A DNA stretch of 64,000 bases from an uncultured delta proteobacterium (GTDB lineage Bacteria; Myxococcota_A; Polyangia; Fen-1088). Position 1 is the first letter of the stretch. Each line of letters begins with the position of its first letter. The DNA lies in contig CAVYGB010000008.1 in NCBI GenBank assembly GCA_963767925.1, forward strand, positions 608,001 through 672,000. Direction: 5' to 3'. The position numbers were made by a program, and so were the translations under genes. Below, piece after piece: positions 1-64,000 of this stretch. The notes under the pieces were generated by a model. The model ran no database searches. It was not told where the DNA came from and was given only the letters and a program-made list of their open reading frames with translations.

Positions 1-75
1 AAGCAGGGATGTTTGGCGTTTCCGTCGCGGGGACTTTCCTCTTGCTGCCCGACCCGCGGGGTTTACCCTGGCGCC

Positions 76-426
76 ATGTCGATCGAGGCCCTGGTCCCCC
101 TGCTGCGGGCGTTCGTGGCCGAGCGCGAGTGGGCCCGCTTTCACGATCCCAAGAACCTGGCCATGTTGCTGGCCTCCGAGGCGGGCGAGCTGCTCGCCGA
201 ATACCGCTGGATCGCCAGCGATCAGGCCGACGCGGCCTCGCGCGAGCCGGCCCTGCGGGCCCGGGTGGCGGCCGAGATCGGCGACGTCGGCATCGCCCTG
301 CTGCTCCTGTGCGACCGGATCGGCCTCGACCTGCAGGAGGCCATGGCGGCCAAGCTCGAGGTCAACCGGCGCAAGTACCCGGCCGACCTGGTCCGGGGCC
401 GGGCCGATCGGCCCGAGCCCGGCTGA
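76..426 (+). CDS. MazG-like nucleotide pyrophosphohydrolase (dCTP diphosphatase type)
   Basis: EREWARFHDPKNLAMLLASEAGELL...AEIGDV...KLEVNRRKYP; ATG at 76. Confidence 0.9.
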   Translation: MSIEALVPLLRAFVAEREWARFHDPKNLAMLLASEAGELLAEYRWIASDQADAASREPALRARVAAEIGDVGIALLLLCDRIGLDLQEAMAAKLEVNRRKYPADLVRGRADRPEPG

Positions 427-435
427 GGCGCGGTC

Positions 436-2124
436 TCACTTGTCTGGCACCGGCTTCTCCTCGCCGTGCACCGTGAGCAGCGGGTGCTTGACCAGCGCCC
501 GGAACTCGTAGCCCTGCCGGCGGTCGAGGTCCTTGATGGTGGCGCTGAACTGGCCCGGCGCCTGCCGGCGCACCAGGCCGGTGGGACGCCAGGGGGCGTC
601 GGCGTGGAGCAGCTCCTCCACCTGCTTGCGCCGGCGGTATTCGAAGCCCACCTCGACCGCGGGGGCCTGCCCGAGCGACCCGAGGTCGCCCACCAGGACC
701 GCCTCGCTCTGTCCGGGCCCCGGCTGCGCCCGCACGGTGGCGACGGCGGGCGGGCTGAGGGCCGCCTCGACGTGGGTCAGCTTCACCACCAGCGGATTGG
801 GGTACTTGCGGGCGTTGTACAGGCGCTGGGCCATCATGATGTCGAGCTCCAGCCCGCGGCCGTCGTCGCGCCAGCGCGGGCTGGCGTCCACGTCGGGCCG
901 GTATTCGAGGATCTTGCCGTCGGCCCCCAGCACGCTCACCTGCGTCGCGGTGGTGGGACGGATCGATCGGATCCGGAAGCTCTTGCGCTCCCCCATGACC
1001 CAGGGCGTGCTGGTGATGAAGACGTAGACGGTGTCCTCGTCCTTCTTCTTGGTGAACCAGAGGTTCCCCTCGTTCGTCACCACCCAGGGGCGCACCGCCG
1101 TGATCGACTCGCCGAAGGCGAAGTTCCAGAGGGCGAGCTCGCGCAGGCGCTCCTCCTGCTCGATGGGCAGCTCGCCGTCGGGCTTGGGCCCCACGTTGAG
1201 CAGCAGGTTGCCCCCCTTGGCCCGGGTCTCGATCAGGATCTGGATGAGCTCGCTGCCCGAGCGGTACTTGTCGTGGGTGGGCTGATATTGCCAGGCGGTC
1301 CCCATGGTCAGGCAGGACTCCCAGACCCGGTTGAGGGGCACCCCGGGGATGGTCTGCTCGGGCGTCTCGATCACGTCGCGGGTGATGACGGCGTCGGGCT
1401 GGGCCTTCCAGATCACGTCGCGCATGCCGGCCGCGGGACCGTCGAGGAACCAGACGTCGACGCGGCCGTAGCGGGTGGCCAGCTCGCGCAGCTGCTCGCG
1501 GTCGACCTTCATCAGCTCCGGGTTCTCCTGGGGCAACACGCCGGGGTGGGGCCGCCGGGTGACCGGCTTGCCGTTCGTGTGCAGCCAGTGGAAGTCCTCG
1601 GGCGAAAAGTACAGGCCCACCGCCAGCCCCTGCTTGCGGAAGGCGCGCACGACCTCCCCCAGCAGGTCGCGCCGCTCGGGGGTGCGGGCCAGGGAAAACG
1701 GGGTGGTCTTCGTGTTCCACATGGCGAAGCCCGAGTGGTGCTTGGCGGTGAACACGACGTATTTCATCCCGGCCAGACGGGCCAGCACCGCCCAGGCCTC
1801 GGGGTTGAACTTGCGCGGGTGGAAGGTCTTCGGCAGGTCCTCGAAGTAGCGCTTGCGGTAGTCCTCGCTGGCCCCGGCCAGCGAGTGGCTGATGTCCGAT
1901 CCGATCTGGCTGTCGACGCTCCAGTGGATGAACATCCCGAAGCCCAGGTCCCGGAACCAATCGAGGCGCTGGGGTTTGTTGTCGAAGCCGTCGGCCAGCT
2001 CGGGGCGGTCGGTGGAGGGAGGCGCGGCCCGGGCCGGGGCGAGCAGGCCGGCCCCGAGCAGGGCAGCGGCCAGCAGGCCGCGGGAGGACCAAGCGCGAGA
2101 GCGGACGCGTCCGGAAGAGCGCAT
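436..2124 (-). CDS. Secreted alpha-L-fucosidase (GH29) with C-terminal extension
   Basis: Signal peptide; WFRDLGFGMFIHW, AGMKYVVFTAKHHSGF, WFLDG, GGNLLLNVGPKPDG. Confidence 0.9.
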   Translation of the reverse strand: MRSSGRVRSRAWSSRGLLAAALLGAGLLAPARAAPPSTDRPELADGFDNKPQRLDWFRDLGFGMFIHWSVDSQIGSDISHSLAGASEDYRKRYFEDLPKTFHPRKFNPEAWAVLARLAGMKYVVFTAKHHSGFAMWNTKTTPFSLARTPERRDLLGEVVRAFRKQGLAVGLYFSPEDFHWLHTNGKPVTRRPHPGVLPQENPELMKVDREQLRELATRYGRVDVWFLDGPAAGMRDVIWKAQPDAVITRDVIETPEQTIPGVPLNRVWESCLTMGTAWQYQPTHDKYRSGSELIQILIETRAKGGNLLLNVGPKPDGELPIEQEERLRELALWNFAFGESITAVRPWVVTNEGNLWFTKKKDEDTVYVFITSTPWVMGERKSFRIRSIRPTTATQVSVLGADGKILEYRPDVDASPRWRDDGRGLELDIMMAQRLYNARKYPNPLVVKLTHVEAALSPPAVATVRAQPGPGQSEAVLVGDLGSLGQAPAVEVGFEYRRRKQVEELLHADAPWRPTGLVRRQAPGQFSATIKDLDRRQGYEFRALVKHPLLTVHGEEKPVPDK

Positions 2125-2165
2125 GCGCGGCAGACTACACCGGCAGCGTCCGCGTGGGGCGGCGC

Positions 2166-3599
2166 TCAGCCGAGGACTGCGTCGACGCTCTCGCCGAGGA
2201 TCCGGACCATGTCCCTCAGGTCCTCGGGAGCGGTGACGAGCGGCGGGAACAGGTACATCGTGTCGCCCAGCGGCCGGAGCAGCGCGCCCCGGCGCAGCGC
2301 CTCGGCGTAGATCCGGTAGCCGGTGCGCGCCCGGGGGTCGAGGGGGCCGCCGCCGGGCGCCTGCAGATCGACCGCCGCGACGAGGCCAATCGAGCGCAGG
2401 TTGGCCAGGAAAGGCCGCCGCTCGACCAGCGCCCGCATCGCCTCGTGCAGCAGGCCGGCGCGCGCGCCGACCTGACCGAGGATGTCCTCCTCGGCGTAGA
2501 CCGCGAGGGTGGCCAGCGCCGCCGCCACCGCCAGGGCGTTGCCGGTATAGGTGTTCGAGTGCAAAAAGGCCCGGCGATCGAAGTAGTCGGCGTCGAACAG
2601 GTCGTAGATCGCGTCGGTGGTCAGCACCGCCGACAGCGGCAGGAAGCCGGCGGTGAGCCCCTTGGACAGCACGACGAAGTCGGGCAACACCGGGGTCGGA
2701 TCGGCGCCCGGGGCGGCGAGGTGGGTGGCCAGGGCCGCCCCCACCCGGCCCATCCCGGCGGCGATCTCGTCGGCGATGAGGTACACCTGCCGCGTCCGGG
2801 CCCAGGCCGCCAGCCGGGCGAACAGCGCGGGGCTCAGCAGGCGCATGCCACCGGCCGCCTGCAGGACCGGCTCGTAGACGACGCCGGCCAGGGTGGGGGC
2901 CAGCGCGTCCAGCCGGGCGGCCAGCTCCGACCACTCGGGCTCGGGATCCAGCCAGCGGGGGTCGTGGGGCCCCAGGCGGTAGGGCAGGGGCGACAGCCGG
3001 TCCACCGGGAAGGTCAGCGCCTTGAACGGATCGCCGTAGAGGCCCAGGTCTCCGACCGACAGCGCCCCCACCGTCTCGCCGTGGTAGCCGTTGGCGAAGG
3101 AGGCGAAGCGCGTGCGCCCGGCGCCGGCCGGCCCGCGCTGGGCCTGCGCCTGCAGGGCCATCTTCAGCGCGATCTCGACCCCCGTCGAACCGTTGTCGGC
3201 GAGGAACACCCGCCCGAAGTGGCCCTCGGGGCGTCCCGCCGGCGCGGCCGCTCCGAAGCGGGCGGCAGGCAGGCCGTTGGCCAGGGCCAGCACCCGCTCG
3301 CACAGGGCGACCAGAGGCGCGTGGGTGAGGCCCGCGACCATGACGTGCTCGAAGGCCTCGAGCTGATCGGAGACGGCCCGGCGCAGGCGGGGGTGGGCAT
3401 GCCCCAGCGACTTGCACCACCAGCTCGAGATGGCGTCGTGGAGCACGCGCCCGTCGGCCAGGTGCAGCCGGCAGCCCTGCGCGCGCACCACCTCGAGCGG
3501 GGGCAACGCGCGGTAGTCGCGCATCTGGCTGCAGGGGTGCCAGAAGACCTGCAGGTCGCGCGCGATGAGGCCGGTCAGCTCAGAAGGCGACCTGGACAC
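2166..3599 (-). CDS. bioA: Adenosylmethionine-8-amino-7-oxononanoate aminotransferase
   Basis: WHPCSQM, DAISSWWC, GYHGETVGA, LIADEIAAG, SKGLTAGFLPLS, HSNTYTGN, LRPLGDTMY. Confidence 0.92.
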   Translation of the reverse strand: MSRSPSELTGLIARDLQVFWHPCSQMRDYRALPPLEVVRAQGCRLHLADGRVLHDAISSWWCKSLGHAHPRLRRAVSDQLEAFEHVMVAGLTHAPLVALCERVLALANGLPAARFGAAAPAGRPEGHFGRVFLADNGSTGVEIALKMALQAQAQRGPAGAGRTRFASFANGYHGETVGALSVGDLGLYGDPFKALTFPVDRLSPLPYRLGPHDPRWLDPEPEWSELAARLDALAPTLAGVVYEPVLQAAGGMRLLSPALFARLAAWARTRQVYLIADEIAAGMGRVGAALATHLAAPGADPTPVLPDFVVLSKGLTAGFLPLSAVLTTDAIYDLFDADYFDRRAFLHSNTYTGNALAVAAALATLAVYAEEDILGQVGARAGLLHEAMRALVERRPFLANLRSIGLVAAVDLQAPGGGPLDPRARTGYRIYAEALRRGALLRPLGDTMYLFPPLVTAPEDLRDMVRILGESVDAVLG

Positions 3600-5133
3600 C
3601 CGCGTTGATCTCGACCAGCATGCCGAAGTTCCAGCCGGCCCCCAGGGCGCGGGCCTCGGCCAGCGCCGCCACCCGGTCGCTGAAGTTGTAGGCCATTCCG
3701 GCTCCCAGCCCGCCGACCAGCGGCCCCACCACGACCGTGTCGCTGGCGACCAGCCCCAGCTCCCGATCGGGATCCACCTTCATCCGCAGGGCCGACCCTC
3801 CTCCCAGGGCGGCGCTGCCCAGGACCTGGAAGTCGCCGAGGTCGACGAGGGCGTACTGGAACCGGAGCATCGCCGCGTGGGCCGTCCGGGGCGGGGCCCC
3901 GGTGGCCTCCGCGTCGCCCGATCCGCTCGGCGGCAGGTACTGGTGGCGCGACTGCACCGACAGGGCCGCCCGCTCGCCGAGCTGGAGGCCGATCTCGGGG
4001 ATGGCGTGACCCAGCCCGACCGGCGAGATCCCGGTGGTGACCGCCCGCCGGGGATGCCGCTCGAGCGGCCGCCGGCCGTGCCAGCCCCAGCCGTTGCCCA
4101 GGCCCAGCCCGACCCAGATGCTGCCGGGGGCCCGCCGGGAGAGCAGGGCGCGCGCGCCGCTGAGGGCGGCCTCCCGCTCGCGCAGCTCGAGGGGCGAGCT
4201 CTCCGTGCCGGCGCTGGTCTCGGCGGCGATCTGCAGAGCGGCCAGCGCGCCGATGCCCACCGGGGGGGCACCCTCCTTGAGGGCGATGACGTTCGGCGAG
4301 TCGCTCTTGCCGTTGCGGACGGCTACGTCGTTGCCGTCGCCGTGGGCCTCGAAGTAAAACTGCAGCGAGCGGCCCATGACCTGGCCGGCCGGGACCACCG
4401 CGGTGAACCAGCCCTTCTTGCTCCGGTTCATCGTCACGGGGGTGAAGATCTCGCCCGAGGAGGGCCGGTAGTAGGCCATCACCTTGCTGACCCGGATCTC
4501 GGGCTGGGTCAGGCATCGGAGGTTCACCTCCCGGGCCGGCGGTCCCTCGATGGGGACCGGGCAATACAGGGGCTGGGGGATGCTGGCCGGCAGGTCCGGC
4601 TCCTCGGTGGCGGCGGTGAGTCGAGCGAGCCGCAGCGCCGCCGGGCTGACCCCGCTCGGCCGGGCGGCCGCGGCCGCAGGCGGCGGGGCGGCGGCCGGCT
4701 GCGCCACCGCCGGCTGGGTGGGGATCAGCTTGCGCGCCTGCGCGAGGTCGGCCTCGAGCGCCGGCGTCGACAGCTTGGGGGTCAAGCGGATGTCGGGGCG
4801 GATCTGCAGGGCCTGGGCGAAGGTGGTGATGCCCTCGTCCCGCTGCTTGAGCCCCACGATGGTGACGACGGCGAGGTGAACGAAGGTCCGCGCCGTCATG
4901 TCGTGTCCGTCGAGGCGGGCGCTCCGGCCGAGCGCGATCGCGTCGAGCAGCAGCTTGCGGGCGGTCTGATGGCGGCCGGCGGTGTGGGCCGCGAGCGCCT
5001 TCTTGTTGAGGTCCACCATCTGGCGGAGCGTGCGCTCCTCGTTGGCGGCGAGAGCGGGCGCTCGCAGAGCCGTCCCGATCCCCGTCGCCAGGGCCAGCAC
5101 CAACAGGAAGCGCGCGAGCAAAGAGGTGTTCAT
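3580..5133 (-). CDS. Secreted TPR-containing protein with probable C-terminal outer-membrane beta-barrel
   Basis: Signal peptide, TPR-like helices, Pro/Ala linker, amphipathic beta-strands ending GVQVAF. Confidence 0.7.
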   Translation of the reverse strand: MNTSLLARFLLVLALATGIGTALRAPALAANEERTLRQMVDLNKKALAAHTAGRHQTARKLLLDAIALGRSARLDGHDMTARTFVHLAVVTIVGLKQRDEGITTFAQALQIRPDIRLTPKLSTPALEADLAQARKLIPTQPAVAQPAAAPPPAAAAARPSGVSPAALRLARLTAATEEPDLPASIPQPLYCPVPIEGPPAREVNLRCLTQPEIRVSKVMAYYRPSSGEIFTPVTMNRSKKGWFTAVVPAGQVMGRSLQFYFEAHGDGNDVAVRNGKSDSPNVIALKEGAPPVGIGALAALQIAAETSAGTESSPLELREREAALSGARALLSRRAPGSIWVGLGLGNGWGWHGRRPLERHPRRAVTTGISPVGLGHAIPEIGLQLGERAALSVQSRHQYLPPSGSGDAEATGAPPRTAHAAMLRFQYALVDLGDFQVLGSAALGGGSALRMKVDPDRELGLVASDTVVVGPLVGGLGAGMAYNFSDRVAALAEARALGAGWNFGMLVEINAGVQVAF

Positions 5134-5244
5134 GCAGCGTTGCCCCACGGCGGCGCAATCCTAGTCAGGCGGCCAGGGTTTTCCAGCTTCAGGACTGCAT
5201 TTTCGACCCTCAAAAGCCACGACGCGACACGGGGTTGGACCCCG

Positions 5245-6192
5245 TCACCCGGGAACATCGACGGTGACGGCGTTCCTGACCACGCGATCGAGCAGAAAGC
5301 ACGGCGCCAGTTGCGACGGCGTTACGAGCGTGCCGGCAGGGCACAGGCCGGCGGAGGTGGCCAGCGCGCCAACCACCACCTCGGGAGCGATCCCCCTGCG
5401 GCGCAGATCGGCCAGGGCCTGCGGCCGGGTGCGCTTGGCCAGCCGCTCGCCGGCGGGGGAGAGGACCAGGGGGACGTGCCCGAACCAGGGCGGGGGCAGG
5501 CCGAGGGCCCGGTACAGCGCGAGCTGCCGGGGCGTGGAGGTGAGCAGGTCATCGCCGCGCACCACCTCGCTGATCCCCATGGCGGCGTCGTCGACGACAA
5601 CCGCGAGCTGATAGGCCGCCCCGCCGTCGGCGCGGCGGATGACGAAGTCGTCGAGCCCCTCGGCCCCGAGCGGATCGACCGGGCCGTGGATCCGGTCGGA
5701 GAACGCCCAGCGCTGCCCGGCGCCCCGGAAACGCACCGTCGGGCGCCGCCCCTGCGCGGCGGCCCGCGCCGCCACCTCGGCGGGATCGAGGTCGCGGCAG
5801 GTGCCCGGGTACCGGGGGCCGTCCTCGCCGTGGGGGGCGGTGGCGGCCCGGGCCACGTCGGCGCGCGAGCAAGCGCAGGCGAAGGCCTGGCCCCCCTCGA
5901 GCAGGCGCCGGGTGGCCTCGTCGTAACGGGCGGCGCGCTCGCTCTGGCGGTAGGGCGCCGACGGGCCACCGACGTCGGGCCCCTCGTCCCAGTCCAGGCC
6001 CAGCCAGATCAGCTCCTCGAGGATGGCCACCTCGGCCCCGGGCACCAGGCGGCTGGTGTCGAGGTCCTCGATGCGCAGGACCATGCGCCCGCCCGCCGAT
6101 CGCGCGCTCAGCCAGGCCAGCAGCGCGGTGCGGAGGTTGCCGAGGTGCATGGCACCGGTGGGGCTGGGGGCGAAGCGACCGCTGGCGCGCAT
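5245..6192 (-). CDS. gluQ: Glutamyl-Q tRNA(Asp) synthetase
   Basis: GRFAPSPTGAMHLGN, LRIEDLD, CACSR, YPGTCR, YQLAVVVDD, RLAKR; no anticodon-binding domain. Confidence 0.9.
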   Translation of the reverse strand: MRASGRFAPSPTGAMHLGNLRTALLAWLSARSAGGRMVLRIEDLDTSRLVPGAEVAILEELIWLGLDWDEGPDVGGPSAPYRQSERAARYDEATRRLLEGGQAFACACSRADVARAATAPHGEDGPRYPGTCRDLDPAEVAARAAAQGRRPTVRFRGAGQRWAFSDRIHGPVDPLGAEGLDDFVIRRADGGAAYQLAVVVDDAAMGISEVVRGDDLLTSTPRQLALYRALGLPPPWFGHVPLVLSPAGERLAKRTRPQALADLRRRGIAPEVVVGALATSAGLCPAGTLVTPSQLAPCFLLDRVVRNAVTVDVPG

Positions 6193-6210
6193 GCCGTCCG
6201 CCGAGACGTT

Positions 6211-6699
6211 ATGATGGCGACCGCCGCCGAGCCAACCGTCACCGTGAGCCCCCCCGAAGATCCCCCGAAGGCTACCCCGAACGCGCCACCCGACGTCCGC
6301 TCGGATTCCCCGCCGGACGTCCCCCCGCAGGTGCGCCCGCCCGATGCCGCCGCCGGGTTCGAGGACGTGGGGGCCGAGGCCGAGGTGGGCGAGGGGACGA
6401 TGAAAGGCTTCGACGTCGCCGGGGAACGCGTGCTGGTGGCCCGGACCGGAGGATGCCTGTTCGCGGTCGGCGGGATCTGCACCCACCAGATCGCCTACCT
6501 CGAGGACGGGGCCCTGGAGGACGCCTGCGTGAGCTGTCCCCGCCACGGCGCCAGCTTCGACCTGCGCACCGGCGCGCCCCTGACCGCCCCGGCCGACATG
6601 CCCATTCCGGTCTACGCCGTGCGGGTCGCGGGCGGCCGGATCCTCGTCTCGCGCCAGCCCCGCCGCGACCTCACGCCACCCCCTTGCCCGGGTTCATGA
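6211..6699 (+). CDS. Rieske [2Fe-2S] ferredoxin with Pro-rich N-terminal extension
   Basis: CTH...CPRHGASFDLRTG. Confidence 0.85.
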   Translation: MMATAAEPTVTVSPPEDPPKATPNAPPDVRSDSPPDVPPQVRPPDAAAGFEDVGAEAEVGEGTMKGFDVAGERVLVARTGGCLFAVGGICTHQIAYLEDGALEDACVSCPRHGASFDLRTGAPLTAPADMPIPVYAVRVAGGRILVSRQPRRDLTPPPCPGS

Positions 6700-8095
6700 T
6701 GCCCCGGGGATCGAGGGCGTCCTTGATCCGGCGCATCAGCGCGATCTCGAGCGGGCTCTTGTAGCGGCGGATCTCCTCCCGCTTGGCCACGCCGATGCCG
6801 TGTTCGGCGCTGATCGATCCGCCCAGGCTCACGGTTATGTCGTGCACCACCTTGTGCACGTCGTCGTCGCGGGCCATGAAGGCTGCGGGATCGGCCCCCT
6901 CGGGCTGGGTGAAGTTGAAGTGCAGGTTCCCGTCGCCGACGTGGCCGAAGGGGACCGGGCGGATGCCGGGCACCAGCGCGGTCACCGCCGCGGTGACCGC
7001 GTCGACGACGGCGGGGATGCGCGAGACCGGCACCGAGATGTCGTGTTTGATGCTGGCCCCTTCCGGCTTCTGCGACTCGGAGATCCCCTCGCGCAGGCGC
7101 CAGAGCGCCGCGGCCTGGGCGGGCGTGCTGGCCAGGGCGGCGTCGTCGATCAGCCCGGCCTCGACCGCGTCGGCCAGGGCCCGCTCGGCGGTGGCGCGGT
7201 CGCAGGTCAGATCGAACAGGACGTACCAGGGGGAGGGCCGGGCCAGGGGGTCGCTCGTCCCGGGCAGGTGGCGGGTGACGAACTCGAGGGCCCGCCGGCA
7301 GATCAGCTCGAAGGCCAGCACGGCGTCGTGGGTCGCCTCGCGGACCAGCGACAGCAGGGCGACGGCCGCCTCCACGCTGGGGACCGCGGCGAAGATGGTC
7401 TCCACCTGGCGGTGCCGGGGGAACAGCTTGAGGACGGCGGCGGTGATGACCCCCAGGGTCCCCTCGGCTCCCAGGAACAGGTGCTTCAGATCGTAGCCGG
7501 TGTTGTCCTTGCGCAGGGCCCGCAGCCCGTCCCAGAGATCGCCCTGGGGCGTGACGACCTCCAGGCCCAGCACCAGCTCGCGCGCGTTGCCGTAGCGCAG
7601 GACGTGCACCCCGCCCGCGTTGGTGGAGAGGTTGCCCCCGATCTGGCAGCTCCCCTCGGCGGCCAGGCTCAGCGGGAACAGCCGATCGGCGGCGGCCGCC
7701 GCCTGCTGCACCTCCAGCAGGGTGCAGCCGGCCTCGACGGTGATCGTGTTGTCGATGGGATCGACGGCCCGCACCCGGCGCAGGCGGCCGAGGCTCAGCA
7801 AGATCTGCGTGCCATCGAGGCTCGGGATCTGTCCCCCCACCAGCCCGGTGTTGCCGCCCTGGGGGACGACGCCCACTTCGGCCTCGGCACAGGTCCGGAC
7901 GATGGCCGCCACCTCCTCGGCCCGGCCCGGGCGCAGCAGCAGCGGCGTCTGGCCCCGGTACCGGTTGCGCCACTCCTTGAGCTGGGGCGCGAGCTCCGCC
8001 GGGTCGTCGGTCCAGCCCCCTTCTCCGACGATGGCCTTGAGTCGATCCAGGGTGCGGGGGTCGGGCGGGCGCAGCATGAGTCGGTCGCATATCAT
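6671..8095 (-). CDS. FAD-binding oxidoreductase (D-2-hydroxyacid dehydrogenase/GlcD-like)
   Basis: PQGGNTGLVGG, GGNLSTNAGG, KDNTGYDLK, HVGDGNLH, SAEHGIG; start may be the ATG at 8077. Confidence 0.9.
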   Translation of the reverse strand: MICDRLMLRPPDPRTLDRLKAIVGEGGWTDDPAELAPQLKEWRNRYRGQTPLLLRPGRAEEVAAIVRTCAEAEVGVVPQGGNTGLVGGQIPSLDGTQILLSLGRLRRVRAVDPIDNTITVEAGCTLLEVQQAAAAADRLFPLSLAAEGSCQIGGNLSTNAGGVHVLRYGNARELVLGLEVVTPQGDLWDGLRALRKDNTGYDLKHLFLGAEGTLGVITAAVLKLFPRHRQVETIFAAVPSVEAAVALLSLVREATHDAVLAFELICRRALEFVTRHLPGTSDPLARPSPWYVLFDLTCDRATAERALADAVEAGLIDDAALASTPAQAAALWRLREGISESQKPEGASIKHDISVPVSRIPAVVDAVTAAVTALVPGIRPVPFGHVGDGNLHFNFTQPEGADPAAFMARDDDVHKVVHDITVSLGGSISAEHGIGVAKREEIRRYKSPLEIALMRRIKDALDPRGIMNPGKGVA

Positions 8096-8208
8096 AGCCC
8101 GCGGGACCCTGGTAGGGTCCCGCCCGCCGCGCCGAGCGCCGGCGCGGCCCGCCCGACGTCGTTCCCTCGCTTCGTCCCCGCGCTTCGCCCGCGGCGGACG
8201 GCCCTTCC

Positions 8209-11200
8209 ATGATCCACGTGACCTACTCCAACCGCACCGAGGAGCTGCTGCAGGCGCTCGCGGGTGAGGTGCGGCAGGAGCGGGCCCGGCTGGGCCCCTG
8301 GGAGCCGATCGAGCTGGTGGTCCCGAACCGCAACATCGAGACCTATCTCAAGCTCGGCCTGGCCGAGCACCTCGGGATCGCGGCCAACCTCGAGGTCTCC
8401 TTCCTGCGCGGCCTGCTGGCCCGCCTGTGCGAGCGGGTGGTGCCGGGCGCCCGCCTGGTGGACGCCCGGCAGACCGAGGGGCACCTGCTCGCGCTGTTCT
8501 TCGACGAGGCCTTCCTGGAGCAGCCCGCGCTGGCCCCGGTGCGGGAGTACCTGCTGGGGGCCGGGCCGCGCGCCGACGTCGTCGATCGCCGCCGTTGCGA
8601 GCTGGCCGCCCAGCTCGCGCGCCTGTTCGACGAATACGCCGCCTCACGCCCGGAGCTGCTGCGCGCCTGGCGGGAGCGGGCGGTGCTCGCCGATCACCCG
8701 ACGCTCGCCGGGACCGAGGTCTGGCAGCGCCGCCTCTGGCTCGAGCTGTTCGGGCCGCAGGGGCGGCTGTCCCGGCTCCGCACCGGCGAGCAGCGGGCCT
8801 TCCTGACCCTCGCCGAGCTGATCGGCGCGCTCGAGCAGGGGGACTTCCCACCGGCCGCCTTGCCACCCGGTGCGGTCCACGTCTTCGGCGTCTCGTACAT
8901 CGCGCGCAGCTTCCACGCCGCGCTGGCGGCGCTGGCCCGGCGGACGGAGGTGCACATCTACACCCTCAACCCCTGCCGCGAGTTCTGGGAGGACGTCGAG
9001 ACGGCGGCCGAGGCGCGGCGGCGGCTCAAGCGGCAGGGGCGAGAGGGGCTGCTGCCGGCGCGGGCCCGGGCCCAGCAGCCGACGCTGGCCCTCGGCGACG
9101 ACCCCTTCGATCTGCAGAGTGATCGCGAGAACCTCCCCCTGCGCCTGTGGGGCCGCCCGGGCCGCGAGAACATCCGCCTGCTGAACCAGATCGCGGCCGG
9201 CGACTTCGACGGGCGCTTCCGGGGGCAAGCCGAGCGGGGCGCGCCGGCCACCCTGCTGGCCCGCCTGCAGGACGACATCCTCGACCGGGCGCTGCCCACC
9301 GGGCCCGATCCGGCGCTGGTTGCCGACGGCAGCCTGCGGGTGTTGCCCTGCCCGGGCGTGCGCCGGGAGCTGGAGGTCGTGGCGGCCGAGATCTGGGCCC
9401 TGGTCCAGGCCGATCCGACCCTGCGCTTCAACGACATCGCCCTCATCGTCCCCGAGGCGGTCAAGCCCGCGTACCTGGCCCACCTGCCAGCGGTCTTCGC
9501 CGAGGCCCACGAGATCCCCCACTCGATCGTCGATCTGCCGCTGGGGGGCGGCCACCGCCTCGGCGAGGCGGTCGAGCTGCTGCTCGCCCTGCCCACCGGC
9601 GGGTTCACCCGGCGCGAGCTGCTGCCGCTGCTGACCCATCCCGCCCTGCTGGGGCGTTTTCCCGAGGCCAGCGCCGCCGAGTGGCTGCGCCTGGCCGAAG
9701 ATCTCGGCATCGTCCACGGCGCCGACCGCAGCGACCACGCCGGCACCTACATCCGCCGGGACGTCCTGCACTGGGACCAGGGGCTGCGGCGGCTGGCCCT
9801 GGGCGCGCTCATGGCGAGCGAGGCCCCCGCCGACGAGTCCCCGGTGACGGTCGGCGGGCAGGACCACCTGCCCCTGCCGCGCGCCTCCGACGAGCTGAAG
9901 GGCGCCCTCGGCTTCGCCCTGCTGGCCCGCTCGCTGGTCGAGGACGCGCGTTTTGCCGCCGGCGTGACCGGCCCCCGCCTCCGCCCGCTGCCCGAGTGGC
10001 TCGAGCTCGTGCGCGGTTTGCTCACCGGCTACCTCGTGCCCGACGGTCCCGACGAGGAGGCCCTGCTCGCCCGCTGCCTCACCGAGATCGACGAGCTGGC
10101 CGACCTGCCGCTCGGAGCGACGCCAATCTCCTACCGGGTCGTCGCCGACCTGCTCGGTCGGACCCTGCGAGGGCTGGGGGGCTCGCGGGGGCACTACCTG
10201 GCCCAGGGGGTCACCGTGACCTCGTTCGTGCCGATGCGGGCCATCCCCTTCCGGGCGACCTTCGTGCTGGGGCTGGGGCAGGGCAACTTCCCGGCCGGCG
10301 AGCGCCGCTCCGAGCTCGACCTCCGCCTGGCGCGCCGGCAGCTCGGCGACGTCACCACCCGCGAGCAGGACCTGTACATGTTCCTCGAGACCCTGCTGTC
10401 GGCCCGCGACCGCCTGGTCCTCTCTTACGTCGCCCGCGACGAGCTGACGGGGGCGCCGCGCGCGCCCTCGCCCGTGATCCAGGAGCTGCTCGAGATCCTC
10501 GGGGTGGGGTACCTCCGGCCCGAGGAGCTGGCCAGGCTGGCCGGGGCGGCGGACCGGCCGGCCCTGCGGCGCTACGACGATCTGCCCCGTCTCGACGTCT
10601 TGCCCCTGGCCGCGCGCGAGCGGCGGGCCAAGGCCCTCGGCCGCTCGCTGCGCCAGGCGCTGCCGCCCGGCTCGGCCATGCCCGACCTCCCCGCCCTGCA
10701 GCGGGCGCTGCCGGAAGGCGCGCTGTCCCCGCTCGAGGCGCTGCTCGGCGTGCACCGGCCGCCGCCCCGGGCGGCGGGAGCAGGCGCCCGGTCGCGCGGC
10801 GGGCGGCTGGGGCCGGGGGATGCGCGCCTGGCCGTGCCGCTGAGCGCCCTCCGGCAGTTCCTGGAGGATCCCCTGCAGGGCTCGGCCCGCTTCCGCCTGC
10901 GGCTGCGGGAGGTGGAGGGCGACGACGAGCTGGCCGAGCGCGAGGACGAGGCCTTCGAGACCGAGCGGCCGATGCGGACCCTGCTGCTGCGCGAGGCGGT
11001 GGCCCGCGCCCTGATCGGCGGGCCCGGCGCGGGCCCGGCGGACGCTCCCCTGTGGGACCGGGCGGTGGCGGCCTTCGAGGCCCTGGCCCGGCGCGAGGAG
11101 CTGCGCGGGCGGGCGCCCACCGGCTTTTACGCCGAGGCCGAGCGGCCGGCGCTGCTGGCCGTCCTGCGCGGCTGGCTCGAGGAGCTGGTGATCTGGGCCG

Positions 11201-11913
11201 CCGGCAAGCCGCTCGGCGGGGCGGTGCACCGGTTCGGGCGGGCCGACCTGCGCGAGCGCCTGACCGCCGTTCGCCACGAACCCATCCGGCTCGATCTGGC
11301 CAACCCGCTCGGCGGGCCAGCCGACCGCCTCTCGGTCGAGATCGTCGGGAACACCGGCCTGCTGGTCTCGGCCGAGGCCGAGCCCGCCTCGGTGATCCTC
11401 ACCAGCCGCAGCCGCCACGGCGACGACCGGACCCGGCGCCAGCGGGACCGGCTGCGCGCCTTCGTGGAGCACCTGGCCCTCTGCGCGGCGGGGGTCTCTG
11501 TCGGGGCCCACGGCGCGCTCGTCGTCCGGTCCCAGGGGGCGGATCACGAGAGTTTCCCCGCTCGCTTCCGCCCGCTGGCCCCCGCGGCGGCGCGGTCCTA
11601 CCTCGGCGACCTGGTCACCGATCTGCTGACCGGCGCCCGCGACGCCGAGGGCAACGCCACCGGCGTGCACCCGTACCTGCTGCCCTGCGAGGCGGTGTTC
11701 GTGGCCCGCGAGCGCAGCAAGGATCTGGTCGAGGAGATCGAGCGCCTGCGCGACAACTACCTCGAGAAGCCGGGGCTGCTCGGGTTCAGCTCGGTCTACG
11801 GCCCGGTCCCCGAGGCGGTCGAGCGGCACGATCCGCCGCCGGCTGCGCAGGCCCAGCGGTTCGCCGCCGCCCGGCTGGGCCTCTACTTCGACCTCCTCGA
11901 GGAGGCCTCCTGA
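8209..11913 (+). CDS. recC: Exodeoxyribonuclease V gamma subunit
   Basis: YSNRTEEL start, LNPCREFWED, LWGRPGRE, PMRAIPF, FLETLLSAR. Confidence 0.92.
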   Translation: MIHVTYSNRTEELLQALAGEVRQERARLGPWEPIELVVPNRNIETYLKLGLAEHLGIAANLEVSFLRGLLARLCERVVPGARLVDARQTEGHLLALFFDEAFLEQPALAPVREYLLGAGPRADVVDRRRCELAAQLARLFDEYAASRPELLRAWRERAVLADHPTLAGTEVWQRRLWLELFGPQGRLSRLRTGEQRAFLTLAELIGALEQGDFPPAALPPGAVHVFGVSYIARSFHAALAALARRTEVHIYTLNPCREFWEDVETAAEARRRLKRQGREGLLPARARAQQPTLALGDDPFDLQSDRENLPLRLWGRPGRENIRLLNQIAAGDFDGRFRGQAERGAPATLLARLQDDILDRALPTGPDPALVADGSLRVLPCPGVRRELEVVAAEIWALVQADPTLRFNDIALIVPEAVKPAYLAHLPAVFAEAHEIPHSIVDLPLGGGHRLGEAVELLLALPTGGFTRRELLPLLTHPALLGRFPEASAAEWLRLAEDLGIVHGADRSDHAGTYIRRDVLHWDQGLRRLALGALMASEAPADESPVTVGGQDHLPLPRASDELKGALGFALLARSLVEDARFAAGVTGPRLRPLPEWLELVRGLLTGYLVPDGPDEEALLARCLTEIDELADLPLGATPISYRVVADLLGRTLRGLGGSRGHYLAQGVTVTSFVPMRAIPFRATFVLGLGQGNFPAGERRSELDLRLARRQLGDVTTREQDLYMFLETLLSARDRLVLSYVARDELTGAPRAPSPVIQELLEILGVGYLRPEELARLAGAADRPALRRYDDLPRLDVLPLAARERRAKALGRSLRQALPPGSAMPDLPALQRALPEGALSPLEALLGVHRPPPRAAGAGARSRGGRLGPGDARLAVPLSALRQFLEDPLQGSARFRLRLREVEGDDELAEREDEAFETERPMRTLLLREAVARALIGGPGAGPADAPLWDRAVAAFEALARREELRGRAPTGFYAEAERPALLAVLRGWLEELVIWAAGKPLGGAVHRFGRADLRERLTAVRHEPIRLDLANPLGGPADRLSVEIVGNTGLLVSAEAEPASVILTSRSRHGDDRTRRQRDRLRAFVEHLALCAAGVSVGAHGALVVRSQGADHESFPARFRPLAPAAARSYLGDLVTDLLTGARDAEGNATGVHPYLLPCEAVFVARERSKDLVEEIERLRDNYLEKPGLLGFSSVYGPVPEAVERHDPPPAAQAQRFAAARLGLYFDLLEEAS

Positions 11914-11915
11914 GC

Positions 11916-14900
11916 ATGACCCCCGCCGCCCCCGTCCGCTACCGCTTCCCCGCCGAGCTGCGCGAGCTGGGCCGCCGCCACGCCGTCGTCGAGGCCTCGG
12001 CTGGCACCGGCAAGACCTACATCCTCGAGCACCTGGTGGTGGACCTGCTCCTGCGGCAGGACGTCCCCCTCGAGCAGATCCTCGTCGTCACCTTCACCGA
12101 GAAGGCCACCGCCGAGCTGTCCGAGCGGGTCCGCCGCAAGCTGCAGGAGCTGCGCGATCTGACCGCCGATCACCCGGCGAGCGCCGGCGCCGCCGACGCG
12201 GACTGCTGGCTGATCGACGAGCGGGCCCGGCGCAAGCTGGACACCGCCCTGCACGGCTTCGACCGGGCCAGCATCTCGACCATCCACGCCTTCTGCCAGC
12301 GCCTGCTCGGCGAGCACGCCTTCTTCAACCGCCGCCTGTTCGGCGAGGAGGTGATCGACGAGGAGGACGCCTTCAAGGTCGCCTTCGCCGAGTCGCTCCG
12401 CCGCGACGTCGTCGCCGATCCCGGGCTGGCCCGGCTGCTCGAGATCTGGATCGGCGTCGGCATGGGCTTCGATCGGTTACAGCGGGCCGTGCTGCGCGCC
12501 CTGCGCGGGCTGGCCTGCCTGCACCCGCCCCGGCCCGGGGCGCTGCGGCCGGCGGCCCTCGACGAGGCCGCGGTGATCGGCGCGGCCCGGGCCCTGGTGG
12601 ACGTGGATCCGGCCCGCCTGAAGGAGGCGCTCGCCCGCCGCAAGGTCCACCCCTCCACGGTCAAGTCGGTGGTGAGCAAGCTGTCCGAGCTGCGCGAGGC
12701 GGCCGCCGCCTGCCGCGAGCCGGGGGAGGTGCCGCTGCTCCTCGCCACCATCGACGCCATCGACCGCAACCGCGACGGCGCCCTGGAGACCATCCGCGGC
12801 CACCTGGAGAAGAACGCCGCCGACCCGGAGGTGGCCCGCATCGGCGGGATCTTCGCCGACTTTCACCAGCAGGCCGTCCCCCTGATGGGCGCCGTGGTGG
12901 GGCGCCTGCTGCCGCTTGTCGCCGCCCGGCTGGAGGGGCACAAGCGCGAGGCGGGCCTGTTCGACTTCCAGGACATGTTGACCCTCACGGCGCGGAGCCT
13001 GGACGGTGACGGCGACGGCGAGGGGGCCCGCGCCCTGCTGGCCACCCTGCGCGCCCGCTACCGCCACGCCCTCATCGACGAGTTCCAGGACACCGACGAG
13101 GTCCAGTGGTCGATCTTCCGGCGGATCTTCTTCGACAGCCCCCAGGGGCACGTGTTGACCGTCATCGGGGACCCCAAGCAGGCCATCTATTCTTTCCGGG
13201 GCGCCGACGTGCACACCTACCTCGGCGCCCGCCGGGCCATCGAGGGCGCGGGTGGCCCCATCTTGCACCTGCGCGACAACTTCCGCTCGAGCGCGCCGCT
13301 CATCGACGCCTACAACGCCATCCTCGACCAGGCGGCCCCCTTCTTCCGCCCCGAGGGAGGCATCCTCTACGACCACCCGGTGCGCTGCGGGCGCCCCGAG
13401 GCCAGCGCCGGCGGCGAGCCGGCGGTCGTCGTGCTCGACCTCGAGACCCAGGCCAAGGACCTGCTCACCTGGCAGATCAAGCGGTCGCTGCTGGCCCGCA
13501 TGGCCAACGAGATGGGCCGCCTGGTCCGGACCGGGGAGGGCGGCGGGCCGATCCGAGCCGGCGACATCTTCGTCCTCGCCCGCACCATCCGCGAGTGCCG
13601 GGAGGTCGGCGACGCCCTGCGGGCGGTCGGCGTGCCCCACGCCTTTTACAAGCAGGAGAAGCTGTTCGACACCATCGAGGCGCGCGAGGTGCTCGACCTC
13701 CTGCGCGCCATCGCCGACCCCGACGACGTCACCGCCCGGGGCCGGGCCTTCATCACCCCCTTCTTCGGCCTGTCCCTCACCGACCTGGCGGCCTGCGACG
13801 ACCTCGACGGCTCGCACGCCTTGTTGCGCCTGCTCTACGAGTGGCGGGCCCTCGCCGAGGCCGGCGACTTCGAGACCCTGTTCGCCCGCGTCGTCGACGA
13901 CAGCGGCATCGTGTGCCGGGAGGTGTTCTGGAACCCCAGCGAACGGTCGCTCACCAACTACCTGCACCTGCTCGAGCTGCTCCAGGAGGAGGCCGCCCGC
14001 ACCCGGGCGACGATCCGCGAGCTGGCCCAGACTCTGGGCGCTTACATCCGGGGCACCCGCCGCCCCCCCGGCGACGCCCGCGATCTGCAGCGGCTCGAGA
14101 CCGACGCCGACGCCGTCCAGATCATGACCATCCACCACGCCAAGGGCCTGGAGGCCGACTGGGTCTTCCTCTATGGCGGCTTCTGGCCGGGTCCCGCCTC
14201 CGACGTGCGCACCCTGCACGAGGAGGACGACCGCAGGGTGGTGCGGGTCGGCCGGCAGCCGGCGGCCGAGCGAGAGCGCTACGAGGCCGAGCAGGCCGAC
14301 GAGGAGCGGCGGGTGCTCTACGTGGCGCTCACCCGCGCCCGGCGGCGCCTCTACCTGCCTCGCTTCCCGGCGGCCTTCCGCCAGCTCCGCGGCTGCTACC
14401 GGTTCATCAACGAGCGCCTCGACGATCTCTTCGGCGGCTTCACCCCACCCGAGGTGCAGGCCCTCTTCCGGCGGGTGCCGGTGCGCTGCCCCGAGGAGGC
14501 GCTGGCCCCCCTGGCGCCGGCGCCGCCCTCCCTGGTGGCGGCCTGGAGCCCACCCGCCGAGCTGCTGGCGCCGGTCGCGAATCCTGCCCCCTTCACCCTC
14601 GACGCTCTGGCCAGGCAGCGGGCCGGCTTCCTCGTGACGTCGTACACGGCGGTCAAGCGCCTGCACCCCGGCGTGCCGGCCCACGAGGTCAGCGACCCCA
14701 GCGCCGACGAGACGGCGGGTGACGAGGCGGGAGGGGTCGAGCTGCCCGACAACGAGCTGCCCCGCGGCCGCGTCACCGGCCGCTTCGTGCACGAGGTGCT
14801 CGAGGAGCTCCCGCTCGAGCCGCTGGCCGGCCCGACGCCCCCGCCGGTCGGCGAGTGGGCCAGCCGGCCCGAGGTCGCCGCCCTCTTCGAGCGCAAGCGC

Positions 14901-15494
14901 AGCCGCCACGACGTCCACCCGGACCACCTGGCCCACGCCCACGAGCTGGTCCACGCGGCGCTCACCGCGCCGGTGGCCCTCGGGGAGGTGGTGGTCCCGG
15001 GGCTGGCCGGCGTCGCGCGCGCCCTGCGCGAGGTGGAGTTCTTCTACCCGATCCCGGAGCGGGCCCACCGGCTGCTCGAGGGGGCCCCGAGCGCGGCGGG
15101 CACGGCGACCGACGGGCGCGGGTTCCGGATCGAGCGCGGCGTGGTGAAGGGCTACATCGACCTGCTGTTCGAGCACGCGGGCCGGACCTACGTGTGCGAC
15201 TGGAAGGGCGACTGGTTGCCCGACTGGGAGGCCGGGCGCCTGCAGGCCCACTGCGCCGGCAGCTACGGCATCCAGGTCGAGCTTTACACCCTGGCCACCC
15301 TGCGCATGATCGACGTGAACGACGAGGCGGCCTACCAGCAGCGCTTCGGGGGTGTCCTCTTCTGTTTCGTCCGGGGCATGCCCGGGCGGGCCGAGGGCGC
15401 CGCCCGCGGCGTCCACTTCCAGCGTCCCTCCTGGCAAGACGTCCTGGCCTGGCAGCGCAAGCTGCTCGGCGGCAGCTACTGGGGGCTCTCGTGA
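11916..15494 (+). CDS. recB: Exodeoxyribonuclease V beta subunit (helicase-nuclease)
   Basis: EASAGTGKT, VTFTEKAT, DEFQDTD, GDPKQAIYSFRGAD, YVALTRA, nuclease GYIDLLF...DWK. Confidence 0.94.
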   Translation: MTPAAPVRYRFPAELRELGRRHAVVEASAGTGKTYILEHLVVDLLLRQDVPLEQILVVTFTEKATAELSERVRRKLQELRDLTADHPASAGAADADCWLIDERARRKLDTALHGFDRASISTIHAFCQRLLGEHAFFNRRLFGEEVIDEEDAFKVAFAESLRRDVVADPGLARLLEIWIGVGMGFDRLQRAVLRALRGLACLHPPRPGALRPAALDEAAVIGAARALVDVDPARLKEALARRKVHPSTVKSVVSKLSELREAAAACREPGEVPLLLATIDAIDRNRDGALETIRGHLEKNAADPEVARIGGIFADFHQQAVPLMGAVVGRLLPLVAARLEGHKREAGLFDFQDMLTLTARSLDGDGDGEGARALLATLRARYRHALIDEFQDTDEVQWSIFRRIFFDSPQGHVLTVIGDPKQAIYSFRGADVHTYLGARRAIEGAGGPILHLRDNFRSSAPLIDAYNAILDQAAPFFRPEGGILYDHPVRCGRPEASAGGEPAVVVLDLETQAKDLLTWQIKRSLLARMANEMGRLVRTGEGGGPIRAGDIFVLARTIRECREVGDALRAVGVPHAFYKQEKLFDTIEAREVLDLLRAIADPDDVTARGRAFITPFFGLSLTDLAACDDLDGSHALLRLLYEWRALAEAGDFETLFARVVDDSGIVCREVFWNPSERSLTNYLHLLELLQEEAARTRATIRELAQTLGAYIRGTRRPPGDARDLQRLETDADAVQIMTIHHAKGLEADWVFLYGGFWPGPASDVRTLHEEDDRRVVRVGRQPAAERERYEAEQADEERRVLYVALTRARRRLYLPRFPAAFRQLRGCYRFINERLDDLFGGFTPPEVQALFRRVPVRCPEEALAPLAPAPPSLVAAWSPPAELLAPVANPAPFTLDALARQRAGFLVTSYTAVKRLHPGVPAHEVSDPSADETAGDEAGGVELPDNELPRGRVTGRFVHEVLEELPLEPLAGPTPPPVGEWASRPEVAALFERKRSRHDVHPDHLAHAHELVHAALTAPVALGEVVVPGLAGVARALREVEFFYPIPERAHRLLEGAPSAAGTATDGRGFRIERGVVKGYIDLLFEHAGRTYVCDWKGDWLPDWEAGRLQAHCAGSYGIQVELYTLATLRMIDVNDEAAYQQRFGGVLFCFVRGMPGRAEGAARGVHFQRPSWQDVLAWQRKLLGGSYWGLS

Positions 15495-17368
15495 GCGCCA
15501 GCCGGCGACCGGGGCATCCGCTCTCTCCCCTCGGGACCGCGCGCGCCCGGCTCGAGCCGGCCGCCCCCTTGCCGCCGGCCGCGGCGGCCCTGCTCGAGGA
15601 CGCCGACCTGGGACCGGAGGAGGCGTTTCTCGTGTGGCAGCTCGGCGTGATGGCCGAGGGGCTGAGCGCCGAGGAGCGCGGCACGCTGGCCGGCCTGCTC
15701 GCCGCCTCGCTGGTGGCCATCTCCCAGGGCAGCACCCGCCTCGCCGTCGGGGCCCGGGCCCGGGCGCTGCTCGGGCGGCTGACCGATCTTGTCGGTCCCC
15801 CCGGCCGCCGCGTGCCCCTCGTCCTCGACGGGGGCCACCTCTACCAGCACAAGCACTTCGTGGCCGAGCAGGGGATCGCCGCCCAGGTGCGGGCCCGGCT
15901 GGCCGCCCCGCCCGCCTGGTCGGAGGAGGCGCGCGCGGCCGCCCTCACCGCCGCCGTCGAGTCGGCGCGCCCCCGCCCGAGCGCGGAGCAGCAGGCCGCC
16001 CTGCTGGCCGCGCTCGGCCGCCGGCTGGCGGTGATCAGCGGCGCACCCGGCTCGGGCAAGACAACCATCGCCGTCACCCTGCTGCGCGCCCTGGTCCGCC
16101 TCGGCGTCGCGCCCGACGCCGTCGCCTTCACCGCGCCGACCGGCAAGGCCGCCAACCGCCTGGAGGCCGCCCTCGCCGCCGGCCTCGCCGCGGTGGGGGA
16201 GGGCACCCCCCCGGCCGAAGATCGGGCCCTCCTCGCCGCCCCGCCCACCGCCGCCACCTTGCACCGCCTGCTCGGCTACTCGCCGTCGGCGCGCGCCTTC
16301 GCCTACCACGAGCACAGCCCGCTGCCCCACCGGGTGGTTGTCGTCGACGAGAGCTCCATGGTCGACCTGCAGCTCATGGACCGGCTGCTGCGGGCGCTGT
16401 CCCCGGAGGCCGCGCTGGTGCTGCTCGGCGACGCCGATCAGCTCCCCTCGGTCGAGGCGGGCGCCGTGTTTCGCGACCTCGCCGCCGCCGGCACCCGCCT
16501 CACGAGGAGCCACCGCCAGGACCCGGCCGGCGCCTCCGGCCGCCGCATCCTGGCCCTCGCCGCCGCCGTCCGGGCCGGCGAGCCCGTCGCCCCGGAGGCG
16601 CGGCCGGCCGACGTCGCCGCTGCCGCCTCGGAAGGCCCGCTGCTGGACGCCCGCGCCAGCGCGGTGGAGATCCGCTTCGACGGCGCCGAGCTGGTGGCTC
16701 CCGCCGAGCGCGAGCCCCTGCTCGAGCGCTGGTACGAGGACCGGGTCGCGGCCTCGCCGGCCCTGGAGGCCGTGCGTGCCGCCGTGTTTCCCCTCGCCGC
16801 CGCCGGCTTCCCCGAGGCGGTCCAGGCCGAGCTGGACGCCCTCCACGCCCACTACCAGCGCTTCCGCCTGCTGGCCGTCACCCGCGGTCGCCCGACCGGC
16901 GCCGTGGCGCTCAACGCCTGGATGCACCGGCGCGCCGGCGCCAGCGGCCCGGTCCCCATCCCGGGCGAGCCCATCCTGATGTTGCGCAACGACTACGACC
17001 GCGGCCTGTGGAACGGCGACCAGGGCCTCTGCGTCCGGGTCCGCGAGGAGGGCCGCCCCCCCCGCACCGCCGCCGCCTTCAAGATCGGCGACCGCTGGAG
17101 CGCCTGGCACCTCGAGAGCCTGCGCGACAGCCTGACCCTGGCCTACGCCCTCACCGTCCACAAGGCCCAGGGCTCCGAGCACGACGACATCGCCCTCGTC
17201 CTCCCCGACGCTCCCCTGCCGATGACCTCCCGCGAGCTCCTCTACACCGCCCTCACCCGCAGCCGCCGCGCCGTCCTCCTCTGCGCGACGCCGGCCGTCC
17301 TCGAGTCGGCCATCCGCAACACGACCGCCCGCTCCTCCGGCCTCCCCGAAAAGCTGTCGTCGCCCTGA
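15491..17368 (+). CDS. recD: Exodeoxyribonuclease V alpha subunit
   Basis: GAPGSGKTT, APTGKAA, VDESSMVD, GDADQLPSV, TVHKAQGSE; GTG start overlaps recB stop. Confidence 0.93.
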   Translation: MSASRRPGHPLSPLGTARARLEPAAPLPPAAAALLEDADLGPEEAFLVWQLGVMAEGLSAEERGTLAGLLAASLVAISQGSTRLAVGARARALLGRLTDLVGPPGRRVPLVLDGGHLYQHKHFVAEQGIAAQVRARLAAPPAWSEEARAAALTAAVESARPRPSAEQQAALLAALGRRLAVISGAPGSGKTTIAVTLLRALVRLGVAPDAVAFTAPTGKAANRLEAALAAGLAAVGEGTPPAEDRALLAAPPTAATLHRLLGYSPSARAFAYHEHSPLPHRVVVVDESSMVDLQLMDRLLRALSPEAALVLLGDADQLPSVEAGAVFRDLAAAGTRLTRSHRQDPAGASGRRILALAAAVRAGEPVAPEARPADVAAAASEGPLLDARASAVEIRFDGAELVAPAEREPLLERWYEDRVAASPALEAVRAAVFPLAAAGFPEAVQAELDALHAHYQRFRLLAVTRGRPTGAVALNAWMHRRAGASGPVPIPGEPILMLRNDYDRGLWNGDQGLCVRVREEGRPPRTAAAFKIGDRWSAWHLESLRDSLTLAYALTVHKAQGSEHDDIALVLPDAPLPMTSRELLYTALTRSRRAVLLCATPAVLESAIRNTTARSSGLPEKLSSP

Positions 17369-17553
17369 GCGCGCTCCAATCCCTGGAGGAAGGCGCCCCC
17401 CTCGGTCGCGTTCTGGAGCAGGCCCCGGGCGGGTGGACGGCGGGTGGACCGACCCTTGCGCGCGTGGCTCCACCTCGAATGTGGTTGGGTGTAGACAGCT
17501 TCGGGTCTGCGCGTTAGGGTGGGCGCAGCAACATTTTCGGGAGCATCGACGCC

Positions 17554-19434
17554 ATGAGAACACCCAGCGCCTCCCTCCTCGGCCTCACCGCCCTGCTCGT
17601 GGCCTCCTGCCAGCAACCCAACAAGTTCCAGCCGCTGCAGGAGCCGCCAGCCGACGGTCCCGTCTCGCCGAGAGGAGAGGGTGGGGCTGCCGCTGGCGCG
17701 CCGGCCGGCGGTGGCGGCGGCGCCGGCGGTGCCGGCGGGGAGGGGGTGCTCCCAGCCTGGACGCCGACCGCCCCGTCGACGCCGATCAGCCGGCCGGGGG
17801 CTGTGGCGCCCCCTCGCGCACCTGTCTCGGCGACATCCTGCAGGTCTGCGCCCCCGGCGGCGATCTGACGAGCACGATGTGCGCCCAGGGGTGCGACTCG
17901 GTCCGGCTCGCGTGCAACACGTGCAAGCCGAACAGCCGCACCTGCAGCGGGGCGAGCCAGGTGGCGTGCAACGCGGAGGGTTCGGAGACGACGACGACGG
18001 CGTGCGCGTCGGGGTGCAACGCCGGGACCGGGGAGTGCAACGGGTGCGAGCCGTCGGCGGTCTGGTGCAACGGCGAGGTGCTGCGCGAGTGCACCGCCGG
18101 AGGCGAGCAGCGCGACCGGCAGACCTGCGCCGAGGGGTGCAACGCGACCCGGATGGCCTGCAACACCTGCCGCCCGGGGGCCCGGACCTGCAACGGCAAC
18201 GTGCTCGAGACGTGCAAGCTCGACGGCACCGGGACGACGACCGAGACCTGCGCCGCCGGCTGCAACGCCGCCCGGATGGCCTGCAACGCCTGTGAGCCCG
18301 GGGCCAAGACCTGCGCCGGCGGGACGCTGCGCACGTGCAAGGCCGACGGCAGCGGCACCAGCGACGAGCCCTGCCCGAACGGCTGCAGCAACAACCGCTG
18401 CAACGCCTGCAACCCCGGCCAGCCCGCGAGCTGCGACGGCTCGACCCTGAAACAATGCATGTCCGACGGCAGCGGCGAGCGAAGCACCGCCTGCCCGCGC
18501 GGCTGCGCCGGCACCGCCTGCTGCACGGGGAACACCGAAGCCACCGGCGGCGCCTGCGCCACCTGCGGCACCGAAGGCCAGCCCTGCTGCCGCCTGGCCC
18601 AGCCCGGCTGCACCGGCACCCTCACCTGCCAACCCAACGGCCGCTGCGCCATCCCCTGCGGCAACGCCCCCGGCCAGCGCTGCTGCGAGGGGAGCACGAT
18701 GACCTGCCGGAACAACTGCGGCAGGGAAGGCGAGCGCCGCTGCTCGGGCGGGGCCTTCGGGGCCTGCTCGCAGGGCAACTTCGAATGTTGCCCGCCGATG
18801 GAACGCTGCACGGGCCAGAACAACACCACCCACCAGACGTGCAACAGCTCGGGCCAGTGGGTCAGCGACGGCAGCACCGAGTGCAAGAAGCCCGCCGGCC
18901 AGGGCCCCTGCAGCTCCGGAAACGACTGCACCACCGGCCGCTGCAACACCGGCGCCCGCCTCTGCTGCGCCGCCAACGGCTGCTGCGGCGACGCCGACTG
19001 CGACGGAGGCCAGCGCTGCACCAACAGCCAATGCCGCTGCCCCAGCGGCCAGGAGCTCATCGACGGACGCTGCCAGGCCTGCGGCGGCGACGGGCCAGTC
19101 CTGTTGCCCGGGCGTTCGAGTCTTTCAGGCATGCCGATCATCGATTTGGTCTGCGCGAGCAACGGCGTCTCGAGCGCGGCGGAGAGCCCGCCAATCTCTG
19201 CTGCGCCAATCATCGATGTCCTCAATCGGGTCATTTCTGCCTGGTGAGCTGCGACGACAGACACCTGCTACCACTGCGGCAGACTCTCCGATCGTCCGGA
19301 GTGCGCCGGACGAGAGGACCAAGCGAGGAGCCGAGGCAGATTCCGTCGCGGGATGCCTCTTCTGCGCTCGAAACTGTCGTTCGGCGACAAGCGACGGGCT
19401 GTTTGAGGACGATTCGCGGTGCCAGCCGAAATAG
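17554..19434 (+). CDS. Cys-rich repeat lipoprotein (frameshifted in this assembly)
   Basis: Lipobox LVASC from ATG 17554; frame change near the G-run at about 17740 into CNxCxPxxxTCxG repeats; more shifts after about 19090; Cys-rich fragments continue to TAG at 19434. Confidence 0.65.
17806..18540 (+). repeat. About 6 tandem Cys-rich coding repeats of about 40 aa
   Basis: Recurring CNTCxPGARTCxGxxLxTCxADGxG...TCAxGCNAxRxA; boundaries approximate. Confidence 0.75.
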
Positions 19435-19494
19435 AGAAGGCGGAGCGGCTTGCCCACCCCGCCTTATCGAGGGTCGCGCCTCGTGCTACGCTCT

Positions 19495-20395
19495 CTAGGG
19501 GCCGCAGCGCCAGGGCGCCCGTACACATACCGACGCGTTGTGCTGCCGTAGGCGACCGGGAACCGGCTGCAGTCGCCGCGATGCGGTTGGCGTTGGCGAG
19601 GACCGCGTTCGGATGGTCGTCGTTACTCACGCCGCGCGGGCAGCGTTCGCGGCCTTCATCGCGTGGACAATGAAGTTGTACTGGTGCAGGGCGCCGCCGG
19701 CACCGGGGCCGAAGTATCCGTACGGGTTTCCACCGCTGAAGCGGGTGTGCTTCGCGCCCGGTACCTCGGGAGCATTGGGAGTCGCCGGCAGCATGAGCTC
19801 CGCGGGCAGCTTCGTCACCGTGGCCGGGATGTCGTACATCGAGCCAGTGGGTGCTGTTGTTGCACTGGTCCACCATGCTGAGCGCGTAGCTAGCGTTGCC
19901 TCCGGGTGGGGCAGCCCAGGAGAAGCGCGGGCGAGCGTTGCCCGTGCCGATCGGTCTGGCCGTGGTGCGGATCTGACCACGTCGTGGCACATCCGCATGT
20001 CCTCATCTCGGACGAAGTCGCTCGAGCGCGAACGCGCCACCGGCCACGCCGGAGTCGGCGGTGGTGCCGGCGTCGGCGGGGCGGCCGTCGGGGCCGCGGG
20101 CGTCGGGGCGACGGGAGTCGGGGCCGCGGCCGTCGGGGCCGCGGGCGTCGGGGGTGCGTCCGCCGGTGCCGCCAGCGCCGCCGCTGCCGGCGGAGCCGCC
20201 GGTACCGGCCGAGCCACCCGTGCCGGCCGAGCCGCCGGTGCCACCGGTGGAGCCGCCGCGGCCGCCAGAGCCGGCCGAGCCGCCGGTGCCACCCGTGCCG
20301 CCCGGCTCGTCTTCACCGCCGCAATTGGATAGAGACAGTCCGCCCGCGCCGAGCGCGAGCGCGAGAAACGTCGTGAGGGAGTAGGTCCTTCGCAT
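19495..20395 (-). CDS. YbhB/YbcL (PEBP) family lipoprotein with Gly/Thr/Ser and PDARG repeats (multiply frameshifted)
   Basis: GGAGGT RBS, lipobox LSNC; fragments PRFSWAAPPGG..SYALSMVD..THW, YDIPATVTKLP, YFGPGAGG..HQYNFIVHAM lie in different frames; 3' end approximate. Confidence 0.6.
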
Positions 20396-20641
20396 CTTGA
20401 ATACCTCCGGGGAGTTGGCCCGGAAGCCTGTTCCGGACGCTTGGCTTGGCCCACTTCTGGCCTAGCTGTGAGGCCGGACCATACATCGGATATCCCGGGG
20501 AACGAACCGTTCTCAGCTATGGCTAGCCAAGGTAGACGCATGAGGCTGGATGCTCCCGATGGCCCGATGGGTCGGGAGCCAGGGCTGCTCCCGATTCGTG
20601 CGATCCGGATGTCCTGGACGCCACGGAGGGGCGCGCGCAGG

Positions 20642-20784
20642 CGAGCTCCGGAGCTCGAAAAAGCCGACGCCCGCTGCCCTCGCGGGGTGAGCCGGGCGGG
20701 GCTCGTCGCGAAGGAGCGGGCGTCGGAAGCGAGGCAATCTCTCGGTCTCTGACCCGGGGGACGCGGGACCCGCGAGGGTCCCGC
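20642..20784 (-). terminator. Cluster of inverted repeats including a probable intrinsic terminator for the 21123 gene
   Basis: GCGGGACCC-GCGA-GGGTCCCGC (20763-20784); CCGACGCCCGCT/AGCGGGCGTCGG (20664-20726) followed by a T-run on the minus strand; 16-bp palindrome 20642-20657. Confidence 0.5.
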
Positions 20785-20787
20785 CCG

Positions 20788-21123
20788 TCAATGCGCCAGC
20801 GGGAAGGCGTCCTGGGTGCGCGAGCGGGGCAGGGTCACGGTCACCACCATGGTCGGGCCCCGCAGGTGCATCATCGGACGGGGGGCGGGATCGTTGGTCT
20901 CGTCGGCCCACACGTCGGAGGAGGTGAGGGCGAGGTCGGCCTCGCCGGCTTCGTCCACGGCCAGGGCAGCGAGCTCGAGCGAAGGCTGCATGTCGACGTG
21001 CGCGATCGACTTGCTCGGCGTCGCCGAGACGCTGACCCAGACCACGACGACAGAGACAGCGGTCACCACGGGCAGAATCCGGATCCAGGTCGACCCGGCC
21101 ACGATTCGCGTGCTGCTTTTCAT
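20788..21123 (-). CDS. Small hypothetical membrane-anchored protein
   Basis: MKSSTRIVAG..., hydrophobic VVTAVSVVVVWVSV, G-rich RBS. Confidence 0.5.
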   Translation of the reverse strand: MKSSTRIVAGSTWIRILPVVTAVSVVVVWVSVSATPSKSIAHVDMQPSLELAALAVDEAGEADLALTSSDVWADETNDPAPRPMMHLRGPTMVVTVTLPRSRTQDAFPLAH

Positions 21124-21481
21124 CTTCGTACCCCCACCGCGCCGGCACGGCGCCACCGGGAAGACCAGCAAAGCCGGGACCACAGCCGGATGCTTTGTCC
21201 ATAGTTATAGGTAATCACCCACACATCGGATAAACACCAACAAAATTGCGAGCGGTTTTGCCGGGAGTTGCGCGCGGGGACGGTGACGGCGCGGCGCCAA
21301 CCGCGATCCCGGTGTCAGGGCTCTGCGTGGAGTTTTCCACACGGTCGCAGCCGCGTCGGTTGCGGTGGGGTTACGGTAGGCCCTTTCCTTCACCGCCCGA
21401 TGTCGCGCGGGCACGGTCCACGCCGCGCTGGCTCGCCGCTGCCTTGCTGGCCTGGGGCCTGCGTAGGATAAGGGGCTGGTC

Positions 21482-22573
21482 ATGTCACGAGCCGCGGCCT
21501 CGCCCTTCGCGCCCTGTCTGGCCTGCCTGATCCTGGGCGTCTCGTTCTTCGTCGCCCCGCGCGCGGCGGCAGTGGATCCCGCCGAGGTCGAGGAGCTGAT
21601 CCGCATGGGCGTCGACCTGCGGCGCGCCGGCCGCGATCCCGCGGCCTTGCCCTACTTTCGACGCGCGTACGATCTCGAGCGCTCGCCCCGCACGGCGGCG
21701 CAGCTCGGCCTGGTGGAGGCCGCCATCGGCTACTGGCCAGCGGCCGAGCAGCACCTCGTCGAGGCCATGAACGCCGGGAACCACCCCTGGCTCGCGCAGC
21801 ACATGAACGAGATCCGCGCGACCCTCGAACGGGTGCGGGCGTACATCTGCGAGCTCGACGTGGTGGGCGGGCCGGTCGGAGCCGAGGTGATCGTCAACGG
21901 CCGCACCGTTGGTCGGCTGCCGCTGGCCGAGCCGGTGCGGGTGGCCGAGGGCACCGTCCAGGTGACCGTGCGGACGCCGGGGTACATCGAAGCTACCAGC
22001 TCCATCGCCGTGAAGGGCGGGGGGAGCGAGCGGGTCGACGTCGCCCTGGTCCCGGCCTCGGGTTACGTCCCCGGCGCGGTCGATCCCACGCGCCCCTCGA
22101 TCGGCGTGGCGCCCACCCAGCGCCACCCCGCCCACGCCACGCCGCCGCTCCATCTCGGCCTCGACGGGCTGGACGAGGCCCCTCCCGCCCGATGGATCCG
22201 CCCCACCGCCTGGGTGGCGGCCACCGCCGCGATCGCCGCCGGCGGCCTGGGCGGCTACCAGGTGCTGGAGCAGCGGAAGCACCAGCGGAGCTTCAACAAC
22301 TACCGGCCCCCGGGGACGATCGACCGCCCTTGCGCCGTCCTCGCCATCCGCCGCGGCGGCCCGCCCTGCGACGCCATCTACAAGGACGCGCGGCTGGCGA
22401 GCCGGCTGGCCATCATCGGCTTCGCCGGCGCGGGCGTGCTGGCCACCACCGCCCTGGTGGCCTTCGTCGCCTCCTCGGGTGGGACCCGCTACGCGGCGGC
22501 GGACGGCGCGGGCAGCCCCCTGGTGCTGCTGGCTCCGGAGACTGTCTCGCTGGGCTGGTCCCTCGGCTTCTGA
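21482..22573 (+). CDS. TPR + PEGA domain protein
   Basis: Signal; ALPYFRRAY..SPRTAAQLGLVE; GAEVIVNGRTVG; ends GWSLGF. Confidence 0.85.
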   Translation: MSRAAASPFAPCLACLILGVSFFVAPRAAAVDPAEVEELIRMGVDLRRAGRDPAALPYFRRAYDLERSPRTAAQLGLVEAAIGYWPAAEQHLVEAMNAGNHPWLAQHMNEIRATLERVRAYICELDVVGGPVGAEVIVNGRTVGRLPLAEPVRVAEGTVQVTVRTPGYIEATSSIAVKGGGSERVDVALVPASGYVPGAVDPTRPSIGVAPTQRHPAHATPPLHLGLDGLDEAPPARWIRPTAWVAATAAIAAGGLGGYQVLEQRKHQRSFNNYRPPGTIDRPCAVLAIRRGGPPCDAIYKDARLASRLAIIGFAGAGVLATTALVAFVASSGGTRYAAADGAGSPLVLLAPETVSLGWSLGF

Positions 22574-22634
22574 GCGACCGGCGCCGGGAGCGGGGAAAGA
22601 TCCCGCGCTCCGCGGGCGCCCGAGCGGAGTCGGC

Positions 22635-23696
22635 TCAGAAGGGGAACGCGCAGGCCAGGCCGGGGCGAATCAGATCGGGCGCGCAGGCCAGTCGGCCCAC
22701 CGGGGCGGCGCTGGCCCGCTGGTCGCCAGAGCCGGCGGTCAGGTAGAGCACCAGGGCGCTCGCCCCCAGCGCGCCGGCCGCCGAGAAGCCGGCGATCCAG
22801 ATGGTCTGGGCCTTCTTGTAGGCGCTCTTGATCTGGGTGCAGGTCCGGTCCGCCACGTTGGAGCGCGCCAGGATCGCGCCGTTGGTGGTCTCGAGGCACA
22901 TCCGCTTGTTGAAGCTCGCGACCTGGTCGTTGTAGCGCCAGATTCCGTAGCTGGCGACGCCCAGGCTCAACCCGGCGGCGCCGATGGCCACGCCGAGGGC
23001 GGCCTTGCGCCAGGAGGCCATGGGCGCGTGTTCGCCCAGGTCGGCGCCCTCTCCCGACAGGCCCGAGGCTCCCCGCTGGACGGGCCGGAGGCCGCCGGCG
23101 GGACCGGCGCTGCTTCCTTCGCCCTCCTTGTCGAGCCGGATGACCACCGGCTGGTACTGCAGGCCAGCGATGGTGATGGTGCGAAAGCCAGGGCGGTAGC
23201 CGGGCGCGCGCAGCTCGATGTCGACGCTGCCCGCGATCACCCGCACCGGCTGGGGCAAGGGGACCGTGCCGACGGGACGCCCGTTGACCAGCACCTCCGC
23301 CCCCGACGGATCGCCGGTGATCTCGACCCGTCCGACGTTGCGCTTGGCGACCGTCAGCGCCTCCTCGATGGTCTCCCGGTTGGTCCGGATCCACACGTCG
23401 GTGGCGACCGCCTTCAAGGCGTCGGTGAGGTGCTCGTCTGCCTCCACCCAGCGCCCCAGCGCCCACTCGACGAGGCCGAGCTGGGCCGAGGTTCGCGGGC
23501 TCTTGCTGACTTCGTAGGCCCGCCGGAAGATCGGCAACGCCCCTTCGTCGTCGCCCGCGCGGCGGAGGTTGTTTCCCCGGCGCATGAGCTCTTCGGCCTC
23601 GTCGGCGGGGACTGCCCCCGCGCTACCAGCCATCGCCGCGAGCAGGAAGAGGACCGTGATTCCCGTCGCGCGGCGTATGAAATTGGAGCTAAGCAT
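22635..23696 (-). CDS. TPR + PEGA domain protein (paralog of the 21482 gene)
   Basis: ALPIFRRAY..SPRTSAQLGLVE; GAEVLVNGRPVG; ends ACAFPF. Confidence 0.85.
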   Translation of the reverse strand: MLSSNFIRRATGITVLFLLAAMAGSAGAVPADEAEELMRRGNNLRRAGDDEGALPIFRRAYEVSKSPRTSAQLGLVEWALGRWVEADEHLTDALKAVATDVWIRTNRETIEEALTVAKRNVGRVEITGDPSGAEVLVNGRPVGTVPLPQPVRVIAGSVDIELRAPGYRPGFRTITIAGLQYQPVVIRLDKEGEGSSAGPAGGLRPVQRGASGLSGEGADLGEHAPMASWRKAALGVAIGAAGLSLGVASYGIWRYNDQVASFNKRMCLETTNGAILARSNVADRTCTQIKSAYKKAQTIWIAGFSAAGALGASALVLYLTAGSGDQRASAAPVGRLACAPDLIRPGLACAFPF

Positions 23697-23778
23697 CGTT
23701 ACGGTTCTGCACCTTACCAAATCCCAAGGTGTGTGTAATGGATACCTGAACGGTGTTTTCCAGGTCCACGGGGGCGGC

Positions 23779-24504
23779 TCAGGGCGCCCCCGGGAGGCCG
23801 CACAGCCCCTCGACCCGGGCGTCGGCGCAGACCAGGCTGGCACAGCGGCGGCCCCGGCACTCGTCGTCCACCTGGCAGGCGACGCCGTTGGCCTTCCGAG
23901 CCGCGCACGACCCGTCGACCCCCGCCGCGGCGTTGGCGCAATAGCCCTCGACGCACTCGACGTGGTTCTGGCAGGCCCCGCCCACCGGCACGAGCGGCTT
24001 GACGAAGTCGCACATCCGATAGGCGGACAGGCCGCCGCTGACCCGGGCGTCGGCGCAGGACTGGTCGGTGTAGGCCATCAGGCAGGTGGCCAGCGCCCCG
24101 GGATCGTAGGCGGCCCGGCCCTGGCCGATGGCGGCGTTGGCCTGGCCCATCAGCCCGGCCAGCGTCCCGGCGAGGAAGCCCTCGCAGACCGCCTGGGTCA
24201 TCGAGAGCCCGCGGATGCCCTCTGTCGGCTCGCAACAGGCAAAGGTCTTCGCGCAGACCACGGCGGCCACCAGCGCGGGCGCCATCTCCAGCGGGATGCT
24301 GCCCGGCACCGGCGGCGCATCGTAGGCGCCCCCGTCGCCGTCGGTGCCCCCGGCGCCGCCGCTGCCCCCGCCGCCCGACGGTCCGGGATCGCCGCCGGCG
24401 CCACCTTCCGGTCCGGGATCGGCCGGCTTCTGACCGGCGCCACCGCAGGCACCGACGCTGACGCTGGCGGCCGCGACCGTGAGGATAGCTAGAAGACGCA
24501 ACAT
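23779..24504 (-). CDS. Cys-rich lipoprotein
   Basis: GAGGAG RBS, lipobox VGAC, Gly linker, CAKTFACC, GGACQNHVECVEGYC repeats. Confidence 0.8.
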   Translation of the reverse strand: MLRLLAILTVAAASVSVGACGGAGQKPADPGPEGGAGGDPGPSGGGGSGGAGGTDGDGGAYDAPPVPGSIPLEMAPALVAAVVCAKTFACCEPTEGIRGLSMTQAVCEGFLAGTLAGLMGQANAAIGQGRAAYDPGALATCLMAYTDQSCADARVSGGLSAYRMCDFVKPLVPVGGACQNHVECVEGYCANAAAGVDGSCAARKANGVACQVDDECRGRRCASLVCADARVEGLCGLPGAP

Positions 24505-24713
24505 GCTGTTTTCTCCTCGGGCGTGCAAAACCGCCCGACGTTATCGCATGCGCCCTCCGGGGTCGAGCCAGGGGTCGGGGCGCCGCCGCGGGCCGCGGGG
24601 CCGCGATGCAACCGTTTGCATCAACCGCGTTTCATTTCGGCGCGAAGCTTGCCACCGTTTCGCGCCTGCATGCTTGACCCCCGCTGCAGCCGCCGGCCAA
24701 TGTACGTACCGCC

Positions 24714-25793
24714 ATGGCTCAGGACCCCGCAGAGAAAAACGCCGGAAACCCCCAGGACAAGCTGCGCGCTTACCGCCCCGGCCGTGAATTTTTCGTCGGC
24801 ATCGACTCGGACGGTTGCGCCTTCAACTCGATGGAGGTCAAGCACAACGACAGCTTCAGCGTGAACCTCATCAAGTACTTCGGGCTGCAGGGGCTGTCGC
24901 GCCAGGCCCACCAGGCCTGGGACTTCGTGAACCTGTATTCGCAGACCCGCGGCTGCAACCGGTTCAAGGCCCTCGTGCTCGCCTGCGATGAGCTGCGGAA
25001 GATGCCCCGGGTCGCCAGGACCGGCATCGCCGTCCCCGAGCTGCCGTACATCAAGAGCTGGATCAAGAGCGAGACCCAGCTCGGCAACCCCCGCCTCAAG
25101 GAGAAGATCGCCGCCGCCCAGGGGGCCGAGAAGCAGGAGCTCGAGCTGGTCTACGAGTGGAGCAAGGCGGTCAACAAGACCATCGAGGACATCGTCCACA
25201 ACCTGCCCCCCTTCCCGGGCGTGCGGGAGAGCCTGGGCAAGCTGCGCGAACGCGCCGACATCCTCGTCGTGTCGGCCACCCCCCAGGAGGCGCTCGACCG
25301 GGAGTGGGCCGAACACGGCATCGACCGGTTCGTCTCGCTCATCGCCGGACAGGAGATGGGCTCCAAGACCGAGCACCTCGAGCTGGCGGCCAAGGGGAAA
25401 TTTCCCTCCGACCAGATCTTGATGGTGGGCGACGCCCCCGGCGATCTGAAGGCGGCGCGCGACGTGGGGGCCCTGTTTTGCCCGATCAACCCCGGCGACG
25501 AGGAGGCCTCCTGGGAGCGCTTCCTGAAGGAAGGGATCGACAGATTCTTCGGCAAGCGGTATGCGGGGGCCTACGAGGCCGAGCTGATCGCGGAGTTCGA
25601 TCGGCTGCTGCCCCGGAAGACCGCCATCCCGCCTTGGAAGCGCAATCAGGCGGCGACAAGCCTGGGCCCGCGAGGCGACGACGAATGTCCGGCAATTCCG
25701 AGGAGGAGCAACGAAGCGGGGGCGCAGGATCGTCGCCGAATGGTTGATGCAGTTCGAAGACGGCGCACTAGGCCGTCGGCTGTCGAGTGTTGA
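24714..25793 (+). CDS. HAD family hydrolase
   Basis: Motif I GIDSDGC, VVSAT, K, MVGDAPGD; the C-terminal tail after PPWKR may be non-conserved. Confidence 0.85.
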   Translation: MAQDPAEKNAGNPQDKLRAYRPGREFFVGIDSDGCAFNSMEVKHNDSFSVNLIKYFGLQGLSRQAHQAWDFVNLYSQTRGCNRFKALVLACDELRKMPRVARTGIAVPELPYIKSWIKSETQLGNPRLKEKIAAAQGAEKQELELVYEWSKAVNKTIEDIVHNLPPFPGVRESLGKLRERADILVVSATPQEALDREWAEHGIDRFVSLIAGQEMGSKTEHLELAAKGKFPSDQILMVGDAPGDLKAARDVGALFCPINPGDEEASWERFLKEGIDRFFGKRYAGAYEAELIAEFDRLLPRKTAIPPWKRNQAATSLGPRGDDECPAIPRRSNEAGAQDRRRMVDAVRRRRTRPSAVEC

Positions 25794-25821
25794 TCGAGGA
25801 AGAATCAGGAGACGCACACAG

Positions 25822-27274
25822 ATGAGCGAGACGCAAAAAGCGAACATCGGGATGCTCGGGCTGGCCGTCATGGGCAGGAACCTGGCCCTCAACATCGCGG
25901 ACCATGGCTTCCGGGTGGCGGTCTGGAACCGCGACGGATCGGTGACCGACCGGCTGATCGCCGAGAACGCCAAGAGCGGGCAGGCCGCCCTGCTGCCGAC
26001 CAAGTCGATCCAGGAGATGGTGGCCTCGCTCGAGCGCCCGCGCCGCGTGTGGGTGATGGTGAAGGCCGGCAAGCCGGTCGACGACGTCATCGATCAGCTC
26101 AAGCCCCTGCTGGAAAAAGGGGACGTCATCATCGACGGCGGCAACACCCACTTCCAGGAGACGCGCCGGCGCGAGGCCGACCTGCGCGCCCTGGGCCTGA
26201 ACTTCGTGGGCACCGGCGTCTCGGGTGGAGAAGAGGGGGCGCGCCGCGGCCCCTCGATCATGCCGGGCGGTGAGGCCGCGGCCTGGAACTCGCTGCGCCC
26301 GATCCTGGAGGCCATCTCGGCCAAGACCGACTCCGGCCCCTGCGTGACCCACTGTCGGTCCCGACGGCGCCGGCCACTTCGTCAAGATGGTCCACAACGG
26401 CATCGAATACGGCGACATGCAGCTCATCGCCGAGGTCTACGACCTGATGTCGCGGGGCCTGGGGCTGCAGCGCCCCCGAGATCGGCGAGATCTTCGCCCG
26501 CTGGAACGAGGGCCCGCTGGCCTCGTTCCTCGATCGAGCTGACCGCCAAGGTGCTGAGCGTGAAGGACGGCGAGACCGGCCAGCCGCTGGTCGACCTCGT
26601 GCAGGACAAGGCCGGCCAGAAGGGGACCGGCAAGTGGACCGCCGAGATCGCCCTCGACCTCGGCGTCCCCATCCCGACCATCGGCGCGGCCCTCGACGGA
26701 CGCGGTGCTGTCGAGCATGAAGGACGAACGGGTGGCGGCCGCCAGGCGCATCCGGGGCGCGGGCCTCACCGGGACCCTCCCGGCCAGCGACCGCAAGGAG
26801 ATGGTGGCGGCGATCCACGACGCCCTCCTGGCCTCGAAGATCTGCTCGTACGCCCAGGGCCTGCATCTCATCCGCACCGGCAGCGACAAATACTCCTGGA
26901 ACGTCTCGCTCAAGGAGACCGCCCGCATCTGGAAGGGCGGTTGCATCATCCGCGCGCGAGCTGCTCGACACCATCATGCGGCGCTCGAGCGGACGCCCGG
27001 GCTGCCCAACCTGCTGCTCGACGAGGACTTCGAGAAGCGCATGTACGCCGCCCAGCCGGCCTGGCGGCGCGTGCTCGCCACGGCGGTCACCCTGGGGATC
27101 CCGACCCCCTCGATGAGCGCCAGCCTGGCCTACTTCGACAGCTACCGGACCGCCCGGTTGCCGCAGAACCTGACCCAGGCCCAGCGCGACGCCTTCGGCG
27201 CCCACACCTACGAGCGCACCGACAAGCCAGAAGGCGGCTTCGTTCACACCGACTGGCTCGGCACCCGCGGCTGA
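25822..27274 (+). CDS. gnd: NADP-dependent 6-phosphogluconate dehydrogenase (several frameshifts at about 26350-26990)
   Basis: [66 protein letters not shown] across frames. Confidence 0.9.
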
Positions 27275-27312
27275 GCCAACGCCCTCCAGATAGGCCACCC
27301 ATGACCCGTTTG

Positions 27313-27357
27313 CCCTCGCCCCGCGGTCTTCCGCGGGGAGAGGGAAAGGGTGAGGGG
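27313..27357. repeat. REP-like palindromic intergenic element between convergent genes
   Basis: CCCTCGCCCCGCGG-TCTT-CCGCGGGGAGAGGG followed by AAAGGGTGAGGGG. Confidence 0.6.
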
Positions 27358-27442
27358 AGGTTGCCAGGTCGGGCGCCCGTCGCAGACGCGCCCGACCTCT
27401 CCGCACGGCGCGGCCGAGCGGGACAGGTGAGTTCCGCCCGCC

Positions 27443-28302
27443 CTAAAGCACGATCTGCAGGCGGCGGCGGTAGTCCTGGGTCAGCTCGTGCTGGCCGCCG
27501 AGCTGGTCGAAGATCGCGAGCATGGCCAGGCGGGCGCCGTCTTCCTTGAACTTGCGGTTTCGGCAGGCGATCTCGAGGAAGTGGTCGAGCGCCTCCTGGC
27601 TCTGCCCGCGGGCGGCCAGGGCGCTGGCCAGCGCGTAGCGGGCCTCCAGATCCTTCTCGTCCTTGGCCAGCGCGGCCCGGGCCTTGTCCTCCCCGCCGTA
27701 GGCCTCGGCATCGGTGGCGAATTGCAGGCGGCGTTCGAGGGGGGCAGCTCCAGCGCCTGCGCGCTGCGGGGGTCGATCTGGGCGATGGCCGCCCGCGCCT
27801 CCTCGCCGCGACCGGCGTCGACGAGCAGGCGGGCCAGGGCCAGCAGGGCTCGATCCTTGACCTCCTCGTCGCCGGTGAGCCCGCGCAGCGCGGCCTCGGC
27901 CTCTGCCACCCGCCCGGCCCTGGCGTCGGCCTCCGCCTTCTCCAGCGCGGCCACCCCGGGCGCTGGCACCAGCGCCTTGAGGAACCGCTGGATCTGGGGC
28001 GCGGGGATGGCCCCCACGAACTCGGAGACGACCTTGCCGTCCCGGAAGGCCTTCACCGCCGGGATGCCCTGGATCCCGTATTCGTAGGCCAGCTCCGGGC
28101 TCTCGTCGGTGTTCACCTTCACCAGCTCGGCGCGCCCGTCGAGCGCCTTCACCTCGGCCTCGATGATCGGGCCCAGCACCCGACAGGGGCCACACCAGGG
28201 CGCCCAGAAGTCCACGACCACGGGAACCGTCTTCGACCGCTCGATGACTTCGGTGGCGAAGTCCTTGGTCCCGACATCTTTGTACGGCGGTACAGCGCTC
28301 AT
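27443..28302 (-). CDS. Thioredoxin-TPR chaperedoxin (YbbN/CnoX-like), frameshift near 27730
   Basis: VDFWAPWCGPC, TPR helices, C-terminal DGARLAMLAIFDQLG..YRRRL. Confidence 0.88.
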
Positions 28303-28934
28303 TGCTTCTCCACGGCCTTGGGATAGATGGCGTAGCTGCCCACGAACGAGCTCTCGTCGAGGACGTGCCCCTTCAGCGCGGCCACCGCTTCGGGACCCGT
28401 GAAGGTGCCATCGATGGGGAAGCGGGGCACGTCGAGGGCGAACAATCGGAAGTGGTAGTGATGCACCAGGGAGTCGTTCCAGGGCGGGCAGGGTCCGTCG
28501 TAGCCGAAATATTGTCCCTCCATCTCCCGATCACCCCTGAACCAGCCCGTGTAGTCGTTGAGCCCACTGCGCGTCTGGCGCGGGCTCGCGGGCCCCAGCT
28601 TGCCCCGCGCGGTCACGCCCCGGGAGAACTCCCCCTCGGCGATGGGCTTGCTGTCCGCCGGCAGGTCCACGAGCACCCAGTGGTAAAAATCGACCCGCGG
28701 CAGGTCGGGCGGCACCACCCGGTCCTCCTTGTTGACGTCGTCGCCCCGGCTGGGGGCGTCGACATCGACGCACAGGAGCGCCAGCGATCGGGTGGCGGCC
28801 GGAAGGTCGCTCCAGGCCAGGTGTGGGTTGGCGTTGTCCGACAGCTCGACGTGACCCCGCGGCGGATGGCGGCCCAGAGCGTAGTGGGGCGGGATGTAGC
28901 CCCGATTGGGGAAACTATCGCTCCAGAGCTTCAT
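28299..28934 (-). CDS. YbhB/YbcL family Raf kinase inhibitor-like protein
   Basis: NPHLAWSDLP, DVDAPS, FYHWVLVD, GYDGPCPPWND..HHY. Confidence 0.92.
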   Translation of the reverse strand: MKLWSDSFPNRGYIPPHYALGRHPPRGHVELSDNANPHLAWSDLPAATRSLALLCVDVDAPSRGDDVNKEDRVVPPDLPRVDFYHWVLVDLPADSKPIAEGEFSRGVTARGKLGPASPRQTRSGLNDYTGWFRGDREMEGQYFGYDGPCPPWNDSLVHHYHFRLFALDVPRFPIDGTFTGPEAVAALKGHVLDESSFVGSYAIYPKAVEKQ

Positions 28935-29098
28935 GAATCCATTCTTGGGGTCTGGGACCGGAGGGGTCAAGCCAGCCGGTCCCGCCCCCTCCGACGGGCC
29001 GGGCGCGCCCGGGCCCAACCGGGCCCCGGACGCCAGGCGGGCGAAGGATGAGTCGAGGAAACCCTCCGGGGTCTCGAACCGTGTAAAATCGCCGGCCG

Positions 29099-30721
29099 AT
29101 GCCCCGTACACCGGAGCTTCGGGTGCGATCCGCAGATCGGGCGGAGCGTCGCGTCCCGCTGCGAGCCAAGACCACCATCGGACGGGCCGAAGACAGCGAC
29201 ATCTATTTCCCCGATCAGCTGCTGTCCCGCCGGCACGCGGAGATCGAGCTGCGCGCGGACGGCCCCTACATCATCGACCTCGACAGCACCAACGGCACCT
29301 TCCTGAACGGCGAGCGCCTGCACCACGAAAAACGGCTGCACGACGGCGACGTCGTGGCGGTGGGGGGCAACACCCTCATCTTCCGGGAGGTCGACGCCAT
29401 CGAGTCCGAGCGCGCGGCGCGCTACTACTCGCTCAACGAGCTGTCGGCCCGGGCGACCCGCAAGACCATCGACGTCACCCAGCTCGTCAAGGACGACCGG
29501 GTGCTCGGCTCGCTCAGCCGGGTGACGAGCGCGCTGGTGGGGACCTCGCCGCTGCCCGATCTCTACACCAAGGTCCTCGACCTGGTCCTCGACGTCATCC
29601 CCGCCGAGCGGGGGGCGATCATGATGCTGGAGGGCGATCCAGCCCAGCCCCAGGTCAAGGCCTCGCGCAACCGGGCGGGTGGCGCCATCGAACACGTCTC
29701 GAGCTCCATCGCCCGCAAGGTGGTCGAGGGCCGGGTGGCCGTCCTGCTGCGGGACGTGTTCGAGGACGTCTCCCTGCGCGACCAGCCCAGCATCATCGTC
29801 GATCCCATCCGGGCGGTGATGTGCGCCCCGCTCTGGCTGGCGGCCCGGCCGGGGGACGCCGGGACGGTGCTCGGCTTCGTCTACCTCGACAGCCACACCC
29901 GCGATCCCTTCACCGAGAGCGACCTGCAGGTCCTCACCGTGCTGGCCAACTTCGCCGCCACCAAGATCGAGAGCTCCCGGCTGGCCGAGGAGAACATGGA
30001 GAAGCGGCGGCTGGAGGAGGACATGCGGCTGGCCGCCGAGATCCAGGCCAGCCTGCTGCCCCAGGCGGCGCCCCGGGTCGAGGGCTACGAGATCTGCGGC
30101 ACCACCCGCCCCTCGCGCACGGTGGGCGGCGACTACTACGACTTTCTGCTCGACGGCGCGCGGCTGCACGTGGCCCTGGGCGACGTCTCGGGCAAGGGGC
30201 TGGGAGCGGCCATGTTGATGGTGGCCCTGCGAGCTACCGTCCGGGCCTACTGGCGCGACGACGGGCTGGCCGGGGCGGTGGCCCGCATGAACGAGATCTT
30301 CAACCAGACCGTCCCCTTCGACAAATACGCCACCTTCTTCGTGGGCCGGCTCGACGTCGCCAGCGGCCGTCTGGCCTACGTCAACGCCGGGCACAACCGG
30401 CCGCTGCTGATCCGCCGCACCGACCCGGTCGAGGTGCTGGCCGACGGCGGCACCATCCTGGGGGCCTTCGAGACCGGCACCTGGAGCGAGGGGAACGTCA
30501 CTCTCGGTCCGGGCGACACCTTGCTGGTCTTCTCCGACGGGGTGAGCGAGACCTGGCCCGACCCCGACGTGGCCGATCGGCGCCTCACCGAGCTGGTGCG
30601 GGCCAACAGCGCAAACGACGCCATCACCTTGCAGGCCGCCATCTTCACCGAGCTGGATCGGCAGAACGGCCAGCGCCCCCAGGACGACCGCACCGTCCTG
30701 ATCGTGAAGCGGGATCCCTGA
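29099..30721 (+). CDS. FHA-GAF-SpoIIE (PP2C) protein phosphatase
   Basis: IGRAEDSDI..SRRHA..STNGT; VMCAPL; VGGDYYD, GDVSGKG, FSDGV, DDRT. Confidence 0.92.
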   Translation: MPRTPELRVRSADRAERRVPLRAKTTIGRAEDSDIYFPDQLLSRRHAEIELRADGPYIIDLDSTNGTFLNGERLHHEKRLHDGDVVAVGGNTLIFREVDAIESERAARYYSLNELSARATRKTIDVTQLVKDDRVLGSLSRVTSALVGTSPLPDLYTKVLDLVLDVIPAERGAIMMLEGDPAQPQVKASRNRAGGAIEHVSSSIARKVVEGRVAVLLRDVFEDVSLRDQPSIIVDPIRAVMCAPLWLAARPGDAGTVLGFVYLDSHTRDPFTESDLQVLTVLANFAATKIESSRLAEENMEKRRLEEDMRLAAEIQASLLPQAAPRVEGYEICGTTRPSRTVGGDYYDFLLDGARLHVALGDVSGKGLGAAMLMVALRATVRAYWRDDGLAGAVARMNEIFNQTVPFDKYATFFVGRLDVASGRLAYVNAGHNRPLLIRRTDPVEVLADGGTILGAFETGTWSEGNVTLGPGDTLLVFSDGVSETWPDPDVADRRLTELVRANSANDAITLQAAIFTELDRQNGQRPQDDRTVLIVKRDP

Positions 30722-30723
30722 GA

Positions 30724-30743
30724 GGCCCGCCCCGGGGGCGGGC
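30724..30743. terminator. GC-rich hairpin between convergent transcription units
   Basis: GGCCCGCC-CGGG-GGCGGGCC; no clear U-tract. Confidence 0.35.
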
Positions 30744-30815
30744 CCGTCGCGGGCGCACTAGCCGGGATTATTCATCAGGCGGCAACGCTGGCGGTCGCGC
30801 GGCCACCGGCGCCGT

Positions 30816-30867
30816 GTTCCCGATCGTTCCCGTTCCCGTTCCCGTTCCCGTTCCCGGACCCGTTCCC
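30816..30867 (+). repeat. Subterminal (GTTCCC)n array, left end
   Basis: GTTCCC-GATC-(GTTCCC)5-GGACCC-GTTCCC. Confidence 0.95.
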
Positions 30868-30960
30868 GGTTTTTCGGACTGGGGCCCACGCAATGGGCGA
30901 CTGAGGGCAGGGCTGCGGCCCAGCGGCGGGGGAATAGAAGGCGAAGGGAATGTGGGCGAT

Positions 30961-31581
30961 TCAGCCGAAGGGCTGCGGCGATAGCAGCCGCCTGGCGATG
31001 CGAGCCCAAAGTGACTGCCAGGGATGGCTGGAGGCCAGATGAAACCAGATGCGACGGGCGGAGCCGAGCACGCGCACACCGATCTTGAGCAGGCAGGCGG
31101 AGGGTGTCCATCTGGGCATCGGCGAGCTCGGTGCCGTGTGCGGCGCGGCGGAGCATATACATGAGGACGTAGGCGGCGGCGTGCGGGAGCAGGCGAAACT
31201 GGTTGGCCCAGAAGCGGTGACAGCTCAGGCGGTCGGCCCTGAGCGCCCGCTTGAGGTCCCTGATGGAGTTTTCGCAGGCGTCGGCTCGCTGCACATAGCA
31301 ACGGTCGTACAGCTTCTGGGGGTCACCAGCAAGATTGGTCACCACGAAGCGAACGTTCGAGCCTTGCTCGGTGTGCTCGGCCTTGATGATCATGCGGTAG
31401 CTGAGCGGCCAGCGCTTGCGACCCGTTCCCATGGAGCGATATCGGTCAGGCCGAGGCGCCGGTCGGCCTGCCGCAGGAGCAGGAGCCCACCGTCGCGGGA
31501 GATGGGCCCGGCGTCGAAGGCCGCTCGTACCTGCCGGCGCCCCGCGAACGGGAAGTCGATTTGGCTGGTATCCTCGTGCAT
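30961..31581 (-). pseudogene. IS1380-family transposase with a large internal deletion and a frameshift
   Basis: N-terminal AFDAGPISRDGGLLLLRQADRRLGL joined at about 31435 to RMIIKAE..NVRFVVTNL..CENSIRDLK..DRLSCHRFWANQFRL, then a shift to LLKIGVRV..RRIWFHLASSHPW, TGA at 30961. Confidence 0.88.
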
Positions 31582-31658
31582 CGAGCGGCCCTCCTCGTCG
31601 TTGCCTTCTGGTCTCGCAACCGAAAAGCAGTGCGAGAAGTGTGCCGCTCGATTCTTCT

Positions 31659-32033
31659 TCAGCGCGATGGCTCTTCTTGCTCGCCGAGCAGCTTCGCCAT
31701 CTTCGTCAGCATCGAGACGATGCGCAGTAGAAGATCGCGTCCTGCCCCCAACGTAGCTTCGTCGCTGAGCTTCACCTTGCGGCAGACATCCAGTAGTGCA
31801 GCGCACTCCGTCGCCGACCGCAGTGCCATTCGGTGGAAGCGCGCCTTGTCCTTCCTGCTGAATTCCCCGGCTACCTCGGCCACGTTGAGCGGCACCGAGG
31901 TCGCCGCGCGCTGCAGTTGGTCCGCCAGGTAGGCTCGACCACGCGGCAGCTGCTCCACGATGTCGTCCGCCTTGGCGACGAACTCGATTCCCGCCTGGTA
32001 CACGTCCAGCTTCTCGTGATCGAAATGGCCCAT
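31659..32033 (-). CDS. Four helix bundle protein (23S rRNA intervening-sequence protein family)
   Basis: FDHEKLDVYQ, LADQLQRAATSVPLNVAE, KARF..MALRSATECAALLD, RIVSMLTKM. Confidence 0.9.
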   Translation of the reverse strand: MGHFDHEKLDVYQAGIEFVAKADDIVEQLPRGRAYLADQLQRAATSVPLNVAEVAGEFSRKDKARFHRMALRSATECAALLDVCRKVKLSDEATLGAGRDLLLRIVSMLTKMAKLLGEQEEPSR

Positions 32034-32077
32034 TCCCTGTTTTCGGCCAGCGCCTTCTCAGGTTGCGGGTACGGGGC

Positions 32078-32116
32078 ACGGGTCCGGGAACGGGAACGGG
32101 AACGGGAACGATCGGG
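32078..32116 (-). repeat. Subterminal (GGGAAC)n array, right end, inverted relative to the left array
   Basis: ACGGGTCC-(GGGAAC)4-GATCGGG. Confidence 0.95.
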
Positions 32117-32174
32117 GCCAGACACCCTGTTCGCGGTGTCTCGACGGCGGCGCCCCGCTGGTGCTTAATCCCGG

Positions 32175-33560
32175 CTAGACGTCGATCTTGTGGTCCTTCG
32201 TCTCGCGGATGAACAGGCTGGCCACCACCACGGTGATGAGGCAGACCGCGATCGGATAGATGAGGCCGGTGTAGATCGCCCCCGGTCCGAAGGTCGTCCT
32301 GGCCCAGGCGGAAGCCGTCACCGCGGTGGCGATGAGGGGCAGAAAGCCCCCGAACCAGCCGTTGCCGATGTGGTACGGCAGGGACATCGAGGTGTAGCGG
32401 ATCTTGGTGGGGAACAGCTCCACCAGGAAGGCGGCGATGGGGCCGTAGACCATGCAGACGTAGACCATCTGCAGGGTGAGCAGCAGGACGATGAGGATCT
32501 GGTTGCTCGTGCTCGGCTCGGGCAACGGGTGGGCCAGGCGCTGCATGGCCATGTAGATCGGGAGGTAGGTGAGCGCCCCCAGCAGGCAGCCCGCGATCAT
32601 GATCCTCTTGCGCCCGATCCGATCGGACAGCCACCCGAACAGGACGAACAGCGGCGTGGAGAGGGCCAGCGCGATCGAGATGAGGGTGTAGGAGGTCTGC
32701 CAGCTCACCTTGAGGACGTCACGCAAGAAGGTGAGGGCGTAAAACTGCCCCGTGTACCAGACCACGCCCTGTCCGGCGGTGGCCCCGAAAAGCGCCAGCA
32801 GCACGTATTTCAGGTTGGTGCGGTTGGCGAAACTCTCCACCAGGGGGTTGCGCGAGATCTTGCCGCTCGCCTTGAGCTTGGTGAAAAGGGGCGACTCCTT
32901 CATCCGCACCCGGATGTAGAGCGACACCCCCAGCAGCAAGACCGACAGCAGGAAGGGCACCCGCCAGCCGTAGGACCGGAAGGCCTCTTCCCCGAACATG
33001 GTCCGGAACACCCCGATCACCAGCATGCTGACGAAGAAGCCCAGCGTGGCGGTGGTCTGGATGAAGCTCGTGTAATAACCCCGGCGCTTGTCGGGCACGT
33101 GTTCGGCCACGTAGGTGGCGGCGCCCCCGTATTCGCCGCCCAGGGCCAGCCCCTGCAGCAGCCGCAGGGCCACCAGCAGCACCGTCGCCCACAGGCCGAT
33201 GCTCTGGTAGGTGGGCAAGACGCCGATCAGCGCCGTCGATAGGCCCATGGTCGCCATGGTGACGAGGAAGGTGTACTTCCGCCCGATGAGGTCGCCCAGG
33301 TGGCCGAACACCAGGGCCCCCAGCGGGCGCACCCCGAACCCGGCCCCGAAGGTGGCCAGGCTGGCCAGCAGCTGGGCGGTCTCGTTCCCCGGAGGGAAGA
33401 ACAGACCGCCGAAGAAGCTGGCCAGGCTTCCGTACAGGTAAAAGTCGTACCACTCGAACAAGGTGCCCAGCGAGGAGGCGAAGATGACCCGCCGGATCTT
33501 GGGGGGGTCGAGGGCGGCAGGAGGATCGGCGGCTGGCGGGTCGAGCGTCACCTTGGGCAT
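32175..33560 (-). CDS. MFS transporter, metabolite:H+ symporter (MHS) family
   Basis: SSLGTLFEWYDFYLYG, RPLGALVFGHLGDLIGRK, QGLALGGEYGGA, ELFPTKIRY. Confidence 0.93.
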   Translation of the reverse strand: MPKVTLDPPAADPPAALDPPKIRRVIFASSLGTLFEWYDFYLYGSLASFFGGLFFPPGNETAQLLASLATFGAGFGVRPLGALVFGHLGDLIGRKYTFLVTMATMGLSTALIGVLPTYQSIGLWATVLLVALRLLQGLALGGEYGGAATYVAEHVPDKRRGYYTSFIQTTATLGFFVSMLVIGVFRTMFGEEAFRSYGWRVPFLLSVLLLGVSLYIRVRMKESPLFTKLKASGKISRNPLVESFANRTNLKYVLLALFGATAGQGVVWYTGQFYALTFLRDVLKVSWQTSYTLISIALALSTPLFVLFGWLSDRIGRKRIMIAGCLLGALTYLPIYMAMQRLAHPLPEPSTSNQILIVLLLTLQMVYVCMVYGPIAAFLVELFPTKIRYTSMSLPYHIGNGWFGGFLPLIATAVTASAWARTTFGPGAIYTGLIYPIAVCLITVVVASLFIRETKDHKIDV

Positions 33561-33621
33561 GGTGGTATCCAGATGGTTCTCCAGGAGGGGTGGGAAGGGG
33601 GGGGCGCGGTCGGCTGGCGGC

Positions 33622-35223
33622 TCAGCGCTGGCTGACCTCGTTTTCGAGGGGCTTGCCGTCGGGGTCGAGCAGGACGATCTTGCTCCCGCCCCACTCCTTC
33701 GAGTCGGCCAGCTCCTTCAGCTTCGGCAACACGACCTTGCCGTCCCCCACCACCAGGAGCTGCAGGTTGCCGAGCTTGAGGTGTTTGCTGGCCGACTGCT
33801 TCACGGCGGCCTTGTTTATCGCCTGCACCTTGCCCACGAAGGTGTCGAAGTAGTTGAGCGGCAGCCCGTAGTAGATGAGCTCCCGGAAGGCGGCCAGCGT
33901 CTGCAGGCCGGTCGAGAACTGGGCCGGCACCGACTGCACCTTGTTGTCCTTCTCCCGGCCGAGCTCCTGCTCGGTCGGGTCACCCTCGCGCAGCCCCCGG
34001 ATCTCCTTGCCCATCTCCAGGATCGACTCCCTGGTGACGTCGGTGCGCACCGAGGCGGCCGCCCGGAAGACGCTGCCCTGGCGGTTGTAGTCGAAGGCCC
34101 CCCGTGCCCCGTAGGCGTAGCCGTGTTTCTCCCGGATGTTCATGTTGATCCGGCTGGTGAACCCGCCGCCGAGGATGGCGCTCATGATGCTGGTGGCCTG
34201 GAAGTCGGCCGCCTTGCGGTCCGGGCCCAGGTGGAGGAGCTGCACCACCGACTGGGGGGCGTTGGGCATGTCGACGAAGAAGATCCGGCCGGCGCGGGGC
34301 TTGGCCGCGGTGGGGGCGGAGGCCTTCTTGGGCCGCCCCGTCCAGCCCTTGAGCCTGTTACCCACCTGCTCGGTGATCTCGGCCTTGCTGAGGTCACCGA
34401 CGACGAACAGGGTCGCCCCCTGGGGCTTGACGTAGTCGTTCACGAAGGCCTGGCAGTCGGGCAGGCCGATGGCCCCGTAGCTGGCCTCGGTGGCGAAGCG
34501 CCCGTAGAGGTGGTCGGCGCCGTAGACGACCGAGTTGGACAGCCGCCCCGCCACCGCCGCCGGGTTCCCCTTGGTCTGTTGCAGGCCGGCGATGCGGCGC
34601 TTGAGGCTCCGATCGAGCTCCTCGGCCCGCAGACCCGGCTCGAGCAGGGTATCGGCCCAGAGATCGAGGGTCTGGGCGAGGTTCTTCTTGAGGCTGGCCA
34701 GCGACACCCAGTGCTGATCGGCCGAGGAGGAGCTCGACACCGTCGAGGCGATATCGGCCAGCGCCTCCTCGAGCTCGATCTTGCCGAGGGTCTGCGTCCC
34801 CTCGCTCATCAGGGCCGAGCAGACCGAGGCCAGGCCGTCTTTGCCCTTGGGGTCGACGAAGGAGCCGCCCTCGAACACCAGCGACATCGAGACGATGGGC
34901 AGGTTGTGCCGCTCGACCAGGTAGACCGAGACCCCGCCCGGGAGCTTGAAGCGCTGCAGGTCGGGGGTCTTGAAGGGGCGGATCTTGTCGGCCGCCGGCT
35001 GCTGGGCCCGGAAGGCCTCCTCCGGGAAGGTCAGCTCGGGCGGGGGCGGCTCCTCGGGCGGCGGCGGCAGAGGGGGAGCTTCGGCCGGCGGGGGGACCGC
35101 GGCCAGCTCGGGTGAGGGAGGGGCGGGCGAGGTGGGGGTCTGGGTCACCGGCCCGGCGCAGGCGCTCGCGCCGAGCAGCAGCCCCAAAAGGAGGCTCGGG
35201 TTCTTGCGGATGATGCGGTTCAT
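33622..35223 (-). CDS. M16 (pitrilysin) family peptidase, lipoprotein subunit without HXXEH
   Basis: Lipobox ASAC; LVERHNLPIV; ILGGGFTSRINMNIREKHGYAYG. Confidence 0.88.
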   Translation of the reverse strand: MNRIIRKNPSLLLGLLLGASACAGPVTQTPTSPAPPSPELAAVPPPAEAPPLPPPPEEPPPPELTFPEEAFRAQQPAADKIRPFKTPDLQRFKLPGGVSVYLVERHNLPIVSMSLVFEGGSFVDPKGKDGLASVCSALMSEGTQTLGKIELEEALADIASTVSSSSSADQHWVSLASLKKNLAQTLDLWADTLLEPGLRAEELDRSLKRRIAGLQQTKGNPAAVAGRLSNSVVYGADHLYGRFATEASYGAIGLPDCQAFVNDYVKPQGATLFVVGDLSKAEITEQVGNRLKGWTGRPKKASAPTAAKPRAGRIFFVDMPNAPQSVVQLLHLGPDRKAADFQATSIMSAILGGGFTSRINMNIREKHGYAYGARGAFDYNRQGSVFRAAASVRTDVTRESILEMGKEIRGLREGDPTEQELGREKDNKVQSVPAQFSTGLQTLAAFRELIYYGLPLNYFDTFVGKVQAINKAAVKQSASKHLKLGNLQLLVVGDGKVVLPKLKELADSKEWGGSKIVLLDPDGKPLENEVSQR

Positions 35224-36634
35224 GGCTGTCCTCCCGACGACTGGGCCCCTGCGGGGGCGGTGCTCACCTTCGGCGCACCCGGCCCCGCGCCGGGCAGCGT
35301 GAGGATCTCGATCCGGTTCTGCTTCTTGAGGTAGGTGGCCGCGGCGGTGCGCACGCCCTCGGCGGTGGCGTTGCGGAACTGATCGAGGTGGCGGGTGAAG
35401 GAGTTCGGGTCGCCGAAGTGGTGGTTGTACATCTGGACGGTCTCACCCCGGGCCACCAGGCTCTCGAGGCCCCGCACGAACCCGGCCTCGGTCTCGGTGA
35501 TCACCCGCTTGCGCTCCCGCTCGGTGATCGCCTCGCTCGCCACCTTGTCGAGCTCGGCGTTGAGGACCGCCTCGACCGCGCGCAGGTCGGCGTCCGGCTT
35601 CAGATCGACGACAACGTTGAAGATGCTCGAGAAGCGCTGGCTCTGCTGGAAGACGGACACGTTCTGGGCCCACTGCTTCTCGTGCACGAGGATCTTGTAG
35701 AGGCGCCCGGTGCCGCTGCGGCCGAGGGCGCTGGCCAGGATGTCGAGCTCGGCGTCGCCGGCGGCGAAGGCCTTGGGGCTGTGCCAGGCGTACTGGATGC
35801 GCCGGAGCTTGGCGAAGTCGTCGCTCACCTGCTCCCGCCTGGTCTGGGTGACGGGGGTCGGGAGGACCTCGCGCTTGGCCGGCCTGGCCGTCTTGGGGAA
35901 GGTGCCGAACCACTTTTCCACGAGCTTCTTGGTCGCGGGGACGTCGATGTCACCGGCCACGAGCAGGGTGGCGTTGGCGGGGACGTACCACTTGCGGAAG
36001 AAGTTCTTCACGTCCTCGAGCGAGGCGGCCGCCAGATCCTCGTGCCGCCCGATGACCTGGTAGCGGTAAGGGTGGCCCTCGGCGTAGAGGAGTCGGTTGA
36101 GCACGAAGCTGGTCTTGCCGTAGGGCACGTTGTCTACCGCTGGCGGCGCTCGTTGCGCACCACCTCGCGCTGGTTGGCCAGGCTCTTTTCGGTCAGCAGT
36201 GGCAACATGTAGCCCATGCGATCGCTCTCCAGCCAGAGGGCGGTCTCGAGCTGGTTGGCCGGCACCTGCTCGAAGTAGTTGGTGCGGTCGGTGTTGGTCG
36301 AGCCGTTGATCACCGCCGAGCCGATCTTCTGCAGCACCTCGAAGTGCTTGTCCTCGCCGACGTGTTTCGAGCCCTGGAACATCATGTGCTCGAACAGGTG
36401 GGCGAAGCCGCTCTTGCCGGGGGTCTCCTCCCCGCTGCCGACGTGGTACCAGACGCTGACGTAGGCCAGCGGCACGGTCCGATCGGGGTGCAGGATGACC
36501 TCCAGGCCGTTGTCGAGCTGGTAGCGCTCCAGCTCCAGCTTGGGGTCACCCTCCGCGGCGACGACGCCGTCCGAGCCGCCGAGCAGCAACGCGAAAAACA
36601 CAAGCTTGCGCAAGGCCATCAGGCTCCGCGGCAT
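35220..36634 (-). CDS. M16 family zinc peptidase, catalytic subunit (frameshift near 36135)
   Basis: WYHVGS, GFAHLFEHMMFQGS, NGSTNTDRTNYFE, VVRNERRQR then NVPYG in the next frame. Confidence 0.9.
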
Positions 36635-36728
36635 TCGAGCACCTCCTCTTGATTGTTCGGGACCCGGAAACCGGGCGGCTCCCACGCGAGGGGCGCGAGC
36701 TTACCAGCGTCCGCCCGGAGGCTCAAAG

Positions 36729-37970
36729 TCAGGCGCGCGCGGCCAGCCCGATGCGGTCGAGCAGCCGGTAGGCCCGCTCGCGCGAGATGCCGAGCCGGGT
36801 GGCCGCCCGGGACATGTTCCCGCCCGCCTCCCGGACCGCGTCGAGCATCAGGGGCACGTCGAGCACCGGGCTGACCGGGATGACGGGAGAGGTGGTCCGG
36901 TTGTCCAGATCGGGGGGCAACATCCGCGGGGGCAGGTGGGCCGTGCGCAGCCGGTCGTCGTCGCCGTGCAGGGAGATGAGCCGGAGCAGCAGGAGCGCCA
37001 TCTCCCGCACGTTGCAGGGCCAGTCGTAGAGGCACAGCCGCTCGACCATCTCGGCGCTCGGTGGCGGCACGTTGGCCCCCCCGTGCCGCTGGTAGAGGTG
37101 CCGGAACAGCGCGGGGATCTCCACCGTGCGCCGGCGCAGGGGCGGCAGCCGGAGCTTGATCCCATCGAGCTGCCGGTAGAGGCTCTCCACCAGGCGCCCG
37201 TCCGCCAGCGCGGTGGCCAGCGGCTCCTGGCTGCCGACCACCAGGCCCACCCGCTCCCAGCGGCCCTCGGCGAGGGTGGCGGCCAGGCGCTCCTGCAGGG
37301 ATGGCTCGAGGGCGGCGATGCTGCCGAGGTAGACGGTACCGCCGAGCGACTGGGCCAGGGCGCCCCCCACCGCGGCCGCCCCGAACAGGCGCAGGCTCGC
37401 CTCGAAGGGATCGACAGCGCCGCAGTCGAGCGCGACGAAGGGGCCCCGCCGCGCCTCCTGGGCGTGGATGAGCCGCGCGGTCAGGGCCTTTCCCGTGCCG
37501 GTCTCCCCCTCGATCACGATGGGCAGCGATTCGCCGCGGGCGACGACGAGCGGCTCGAGGGCGGCCTCCAGGATGGGGCCCAGGGACATCCCGACCGCGG
37601 CGGCCTCGGCCTGCAGCGATCGGCGGCTGTCGGTGGCCGGGGTGGGCGCCACAACTCCCAGGAAGTCGCCCAGCCGGATGAGGGCCCCCTCTTCCAGGGG
37701 GGCCTCGTGGACCTTGGCGCCGTCGACCATCACCCCGTTGGTGCTGCCGAGGTCGCGGATGACCGCCGAGCGGCCCGACCAGACGATCTCGGCGTGCTCC
37801 CAGGAGACCGCCTTGCCGTCGAGGGGGACGTCGCAGTCGGGGTTGCGGCCCAGGATGAGCGGCCTGGCGCCGAAGGGGACGAAGCGGGGGCTCTCATCGG
37901 GGAAGACGAACACGATACCGAGACCCCGGAGGGCCAGAACTTTTCGCGCGTCGTCCCGGGGCTGGCTCAT
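36729..37970 (-). CDS. FHA-domain sigma54-activator-like regulator with degenerate AAA+ domain and Fis HTH
   Basis: LGRNPDC..VSWEHA..STNG; GETGTGK; YDWPCNVRE; GNMSRAATRLGISR. Confidence 0.85.
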   Translation of the reverse strand: MSQPRDDARKVLALRGLGIVFVFPDESPRFVPFGARPLILGRNPDCDVPLDGKAVSWEHAEIVWSGRSAVIRDLGSTNGVMVDGAKVHEAPLEEGALIRLGDFLGVVAPTPATDSRRSLQAEAAAVGMSLGPILEAALEPLVVARGESLPIVIEGETGTGKALTARLIHAQEARRGPFVALDCGAVDPFEASLRLFGAAAVGGALAQSLGGTVYLGSIAALEPSLQERLAATLAEGRWERVGLVVGSQEPLATALADGRLVESLYRQLDGIKLRLPPLRRRTVEIPALFRHLYQRHGGANVPPPSAEMVERLCLYDWPCNVREMALLLLRLISLHGDDDRLRTAHLPPRMLPPDLDNRTTSPVIPVSPVLDVPLMLDAVREAGGNMSRAATRLGISRERAYRLLDRIGLAARA

Positions 37971-38128
37971 ACGTGTGTTTCGGGTGGGTCGTCTCGCGAC
38001 CGATCAGACGGTCGCGCAAACCGGAGCTGCTTGCCACACATTTCGGGCGGATGTCAGGACGACACCGTGCATGTAGCGACGCGTCGCATATAGCGAACGC
38101 GGAGCTACGGCGCTAGTAAAAAGGCCCC

Positions 38129-39121
38129 GTGTCGAACCCCGCGCGCTCGTTCCACCGCCTCAGCCTGGTCGTCCTCGGTGTCACGCTGGCCGTCATCTTG
38201 TGGGGCGCCTACGTTCGCGCCACCGGCTCGGGCGCCGGCTGCGGCAGCCACTGGCCCACCTGCAACGGCGAGGTGATCCCCCGCAACCCCAGCACCGCCA
38301 CGGTGATCGAATTCACCCACCGCGCCACCTCGGGCATCGCCTTCCTGCTGGTGCTGGCCCAGCTCGTGATGGCGTTCCGGAGCTTTCCCCGGGGCCACGG
38401 GGTACGGCGGGCCGCGGTCGGCGGGTTCGTGCTCATGGTGACCGAGGCGCTGGTGGGCGCCGGCCTCGTGATCTTCGAGATGGTGGCGGGCAACACCGAG
38501 ACGGCGCGGGCCTTCTGGATGGCGGCCCACCTCCTCAACACCTTCGCCCTGCTCTCGGCGCTCGGGCTATGCGCCTGGCGGTCGCGCCGGCCCGCTCCCG
38601 ACCCGGTCGCCGATCCCGGATCGGCGCTGGCGCCGGGCTTCGGGCCGGGGCTGATGCTGGGCCTGCTGGCCTTGCTCCTGGTGGCGACAAGCGGCGCGGT
38701 GGTGGCCCTGGGGGACACGCTGTTCCCGTCCGCCTCCCTGCGCGAGGGCCTGCAGCAGGACTTCGCCCCGGGCGCCCACCTCTTCATCCGCCTGCGCGTG
38801 TTGCACCCGGTGCTGGCGGTGGCGACGGCGATCTACCTCCTCGTCGTGACGGCCCTGCTGGCCGCCCGGGACCCGGACGGGCGGCTGCGGGCCCCGGCGA
38901 GCCTCACCGCGGGCCTGGTGCTCGTCCAGCTCGCCATCGGCTTCGCCAACCTGCTGCTGCTGGCCCCGGTGGCCCTGCAGATCGCCCACCTGCTGGTGGC
39001 CGACCTGCTCTGGCTGGCCCTGGTGGTGACGACCGCCGCCACCCGCGAGCACCTAGCGGCGCGCGCGGTCGCCCGGCCGGCCTACGCCGCGCCGCTGGTA
39101 CCCGGTCCCGCCGCCGAGTGA
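38129..39121 (+). CDS. ctaA: Heme A synthase (COX15/CtaA family)
   Basis: GSGAGCGSHWPTCNG, IEFTHR, conserved His residues, multiple TM segments. Confidence 0.88.
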   Translation: MSNPARSFHRLSLVVLGVTLAVILWGAYVRATGSGAGCGSHWPTCNGEVIPRNPSTATVIEFTHRATSGIAFLLVLAQLVMAFRSFPRGHGVRRAAVGGFVLMVTEALVGAGLVIFEMVAGNTETARAFWMAAHLLNTFALLSALGLCAWRSRRPAPDPVADPGSALAPGFGPGLMLGLLALLLVATSGAVVALGDTLFPSASLREGLQQDFAPGAHLFIRLRVLHPVLAVATAIYLLVVTALLAARDPDGRLRAPASLTAGLVLVQLAIGFANLLLLAPVALQIAHLLVADLLWLALVVTTAATREHLAARAVARPAYAAPLVPGPAAE

Positions 39122-40404
39122 GCCGCGGGCCACCCCGGCCGGTGCAGCGGCCAGTGGGTCTTCTTCTCGATGGCCAGCAGGCGGTTGTACTTGGCCAGCC
39201 GCTCCGACCGCCGCAGGCCACCGACCCGCAGGTGCTCGGCCCCCCAGCCCACCGCCAGATCGGTCAGCCAGTCGTCTTCGGTCTCGCCGGTCCGGCCGGC
39301 CACGATCACCGTGAGCCCCGCCTTGCGCGCCAGCCGCAGCGTCTCGGCCGCCTCGCTGAGGGTGCCGCACTGGCTGGGCTTGACCACCACCGCAGTGCAG
39401 GCCTCCTGGGCCACCGCCCGCTTGACCCGGATCGGGTTGGTGCACAGCAGGTCGTCCCCGATCACGTGCACCTGGCCGGTCGGCGTCCGCAGGCGCGCGC
39501 ACAGCCGGGTCCAGTTCTCCCAGTCCTCCTCGGCCAGCGGATCCTCGACCGCGAACAGCGGGAAGCGGGTCGCCCAGGTCGCGAAGCGCTCGATGACCTC
39601 GCGGGGGGTCAGCTTCTCCCGATCGATCCGGTACCAGCCCTCCTCGAAGCGGCGGCTGGCCGCCCCCAGCAGCACCAGCTTCACCTCCCGATCCGGCTCC
39701 CGGTCGGCGGTGCGCACCGCCTGCAGGGTCAGCTCGAGCATCGAGTCGGAGTCGAAGAAGGGGGCGCGGATGCCGCCGTCGTGGGCCAGCGCGACGCCGG
39801 AGTCGTAACGCCGGCGGGCGGCCGCCTCGGCGAGGGCGGTGAGCTGCGCCGCCACCACCAGGGCCTCGTCCACGGTCGCGGCCGCGGCGGGCAGCACCGC
39901 CAGCCCCAGCGGACCGCGATCGAGCGGATCGCTCCCGTCGCCCGAGAACAGCGACACGATCGGCATGGGCAGGCGGGCCGGCCCCTTGCCGACCATCTCG
40001 GCGAAGTGGCGGAAGAGGGGGGTGCCCTGGGTCGTGGCGTGGGCCCGGGCGAAGGCCAGCGAGATCCCGCAGACGGTGTTGCCGCCGAGCCGGCTCAGGT
40101 TGCGGGTCCCGTCGAGGGCCGCGAGCGCGCGATCGAAGCTGGCCTGGTCGGAGAAGCGTTTTCCGATCAGCGCCGCCCGGATCTCCCCCTCCACCAGCGC
40201 GACCGCCTTGCGCCGGCCGCCGCCGCGGAAGCGGGCCTCGTCCTCGTCGCGCAGATCGAAGACCTCGTTTCGCCCGGGCGTGCCGGCCACCGGCACGGCG
40301 GCGTTGCCGCGTACGCCGGTGTCGAGCACGCAGCTCACCTCGATGGTCGGGCCACCCCGGCTATCCAGGATCTCGAGCGCCTCGAGATGGGTGACGGTTG
40401 GCAT
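39082..40404 (-). CDS. Enolase-family protein with degenerate active site
   Basis: EILDSRGGPT, LGGN, EDPLAEED, GDDLLCTN, GETED, RSERLAKYNRLLAIE. Confidence 0.88.
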   Translation of the reverse strand: MPTVTHLEALEILDSRGGPTIEVSCVLDTGVRGNAAVPVAGTPGRNEVFDLRDEDEARFRGGGRRKAVALVEGEIRAALIGKRFSDQASFDRALAALDGTRNLSRLGGNTVCGISLAFARAHATTQGTPLFRHFAEMVGKGPARLPMPIVSLFSGDGSDPLDRGPLGLAVLPAAAATVDEALVVAAQLTALAEAAARRRYDSGVALAHDGGIRAPFFDSDSMLELTLQAVRTADREPDREVKLVLLGAASRRFEEGWYRIDREKLTPREVIERFATWATRFPLFAVEDPLAEEDWENWTRLCARLRTPTGQVHVIGDDLLCTNPIRVKRAVAQEACTAVVVKPSQCGTLSEAAETLRLARKAGLTVIVAGRTGETEDDWLTDLAVGWGAEHLRVGGLRRSERLAKYNRLLAIEKKTHWPLHRPGWPAAHSAAGPGTSGAA

Positions 40405-40464
40405 GGGCAAAGGTGGGGCGAGGGGAGATGATCGCCCGCAATCCGCCCGGGTACAAGGCGTAGA

Positions 40465-40878
40465 TCACCGGGGTTTTTTCAGGACCTCGACCCGGACCCG
40501 GGCAAGGCCCCCGAACATGCGCAGCTCCCTGGCCGCCTCGGCGCTGAGGTCGATGATCCGGCCGCGCCCGTAGGGGCCCCGATCGTTGATGCGCACCTCG
40601 ATCGGGCCGGCCACCACCTTTCCCTGAGCGTCGATCCGGGTCACCCGCACCCGGGTCCCCAGCGGCAGGGTCCGGTGCGCGGCGGTCATCGCCGCCGCCC
40701 GGTACGGCTCGCCGGACGCTGTCCGGCGGCCCTCGAAACGCGCAGCGTAGTGGGTGGCGATCCCCTCTTCGGCCGGCCCCACGTCGGGCCGGCTGGGCGG
40801 GGCCCGCCCGGGACAGCCCGCCGCGAGCGCCAGACAGGCCGCCAGGGCCAGCGCCCGGGCGCCGGCGCGGAACCGCAC
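40465..40878 (-). CDS. RlpA-family (DPBB) lipoprotein
   Basis: Lipobox AAGC; GRRTASGE, TAAHRTLPLG, RINDRGPY..RIIDLS. Confidence 0.92.
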   Translation of the reverse strand: MRFRAGARALALAACLALAAGCPGRAPPSRPDVGPAEEGIATHYAARFEGRRTASGEPYRAAAMTAAHRTLPLGTRVRVTRIDAQGKVVAGPIEVRINDRGPYGRGRIIDLSAEAARELRMFGGLARVRVEVLKKPR

Positions 40879-41004
40879 CGAGGTCAGCAGCGGGGCCCAC
40901 CCGGGTGGCGTCGGTTGGTCATGGTCGGCCTCGCCTGGTCAGCCTACCAGGTGACGGGGACCTGTCCATCGGCCGCACCCCTGCTCTCGGCTAAGATGGA
41001 CCCG

Positions 41005-42123
41005 ATGCGCCCGACCGCTCTTCGCAAGGCCTGCTCGGTTGCCGCCCTGGTCGCCAGCCTGGTGGCCGCTCTGTCGTCCCTGTCGCTCCCGGTGGCCCGG
41101 GCCGCCGAGGTGAACGTCCGGATCCAGGAGACCCCCGCGGCCGCGCAGTTCGCCCGGCAAGCGGGCCTGGACGTGGCGACCCTCGAGGGGGAGGTCCGGC
41201 GGGAGATGGAGAACCTGTTCCAGACCTACCGGGTGGCCGACTACCTGCGGTCCTTCGGCGACGCCCAGGCCTTCGCCAGCCGGGGCATGGGTGTCGACTA
41301 CGTCTCCAACTTCCGGGCGGCGATGGTCGGCGTGGCCGGCAACCTCTCGCTCAACGTCGAGCGCGGGTATCTCCCCCAGAACACGCGCACCCGGCCGCCC
41401 GCGGGGGGAGTCAGCACCAACGCTACCGTCATGGCGGGCGTGAACCTCGACTTCTTCGGCCTGGCCCCCGTCACGCTGTTCGGGAACTACTTCAACCGCT
41501 CCGGTCGGGTCGAGGAGTTCGACGCCGACCTCAGCAACTGGGGCGTCCACGCGCAGGTCAAGCTTTGGGGCGCCCGCGGCGAGGGCTGGCTGCAGACCCT
41601 GCTTCGCTGGGGCGGCGTCGACCTGACCACCGGCGTCGAGCGGGCCCGCCTGCGCCTGGCGCTGGCCCAGGACTGGCGCCGCGACATCCCGGTCGGACAG
41701 GCCGGGCAGACCGGGGACACCTCGCCGGTGGTGGCGGTCAACAGCACGGGGCGGTTCGTCCTCGACATGCACACCTTGAGCGTCCCGATCGAGGTCACGA
41801 CAAGCGTGCGGCTGCTCTACATCCTCGGTCTTTACGCCGGCTTTGGCTTCGACTGGCAGGTCGGGGGCGGCAGCAGCCTGGCCCTCGACCTCGACGGCAC
41901 CATGATCGGCCGCGACGCCAGCGGCCGCCAGCCCGGTCAGTTCGACCTCGGCACCGCCACGGTGGACGCCAGCGAAGCGGTGGATGCCAGCCCGGGCCGC
42001 CTGCGCTGGCTGGCCGGCCTGCAGATCAATGTCTGGGTGCTCAAGGTGTTCGCCCAGCTCAACCTGGCGACCCAGGATCCCGTCATCGCCAGCGTGGCGC
42101 TGGGCGCCCGCGTCGCCTACTGA
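41005..42123 (+). CDS. Probable outer-membrane beta-barrel protein
   Basis: Signal peptide, alternating beta-strands, terminal ARVAY. Confidence 0.7.
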   Translation: MRPTALRKACSVAALVASLVAALSSLSLPVARAAEVNVRIQETPAAAQFARQAGLDVATLEGEVRREMENLFQTYRVADYLRSFGDAQAFASRGMGVDYVSNFRAAMVGVAGNLSLNVERGYLPQNTRTRPPAGGVSTNATVMAGVNLDFFGLAPVTLFGNYFNRSGRVEEFDADLSNWGVHAQVKLWGARGEGWLQTLLRWGGVDLTTGVERARLRLALAQDWRRDIPVGQAGQTGDTSPVVAVNSTGRFVLDMHTLSVPIEVTTSVRLLYILGLYAGFGFDWQVGGGSSLALDLDGTMIGRDASGRQPGQFDLGTATVDASEAVDASPGRLRWLAGLQINVWVLKVFAQLNLATQDPVIASVALGARVAY

Positions 42124-42196
42124 CCCGCGACGAGCCCGGGCCGGAGCGGCGTGGCTTGTCTCGGCCGGGGCGCTGGGCCAGGATGGACCTCGCCGC

Positions 42197-44092
42197 ATGT
42201 TGCCGCTTCGCCTCCGCCTCGTCGTCCTGGGGGCCGCTGCGGCGGCGTTGCTCGTCTGGCCGCTGGGACCCGGCCAGGCGGCCGCGCAGACGGCGCCGAT
42301 GCGCGTCCGGGTGACCCTGCAACCGGACTGCTTCCGGCCCTCGCTCTCGGCGGCCTGCGATCCCCGCAAGACCGGGACGCGCCTTGACCTGGGTCCCCAG
42401 ATCGCCGTCTGGATCGAGGGCGCCGACGGCCGCTTCGTCGACACGGTGCTGGTCACCAACCTCACCGCCCGGCTCGGCATCGGCAACCGGCCGGGACATT
42501 ACCTGCTGCCTTCCAGCCCCAAGTTTCCCTATGGCCGCCGGCTCATGTCCCTGCCGGTCTGGGCCCACCGCCGGGGCAAGCTCTACGACTCGGTGGTCAT
42601 GCAGGACGGCACCGACAAGGAGCTGTGGCTCGGCTTTCACGAGTCGGTCTCCTCGCCCGACCCCTACTTCTGCCGGCCGATGACCTTCCAGGAGATCGAC
42701 GTCGACGCCATCTCCTGTCCCACCGCCCGCTTCAACAGCGCCAAGGGGCGCTTCTTCGATCCGGCGGTGGACCTGGCGAGCGAGCACCTGGAAAACGGGC
42801 AGCCCCGGGACTACGTCCCGCCGGCCCGGGGCTATTACCCGCCCCGCAACGACCTGACGACCTTCACCGAGCTCGACTGCGACTCCGGCCGCCAGCCGTG
42901 CACGGTCAGCGCCCGCAGTTACGCCAGCCTCAACGACCTCGACGCGGTGGCGGCCGCCACCCCCGACTACGGCGGGCCCTTCAGCGAGGTGTGGCGCGTG
43001 CCGGACGCGCTGCCCGACGGCGACTACCTGCTGTTCGTCGAGATCAACAAGGAGTTCGACGAGAACGCCGCCCACCGGCACACCGCGATCGCCGATCCCA
43101 TGCTCCGCGAGTGGGGGTTGACCAACAACTTCGGGCAGCCCTCGGTCGTGTTCCGGGTCCCCTTCCAGCTCGACCGGCGCCGGCCCGTCCAGGCGGCGGC
43201 GACCCAGCTCGCCGGCTACGGCGACTGGGACGGGCGCACCGGCACCCTGCACGCGCCCGACCAGACGATCGGCGACGCCCCGGGTTCGGGCCTCGGCCGC
43301 CTGCTCGTCATCTCCCAGCCCGCGCTGACCGGGGGCACCCCCCTGCGCGGTCGGGTCCACGTGACGACAGAGCGGGTGGGCGCGGCTCCGCCCGCCGACG
43401 CCGGCACCGTCCCGGGCGACGCCGGCCCGGCCGACGCCGGCACCGCCCCCGCCGACGCGCCCCCCGCCGAGGCGCCCTCCGGGGCCAGGGCCTGTCTCCC
43501 GGCGGGCGCGGCGGCCCTGATCGAGGTGGCACCGGTCAAGGTGCTCTCGGAGACCGCCCAGCTCGAGCTGGTCGAGCCGGCCCGCGAGCTCTGGGAGAAG
43601 ACCGAGCACTACGAGGTGCGGGTCTGGTACGGGACCGAGCGCACCCCCGCGGCCTTCGCCGAGGGGTTGCCCTTGCCCCGGGTCAGCCCGGTGCAGCCGG
43701 GCAACCGGATCACGGTCTCGCTGAGCGACCTCAAGTCCGAGTCGCAATACACGGTGGGGGTCCGGCCCGAGGGCCCCTGCGCCGACCCGCCCATCGCCTT
43801 CGCCACCTTCACCACGGTGATCCGCGAGTTCACCCAGCTCTCGGGCTGTTTCATCGCCACCGCCGCCTACGGCGCCCCGATGGCCGTCCAGGTCGACCGG
43901 CTCCGCCAGGTCCGCGACCGCGTCCGGGCCGGCAGCGCGCTCGCTGCCGCGGCCGCCGAGGCCTACGCCCGCTCCAGTCCCCCGCTCGCCGACGCCCTCC
44001 GCCGGTCGGAGGCCGGCCGGGCGGTTGTGCGCACGCTGCTCGCCCCGCTGGTCGAGCTGCTCGGCCAGCGGTCGAAACGCCAGCCGCCCTAG
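42197..44092 (+). CDS. Secreted protein with FN3-like domain and CFI-box C-terminal domain
   Basis: Signal; LSDLKSESQYTVGVR; GCFIATAAYG..VDRLRQVRD..YARSSPPLAD. Confidence 0.8.
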   Translation: MLPLRLRLVVLGAAAAALLVWPLGPGQAAAQTAPMRVRVTLQPDCFRPSLSAACDPRKTGTRLDLGPQIAVWIEGADGRFVDTVLVTNLTARLGIGNRPGHYLLPSSPKFPYGRRLMSLPVWAHRRGKLYDSVVMQDGTDKELWLGFHESVSSPDPYFCRPMTFQEIDVDAISCPTARFNSAKGRFFDPAVDLASEHLENGQPRDYVPPARGYYPPRNDLTTFTELDCDSGRQPCTVSARSYASLNDLDAVAAATPDYGGPFSEVWRVPDALPDGDYLLFVEINKEFDENAAHRHTAIADPMLREWGLTNNFGQPSVVFRVPFQLDRRRPVQAAATQLAGYGDWDGRTGTLHAPDQTIGDAPGSGLGRLLVISQPALTGGTPLRGRVHVTTERVGAAPPADAGTVPGDAGPADAGTAPADAPPAEAPSGARACLPAGAAALIEVAPVKVLSETAQLELVEPARELWEKTEHYEVRVWYGTERTPAAFAEGLPLPRVSPVQPGNRITVSLSDLKSESQYTVGVRPEGPCADPPIAFATFTTVIREFTQLSGCFIATAAYGAPMAVQVDRLRQVRDRVRAGSALAAAAAEAYARSSPPLADALRRSEAGRAVVRTLLAPLVELLGQRSKRQPP

Positions 44093-45315
44093 GGGTTGCT
44101 GGCGGCGGGGGCGGGGGGCTGGCCCCGGATCCGGGAGCGGGGCAGCAGGGCGACCGAGATGGCGCCGAGCGCGGCCAGGGCGGCCAGCAGCTCGAAGCCG
44201 CGCCGGTAGCTGCCGGTGCTGTCGTGCAGGCGGCCCACCACCCACGGGAAGAGCGCCTCGGCGACTCCGTCGGCGGTGAGGATGATGCCCATCACCCGGC
44301 CCAGCACGGCGGTGCCGAACAGCTCGGCGGCCATGAGGGGGATGATCAGATATTCACCGCCCAGGCCCAGGCCGAAGACCACCACGAAGAGGTAGATGTT
44401 GTTGCCGGTGGCCCCCGCGGTCAGCAGCAACATGGCGCTGGTGACGAGGACGTAGACGATCAACATGACCCGCTTGGCCCCCAGCCGATCGGCCAGCGCG
44501 CCGGCGCCCAGCCGGCCCACCAGGCTCACGGCCGCGATCATCGAGACGATGTTGAGGGCCTCGGATTGGGAGCGTCCCTGGTCGAGGCTGAGCAGCAGCT
44601 TGAGGTGCTGGTTGGCCCCGCCCACCGCGCCGATCGAGGCCATGCTGCCGAGGGCCAGCAGGTAGAAGTTGCGGGTGCTCAGCGGCACCCGCAGCGAGAC
44701 CTTTGGCGCGGCGGCGGTCGTGGGGGCCGGGCCGTCCCCCTCGCGCAACATGAGCACGAGCGGCATGGCGATCAGCACGACGAGCACGCCGAGGCAGCGG
44801 AGGGCGTTGTGCCAGCCCATGCTGGCGATGAGCGGCTTGGAGATCAGCGGGACGATGAAGAAGCCGAGGCCGATGCCGAGGTAGGCGATGCCCATCGCCC
44901 GCCCGCGCGTCTCCTTGAAGTGGCGCGAGAGCAGCACCTGGTTGGGCAGGGGGCCGGCCAGGACGTAGCCCAGGGCATTGAGGGCGTAAAAGACATAGAA
45001 CCAGCTCACCTCGGTCACGCCGCCGAGCCCGAACAGGGCCAGGGTGGCCAGCAGGATGCCGATGATCATCGGCCGCCGCGGGCCGTATTTGTCGATCAGC
45101 CACCCCGCGAGGAACCCGAACAGCGGCCCGATCAGGATCTTGCCGATCATGTTGCCGGAGGTGACGCGGGCCCGGCTCCACCCCAGCTCCTTGACGAAGA
45201 AGTCGTAGTAGAGCGGCAGGCCGTACAGCACCAGGCCGACGATGGCGAACAGGGACAGGAACGCGGTCGCGATCAGCCTCTTACGCTGGGCCGGGGTAAG
45301 CGGTTCGGCGCTCAT
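44089..45315 (-). CDS. MFS transporter
   Basis: About 12 TM segments, GWLIDKYGPR, GALADRLGAKR. Confidence 0.9.
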   Translation of the reverse strand: MSAEPLTPAQRKRLIATAFLSLFAIVGLVLYGLPLYYDFFVKELGWSRARVTSGNMIGKILIGPLFGFLAGWLIDKYGPRRPMIIGILLATLALFGLGGVTEVSWFYVFYALNALGYVLAGPLPNQVLLSRHFKETRGRAMGIAYLGIGLGFFIVPLISKPLIASMGWHNALRCLGVLVVLIAMPLVLMLREGDGPAPTTAAAPKVSLRVPLSTRNFYLLALGSMASIGAVGGANQHLKLLLSLDQGRSQSEALNIVSMIAAVSLVGRLGAGALADRLGAKRVMLIVYVLVTSAMLLLTAGATGNNIYLFVVVFGLGLGGEYLIIPLMAAELFGTAVLGRVMGIILTADGVAEALFPWVVGRLHDSTGSYRRGFELLAALAALGAISVALLPRSRIRGQPPAPAASNP

Positions 45316-45409
45316 GTAAACGACATAACACGGGCCTCCAGGGCCCCCCGCCTGAAAACGACGGGCAGGGCGCCTCCCTGCGCCAAGCCGGAGCCGACCG
45401 CTCGCCAGG

Positions 45410-46783
45410 CTAGTCCCGGGCGAGGATCAGGGCGCTGAGCACCGCGGAGTGCACGACCCAGGTCGGCGTGAACAGCGTCTGGCCGACCCAGAGCGGCTCG
45501 TAATCCAGCCCGGTGGCCGCGCGCGCCTGCTCGATCCAGCGGCCGCCCGCCTCGATGGCGCCCGGCTTCACGCTGCCGCCGGCCCGGCGGTGGCAGGCCA
45601 GCGCTTGCACGCAGTAGGCCGATTCTTCCAGGGTCGAGCGCTCGAAGAATCCCCAGGAGCCGTCGGGCCGCTGCGTCTGCGCGATCCAGGCCACCGCCTC
45701 CTCGGTCAAGCTGAGGTCGGGGCCCAGCGCGATGACCGCGTTGGCCGTCGCGTAAAACGGGGAAGCGTGCCGCCCATCGACCCAGAACGGATCGGTGGTG
45801 GCGGTGCGGGCCAGAAACCCCACCGCCTTCCGGATCGCCGCCTCGCGCCCCTCGAACGGAGGCGCCGCCCGCAGCGCCGCCAGGTGGTGGAGGTGGGCGC
45901 CCACCAGGGGGAACGGCTGGTAGGGTCGGTCGGCGGGAGCCTCGCGCTCGTCCAGGGGACCGCGCAGGCGGGTGGGGTCGGGCTCCTCACCGGCCCAGGA
46001 CAGCACCCGGAAGGCGAGGGCCAGCCCGGCGCGATCTCCCTCGGTCGGAGCCGGCCGCAGGTATCCCGCCCGCAGCGAGGCGATCGCCGGGGCCCAGCCG
46101 CCCGCGCGGCCCGGGTGCTCCGGCCAGGCCAGGGCCACGTTGTGCAGGACCGCGGCTGGCTCGAGCAGGTCCTGCGGGGACAGCGCCGGTCCGGCGCCGC
46201 CTGCGTGCTGGGCGACGATCCCCTCCAGGTGGGCGCGGGCGGTCCGGTCGTCCGGGTGGCGGAGCAGGCGCCGGGCTGTGTCCGCCGGCGAGCGGTCGGC
46301 GGGGCCTGCCCAGGCCTCCTCGTCCGGGTCCACCGTGCCCGCGATCCCGGTGCTGAAGGCCAGGACCAGCCGCCGCCAGCGGGCCTCGGTGATCAGCGCC
46401 GCCAGCCGCCCGTCGAACCCGGGCAGCGCGCACGGGTCGCGTCCCAGGGCCGCCATGTGGGGGGCGATGCCCCAGCCGGCGGCGTGCAGCCGATCGGTGT
46501 AGGCCTCGGCCGCGCCGTTGACCTCGCGCCACTGGGAGATCGCGAGCATCGCCGCGAGGGTGGAGAGGACGCGATCCTGGTGGTGCGCGAGCCGGCCGCC
46601 CCAGGTGCCGTCGCCGTGCTGGTTCCGGAGGAGCCAGTCGATCGCCTCGGGGAAGGCGGGGACGTTGGGGGCCTCGGCCCGGCTGACCCGCGCGACCCAG
46701 GCCGTGTCGTGGGCGACCGGAGCGACCCGGCCTCGGCCCACCTGCGTGACAAGCTCTCGAAGCTCCTCGTGTGGTGTCGTCAC
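45410..46783 (-). CDS. Class II terpene cyclase-like (prenyltransferase/squalene cyclase repeat) protein
   Basis: AHDTAWVAR, QHGDGTWG, DRVLSTLAA, HASPFYATA, QRPDGSWG, PLWVGQTLFTP; start GTG 46783 or TTG 46804. Confidence 0.82.
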   Translation of the reverse strand: MTTPHEELRELVTQVGRGRVAPVAHDTAWVARVSRAEAPNVPAFPEAIDWLLRNQHGDGTWGGRLAHHQDRVLSTLAAMLAISQWREVNGAAEAYTDRLHAAGWGIAPHMAALGRDPCALPGFDGRLAALITEARWRRLVLAFSTGIAGTVDPDEEAWAGPADRSPADTARRLLRHPDDRTARAHLEGIVAQHAGGAGPALSPQDLLEPAAVLHNVALAWPEHPGRAGGWAPAIASLRAGYLRPAPTEGDRAGLALAFRVLSWAGEEPDPTRLRGPLDEREAPADRPYQPFPLVGAHLHHLAALRAAPPFEGREAAIRKAVGFLARTATTDPFWVDGRHASPFYATANAVIALGPDLSLTEEAVAWIAQTQRPDGSWGFFERSTLEESAYCVQALACHRRAGGSVKPGAIEAGGRWIEQARAATGLDYEPLWVGQTLFTPTWVVHSAVLSALILARD

Positions 46784-47042
46784 TCTGCCCGCGATGCGGT
46801 GCAACCGATGTGCCGGCGATGGGGCGGCCGAGTTGGCGCTTTTTTCGCGGGCGCGCGCGCTCGCTCTGGATCCGGGACCATGGTGCGCCGGCAGCCGATC
46901 CGCAGGCCATCAGGTACGACGAGTAGGCCATACCCGCCCCTTCGCGCAGCGAGACAAGCCCTGGCGGGCAGGAGGCCCGGCTGGCCCAGGCGGCTCAACG
47001 CGGCCATCGACAGCGGAGACCTCCGGGGGTAGCCTGACGGCC

Positions 47043-47936
47043 ATGCATCGCTTCGGCCGACGTCGGTTCGTCAAGGGCGCTCTCGGAACCGCCGCGCTCT
47101 CCTGGTTGAGCCTGCACCATCAGGACCTCGCCCGCGCGGGGATGGCGAGCCCCGCCAGCGCGGCGGGCAAGGCGGTCGGCGACCGGGTCTTCCTCGGGAA
47201 GACCGGGATCAAGCTCTCCCGCCTGGCCATGGGGGGCGGCACCAACGGCGTCCGCAAGACCTCGGTGCAGGGCCGCCTGGGGGTCTACGGCTTCGCCGAT
47301 CTGCTCGAGCACGCCTACGATCAGGGGGTCAACTTCTTCGACACCGCCGACCAGTACGGCACGCACGAGCACGTGCGCGAGGCGGTGCGGCGGGTGGGCC
47401 GCCCCAACGTCGTCCTGCTGACCAAGACCCGCGCCCTCACCGCGGCCGACGTGCGCAAGGATCTCGATCGGTTCCGACGCGAGCTCGGCACCGACAGCAT
47501 CGACATCATGCTGCTCCACTGCATGACCAGCCCCACCTGGACCAAGGAGATGGAGGGCCCGATGGAGGTGCTCTCGCGGGCCAAGGAGCAGGGGATCATC
47601 CGGGCCCACGGCGTCTCCTGCCACTCGCTGGGCGCCCTGCAGCTCGCCGCCCGCACCCCCTGGGTCGACGTCGATCTGGCGCGCATCAACCCCGCCCAGT
47701 CTCACATGGACGCGGATCCGGCCACCATCTTGGCCCTGCTGCGCCAGATGAAGGCCGCGGGCAAGGGCGTGATCGGCATGAAGATCCTCGGCGCCGGCTC
47801 GCTGGCCGGTCAGGTGGATCGCGCCCTGGCCTACGCCGGCAAGCTGGACGTGCTCGACGCCTTCACCATCGGCTTCGCCGCCCAGTCCCAGTTCGACGAG
47901 GTGGCGCGCAAGCTGCCTTCGCTCTCGGTCGCCTAG
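47043..47936 (+). CDS. Aldo/keto reductase with Tat signal
   Basis: GRRRFVK; LGKTGIKLSRL, FFDTADQYG, GVIGMKILG. Confidence 0.9.
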   Translation: MHRFGRRRFVKGALGTAALSWLSLHHQDLARAGMASPASAAGKAVGDRVFLGKTGIKLSRLAMGGGTNGVRKTSVQGRLGVYGFADLLEHAYDQGVNFFDTADQYGTHEHVREAVRRVGRPNVVLLTKTRALTAADVRKDLDRFRRELGTDSIDIMLLHCMTSPTWTKEMEGPMEVLSRAKEQGIIRAHGVSCHSLGALQLAARTPWVDVDLARINPAQSHMDADPATILALLRQMKAAGKGVIGMKILGAGSLAGQVDRALAYAGKLDVLDAFTIGFAAQSQFDEVARKLPSLSVA

Positions 47937-47961
47937 CGAACGCCTGGTGCGGCGCTGACGG

Positions 47962-48840
47962 TCAGTCCCGCCAGCGGCGGGGCATCGTGCGCAGGTCGCT
48001 GGCCCCCAGCGCCTCGCACCAGGCGAGGAAACCGGCCCGGGGCACCCCCCCGAAGCGGAGGTCCTCGAGCGACTCGGCGATGGGACAGGTGTCGACCAGG
48101 GTGGCGAGCTGACGATACAGCAGCGCCTCCTCCCGGTGGGCGGCGAGGGTCGCCGCGAGCTGGAGCGCGCCCCGCGGCTTGACCGTCCACAGGTGGGGCA
48201 GGTCGGGGATCTGCTCCAGGTGGCCGTAGGCCCCGATCAGCAGGCCGGCCCCCTTCTCCCCGAACCCGTCGAGGCCAGGGATGCCGTCGGCGGTGTCCCC
48301 GGTCAGCGCCAGGAAATCGGGCAGGCTGCGGGGGCCGAAGCCGCGCAGCGCCCGGAAGGAGGCCTCGGTGATGGTCTTGCGCTGGCGGCGGTCGATCTGG
48401 ATGACGCGGTCGCCGTCGAGGCACTGGCCGAGGTCCTTGTCGGGGGTGAGCAGGCGGATCTGCTCGACCTCGCCGCCGAAGCGGTAGGCGCCGCTGGCCA
48501 TCCCGTCGTCGGCCTCGTGCTCGCGCATCGACCAGACCGGGATGCCGAGCGCCCGCACCCCCGCCTCGACCGAGTCGAACTGGGAGCGCAGCTCGGGCGG
48601 CACCCCCTCGTCGCTCTTGTAGAAAGGGAAGAGGTCGTTGCGAAACGACCGGATCGGGTTGTCGAAGGCCACCGCGATGTGGGTCACCGCCTCGGACGGA
48701 TCCGACAGCAGGTAGAGCATCGACGCCACCACCCCCACCGTCGCCTTGGCGTCCCAGCCCTCGGGCGCCTGATGCCCCGGCCGCGGCGCAAAATGGGCCC
48801 GAAACAGCTCGTAGGTTCCGTCGACCAGGTGCAGGCGCAC
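47962..48840 (-). CDS. 5'-3' exonuclease / flap endonuclease (stand-alone PolI N-domain)
   Basis: LVDGTYELFRAHF, EADD, DKDLGQ, LTGDTADGIPG..GEKGA. Confidence 0.92.
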   Translation of the reverse strand: MRLHLVDGTYELFRAHFAPRPGHQAPEGWDAKATVGVVASMLYLLSDPSEAVTHIAVAFDNPIRSFRNDLFPFYKSDEGVPPELRSQFDSVEAGVRALGIPVWSMREHEADDGMASGAYRFGGEVEQIRLLTPDKDLGQCLDGDRVIQIDRRQRKTITEASFRALRGFGPRSLPDFLALTGDTADGIPGLDGFGEKGAGLLIGAYGHLEQIPDLPHLWTVKPRGALQLAATLAAHREEALLYRQLATLVDTCPIAESLEDLRFGGVPRAGFLAWCEALGASDLRTMPRRWRD

Positions 48841-48847
48841 GGGACCC

Positions 48848-49981
48848 CTAGCGGTACTTCAGCCCGGTGCCGGTGTTGAACACGACGACCTCGTCCTGCG
48901 GGCGGATCCAGCCTCCGGCGCGGAGCTGCTCGGTGGCGGCCCAGGCGGCGCCCCCCTCGGGGCAGACGTCGATGCCAGTGCGGGCGGCGAGCTGCCCGGT
49001 CGCGGCGGCGATGGCCGCCTCGGAGACCACCACGGCGGTCCCCTGCGTCTCCCGCAGCGCGCGCAGGCAGAGGAAGCCGCCGATGGGGGAGGGGACCCGG
49101 AGCCCGAAGGCGGCGGTGTGGGGCTCGGGCCAGGCGGTGGTGGTGTCGGCCCCGGCCTGGAAGGCGCGGGCGACCGGGGCGCAGCCCTCGGCCTGGACGG
49201 AGACGAGTCGGGGCCGGACCGGCAGCGCCCAGCCCAGCGCCTCCATCTCCTGGAAGGCTTTCCACATGCCGACCAGCCCGGTGCCACCCCCGGTGGGGTA
49301 GACGATGACATCGGGCAGCCGCTGCCCGAGCTGCTCCCACAGCTCGTAGGCCATCGTCTTCTTGCCCTCGACCCGGTAGGGCTCCTTCAAGGTGGAGACG
49401 TCGAACGCGCCGGCGGGCCCGTGCTCGCGCAGCCAGCGGCCGGCGTCGGCGATGGTGCCGGGGACCAGGCTGACCTCGGCGCCATAGTGGCGGCACTCGT
49501 CGGCGAAGATACGCGGGGTATCGGCGGGCATGGCCACGGTGACCGGCAAGCCGGCGGCGGCGCCGTAGGCCGCCAGCGCGCTGGCGGCGTTGCCGGCGGA
49601 AGGGGCCACCAGCGCCCGCGCGCCGGCCGCGACGGCGGCCGACACCGCGGCGGTCATGCCCCGGGCCTTGAACGAGCCGGTGGGGTTGCGCGCCTCGTCC
49701 TTGATGTAGATCCGATCCCCCACCGGCAGCAGGGGGGTCCAGCCCTCCACCAGGGTGATCTCGCCGGCGGCGATCGGCAGCACCTCCCGGTAGCGCCAGA
49801 GCGAGGGGACCCGGCCGGCCAGATCGGCGGCGGTGAGCTTGATGCGATCGAGGTGGTAGTCGACCCGCAGCGGGAGCCCGCAGCTCCGGCAGACGGTCTC
49901 CAGGGCCCGGGGATCGTGAGGGCGCGCGCAGGAGAAGCAGCGCAGGCCGGCGAGGAGCGGGTTGAAGCTGGGGGTCGGCAC
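48848..49981 (-). CDS. thrC: Threonine synthase
   Basis: CxxC pair, EGWTPL, NPTGSFKARG, SAGNA, EGKKT, PTGGGTG, NTGTGLKY. Confidence 0.88.
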   Translation of the reverse strand: MPTPSFNPLLAGLRCFSCARPHDPRALETVCRSCGLPLRVDYHLDRIKLTAADLAGRVPSLWRYREVLPIAAGEITLVEGWTPLLPVGDRIYIKDEARNPTGSFKARGMTAAVSAAVAAGARALVAPSAGNAASALAAYGAAAGLPVTVAMPADTPRIFADECRHYGAEVSLVPGTIADAGRWLREHGPAGAFDVSTLKEPYRVEGKKTMAYELWEQLGQRLPDVIVYPTGGGTGLVGMWKAFQEMEALGWALPVRPRLVSVQAEGCAPVARAFQAGADTTTAWPEPHTAAFGLRVPSPIGGFLCLRALRETQGTAVVVSEAAIAAATGQLAARTGIDVCPEGGAAWAATEQLRAGGWIRPQDEVVVFNTGTGLKYR

Positions 49982-50038
49982 CGGGGGCGCATGCTGGCAC
50001 GGGGCCCCGCCCCGGGCAACCGCGGGCATAATGTCCCG

Positions 50039-50659
50039 GTGCTCGCGATCTTGCTCGCGCTGGCCGCCGCCCCGCCGCTGGCGGTGTCGCTGACGATCAG
50101 GGTGGCGAGCTGCGCCGACGCCGCCGGGCGCCGCGCCCCCGCCCGCCCGCCCGAGTGGGTCGCGGCCCACGTCGAGGCGGTGCAGGCGCTGCTGGCTCCC
50201 CACGGGATCGCCGTGACCGCCCGGACAACCTCCTTCGCGCCCGCGCGCTGCGAGGCTCTCGGCCGGGAGGACCGCGACGGGTTCGCCGGGGAGGTCGGCC
50301 GCGACGGCACGGTGACGGTGCTGGTGGTCCCGCGGGTGCGCGATCTCGACGTCCTCGATTACGACCTGCAGGGGGTGCACTGGCGGGCGGGCGAGCGGCG
50401 CTGGATCTTCCTCACGGCCCGGGCCCGCCCGCCCGTGCTGGCCCACGAGCTGGCCCATTACTTCGGCCTGCCCCACGATCCCCGGGGGGGCAACCTCATG
50501 ACCCCGGGGCCCTCGGCCCCGATCTGGAAGTCGGCGCGGCCGCCGCGGGCCTACGCGCCCGTCCTCACCGCGCCCCAGGTGCGGCGGCTGCGGGCCGGGA
50601 TCCTGGCGTTTCACTCAGCGCGGAAGGTCGCCGAAGTAGGCGACGAGGTCGGCCGGTAG
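50039..50659 (+). CDS. Small secreted metzincin-like metalloprotease
   Basis: HELAHYFGLPH (HEXXHXXGXXH) followed by an NLM Met-turn; start uncertain (49991 or 50039). Confidence 0.75.
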   Translation: MLAILLALAAAPPLAVSLTIRVASCADAAGRRAPARPPEWVAAHVEAVQALLAPHGIAVTARTTSFAPARCEALGREDRDGFAGEVGRDGTVTVLVVPRVRDLDVLDYDLQGVHWRAGERRWIFLTARARPPVLAHELAHYFGLPHDPRGGNLMTPGPSAPIWKSARPPRAYAPVLTAPQVRRLRAGILAFHSARKVAEVGDEVGR

Positions 50660-51634
50660 CGGGCTCTCCACCGTCACCGGCTGCCGGGTGTCGGGATGGG
50701 GGAAGGTCAGCCGGTGGGCGTGGAGGGCCTGGCGGGGCAGGCCGTCGAAGGCCGCCAGCAGCTCCTCGGTCATGCCCGTGTCGCAGAAGTCCAGGAAGCG
50801 CTGCTCGCCGGCCCGGTAGATCTTGTCGCCGACGATGGGGTGGCCGATGCTGGCCAGGTGGACCCGGATCTGGTGTTGCCGGCCGGTCCGCGGCGACAGC
50901 TCGACAAGCGCGTGCTCGGCGAACCGCTCGATCACCTGGTACCGGGTCAGCGCGGGCGCCCCGTCCGGGAACACGCCCATGACGATCCGGCTCCGGCTCC
51001 CGGTGAGGCGCAGGGGCTTGTCGATCTCGCCGGCCTCGGGCGAGGGAATGCCGTGGCAGAGCGCGAGGTAGGTCTTCTCCACTGCCCGGCGGGCGAAGGC
51101 TTGCTTCAGGAAGGAGCTGGGGCCGGGGCCGCGGGCGAGCAACATCACCCCCGAGGTCTCCTTGTCGAGGCGGTGGCAGACCTGCAGCGGCTGGCCCGGA
51201 TAACGCTCGCGCAGCAGCGCGGTCAGGGTGTTGCGCCAGTACTTGGCGGTTGTGTGGATGGGCAGGCCGGCCGGCTTGTCGATGGCGATGAAGGTGTCGT
51301 CCTGGGCCAGCACGGTGAAGTCGCGGGGCACGGGCGGCTCGACCGGGGCCGGCCGCTCGATCAAGATGACCTCGCCGGTGCGCACGCCGAGCGAGGGGCG
51401 CGGCTGCCGGCCGTCGTGCAGGCGCACCTGCTGGGCGATGATGTCCTGGATCTTGTTGCGCGAGAGGCGCCGGATGCGCCATTTGAGGAAGTGATCGAGC
51501 CGCCAGCCGTCGCACTCGGACGGCACCCGGATCCGGACCGGGATGATGTCGGCGGGTGCGACGGCGGCCTCGGCCTCGACCCGGTCTCCGGACGGCCCGG
51601 AGGTCGGATCGGCCAGCGGCTCCTCGCCCGTCAA
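50615..51634 (-). CDS. RluA/RluD-family pseudouridine synthase
   Basis: RLDHFL S4-like domain, KPAGL, HRLDKETSG, TGRQHQIRVH, GDKIY, QALHA. Confidence 0.93.
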   Translation of the reverse strand: MTGEEPLADPTSGPSGDRVEAEAAVAPADIIPVRIRVPSECDGWRLDHFLKWRIRRLSRNKIQDIIAQQVRLHDGRQPRPSLGVRTGEVILIERPAPVEPPVPRDFTVLAQDDTFIAIDKPAGLPIHTTAKYWRNTLTALLRERYPGQPLQVCHRLDKETSGVMLLARGPGPSSFLKQAFARRAVEKTYLALCHGIPSPEAGEIDKPLRLTGSRSRIVMGVFPDGAPALTRYQVIERFAEHALVELSPRTGRQHQIRVHLASIGHPIVGDKIYRAGEQRFLDFCDTGMTEELLAAFDGLPRQALHAHRLTFPHPDTRQPVTVESPLPADLVAYFGDLPR

Positions 51635-52476
51635 TTCTGACTCTCGCCGGTCTTGTCGTTCTGCTTCTTCTGGGCGGCTGCTTCCTCGTCCTGCTTGCGG
51701 GCCGCCTCCAGCAGCAGGAACGACGTCGACGAGCGGACCTCGTCTTCGCCGTCGACCTCACCCGGCTGAAACTCGAACTTGCCCCCGTTCCAGGTCAGCA
51801 TCTGGAACACCGCCGCTGCGCCCTGGCAGTCGGCGCGCCCCTCGATGGTGGCTCGCAAGACCCGCCCCTTGCGCACGTGCACCCGGCCGTTGCCGATCTG
51901 GCCGCTGAGGACCAGCACCCCCGAGCGCCGCTCGAGCTCCAGCAGCATCAGGATGCTCGCCGCCCCGAACTCGTCGAGCCGCCCTACCAGGGCCACTCCG
52001 GCCGGGGCGCCCCGCTTGCCCGCGGGCCGGGGCGCCACCGCGGGGGTCGGCCGGCGCGCCGGAGCGGCGGGCCGGGCCGGTCGGGTGACCGGCGGCGCCT
52101 CGGCGGCCGGCGCTCCCAGCAGACGGGCGACCTTCTCCTGCAGGGCCTCGGCGCTGAACGGCTTGACCAGGACGTCGTCGATCTCGGGGCGAAAGCTGGC
52201 CCCCCGCCTTCCCGGCGGTGACTGCCCGCTGACCAGGAACAGGGCCGGGACGTTGGCCAGCTCGGGCCGCGCGCGCAGCCGTTCCACCAGCTCCCAGCCG
52301 TCGATGCCCGGCAAGCGGGTCTTGACGATGATCAGCTCGGGCCGAACGTGTTCGGCCGCCAGCAGGCCCTCACGCCCGTCCGCGGCCATGCCGACCTGGT
52401 GACCCACCTGCGACAGCACGGCCGCCAACATGCGCTGCGCCCAGGCGTCATCGTCCACAACCAGCACGCGAGGCAT
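51631..52476 (-). CDS. Response regulator with DUF4388-like output domain
   Basis: VLVVDDD, KPF; GRLDEFG..ILMLLELERRSG..W..GKFEF..LLLEAAR; phosphoacceptor region reads LIIVKTRLP (no Asp). Confidence 0.85.
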   Translation of the reverse strand: MPRVLVVDDDAWAQRMLAAVLSQVGHQVGMAADGREGLLAAEHVRPELIIVKTRLPGIDGWELVERLRARPELANVPALFLVSGQSPPGRRGASFRPEIDDVLVKPFSAEALQEKVARLLGAPAAEAPPVTRPARPAAPARRPTPAVAPRPAGKRGAPAGVALVGRLDEFGAASILMLLELERRSGVLVLSGQIGNGRVHVRKGRVLRATIEGRADCQGAAAVFQMLTWNGGKFEFQPGEVDGEDEVRSSTSFLLLEAARKQDEEAAAQKKQNDKTGESQN

Positions 52477-52507
52477 GACTTACGCGCTGCTTTCGGCCCG
52501 GTGAGGT

Positions 52508-53116
52508 CTAGTCGTCGTAGTCGTCGACGCGGCGGTTCCACCGCCAGTTGCCACGCTCGCGCTCTTCCGGCCGGGGACGGGAGGACCGCTTCTTTTCCGG
52601 CCGCTCTCGCCGCTCGCCGCCCCCCCGCGCGTCGCGTTCGCCACTGCGAGGTGGCGACGTCCCGAGGGGTGGTGGCACCCGCGGGGGCCCGAACGGCCGG
52701 CTGCCCGGACCGCCCGGAGGACCAAAGCCGGGCCGGGGAGGCCCACCGGCCCCGCCGAAGCCGCCCGGTCGGGGTGGTCCCCCGAACCCACCGGGTCGGG
52801 GCGGTCCCGCCCCGAACCCACCGGGTCGCGGCGGTCCGCCCGGGCCACCCGGACGAGGTCCGGCCGCCCTGGCCTGGGCCTCCTCGACCACGATGGTGCG
52901 TCCTTGCAGCATCTTGCCCGACAACTTCTCGATGGAGGCCTTGGCCCCCTCGTCGGTCATCGTTTCGACGAACGCGAAGCCGCGGGGACGCCCGCTCTCC
53001 CGGTCGAGTGCGACCTTGACGCTGCGGACTTCGATTCCTTCGGAGAGGAAGGCGTCTTTTAGCTCCTGCTCGTTGACGTTGTAGGAAAGGTTGCCAACGA
53101 AGAGACGGGTACCCAT
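52508..53116 (-). CDS. RRM RNA-binding protein with Gly/Pro/Arg-rich tail
   Basis: LFVGNLSY (RNP2), RGFAFVE (RNP1), PRPGGFG repeats. Confidence 0.92.
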   Translation of the reverse strand: MGTRLFVGNLSYNVNEQELKDAFLSEGIEVRSVKVALDRESGRPRGFAFVETMTDEGAKASIEKLSGKMLQGRTIVVEEAQARAAGPRPGGPGGPPRPGGFGAGPPRPGGFGGPPRPGGFGGAGGPPRPGFGPPGGPGSRPFGPPRVPPPLGTSPPRSGERDARGGGERRERPEKKRSSRPRPEERERGNWRWNRRVDDYDD

Positions 53117-53160
53117 AACGATGTTGCCTGGCTCGCTGTGTGCTCTATATCAATAACCGC

Positions 53161-53448
53161 TCAAGGGGTAGCAGGTCCGTTGACCCGATCCTTGAGCTCT
53201 TTCCCCACACGGAAGGTCGGGGTCTTCCGGGCTGCGATCTGAATGGCCTCTCCCGTTCGCGGATTACGACCCGTCCGCGCCGCGGACTCCCGCACGAGGA
53301 AAGCGCCGAACCCGCGCAGATCGATGCGCTCGCCCTTGGCCAGGTTCGTCGCGATGGCGTCGAGCAGGGCATCAATCGTAGCTTCGACCTGGGGGCGCGG
53401 AAGATTCCGCTGCTGCGCCACCAGGTCCACCAGGTCCGATTTCTTCAT
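53161..53448 (-). CDS. HU/IHF family DNA-binding protein
   Basis: MKKSDLV, LRGFGAF, RTGRNPRTGE, PTFRVGKELK. Confidence 0.95.
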   Translation of the reverse strand: MKKSDLVDLVAQQRNLPRPQVEATIDALLDAIATNLAKGERIDLRGFGAFLVRESAARTGRNPRTGEAIQIAARKTPTFRVGKELKDRVNGPATP

Positions 53449-53522
53449 GGGGTTGGCTTTCTCCTCGTAGTTTGTTGGGCGAACATAAGCCCGCCAAGGC
53501 CTCGCTCGCACGGTTTCATTAA

Positions 53523-53552
53523 AATTTAGTGGTAGCCGCGTCTGTAGGTCAA
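53523..53552 (-). promoter_or_regulatory. Candidate sigma70 promoter for the HU gene
   Basis: TTGACC-N18-TAAATT in a locally AT-rich stretch. Confidence 0.5.
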
Positions 53553-53695
53553 GCGAGGGTGACGCCCCTTGCCAGGTCCCCGGGTGGGCCCGAGTGGGGC
53601 AAAGGCGGATAACGCGCGTCAGCTCAGGCGCAACCCCGAGCGCGGGAGTTACCCGGCGCACCTGGAGAAATGACCCCATCTGTTGAAGCGGCCAC
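53532..53695. ncRNA. Candidate structured non-coding RNA (nested long-range hairpin), family not recognised
   Basis: Nested pairings GTAGCCGC/GCGGCCAC, GGTCA/TGACC, CCAGGT/ACCTGG, CCGGGT/ACCCGG. Confidence 0.4.
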
Positions 53696-53718
53696 ACGCG
53701 CCTCGGCGAGGCGCGTGG

Positions 53719-54675
53719 TCAATTTCTGGACGGGCCGTCGTCCTCTCCGGGGCGCAGCGACCCCGCGATGCGATCGAACCCTCTGCGCAGCGCCCAGGCC
53801 GCTTCCCCGCCGTTGCCGATCTGGGCCGCCTCGGCGAGGGCCCCCTCGAGCTCCTTGCGCACCACGGGGCAGCGGCCCGGCGGGATGAGCGGGCTCAACA
53901 GCTCGCGCGCGGTCCGCTCGTAGAGCCGGCGGCAGCCGTCGTGGTCGCCCTTGTTGAACAGCGGGGCGCCGAGGCTTATCGCGCCGCCGAGCCGCTCGAG
54001 CACGAGCGGCAGCTCGGGGCAGCGGGCGATCGGATTGGTGGCGCCCGGGCTCGCCTGGATCTCGTCGAGCAGCAGGGCATCGACCGCCGCCGGCAGCAGG
54101 TCGGGTCGGGTCTCGAGCAGCTCCTTGACCCGGGTGCAGCGGGGCCGCGAGCTGAGATCGGCGATCACCGAGGCCGCCCGGCTCTCCAGTCCGGGCGCGC
54201 CGGCCTCCAGCCGGCGCACGATCGCGAGCAGATCCGGGCAATCTTCGGAGTACATCGACGACTCGGGCACGTCGAGGCGCTTGGCCGTGAGGGTGTCCCC
54301 CGGGAGCTGGCCGGCGATCGCCAGGCCGAGCGCCGCCGTGTAGCCGAGGTCCAGCTCCAGGCTGGCGTCGGCGGCGGTCGGGGCGCGGGCCGCCCGGGCG
54401 ATGGCCCGCTCGAGCGTGCTGGAGAAGGCGCCGCAGGCCCGGGCCCCCGGTTCGCGCAGCAAGGCGGCGGCGTTGATCCGCATGACCTGGTAGGCGGCGA
54501 GGGAGCTGCCGCGGGCCCGGTGCACGCTGGCGAGGACCATGGTGGTGCGCAGCCGCTCGATGGTCGGCGCGAGCAACGTACACCCCGCGCCGTGCTCCTT
54601 TCCCGCTGCCGGCGAGGCCGGGGACAGCAGGATCAGAGACAGCGCCGCGGCGGCGCTCCATCGGCGGACGTGCAT
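53719..54675 (-). CDS. Secreted hypothetical helical protein with paired Cys
   Basis: Signal peptide; AISLGAPLFNKGDHDGCRRLYE..AWALRRGFD. Confidence 0.7.
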   Translation of the reverse strand: MHVRRWSAAAALSLILLSPASPAAGKEHGAGCTLLAPTIERLRTTMVLASVHRARGSSLAAYQVMRINAAALLREPGARACGAFSSTLERAIARAARAPTAADASLELDLGYTAALGLAIAGQLPGDTLTAKRLDVPESSMYSEDCPDLLAIVRRLEAGAPGLESRAASVIADLSSRPRCTRVKELLETRPDLLPAAVDALLLDEIQASPGATNPIARCPELPLVLERLGGAISLGAPLFNKGDHDGCRRLYERTARELLSPLIPPGRCPVVRKELEGALAEAAQIGNGGEAAWALRRGFDRIAGSLRPGEDDGPSRN

Positions 54676-54769
54676 TGCGCCACATCATGACACGCCCTCG
54701 GGGCGGCAGGGCCCGAAAGCGAGGAGGGCCTCGCTGCCGGCGCCAGTGGCTCTATACTCGGGCCCGCCG

Positions 54770-55336
54770 ATGAAAGGGTTTCTTCTCGGTTTGCTCGTCG
54801 CCGGTCTGGCGTTCGGCGGCTACCTGTACTGGAAGAGCAGCGACGCCGGTCGCGGTCCGCGCGTCGCGGCCCAGCCCGACGCGGGCGCCCCCGTCAAGAA
54901 GCGCCGCCGTCGGGCGGCCCGGGCCGCGGGCGATCCGGCCCCGGAGTCGATGCGCCTGTCGGCGGCAGACCGCAAGATGGTGGGGCAGGGGGACGACCTC
55001 GGCCGGCCCGAGGTCGTGCGCCTGGACTTCGAGGATCAGCGCCAGATCCCCGAGCTGTCCCAGGAGGACATCGACGCGCGCTTCAAGCCCCAGGAGGAGG
55101 CGGTGCTCGATTGCATCGCGCGCGCCCGCCCCGCCCCGGAGGCGCACGTGCCCGGGCTGGTGAACGTGAAGTTCCGGATCCAGCGCAGCGGCGCGGTCCG
55201 GGGCGTGCGGGTCGAGGCGCCGGCCATCCTCATGCGGGGCGGGCTGCACGGCTGCCTGAAGGATCTCGTCGAGGGGTTGCGCTTCGCCGAATCGGGCTCG
55301 AGTCAGATCGTCACCTACCCGTTCCGATTGCACTAG
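54770..55336 (+). CDS. Membrane-anchored protein with TonB-C/AgmX-PglI-like C-terminal domain
   Basis: N-terminal TM; C..GLVNVKFRIQRSGAV..CL..LRF..VTYPF. Confidence 0.7.
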   Translation: MKGFLLGLLVAGLAFGGYLYWKSSDAGRGPRVAAQPDAGAPVKKRRRRAARAAGDPAPESMRLSAADRKMVGQGDDLGRPEVVRLDFEDQRQIPELSQEDIDARFKPQEEAVLDCIARARPAPEAHVPGLVNVKFRIQRSGAVRGVRVEAPAILMRGGLHGCLKDLVEGLRFAESGSSQIVTYPFRLH

Positions 55337-55363
55337 TCCGGGGGACTACGTGCACCGCTCTCG

Positions 55364-55792
55364 CTATTTCGCGAGCGGTGCACCAGGCAGGTTGGCGGTC
55401 TCGGCCCGGGCCCAGTCGATGATGGCCTGGGCCGCCTCGAGGAACCGCCGGTCGGGGGCTCCCAGCCGGACCAGGGCGGGCGCCTGGGGGGGCGTATCGC
55501 GCAGCAAGGTCGCCGCCTCCCGCACCACCTCGGGCGCCCGGTCCTCGCTGGCCAGCCCGACGACGTGATCCATGTAGCTGCGGCCCCAGCCCGTCGGCCA
55601 GGCGGCAGCGGGCGTGAGGCGCAAGACGGCGTTGAGGGCCATCCCGGCTGCGCGCCGGGCGTGGGTCACGGCCGGACGGAAGGCGCGCCGGCCCAGGGCC
55701 TGCTCACCCTGGGCGAGCTCGTTGTCCGCGGCGGCCAACCACTCGAGCGCCGAGAGCCGCTCGAGCCACTCGCGGCTGTTCGGTTCGACCAA
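55364..55792 (-). CDS. HEPN-like small helical protein
   Basis: EWLAAADNELAQG..AVTHARRAAGMALNA resembles the HEPN N-terminal helices; start uncertain. Confidence 0.55.
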   Translation of the reverse strand: MVEPNSREWLERLSALEWLAAADNELAQGEQALGRRAFRPAVTHARRAAGMALNAVLRLTPAAAWPTGWGRSYMDHVVGLASEDRAPEVVREAATLLRDTPPQAPALVRLGAPDRRFLEAAQAIIDWARAETANLPGAPLAK

Positions 55793-55817
55793 GCTGCGCC
55801 TCCCGCCGGCGGGGCGT

Positions 55818-56621
55818 TCAGCCCCAGCCGCCCACAACGGTCTCGGCCGCCGCCAGATCCTGACCGGTGTCGATCTCGCGCCACTGGCCGTCGATGAACA
55901 CGGGGGCCAGGTGGTGCCCCCGCTCGGCCAGGGCGTTGAGGGCGTCGGTCAGGTAGGCCACCCGCAGCGCCCGGGCCCGCCCGAAGGGCGCATCCAGCCC
56001 CGGCGAAGCAACCTTCTCGTCCCAGAGGGCGCGCAGGGCCCGCCCCCCTTCGGAGGAGAACCAGGCCAGGCCGATGAACTCGCCGACCGCGACCGCCGCC
56101 TCCACCGCCTGCTTGCCCACCCGCACAACCCGGGCGTCGGGGCCCGTCCCCTCCACCTTCGCCAGCTCGGCCTCCGAGACCGGGTGCAGGGTGCGACCGA
56201 CGTAGGCGTCTTGCCAGCGGCGATCGATCACCAGGGCGGCGGAGGCCCCGCTGGACCGGGCCGCCTCGACGACCTGCCGGGCGACGCCGGGGGCATAGAC
56301 GATGTCCGAGTAGGAGAACAGGAAGCCGCCGTCCATCTCCCCGGCCGCGTAGAGCAACGAGGCCAGGATGTTGTTGCTCTGCCACTCGGGGTTGTCGACG
56401 AAGCGCAGGGGATGGGGACCGCCGTCGATGAGATCGCCGCGGTAGCCGCGCACGACCACGAAGTCGCGGACGCCGGCCCGGCTGAGCGCATCGAGCTGGT
56501 GGTGCAAGATGGGGCGGCCCGCCACCTGCACCATGGTCTTCGGGATGGCGTCGGTCTCGGCACCCAGCCGGCTGCCCCGCCCGGCGGCGACGATGATGGC
56601 GCGCGTACCGGCGGCGCTCAT
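55818..56621 (-). CDS. NTP transferase (phosphocholine cytidylyltransferase/LicC-like)
   Basis: AIIVAAGRGSRLG..PKTM, VVRGY, YSDIVY, GEFIGL, WREIDT. Confidence 0.88.
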   Translation of the reverse strand: MSAAGTRAIIVAAGRGSRLGAETDAIPKTMVQVAGRPILHHQLDALSRAGVRDFVVVRGYRGDLIDGGPHPLRFVDNPEWQSNNILASLLYAAGEMDGGFLFSYSDIVYAPGVARQVVEAARSSGASAALVIDRRWQDAYVGRTLHPVSEAELAKVEGTGPDARVVRVGKQAVEAAVAVGEFIGLAWFSSEGGRALRALWDEKVASPGLDAPFGRARALRVAYLTDALNALAERGHHLAPVFIDGQWREIDTGQDLAAAETVVGGWG

Positions 56622-57394
56622 GGGCGGGGCGACCTCCCCAGCTTCAGCGCCACGCCCAGCAGGGCGCGGGCGGCGTAGGCCGCATGGACCGCGAAGTAGA
56701 CGTGCAGGAAGACGTCGAGGCGATTGGCGATGGCCACGAACACAAGATAGCTCGGATAGTGGATGAGGAAGCGGCCGAGCTGCTCGACCAGGCCCACCAG
56801 CCGGCGCAGCGGCGAGCGCGGCGCGCTGGCCTCGGCGGGCGGGTGGGCGAACCCGTCGCCGTAGTCGCCCGAGCCCCGCGACACGTTGGCCCCGGTGGCG
56901 GCCAGGTATTCGGGCCGCCGGATGAAGGTGGTCAAGCTGATGCCCGACGCCACCGCGGTCAGGGCCAGCAGCCCCTCGAGCGCGAAGCGCACGTCCCCGG
57001 AGTCGCTCCACAGCCGGCCGGCGGTGGCGGCGACGAGCAGGAAGGCCTTGAGCTCGTCCATGAGAAAGTCGAAGTGGGCTCCCACCGGCGAGGAGGTGCC
57101 GCGCAGGCGGGCCAGCTGCCCGTCCACGCAATCGAGCACGTAGGACAGCTCGAGCACGACGATCGCCGCGATGAGGCCGCTCTGTCCGGGCAGCAGCACC
57201 AGCAGGCCGGCCGCGGCCAGGAAGACCACCAGCGACAGCAGCGTGACCTGGTTGGGGGTGATCCGCGTGCGCTCGAGCGCCACCACGATTGGCGCAGCCA
57301 GTGGCCGGGCGACGTAGCGGTTCCAGAAGATGTCGTTCGGCTTCCTGGTGCGGCGGTAGCCGTCGCGGATGCGGCTCCAGATCATGGTGGTCAT
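56618..57394 (-). CDS. CDP-alcohol phosphatidyltransferase family protein
   Basis: ITPNQVT, DCVDGQLARLRG..S..GAHFDFLMD. Confidence 0.92.
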   Translation of the reverse strand: MTTMIWSRIRDGYRRTRKPNDIFWNRYVARPLAAPIVVALERTRITPNQVTLLSLVVFLAAAGLLVLLPGQSGLIAAIVVLELSYVLDCVDGQLARLRGTSSPVGAHFDFLMDELKAFLLVAATAGRLWSDSGDVRFALEGLLALTAVASGISLTTFIRRPEYLAATGANVSRGSGDYGDGFAHPPAEASAPRSPLRRLVGLVEQLGRFLIHYPSYLVFVAIANRLDVFLHVYFAVHAAYAARALLGVALKLGRSPRP

Positions 57395-57397
57395 GGC

Positions 57398-58621
57398 TCA
57401 GCCTAGCCGGAGCGCGCCGCCCCAGCGGAGGAAAGCCCAGTAGCCACCGACGATGGCCAGCCCGAGGGCCACGCCGAGCAGGGCGTGGAGCAGGAGGGAG
57501 GCCAGGAAGCTGCCCGCCCCCCGCTGCCGTCCGGCCGGGGCGGGAGCCGCCGCCGGGGGGGGCATCGTGGGCGTGAGCGCGCGCTGGGGATCGGTCTCGC
57601 TATCGTCGGCGAGCTGCTCGAGGAGCCGCTCGAGCGGCCGCTCCGCCGACCGCCGCTCCGGCCGGTCGGCCCGCTTGTGATCCGACGAGCGGATCTCGGG
57701 TCGGGTGTCCGCGCGCATCGACGGGGTCTCGAACGGCGCCTCTGGCCGGGCCTCGACCCGCGGCTCGGGCCGGGTATCCAGTCTGGCCTCCGGCTTGATC
57801 TCCGGCGTCAGGTCCGGCTTGACCTCGGGGCGGGCGTCCACCGCCACCAGGGGAGCGCGGCTGCCGGTCTCCACCATGGGGGTGGCGCCGTCGCTGAGGC
57901 GGCGCAGGCGGGCGGTGCCGGGAAGGGCAGGGGAGTGGGCGTAGGGGGCCGTCACCTGGGGACCCCCGGCGGGGGCGGTGGGGGCGGGGGCCGAACCGCC
58001 GGCCGACGCCGGAGGCTGGACCTGGTAGCCGAAGATGGTGCTGCTATCGAGGGTGGGGGCGCGCAGCGGGCGGGAGGCCTTCGTCGGCCGGGGCAACGCG
58101 AGCTGCGGCAGGCTGATCCGCCAGGTCCCGTCGGTCCAGGACATGACCTCCGGGAGCCGCTCGCCCGATTCACTGCCGTTGACCAGGGTGCGCAGGATCT
58201 CGCCCCGGCGGTAGCTGATCCGCACGTGGTCGTCGCCGTGCCGGAGCTCGAGCGCGCAGGTGAGCACGAAGTTCTCGCAGTACCGCATCAGCGCCGGGGG
58301 CGGCCGCTGGGCCAGCGACCCCTCGAGGGAGCCAGGGGCCCCGAGGGCGCCGTCCTCGGGGTCCGGCAAGGTGGGGTGGGCCAGGAACCGGAGGCCGGGG
58401 ATCTGACGCAGGTAGGCCATGGCGGCGTCGCCCCGGCGGTCGCCCGCGATGGTCTCCGAGACGCCACCGGCCACCACGTGGATCTCACCGAGCTTCTCGT
58501 CGTGATCCGCGTGGAGCGTCTCGACGCGAACCGTCAGCGCGGCCTCGGCCAGGAGGGAGAGCAACTCCTCCAGCGTCCCGCCTTCCCACTTGTACGTCTG
58601 ACCCTCGACCACGAGTGACAT
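57398..58621 (-). CDS. Hypothetical protein with DUF4388-like domains, Pro/Glu/Arg repeats and C-terminal TM
   Basis: LEGSLAQRPPPALMRYCE..YRRGEI..SWTDGTW; PExRPE repeats; hydrophobic C-terminus. Confidence 0.7.
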   Translation of the reverse strand: MSLVVEGQTYKWEGGTLEELLSLLAEAALTVRVETLHADHDEKLGEIHVVAGGVSETIAGDRRGDAAMAYLRQIPGLRFLAHPTLPDPEDGALGAPGSLEGSLAQRPPPALMRYCENFVLTCALELRHGDDHVRISYRRGEILRTLVNGSESGERLPEVMSWTDGTWRISLPQLALPRPTKASRPLRAPTLDSSTIFGYQVQPPASAGGSAPAPTAPAGGPQVTAPYAHSPALPGTARLRRLSDGATPMVETGSRAPLVAVDARPEVKPDLTPEIKPEARLDTRPEPRVEARPEAPFETPSMRADTRPEIRSSDHKRADRPERRSAERPLERLLEQLADDSETDPQRALTPTMPPPAAAPAPAGRQRGAGSFLASLLLHALLGVALGLAIVGGYWAFLRWGGALRLG

Positions 58622-58627
58622 GGGTGC

Positions 58628-58891
58628 CTAGCTGTCCGTTCCGTCGCTGGCGTCCGCCAGGACTTCGGTGTCCGCGCTGGCCGAATCGGCCCCCGCCCCG
58701 GCGTCGGAGCTGGCCTCAGGGCTAACATCCACCGCGGTGTCCCGCCCCCCATCCGGCAGCCGATAGCCCGCGCCTGCGTCGGTCCCGTAATTCTGGTCAC
58801 GCCGGTCTCCGTCCGAGGAGCAGGCGCTGCTCCCGAGAAGCACTGCGAAACCAAGCGCATAAGGCCGCGCCCGCCGACCGATCAGTCGCAT
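58628..58891 (-). CDS. Small lipoprotein
   Basis: MRLIGRRARPYALGFAVLLGSSAC lipobox; Asp/Ala/Gly-rich mature part. Confidence 0.65.
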   Translation of the reverse strand: MRLIGRRARPYALGFAVLLGSSACSSDGDRRDQNYGTDAGAGYRLPDGGRDTAVDVSPEASSDAGAGADSASADTEVLADASDGTDS

Positions 58892-59026
58892 CGTCTCGAA
58901 GCTAGAAGGGAACATCGGTGCAATCAAGTTTGGTCGGTGGCCGTGGGAAGATTGTGCCGCGGCAGAGAACCGGGCTACAACGACAAGGCAACAAACACAA
59001 CCGGCCACGACCGGCTTTTGAACAAA

Positions 59027-61652
59027 ATGGGTATCCCCTCTGCGCTCACCCAGCGCGTGCGCACGGGCCAGGCCGTGCTCGTCGCCGGACTTGGGTTCTT
59101 CGATCCTGCGTCTGCGCGCGGCTGGGAGCCGCTCCTTCGCCGTCTGGCCGAGCGGTTCGCCGCCGGGGGCCCTGCTGCGCGCGAGTCGGCCCGCACCATC
59201 ATCGACCTGATCAACCGCGGGCGATCCGCCTCGGCCCTGGCCTGGCTGCGCCGGATGCTCTCCGAGGACGCGGTCAAGGAGGTGCTCGCCGAGGTCCAGG
59301 CCCAGGGGGGGGCGCCGCCGCCATCGCTGGACCTGGCCACCCGGCTGCCCTGGCAAGGGGTGGTGGCCACCTGCTTTCACGACGCCTGGGAGCGGACGCT
59401 CCGGAACGGTCGGGTCCGCCGCCTCGATCCCCGCCAGCTCGTGGCCAACGGGCGGGTCGAGAACGGGCTGCACCCGTTTTTCCTGCACGCCCTCGGCACC
59501 TGGTCGGATCCCGAGAGCCTGTGCTTCTCCCCGGCCGACCTGCACCGGCGGTCGATGCCCGGGGCGGTGGCGAGCTTCCTGCGCGAGCTGTTCGCCCAGC
59601 GGTCCTTCGTGTTCCTGGGTTTCCGGCCCGGCGACCCCGACCTGCAGCTCATCTTGCACCACATGCTCGGCTCGGCCCCCACCCAGAGCGAACACTTCCT
59701 CATCTTGCCCGAAGACGCCAGCAACCTCGACCCGGGCATGCAGTTCGACGTGCTCGGCGCCGAGCTCGATCTGGTGCCGGTCCCCTACCCGGGCACGCTC
59801 GAGGAGCTGCTGCGCAAGTGGGTCAACGGCCACGCCGAGGCGGCCAGCAAGGACGCGTCGGGCGACGGTGATCGCACCAACCCCGAGGTGATCGCCGACT
59901 CGGTCTCCGAGGCCCGGACCAACCCCGTGATCCAGCCCGCCCTGATGGCCTGGGTGCGCGACCAGCAGGGCCGCATCGCCGCCACGCCGGCCGCCGACCG
60001 GGCCCCCCTCTACGAGGAGATGGCCGACGTCTACCGGGACCGGCGCAACCCGGTGCACGCCATCTCCTGCTACCGGACGTCCCTGCAATACGAGCCGGCC
60101 CGCCGCTCGGCCCTCACCAAGCTGATCGAGCTTTACCAGACCCACAAGCACTGGCCGGCGGCCGAGGACGCCCTGGTGCGGCTGGCCGCCACCGAGACCG
60201 CGGTCGATCGCCGGGTGCAGCTCCTGTACCGGGCCGCCACCATCGCCCTCGACGAGCTGGACCGCCCCGCCCGGGCGGCGCAGCTGCTCGAGCGGGCGCT
60301 CATCGAGGCGCCCGATGCGGCCCAGCCCTTCGAGGCGTTCGAGCGGCTCCTCAACCAGGAGAAGAACTGGCAGGCGCTCGCCCGCCTCTACCAGAAGAGC
60401 GCCCGCGAGCTGGGGGCCGACGGGCCCGGCCGTCCGGTGAAGATCCGGGCGATGGACGGGCTGGCCGAGCTGGCCCTGCGCTTCTCCAAGGACCCCCGGG
60501 TGGCCATCAAGGCCCTCGAGGCGGCCGACACAATCGACCCCGACAACAGCGACCGCAAGGCGCTGATGGCGGCCCTCTACCAGCAGGCGGGACCCGAATT
60601 CGCCACCCGGTCCATCGCCCTGCACCACGCGGCCATCGCCGCCGACCCCGATCGGCTGGCCTCGTACCGGTCGCTGGCCGACCTCTACCGCGCGGCGGGG
60701 GATCGGGATCGCCTCTGGTGCGTCTCGGCCACCCTGACCTTCCTGCGCAAGGCCGACGACGAGCTGCGGGACATCTACGAGCGGGGCAAGCCGGCCCAGG
60801 CCCGGCCCCCCGCCCGCCGCATCGGCGCCGACGTCTGGGCGCGGGTGAGCCACCCCGACGCCGACGCGGAGATGTCCTCGCTGTTCTCGGTGCTGGGGCC
60901 GGTGCTGGCGGGCATGGCCGCTCTCACGGTGCAGGAGCTGGGTCTGCGTCAGGACGAGCGGGTCGATCCCGCGCGGGTGCCGGGCGCGGCCGGCCAGGCG
61001 CTGGCCGCGGTCAACGCCGGCGTCGACACGCCCCCGCTGCTGGTCTACCTGCGGGCGGCCGAGCGGCGGCCGGCCTCCGTGCGCATCGTCCGGCTGGGGG
61101 CCGAGCTGGCCCCGGCGCTCGTGCTCGGCGCGCCGCTGGGGGTGACGGCGGATCCCACCGACGCGATCCTGCCGATCGCCCGCTCGCTCCTGCTGCTGCA
61201 GCCGGAGCGGATCGTTTGCGCCCTCGATTCGAGCCGGGCCATGGCCCGCATCGGGCTGGAGGCGGCCCTGCACCTGGCCGGGCTCAAGCCGCCCTCGGAG
61301 GCCCTGCGCACCGACGCCGAGCGGGTCATCGCCCAGGTGACGGCGCTGTTGCCGGCGGCCAGCCGCGACCACATCGTCTCGGCGGCGCGGCGGCTCGTCG
61401 CCCAGCACGGCGGAACCCCGCCCGACGTGGATCGCTGGTGTGCCGGTGTCGAGCTGACCGCCAGCCGGGCTGCCTTCCTGCTGGTGAACGACCTGGGGGC
61501 GGCGGCCCGCTCCCTGTCGGCGGAGGCCACCACGAACCAGCCCCTCAGCGCCAAGCAGCGGCTCAAGGATCTCGATCGGCTTCTCGGTCAGCGAGGCCTA
61601 CTTCGAGGCCCGCAAGATGCTCGGCATCGGCGTCGGGCCCCGCGCCTCCTGA
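59027..61652 (+). CDS. SIR2-like domain + TPR protein (frameshift near 61575)
   Basis: LPWQGVVAT, LRELFAQRSFVFLGF..DPD; long TPR region; C-terminus FSVSEAYFEARKMLG in the shifted frame, TGA at 61650-61652. Confidence 0.8.
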
Positions 61653-61768
61653 TTACGGGGCGCTGCGCGGGTGTCTTGCAGTTCCGGGCTGTGCCCCGGC
61701 GGGTGTATAAGCCTCGAGAATATGTGATCGGGGCGTCACGACGCCGCGGTCGCCTGGAGGATTAAGAC

Positions 61769-62986
61769 ATGAACTGGCTTTCGGGAACGGGTCGTGTGCT
61801 CGCTTTGGTCCTGGTGGCGGCCGCGGGCGCCTGCGGCGAGGATGCGGAGCCGCCGGTGCTCTCGGATGCCGGAGCAGGTGACGGAGGCGGCGACGGCGGC
61901 CCCCCCGCCGGGTTGAAGCCCTTCAGCGAGGAGTTGCTCGGGCAGCTCCGCAAGCCCGCTGGCTTCGCGGTCGGTGTGTTCGCCCGCGATCTCGGGAGCC
62001 CGCGCCTGATGGCGCCGGGACCCGACGGGTCGATCTACGTGACCCGCAAGGCCAGCGGGGACGTCCTGCGGCTGCGTGACGCCGATGGCGACGGCGTGGC
62101 GGAGATCAAGGAGACCGCGGTGGCGGGCATCGACGGGGTGCACGGGATCGCGGTGCGGGAGGGCAAGCTTTACCTGGCCTCCACCCGCTACGTGTTCGCC
62201 GGAACGATCTCGGCCGACGGCTCGGTCGCCATGCCGATGGCGGTGGTGCTCGACCTGCCGGCGGGCGGCGATCATCCGGACCGGGCCATCGGCTTCGGCT
62301 CCGACGGCAAGCTCTACATCTCGGTCGCCGCGAGCTGCGACACCTGCGTCGACGAGAACCCGGAGCACGCCAGCATGTTGCAGACCACGACAACCGGCGC
62401 CGAGCGGACCGTCCTGGCGCGGGGGCTGCACAACACCATCGGGTTCGCCTGGCACCCGCTCACCGGGGAGCTGTGGGCAGCGGACGAGGGGCTGGGCCTG
62501 GCCGCCCCGGCGGCGACGCCGATGCCCGACGAGCTCAACCGCCTCACCATGGGCGGCCACTACGGCTGGCCCTACTGCTTCGGCAAGCGCCAGGCGAACA
62601 CCGCGGCCGCCGATCCGGCGGGGATGACGAAGGAGGCGTTCTGCCGCAACACCCAGTCGCCCGCCCTGGAGCTGGGCGCCCGGGGCGCGCCCTTCGGCTT
62701 CCTGTTCTACGGGGGCAGCGACTTTCCCGCCGAATACACCGGCGACGGCTTCCTGGCCCTGCGCGGCTCGCCGGGGCGACAGCCGGTCGCCGGCTTCAAG
62801 GTCGTCCGGGTCCGCTTCACCAGCGGGCAGCCGATGGCGGCCGAGGACTTCCTCTCCGGGTTCGTCGACGAGGCCGGCGAATATTTCGCCCGGCCGGCCG
62901 GCCTGGCGGTGGCGATGGATGGTGCGCTGCTGCTGGCCGATGACGCCAACGGCATCGTCTACCGCGTGTCGCACCCGGGGAACTGA
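61769..62986 (+). CDS. PQQ-dependent sugar / sorbosone dehydrogenase-like beta-propeller lipoprotein
   Basis: Lipobox AGAC; FGSDGKLYIS, ARGLHNTIGFAWHP, HYGWPYC, RPAGLAV..DGALL. Confidence 0.88.
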   Translation: MNWLSGTGRVLALVLVAAAGACGEDAEPPVLSDAGAGDGGGDGGPPAGLKPFSEELLGQLRKPAGFAVGVFARDLGSPRLMAPGPDGSIYVTRKASGDVLRLRDADGDGVAEIKETAVAGIDGVHGIAVREGKLYLASTRYVFAGTISADGSVAMPMAVVLDLPAGGDHPDRAIGFGSDGKLYISVAASCDTCVDENPEHASMLQTTTTGAERTVLARGLHNTIGFAWHPLTGELWAADEGLGLAAPAATPMPDELNRLTMGGHYGWPYCFGKRQANTAAADPAGMTKEAFCRNTQSPALELGARGAPFGFLFYGGSDFPAEYTGDGFLALRGSPGRQPVAGFKVVRVRFTSGQPMAAEDFLSGFVDEAGEYFARPAGLAVAMDGALLLADDANGIVYRVSHPGN

Positions 62987-62996
62987 GCCGGCCGTC

Positions 62997-63011
62997 TTTA
63001 CCTAACTTTAC
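62997..63011 (-). promoter_or_regulatory. CpxR-type binding box GTAAA-N5-GTAAA
   Basis: TTTAC-CTAAC-TTTAC on the + strand, about 90 bp upstream of the Spy/CpxP-like gene. Confidence 0.7.
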
Positions 63012-63100
63012 TTCCCGGCAAAACCCGCGACAAACCGGGCAGTCATGGTCTCGAGGTGGGCGGCGGTCGGAAGCCGCCGCCCCGGAAAGGCAGAGAGACC

Positions 63101-63625
63101 ATGACCGACAGCAACGCGAACGACACCCCCTCGACCGACGAGACCCCCCGCCCGCCAGCGCCCCCGCGCCGGCCCGGCCGGCGCTGGCTGTTCCTGGCCC
63201 TCCCGGCGGTGTTGCTGGGTGGGGCCCTGGGGGCCCGGGCGTACGCCTTCGGCCCGCGGGGCGACATGTCGCCCGAGCAGATGGACCGCTTCATCGAGCG
63301 GCGCATCGAGGGGTTCCTCGACGGCGTCGACGCCACCGACGACCAGCGGACGCGCATCAAGGCGACGCTGGCCCGCCTGCGCCCGGAAATGAAGGCCCTG
63401 CACGCGGACAAGGCCCGGCTGCGAGACGCCGGCAAGAAGGCCCTGGCCGCCAACCCCCTCGACGCCGCCGAGGTGGAGCGCCTGCGCCGGGAGGTGCTGG
63501 CCCTGGCCGACAAGGGCACCAGCCTGATGAGCCGCGCGCTGGTCGAGGTGGGAAACACGCTCACCCCCGAGCAGCGCCGGGAGGTCCTGCAGCACCTGGA
63601 GCGGCGCCACGGCCGCTGGCACTGA
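63101..63625 (+). CDS. Spy/CpxP family periplasmic adaptor
   Basis: TM/signal segment, DATDDQRTRI, terminal TLTPEQR (LTXXQ motif). Confidence 0.85.
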   Translation: MTDSNANDTPSTDETPRPPAPPRRPGRRWLFLALPAVLLGGALGARAYAFGPRGDMSPEQMDRFIERRIEGFLDGVDATDDQRTRIKATLARLRPEMKALHADKARLRDAGKKALAANPLDAAEVERLRREVLALADKGTSLMSRALVEVGNTLTPEQRREVLQHLERRHGRWH

Positions 63626-63684
63626 GGCGGGAGGGCCGCGACCGGGTCGGCGTGGCTTGCCCTGGTGCACTAGACTGAGGTGCC

Positions 63685-64000
63685 ATGGCGGCCCGGGTCC
63701 TGCTCATCGACGACGACAACCGGCTCGCGGAGATGCTGCTCGAGTATCTCCGCGGCCGCGGCTATTCGGTCGAGCACCGGGCCGAGGGGGGCAGCGGGCT
63801 GGCCCTGCTGGCCCAGCAGAGCTTCGACGCCGTCATCCTCGACGTCATGTTGCCCGATCTGGAAGGCTTCGAGGTCTGCCGGAGGATCCGGGCCCGCTCG
63901 CAGGTGCCGGTGCTGATGTTGACCGCCCGGGGCGACGAGCTCGACCGCATCGTGGGGCTGGAGCTGGGGGCCGACGACTACCTGCCCAAGCCCTTCAACC
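63685..64000 (+). CDS. OmpR/CpxR-family response regulator (truncated by the window end)
   Basis: [48 protein letters not shown], read manually; not in the ORF track. Confidence 0.92.

Follow-up and report, generated by a model that had tools for sequence, protein, structure and literature searches.

The window, i.e. the whole 64,000-nt stretch of DNA that was analysed, carries an element of 1,413 bp between two CTAG copies that form its target duplication (right copy, 30758-30761; left copy, 32175-32178). A gene for an FHA/PP2C-type phosphatase lies on one side of it and, convergent with this, a gene for an MFS transporter on the other; the left CTAG copy contains the stop codon of the transporter gene. 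The G+C content of the element is 66% vs 72% in the window. Short terminal inverted repeats of IS1380 type are present (21 nt, 86%); the right one (30762-30778) has invariant columns in comparison with seven relatives, and the left one (32162-32174) has two changes relative to sister copies. On the gene strand, which is the minus strand of the window, the order is native left end, hexamer arm, four-helix-bundle (4HB) gene, leader hairpin, transposase, ca. 90 nt, hexamer arm and native right end. An earlier note on this DNA had described CTAG copies, terminal repeats, arrays, a transposase remnant and a 4HB gene, with the same 1,413 bp between the CTAG copies, and every one of these parts was found in its place. 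A scan for sigma-70 promoters and terminators returned none of either. Elsewhere in the window, the reading frame of a gene that looked by eye like one for 6-phosphogluconate dehydrogenase (25744-27549) is broken into several frames, as is expected from long-read indel errors.

The passenger slot starts just inside a native IS1380 left-end motif, ACAGGGTGT (32122-32130, minus strand), which is conserved in six relatives without the 4HB gene. Hexamer arms are placed symmetrically around both genes, 57-58 nt inside each end: a left arm of (CGTTCC)n on the gene strand (32074-32116), recognised by inverted-repeat and array detection, and a right arm of (GGAACG)n on the same strand (30819-30870). 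Their arrays (32074-32110, 6.2 copies; 30825-30868, 7.3 copies) pair as a 43-nt inverted repeat at 91%. The right arm is the 3' arm type of the 4HB clade, displaced here behind the transposase.

The 4HB gene (31659-32033, minus strand) encodes 124 aa, and its ORF (32033-31659) scored 71 bits on TIGR02436 (cut-off 24) and 72.8 bits on PF05635 (cut-off 33.8). PF05635 is a large orphan family. The ORF had been described as intact, which is true of the reading frame, but two private changes, Val54 and His67, replace near-invariant Gly and Tyr residues; Gly and Tyr were found in 82/82 pattern-matched homologues (of 119 examined) and are retained in three sister copies. The ribosome-binding site formerly assigned to this gene was not upheld: a purine run directly abuts the ATG, too close for a textbook site, which needs spacing before the start codon.

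The transposase gene is represented by 623 bp of remnant sequence, in two parts. The 5' remnant (31442-31581, minus strand) covers aa 1-46, and the 3' remnant (30961-31445, minus strand; stop codon at 30961-30963) corresponds to ca. aa 290-450 of the protein P0242, with a 2-nt gap near 31092. The two are out of frame with each other and meet at a 4-nt microhomology (31442-31445, minus strand), where 730 bp of the transposase gene is gone. The remnant matched NF033539 (E 4e-25; 88 bits, below the cut-off of 180) and PF13701 (E 8e-32). Upstream, a predicted leader hairpin (31580-31652, minus strand; -42.9 kcal/mol, z -4.35, matched by 0/200 shuffles) takes in the ribosome-binding site of the transposase gene together with the beginning of its ATG, and comparable transposase leaders were found in the IS1380 relatives L070, L072 and L073.

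Copies of the element and their target site

Four complete copies were found in the genome: C8:638758 (the window copy), C2:1552742, C2:1805192 and C2:1078135. They differ by 8-22 letters in ca. 1,420, have unrelated flanks and all carry one and the same 730-bp transposase deletion; in addition, there are a rearranged copy with both ends and several isolated ends. CTAG was present at 13/14 true element ends, a count that leaves out two further rows with spurious matches, and on both sides in 4/5 two-ended copies. Since 14 of the 16 perfect GTTCCC/GGGAAC arrays (three or more units) in the 9.3-Mb genome belong to the element family, and since CTAG marks 13/14 ends despite its rarity (0.23 per kb vs 2.6 expected), the family is not a product of chance. 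The duplication lies within the 4-5 bp that characterise IS1380 targets. Among the best 80 of at least 545 IS1380 loci, the same 4-mer stood on both sides in 43 of the 63 two-ended loci, and these included the non-palindromic duplications TTAG/TTAG and CTAA/CTAA.

Both further copies and an empty CTAG site had been anticipated. Four copies and a full-length contig (see below) were obtained, but the empty site differed: in a same-genus genome (G001), both flanking genes are adjacent without the element, with another stop codon and no CTAG.

An assembly artefact, or a one-off chance juxtaposition, was considered as a source of the structure. Homopolymer-type indels between copies in the assembly fit this explanation, as does the lack of the deletion joint in the four sequencing runs examined. 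However, four copies with distinct flanks argue against it, as does a gene-transposase junction that recurs in other studies' runs and in read-through proteins. It is already largely refuted, and we regard it as highly improbable.

Several further rearrangements were observed. The rearranged IS1380 copy (G000:C2:1148689-1150828; L003:111-1532) has lost all of the transposase, and nested behind its left arm are a 101-bp IS5-element end and an ORF of 473 aa in which a YADD motif occurs. On inspection by eye, this ORF resembles the reverse transcriptase of a group II intron; it is probably a later insertion, and a link to the element was set aside. A diverged right half (G000:C2:2138701-2139090) contains 15 hexamer copies, i.e. 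an expanded array. In P0123, a protein record from a 116-kb contig, the transposase end and right arm are followed by left-end sequence as a frameshifted tail; this single record hints at a possible exchange of the two ends through the arms, by inversion or conversion.

Full-length parent of the window element

An intact IS1380 transposase of 450 aa (P0242), recorded on 15 contigs, scored 384.8 bits on NF033539 (cut-off 180). Read-through variants of P0242 run into the right arm, and P0246 reaches the right terminal repeat. A 2,002-bp contig from an independent soil study (X5 record 11, study P2) matches 32105-31442, continues with 726 extra letters and then matches 31445-30836; with 34 differing letters, it comprises arm, 4HB gene, whole transposase and arm. 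In X6 (P3) and X8 (P5), the 4HB gene runs on into the beginning of the transposase, and where X1 and X6 have loose ends at the joint, their sequence is that of the missing transposase. The comparison with sequencing runs covered 4 of the 22 listed; X1 possibly has the same source as the window and was left out of the independent evidence, and an X8 joint in which the right arm is passed over was set aside, having only 22 letters on one side. From the X5 contig, the X6 and X8 junctions and the X1 and X6 loose ends, it follows that 730 bp was deleted at the 4-nt microhomology and that the whole element measures ca. 2.15 kb, although no single parent record covers both terminal repeats.

The arm-to-arm contig with its full transposase, together with P0242, indicates that the parent is a transporter IS (tIS), in structure a passenger and an intact transposase from arm to arm, and that the window copy is a defective derivative. 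The full-length element, as represented by the X5 contig and the read-through products, contains both the gene and the arrays, which bears out the earlier note's view of a composite mobile unit. Close full-length relatives keep both, so that within this circle the case that the note had named against its own proposal, full-length relatives lacking the gene and the arrays, was not encountered. P0263, a diverged deleted variant from another sample, also retains the gene and the arms.

The deletion joins transposase codon 46 out of frame to ca. codon 290, so that aa 47-290 are lost. The lost part holds the invariant residues D153, D155 and D232, whereas E347 is kept; these are candidate residues of the DDE triad, and the catalytic core is not intact in the window copy. 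Six family matches in the 84%-complete assembly included no full-length IS1380 transposase and none over the cut-off, i.e. no donor for movement in trans. Close transposase relatives were likewise absent from 60 related genomes (best 41%), 400 genomes of the class (best 49%) and 710 plasmid records (all under 60%). Among 42 candidates from viral contigs, one distant locus was noted. Since one deletion is common to four sites, the deleted form probably spread after the deletion, with transposase supplied from elsewhere.

IS1380 relatives and the passenger slot

For comparison with IS1380 elements in general, the best 80 of at least 545 confirmed metagenome loci were used (44-69% transposase identity). 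A 4HB match or an exact hexamer array was found in 0/80 of these, and the same 4HB profile detected 16/16 control loci. Within this set of the best 80, 61 of the 63 two-ended relatives measured 1,611-1,863 bp, and the left end lay within 304 nt of the transposase in 66/68 relatives in which it was found, leaving no room for a passenger. The other two two-ended relatives, L066 and L068 (66-67% identity), are 2,122-2,123-bp elements with another gene, of 145 aa, in the same slot. They share the conserved left-end motif with the window element, and their passenger (L066:301-741 and L068:96-533; partial in L067 and L071) begins just inside it. The sister passenger has a basic N-terminus, belongs to no Pfam family and falls in an Atlas cluster of 4,306 hypothetical proteins. 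The slot thus appears to be a property of this IS branch, with exchangeable cargo, and the passenger would, on this comparative evidence, be dispensable for transposition. The distance from codon 391 to the outer CTAG is 383 nt in the window element vs 348-454 nt in relatives from the best 80 of at least 545; the right end is therefore not longer than theirs, which fits an arm copied over native sequence. Read as DNA, relatives had an identity of either at most 69% or at least 96%.

The exact 17-nt end was also searched for in species genomes, where it occurred at 116 or more loci (L146-L261; 36 with short flanks). No exact hexamer array lay near it at the loci listed, and one 4HB match lay 2.3 kb away, at a locus where the second end was not found. 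Forty-three of these at least 116 loci are MITE-sized, with a second end within 68-241 nt, many in Planctomycetota and Acidobacteriota.

The earlier note had held that the gene and the arrays are integral parts of the IS. Under such an accessory system, an Avd-like pentameric 4HB protein would bind the arms and either aid end pairing or regulate the transposase. The symmetry of the arms around both genes and their retention, with the gene, in close full-length relatives speak for it. The 4HB relative 2GSC (E 4.5e-14) has five chains in its entry, and the available part of 10.1101/2023.10.23.563531 describes Avd as a positively charged barrel of five subunits and reports an RNA element to which Avd binds. 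However, gene and arms are absent from all of the best 80 of at least 545 relatives, the nearest sisters hold an unrelated gene in the slot, and the same arms accompany 4HB genes without a transposase (see below). In addition, conserved 4HB residues or the start codon are altered in the window copy and in C2:1805192, the ATG being lost in a copy other than that of the window. The comparison does not support the view that both are integral parts of the IS, and we consider this system quite unlikely.

Hexamer arms and other 4HB genes

By comparison of sequences, the arms belong to the 4HB lineage and not to IS1380. A Gly-Thr-type dipeptide run ends 77 of the best 120 of 1,845 4HB homologues; it represents the same hexamer arm, translated in frame immediately after the 4HB gene. 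The same hexamer was found inverted on both sides of the 4HB gene in 14/27 loci from other genomes of the class. Among the 132 longest ORFs near these 27 loci, 92 were scanned for transposase families and gave no match at E 1e-8; tblastx showed an IS5-like remnant at one locus, L303. Outside the present genome, the cassette is mostly found by itself between ordinary genes. At L299, L305 and L309, 4HB cassettes are bordered outside the arms by short palindromic REP-like units, some with CTAG. When the single 4HB protein was used to scan species genomes, 291 candidate stretches came up, none of which was confirmed. The inner-end inverted-repeat score was 75 in the window element and at most 27 in the 63 two-ended relatives among the best 80 of at least 545.

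All 19 TIGR02436 matches of the genome lie in IS-derived DNA of three types: 5 in the IS1380 family, 13 in an IS5 element and 1 in an ISNCY/IS5-like element. The IS5-family element (1.6 kb, NF033580; G000:C10:1775105-1776712 and relatives, L007-L019) has a divergent 4HB gene and behind it, at the element end, inverted arrays of other hexamers that form a hairpin. It is present in four near-full copies, with split 4HB frames, and many deleted ones. The single CTAG-flanked ISNCY/IS5-like element (G000:C6:353280-355550, L006) consists of a long CGTGCA array, a 4HB gene and a transposase, with an array before the gene only; sites elsewhere that have no such gene are matched by this CGTGCA array as well. 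Three 4HB lineages, unrelated to one another, are thus carried by three transposases. This pattern is the most surprising point of the analysis, but it comes from a single genome in which transposition has inflated the copy numbers. The presence of 4HB genes in three IS types would fit the accessory system described above; the split 4HB frame in the four near-full IS5 copies argues against it.

In the predicted fold, the arms pair in a helix of more than 30 bp that closes both genes, and the end-to-end duplex reached -167 kcal/mol vs -88 +/- 7 for 100 shuffles. The cassette might act at the RNA level: the arms would pair on the transcript, RNase III would cut, and the loop with both genes would be released. 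The arm would have moved behind the transposase to close the whole unit, and IS ends would be favoured as safe, multiplying homes. Besides the fold, the IS-borne position of 19/19 genome matches and the naming of the family from 23S intervening sequences (available part of PMC3936711) agree with this model. On the other hand, such folding is a property of any perfect inverted repeat, the bracket is missing in the C6 element (left arm only) and in the IS5 type (both arrays behind the gene), and elsewhere the cassette lies mostly between ordinary genes. An RNA-level cassette is unlikely in our estimation.

Discussion

The results of this study favour, with a probability of roughly two in three, a 4HB gene and arms that form a hitchhiking cassette and are not part of the transposition machinery. 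The window element would be an internally deleted, non-autonomous derivative of an IS1380-family tIS, resembling a mobile insertion cassette (MIC). A ready-made cassette, i.e. the gene with its inverted hexamer arms, would have entered the slot behind the left-end motif, and the 3' arm behind the transposase would most likely have been copied over ca. 50 nt of the native right end by paired-end conversion. Alternatively, the cassette may have sat in an IS1380 MITE which regained a transposase; elements of MITE size that have this end are common (43 of at least 116 loci). The DDE transposase would act on the terminal repeats, IS1380 transposition would not need the cassette, and the deleted form would have spread with transposase supplied in trans. 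Several observations count against this explanation: every close full-length relative seen keeps the gene and the arms, and so does the diverged variant P0263; 19/19 genome matches are IS-borne, more than casual capture suggests; and the G001 site is without CTAG, no empty allele carrying the duplication having been found.

The element shares with the IS1380 family one DDE transposase of ca. 450 aa (NF033539, PF13701) and short terminal inverted repeats with a target duplication, but its parent is ca. 500 bp longer owing to the internal passenger and has long inner inverted arms and a 4-bp CTAG target. For IS1247 of this family, the available part of PMC3281130 gives 1,672 bp, IR 16/13 and DR 5. 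According to the accessible portions of PMC3129680 and PMC7986276, a tIS is an IS with passenger genes unrelated to transposition; like these, the full-length parent holds a passenger gene beside an intact transposase between IS ends, but here the passenger comes with repeat arms of its own, which alternate with the parts of the IS and enclose the transposase too. MICs and MITEs are established kinds as far as PMC3281130 and PMC3129680 were available. The window element agrees with them in its lack of a working transposase, its retained IS ends, its passenger gene and its several copies, and differs in its transposase remnant and in having an identified parent. Four copies with one deletion suggest MIC-type movement in trans. 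ISEcp1 and ISPme1 modules, also of the IS1380 family and moving an extra gene, misread an end and so pick up DNA that lies past the 3' end (accessible part of PMC9330008); here the cargo lies inside the true ends, upstream of the transposase, and ISEcp1-type capture was rejected for this reason.

With ORF-bearing 23S rRNA intervening sequences and the Avd protein of diversity-generating retroelements (DGRs), the element has in common the protein family (PF05635, 2GSC, 4DWL), related to Avd according to the available part of PMC10053308, and a gene inside a predicted long stem; it differs in lying outside rRNA and in a stem of hexamer repeats. Both identities were rejected: the element lies between the phosphatase and MFS genes and not in a 23S rRNA gene, and no reverse transcriptase, template or variable repeat is present inside it. 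In the case of 23S rRNA intervening sequences, RNase III cuts them out of the RNA. The literature searched, i.e. main texts with few subscription papers among them, contained no description of a 4HB gene inside an IS or flanked by hexamer arms; IS1380 tISs may be listed in other subscription papers or in supplements. The terms 'four helix bundle protein' and 'insertion sequence' occurred together in PMC5524665 only, with the gene in a table of its available part.

To our knowledge, the hexamer-armed 4HB cassette has no known way of moving. One route of its movement appears to have been caught here: it travels in an IS1380 element that is complete and present in many copies, and this genome also has it in IS5 and ISNCY/IS5-like elements. 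With the full element of 2.15 kb, any role of the protein or the arms could be read out simply as transposition. If the cassette is mere cargo, parent and derivative make a neat new pair of tIS and MIC; otherwise, DDE transposases would have gained a new kind of accessory system. A more far-reaching idea, which we hold to be doubtful, is that the 4HB cassette settles preferentially in several IS families, that its protein binds the paired arms as RNA or single-stranded DNA, that arms are copied or exchanged between ends and in this way come to enclose both the gene and the transposase, and that the complex controls IS expression or end pairing. If this were true, a cassette remodelling IS ends would be the first function for PF05635 outside DGRs, and it would be testable in the intact multi-copy element.
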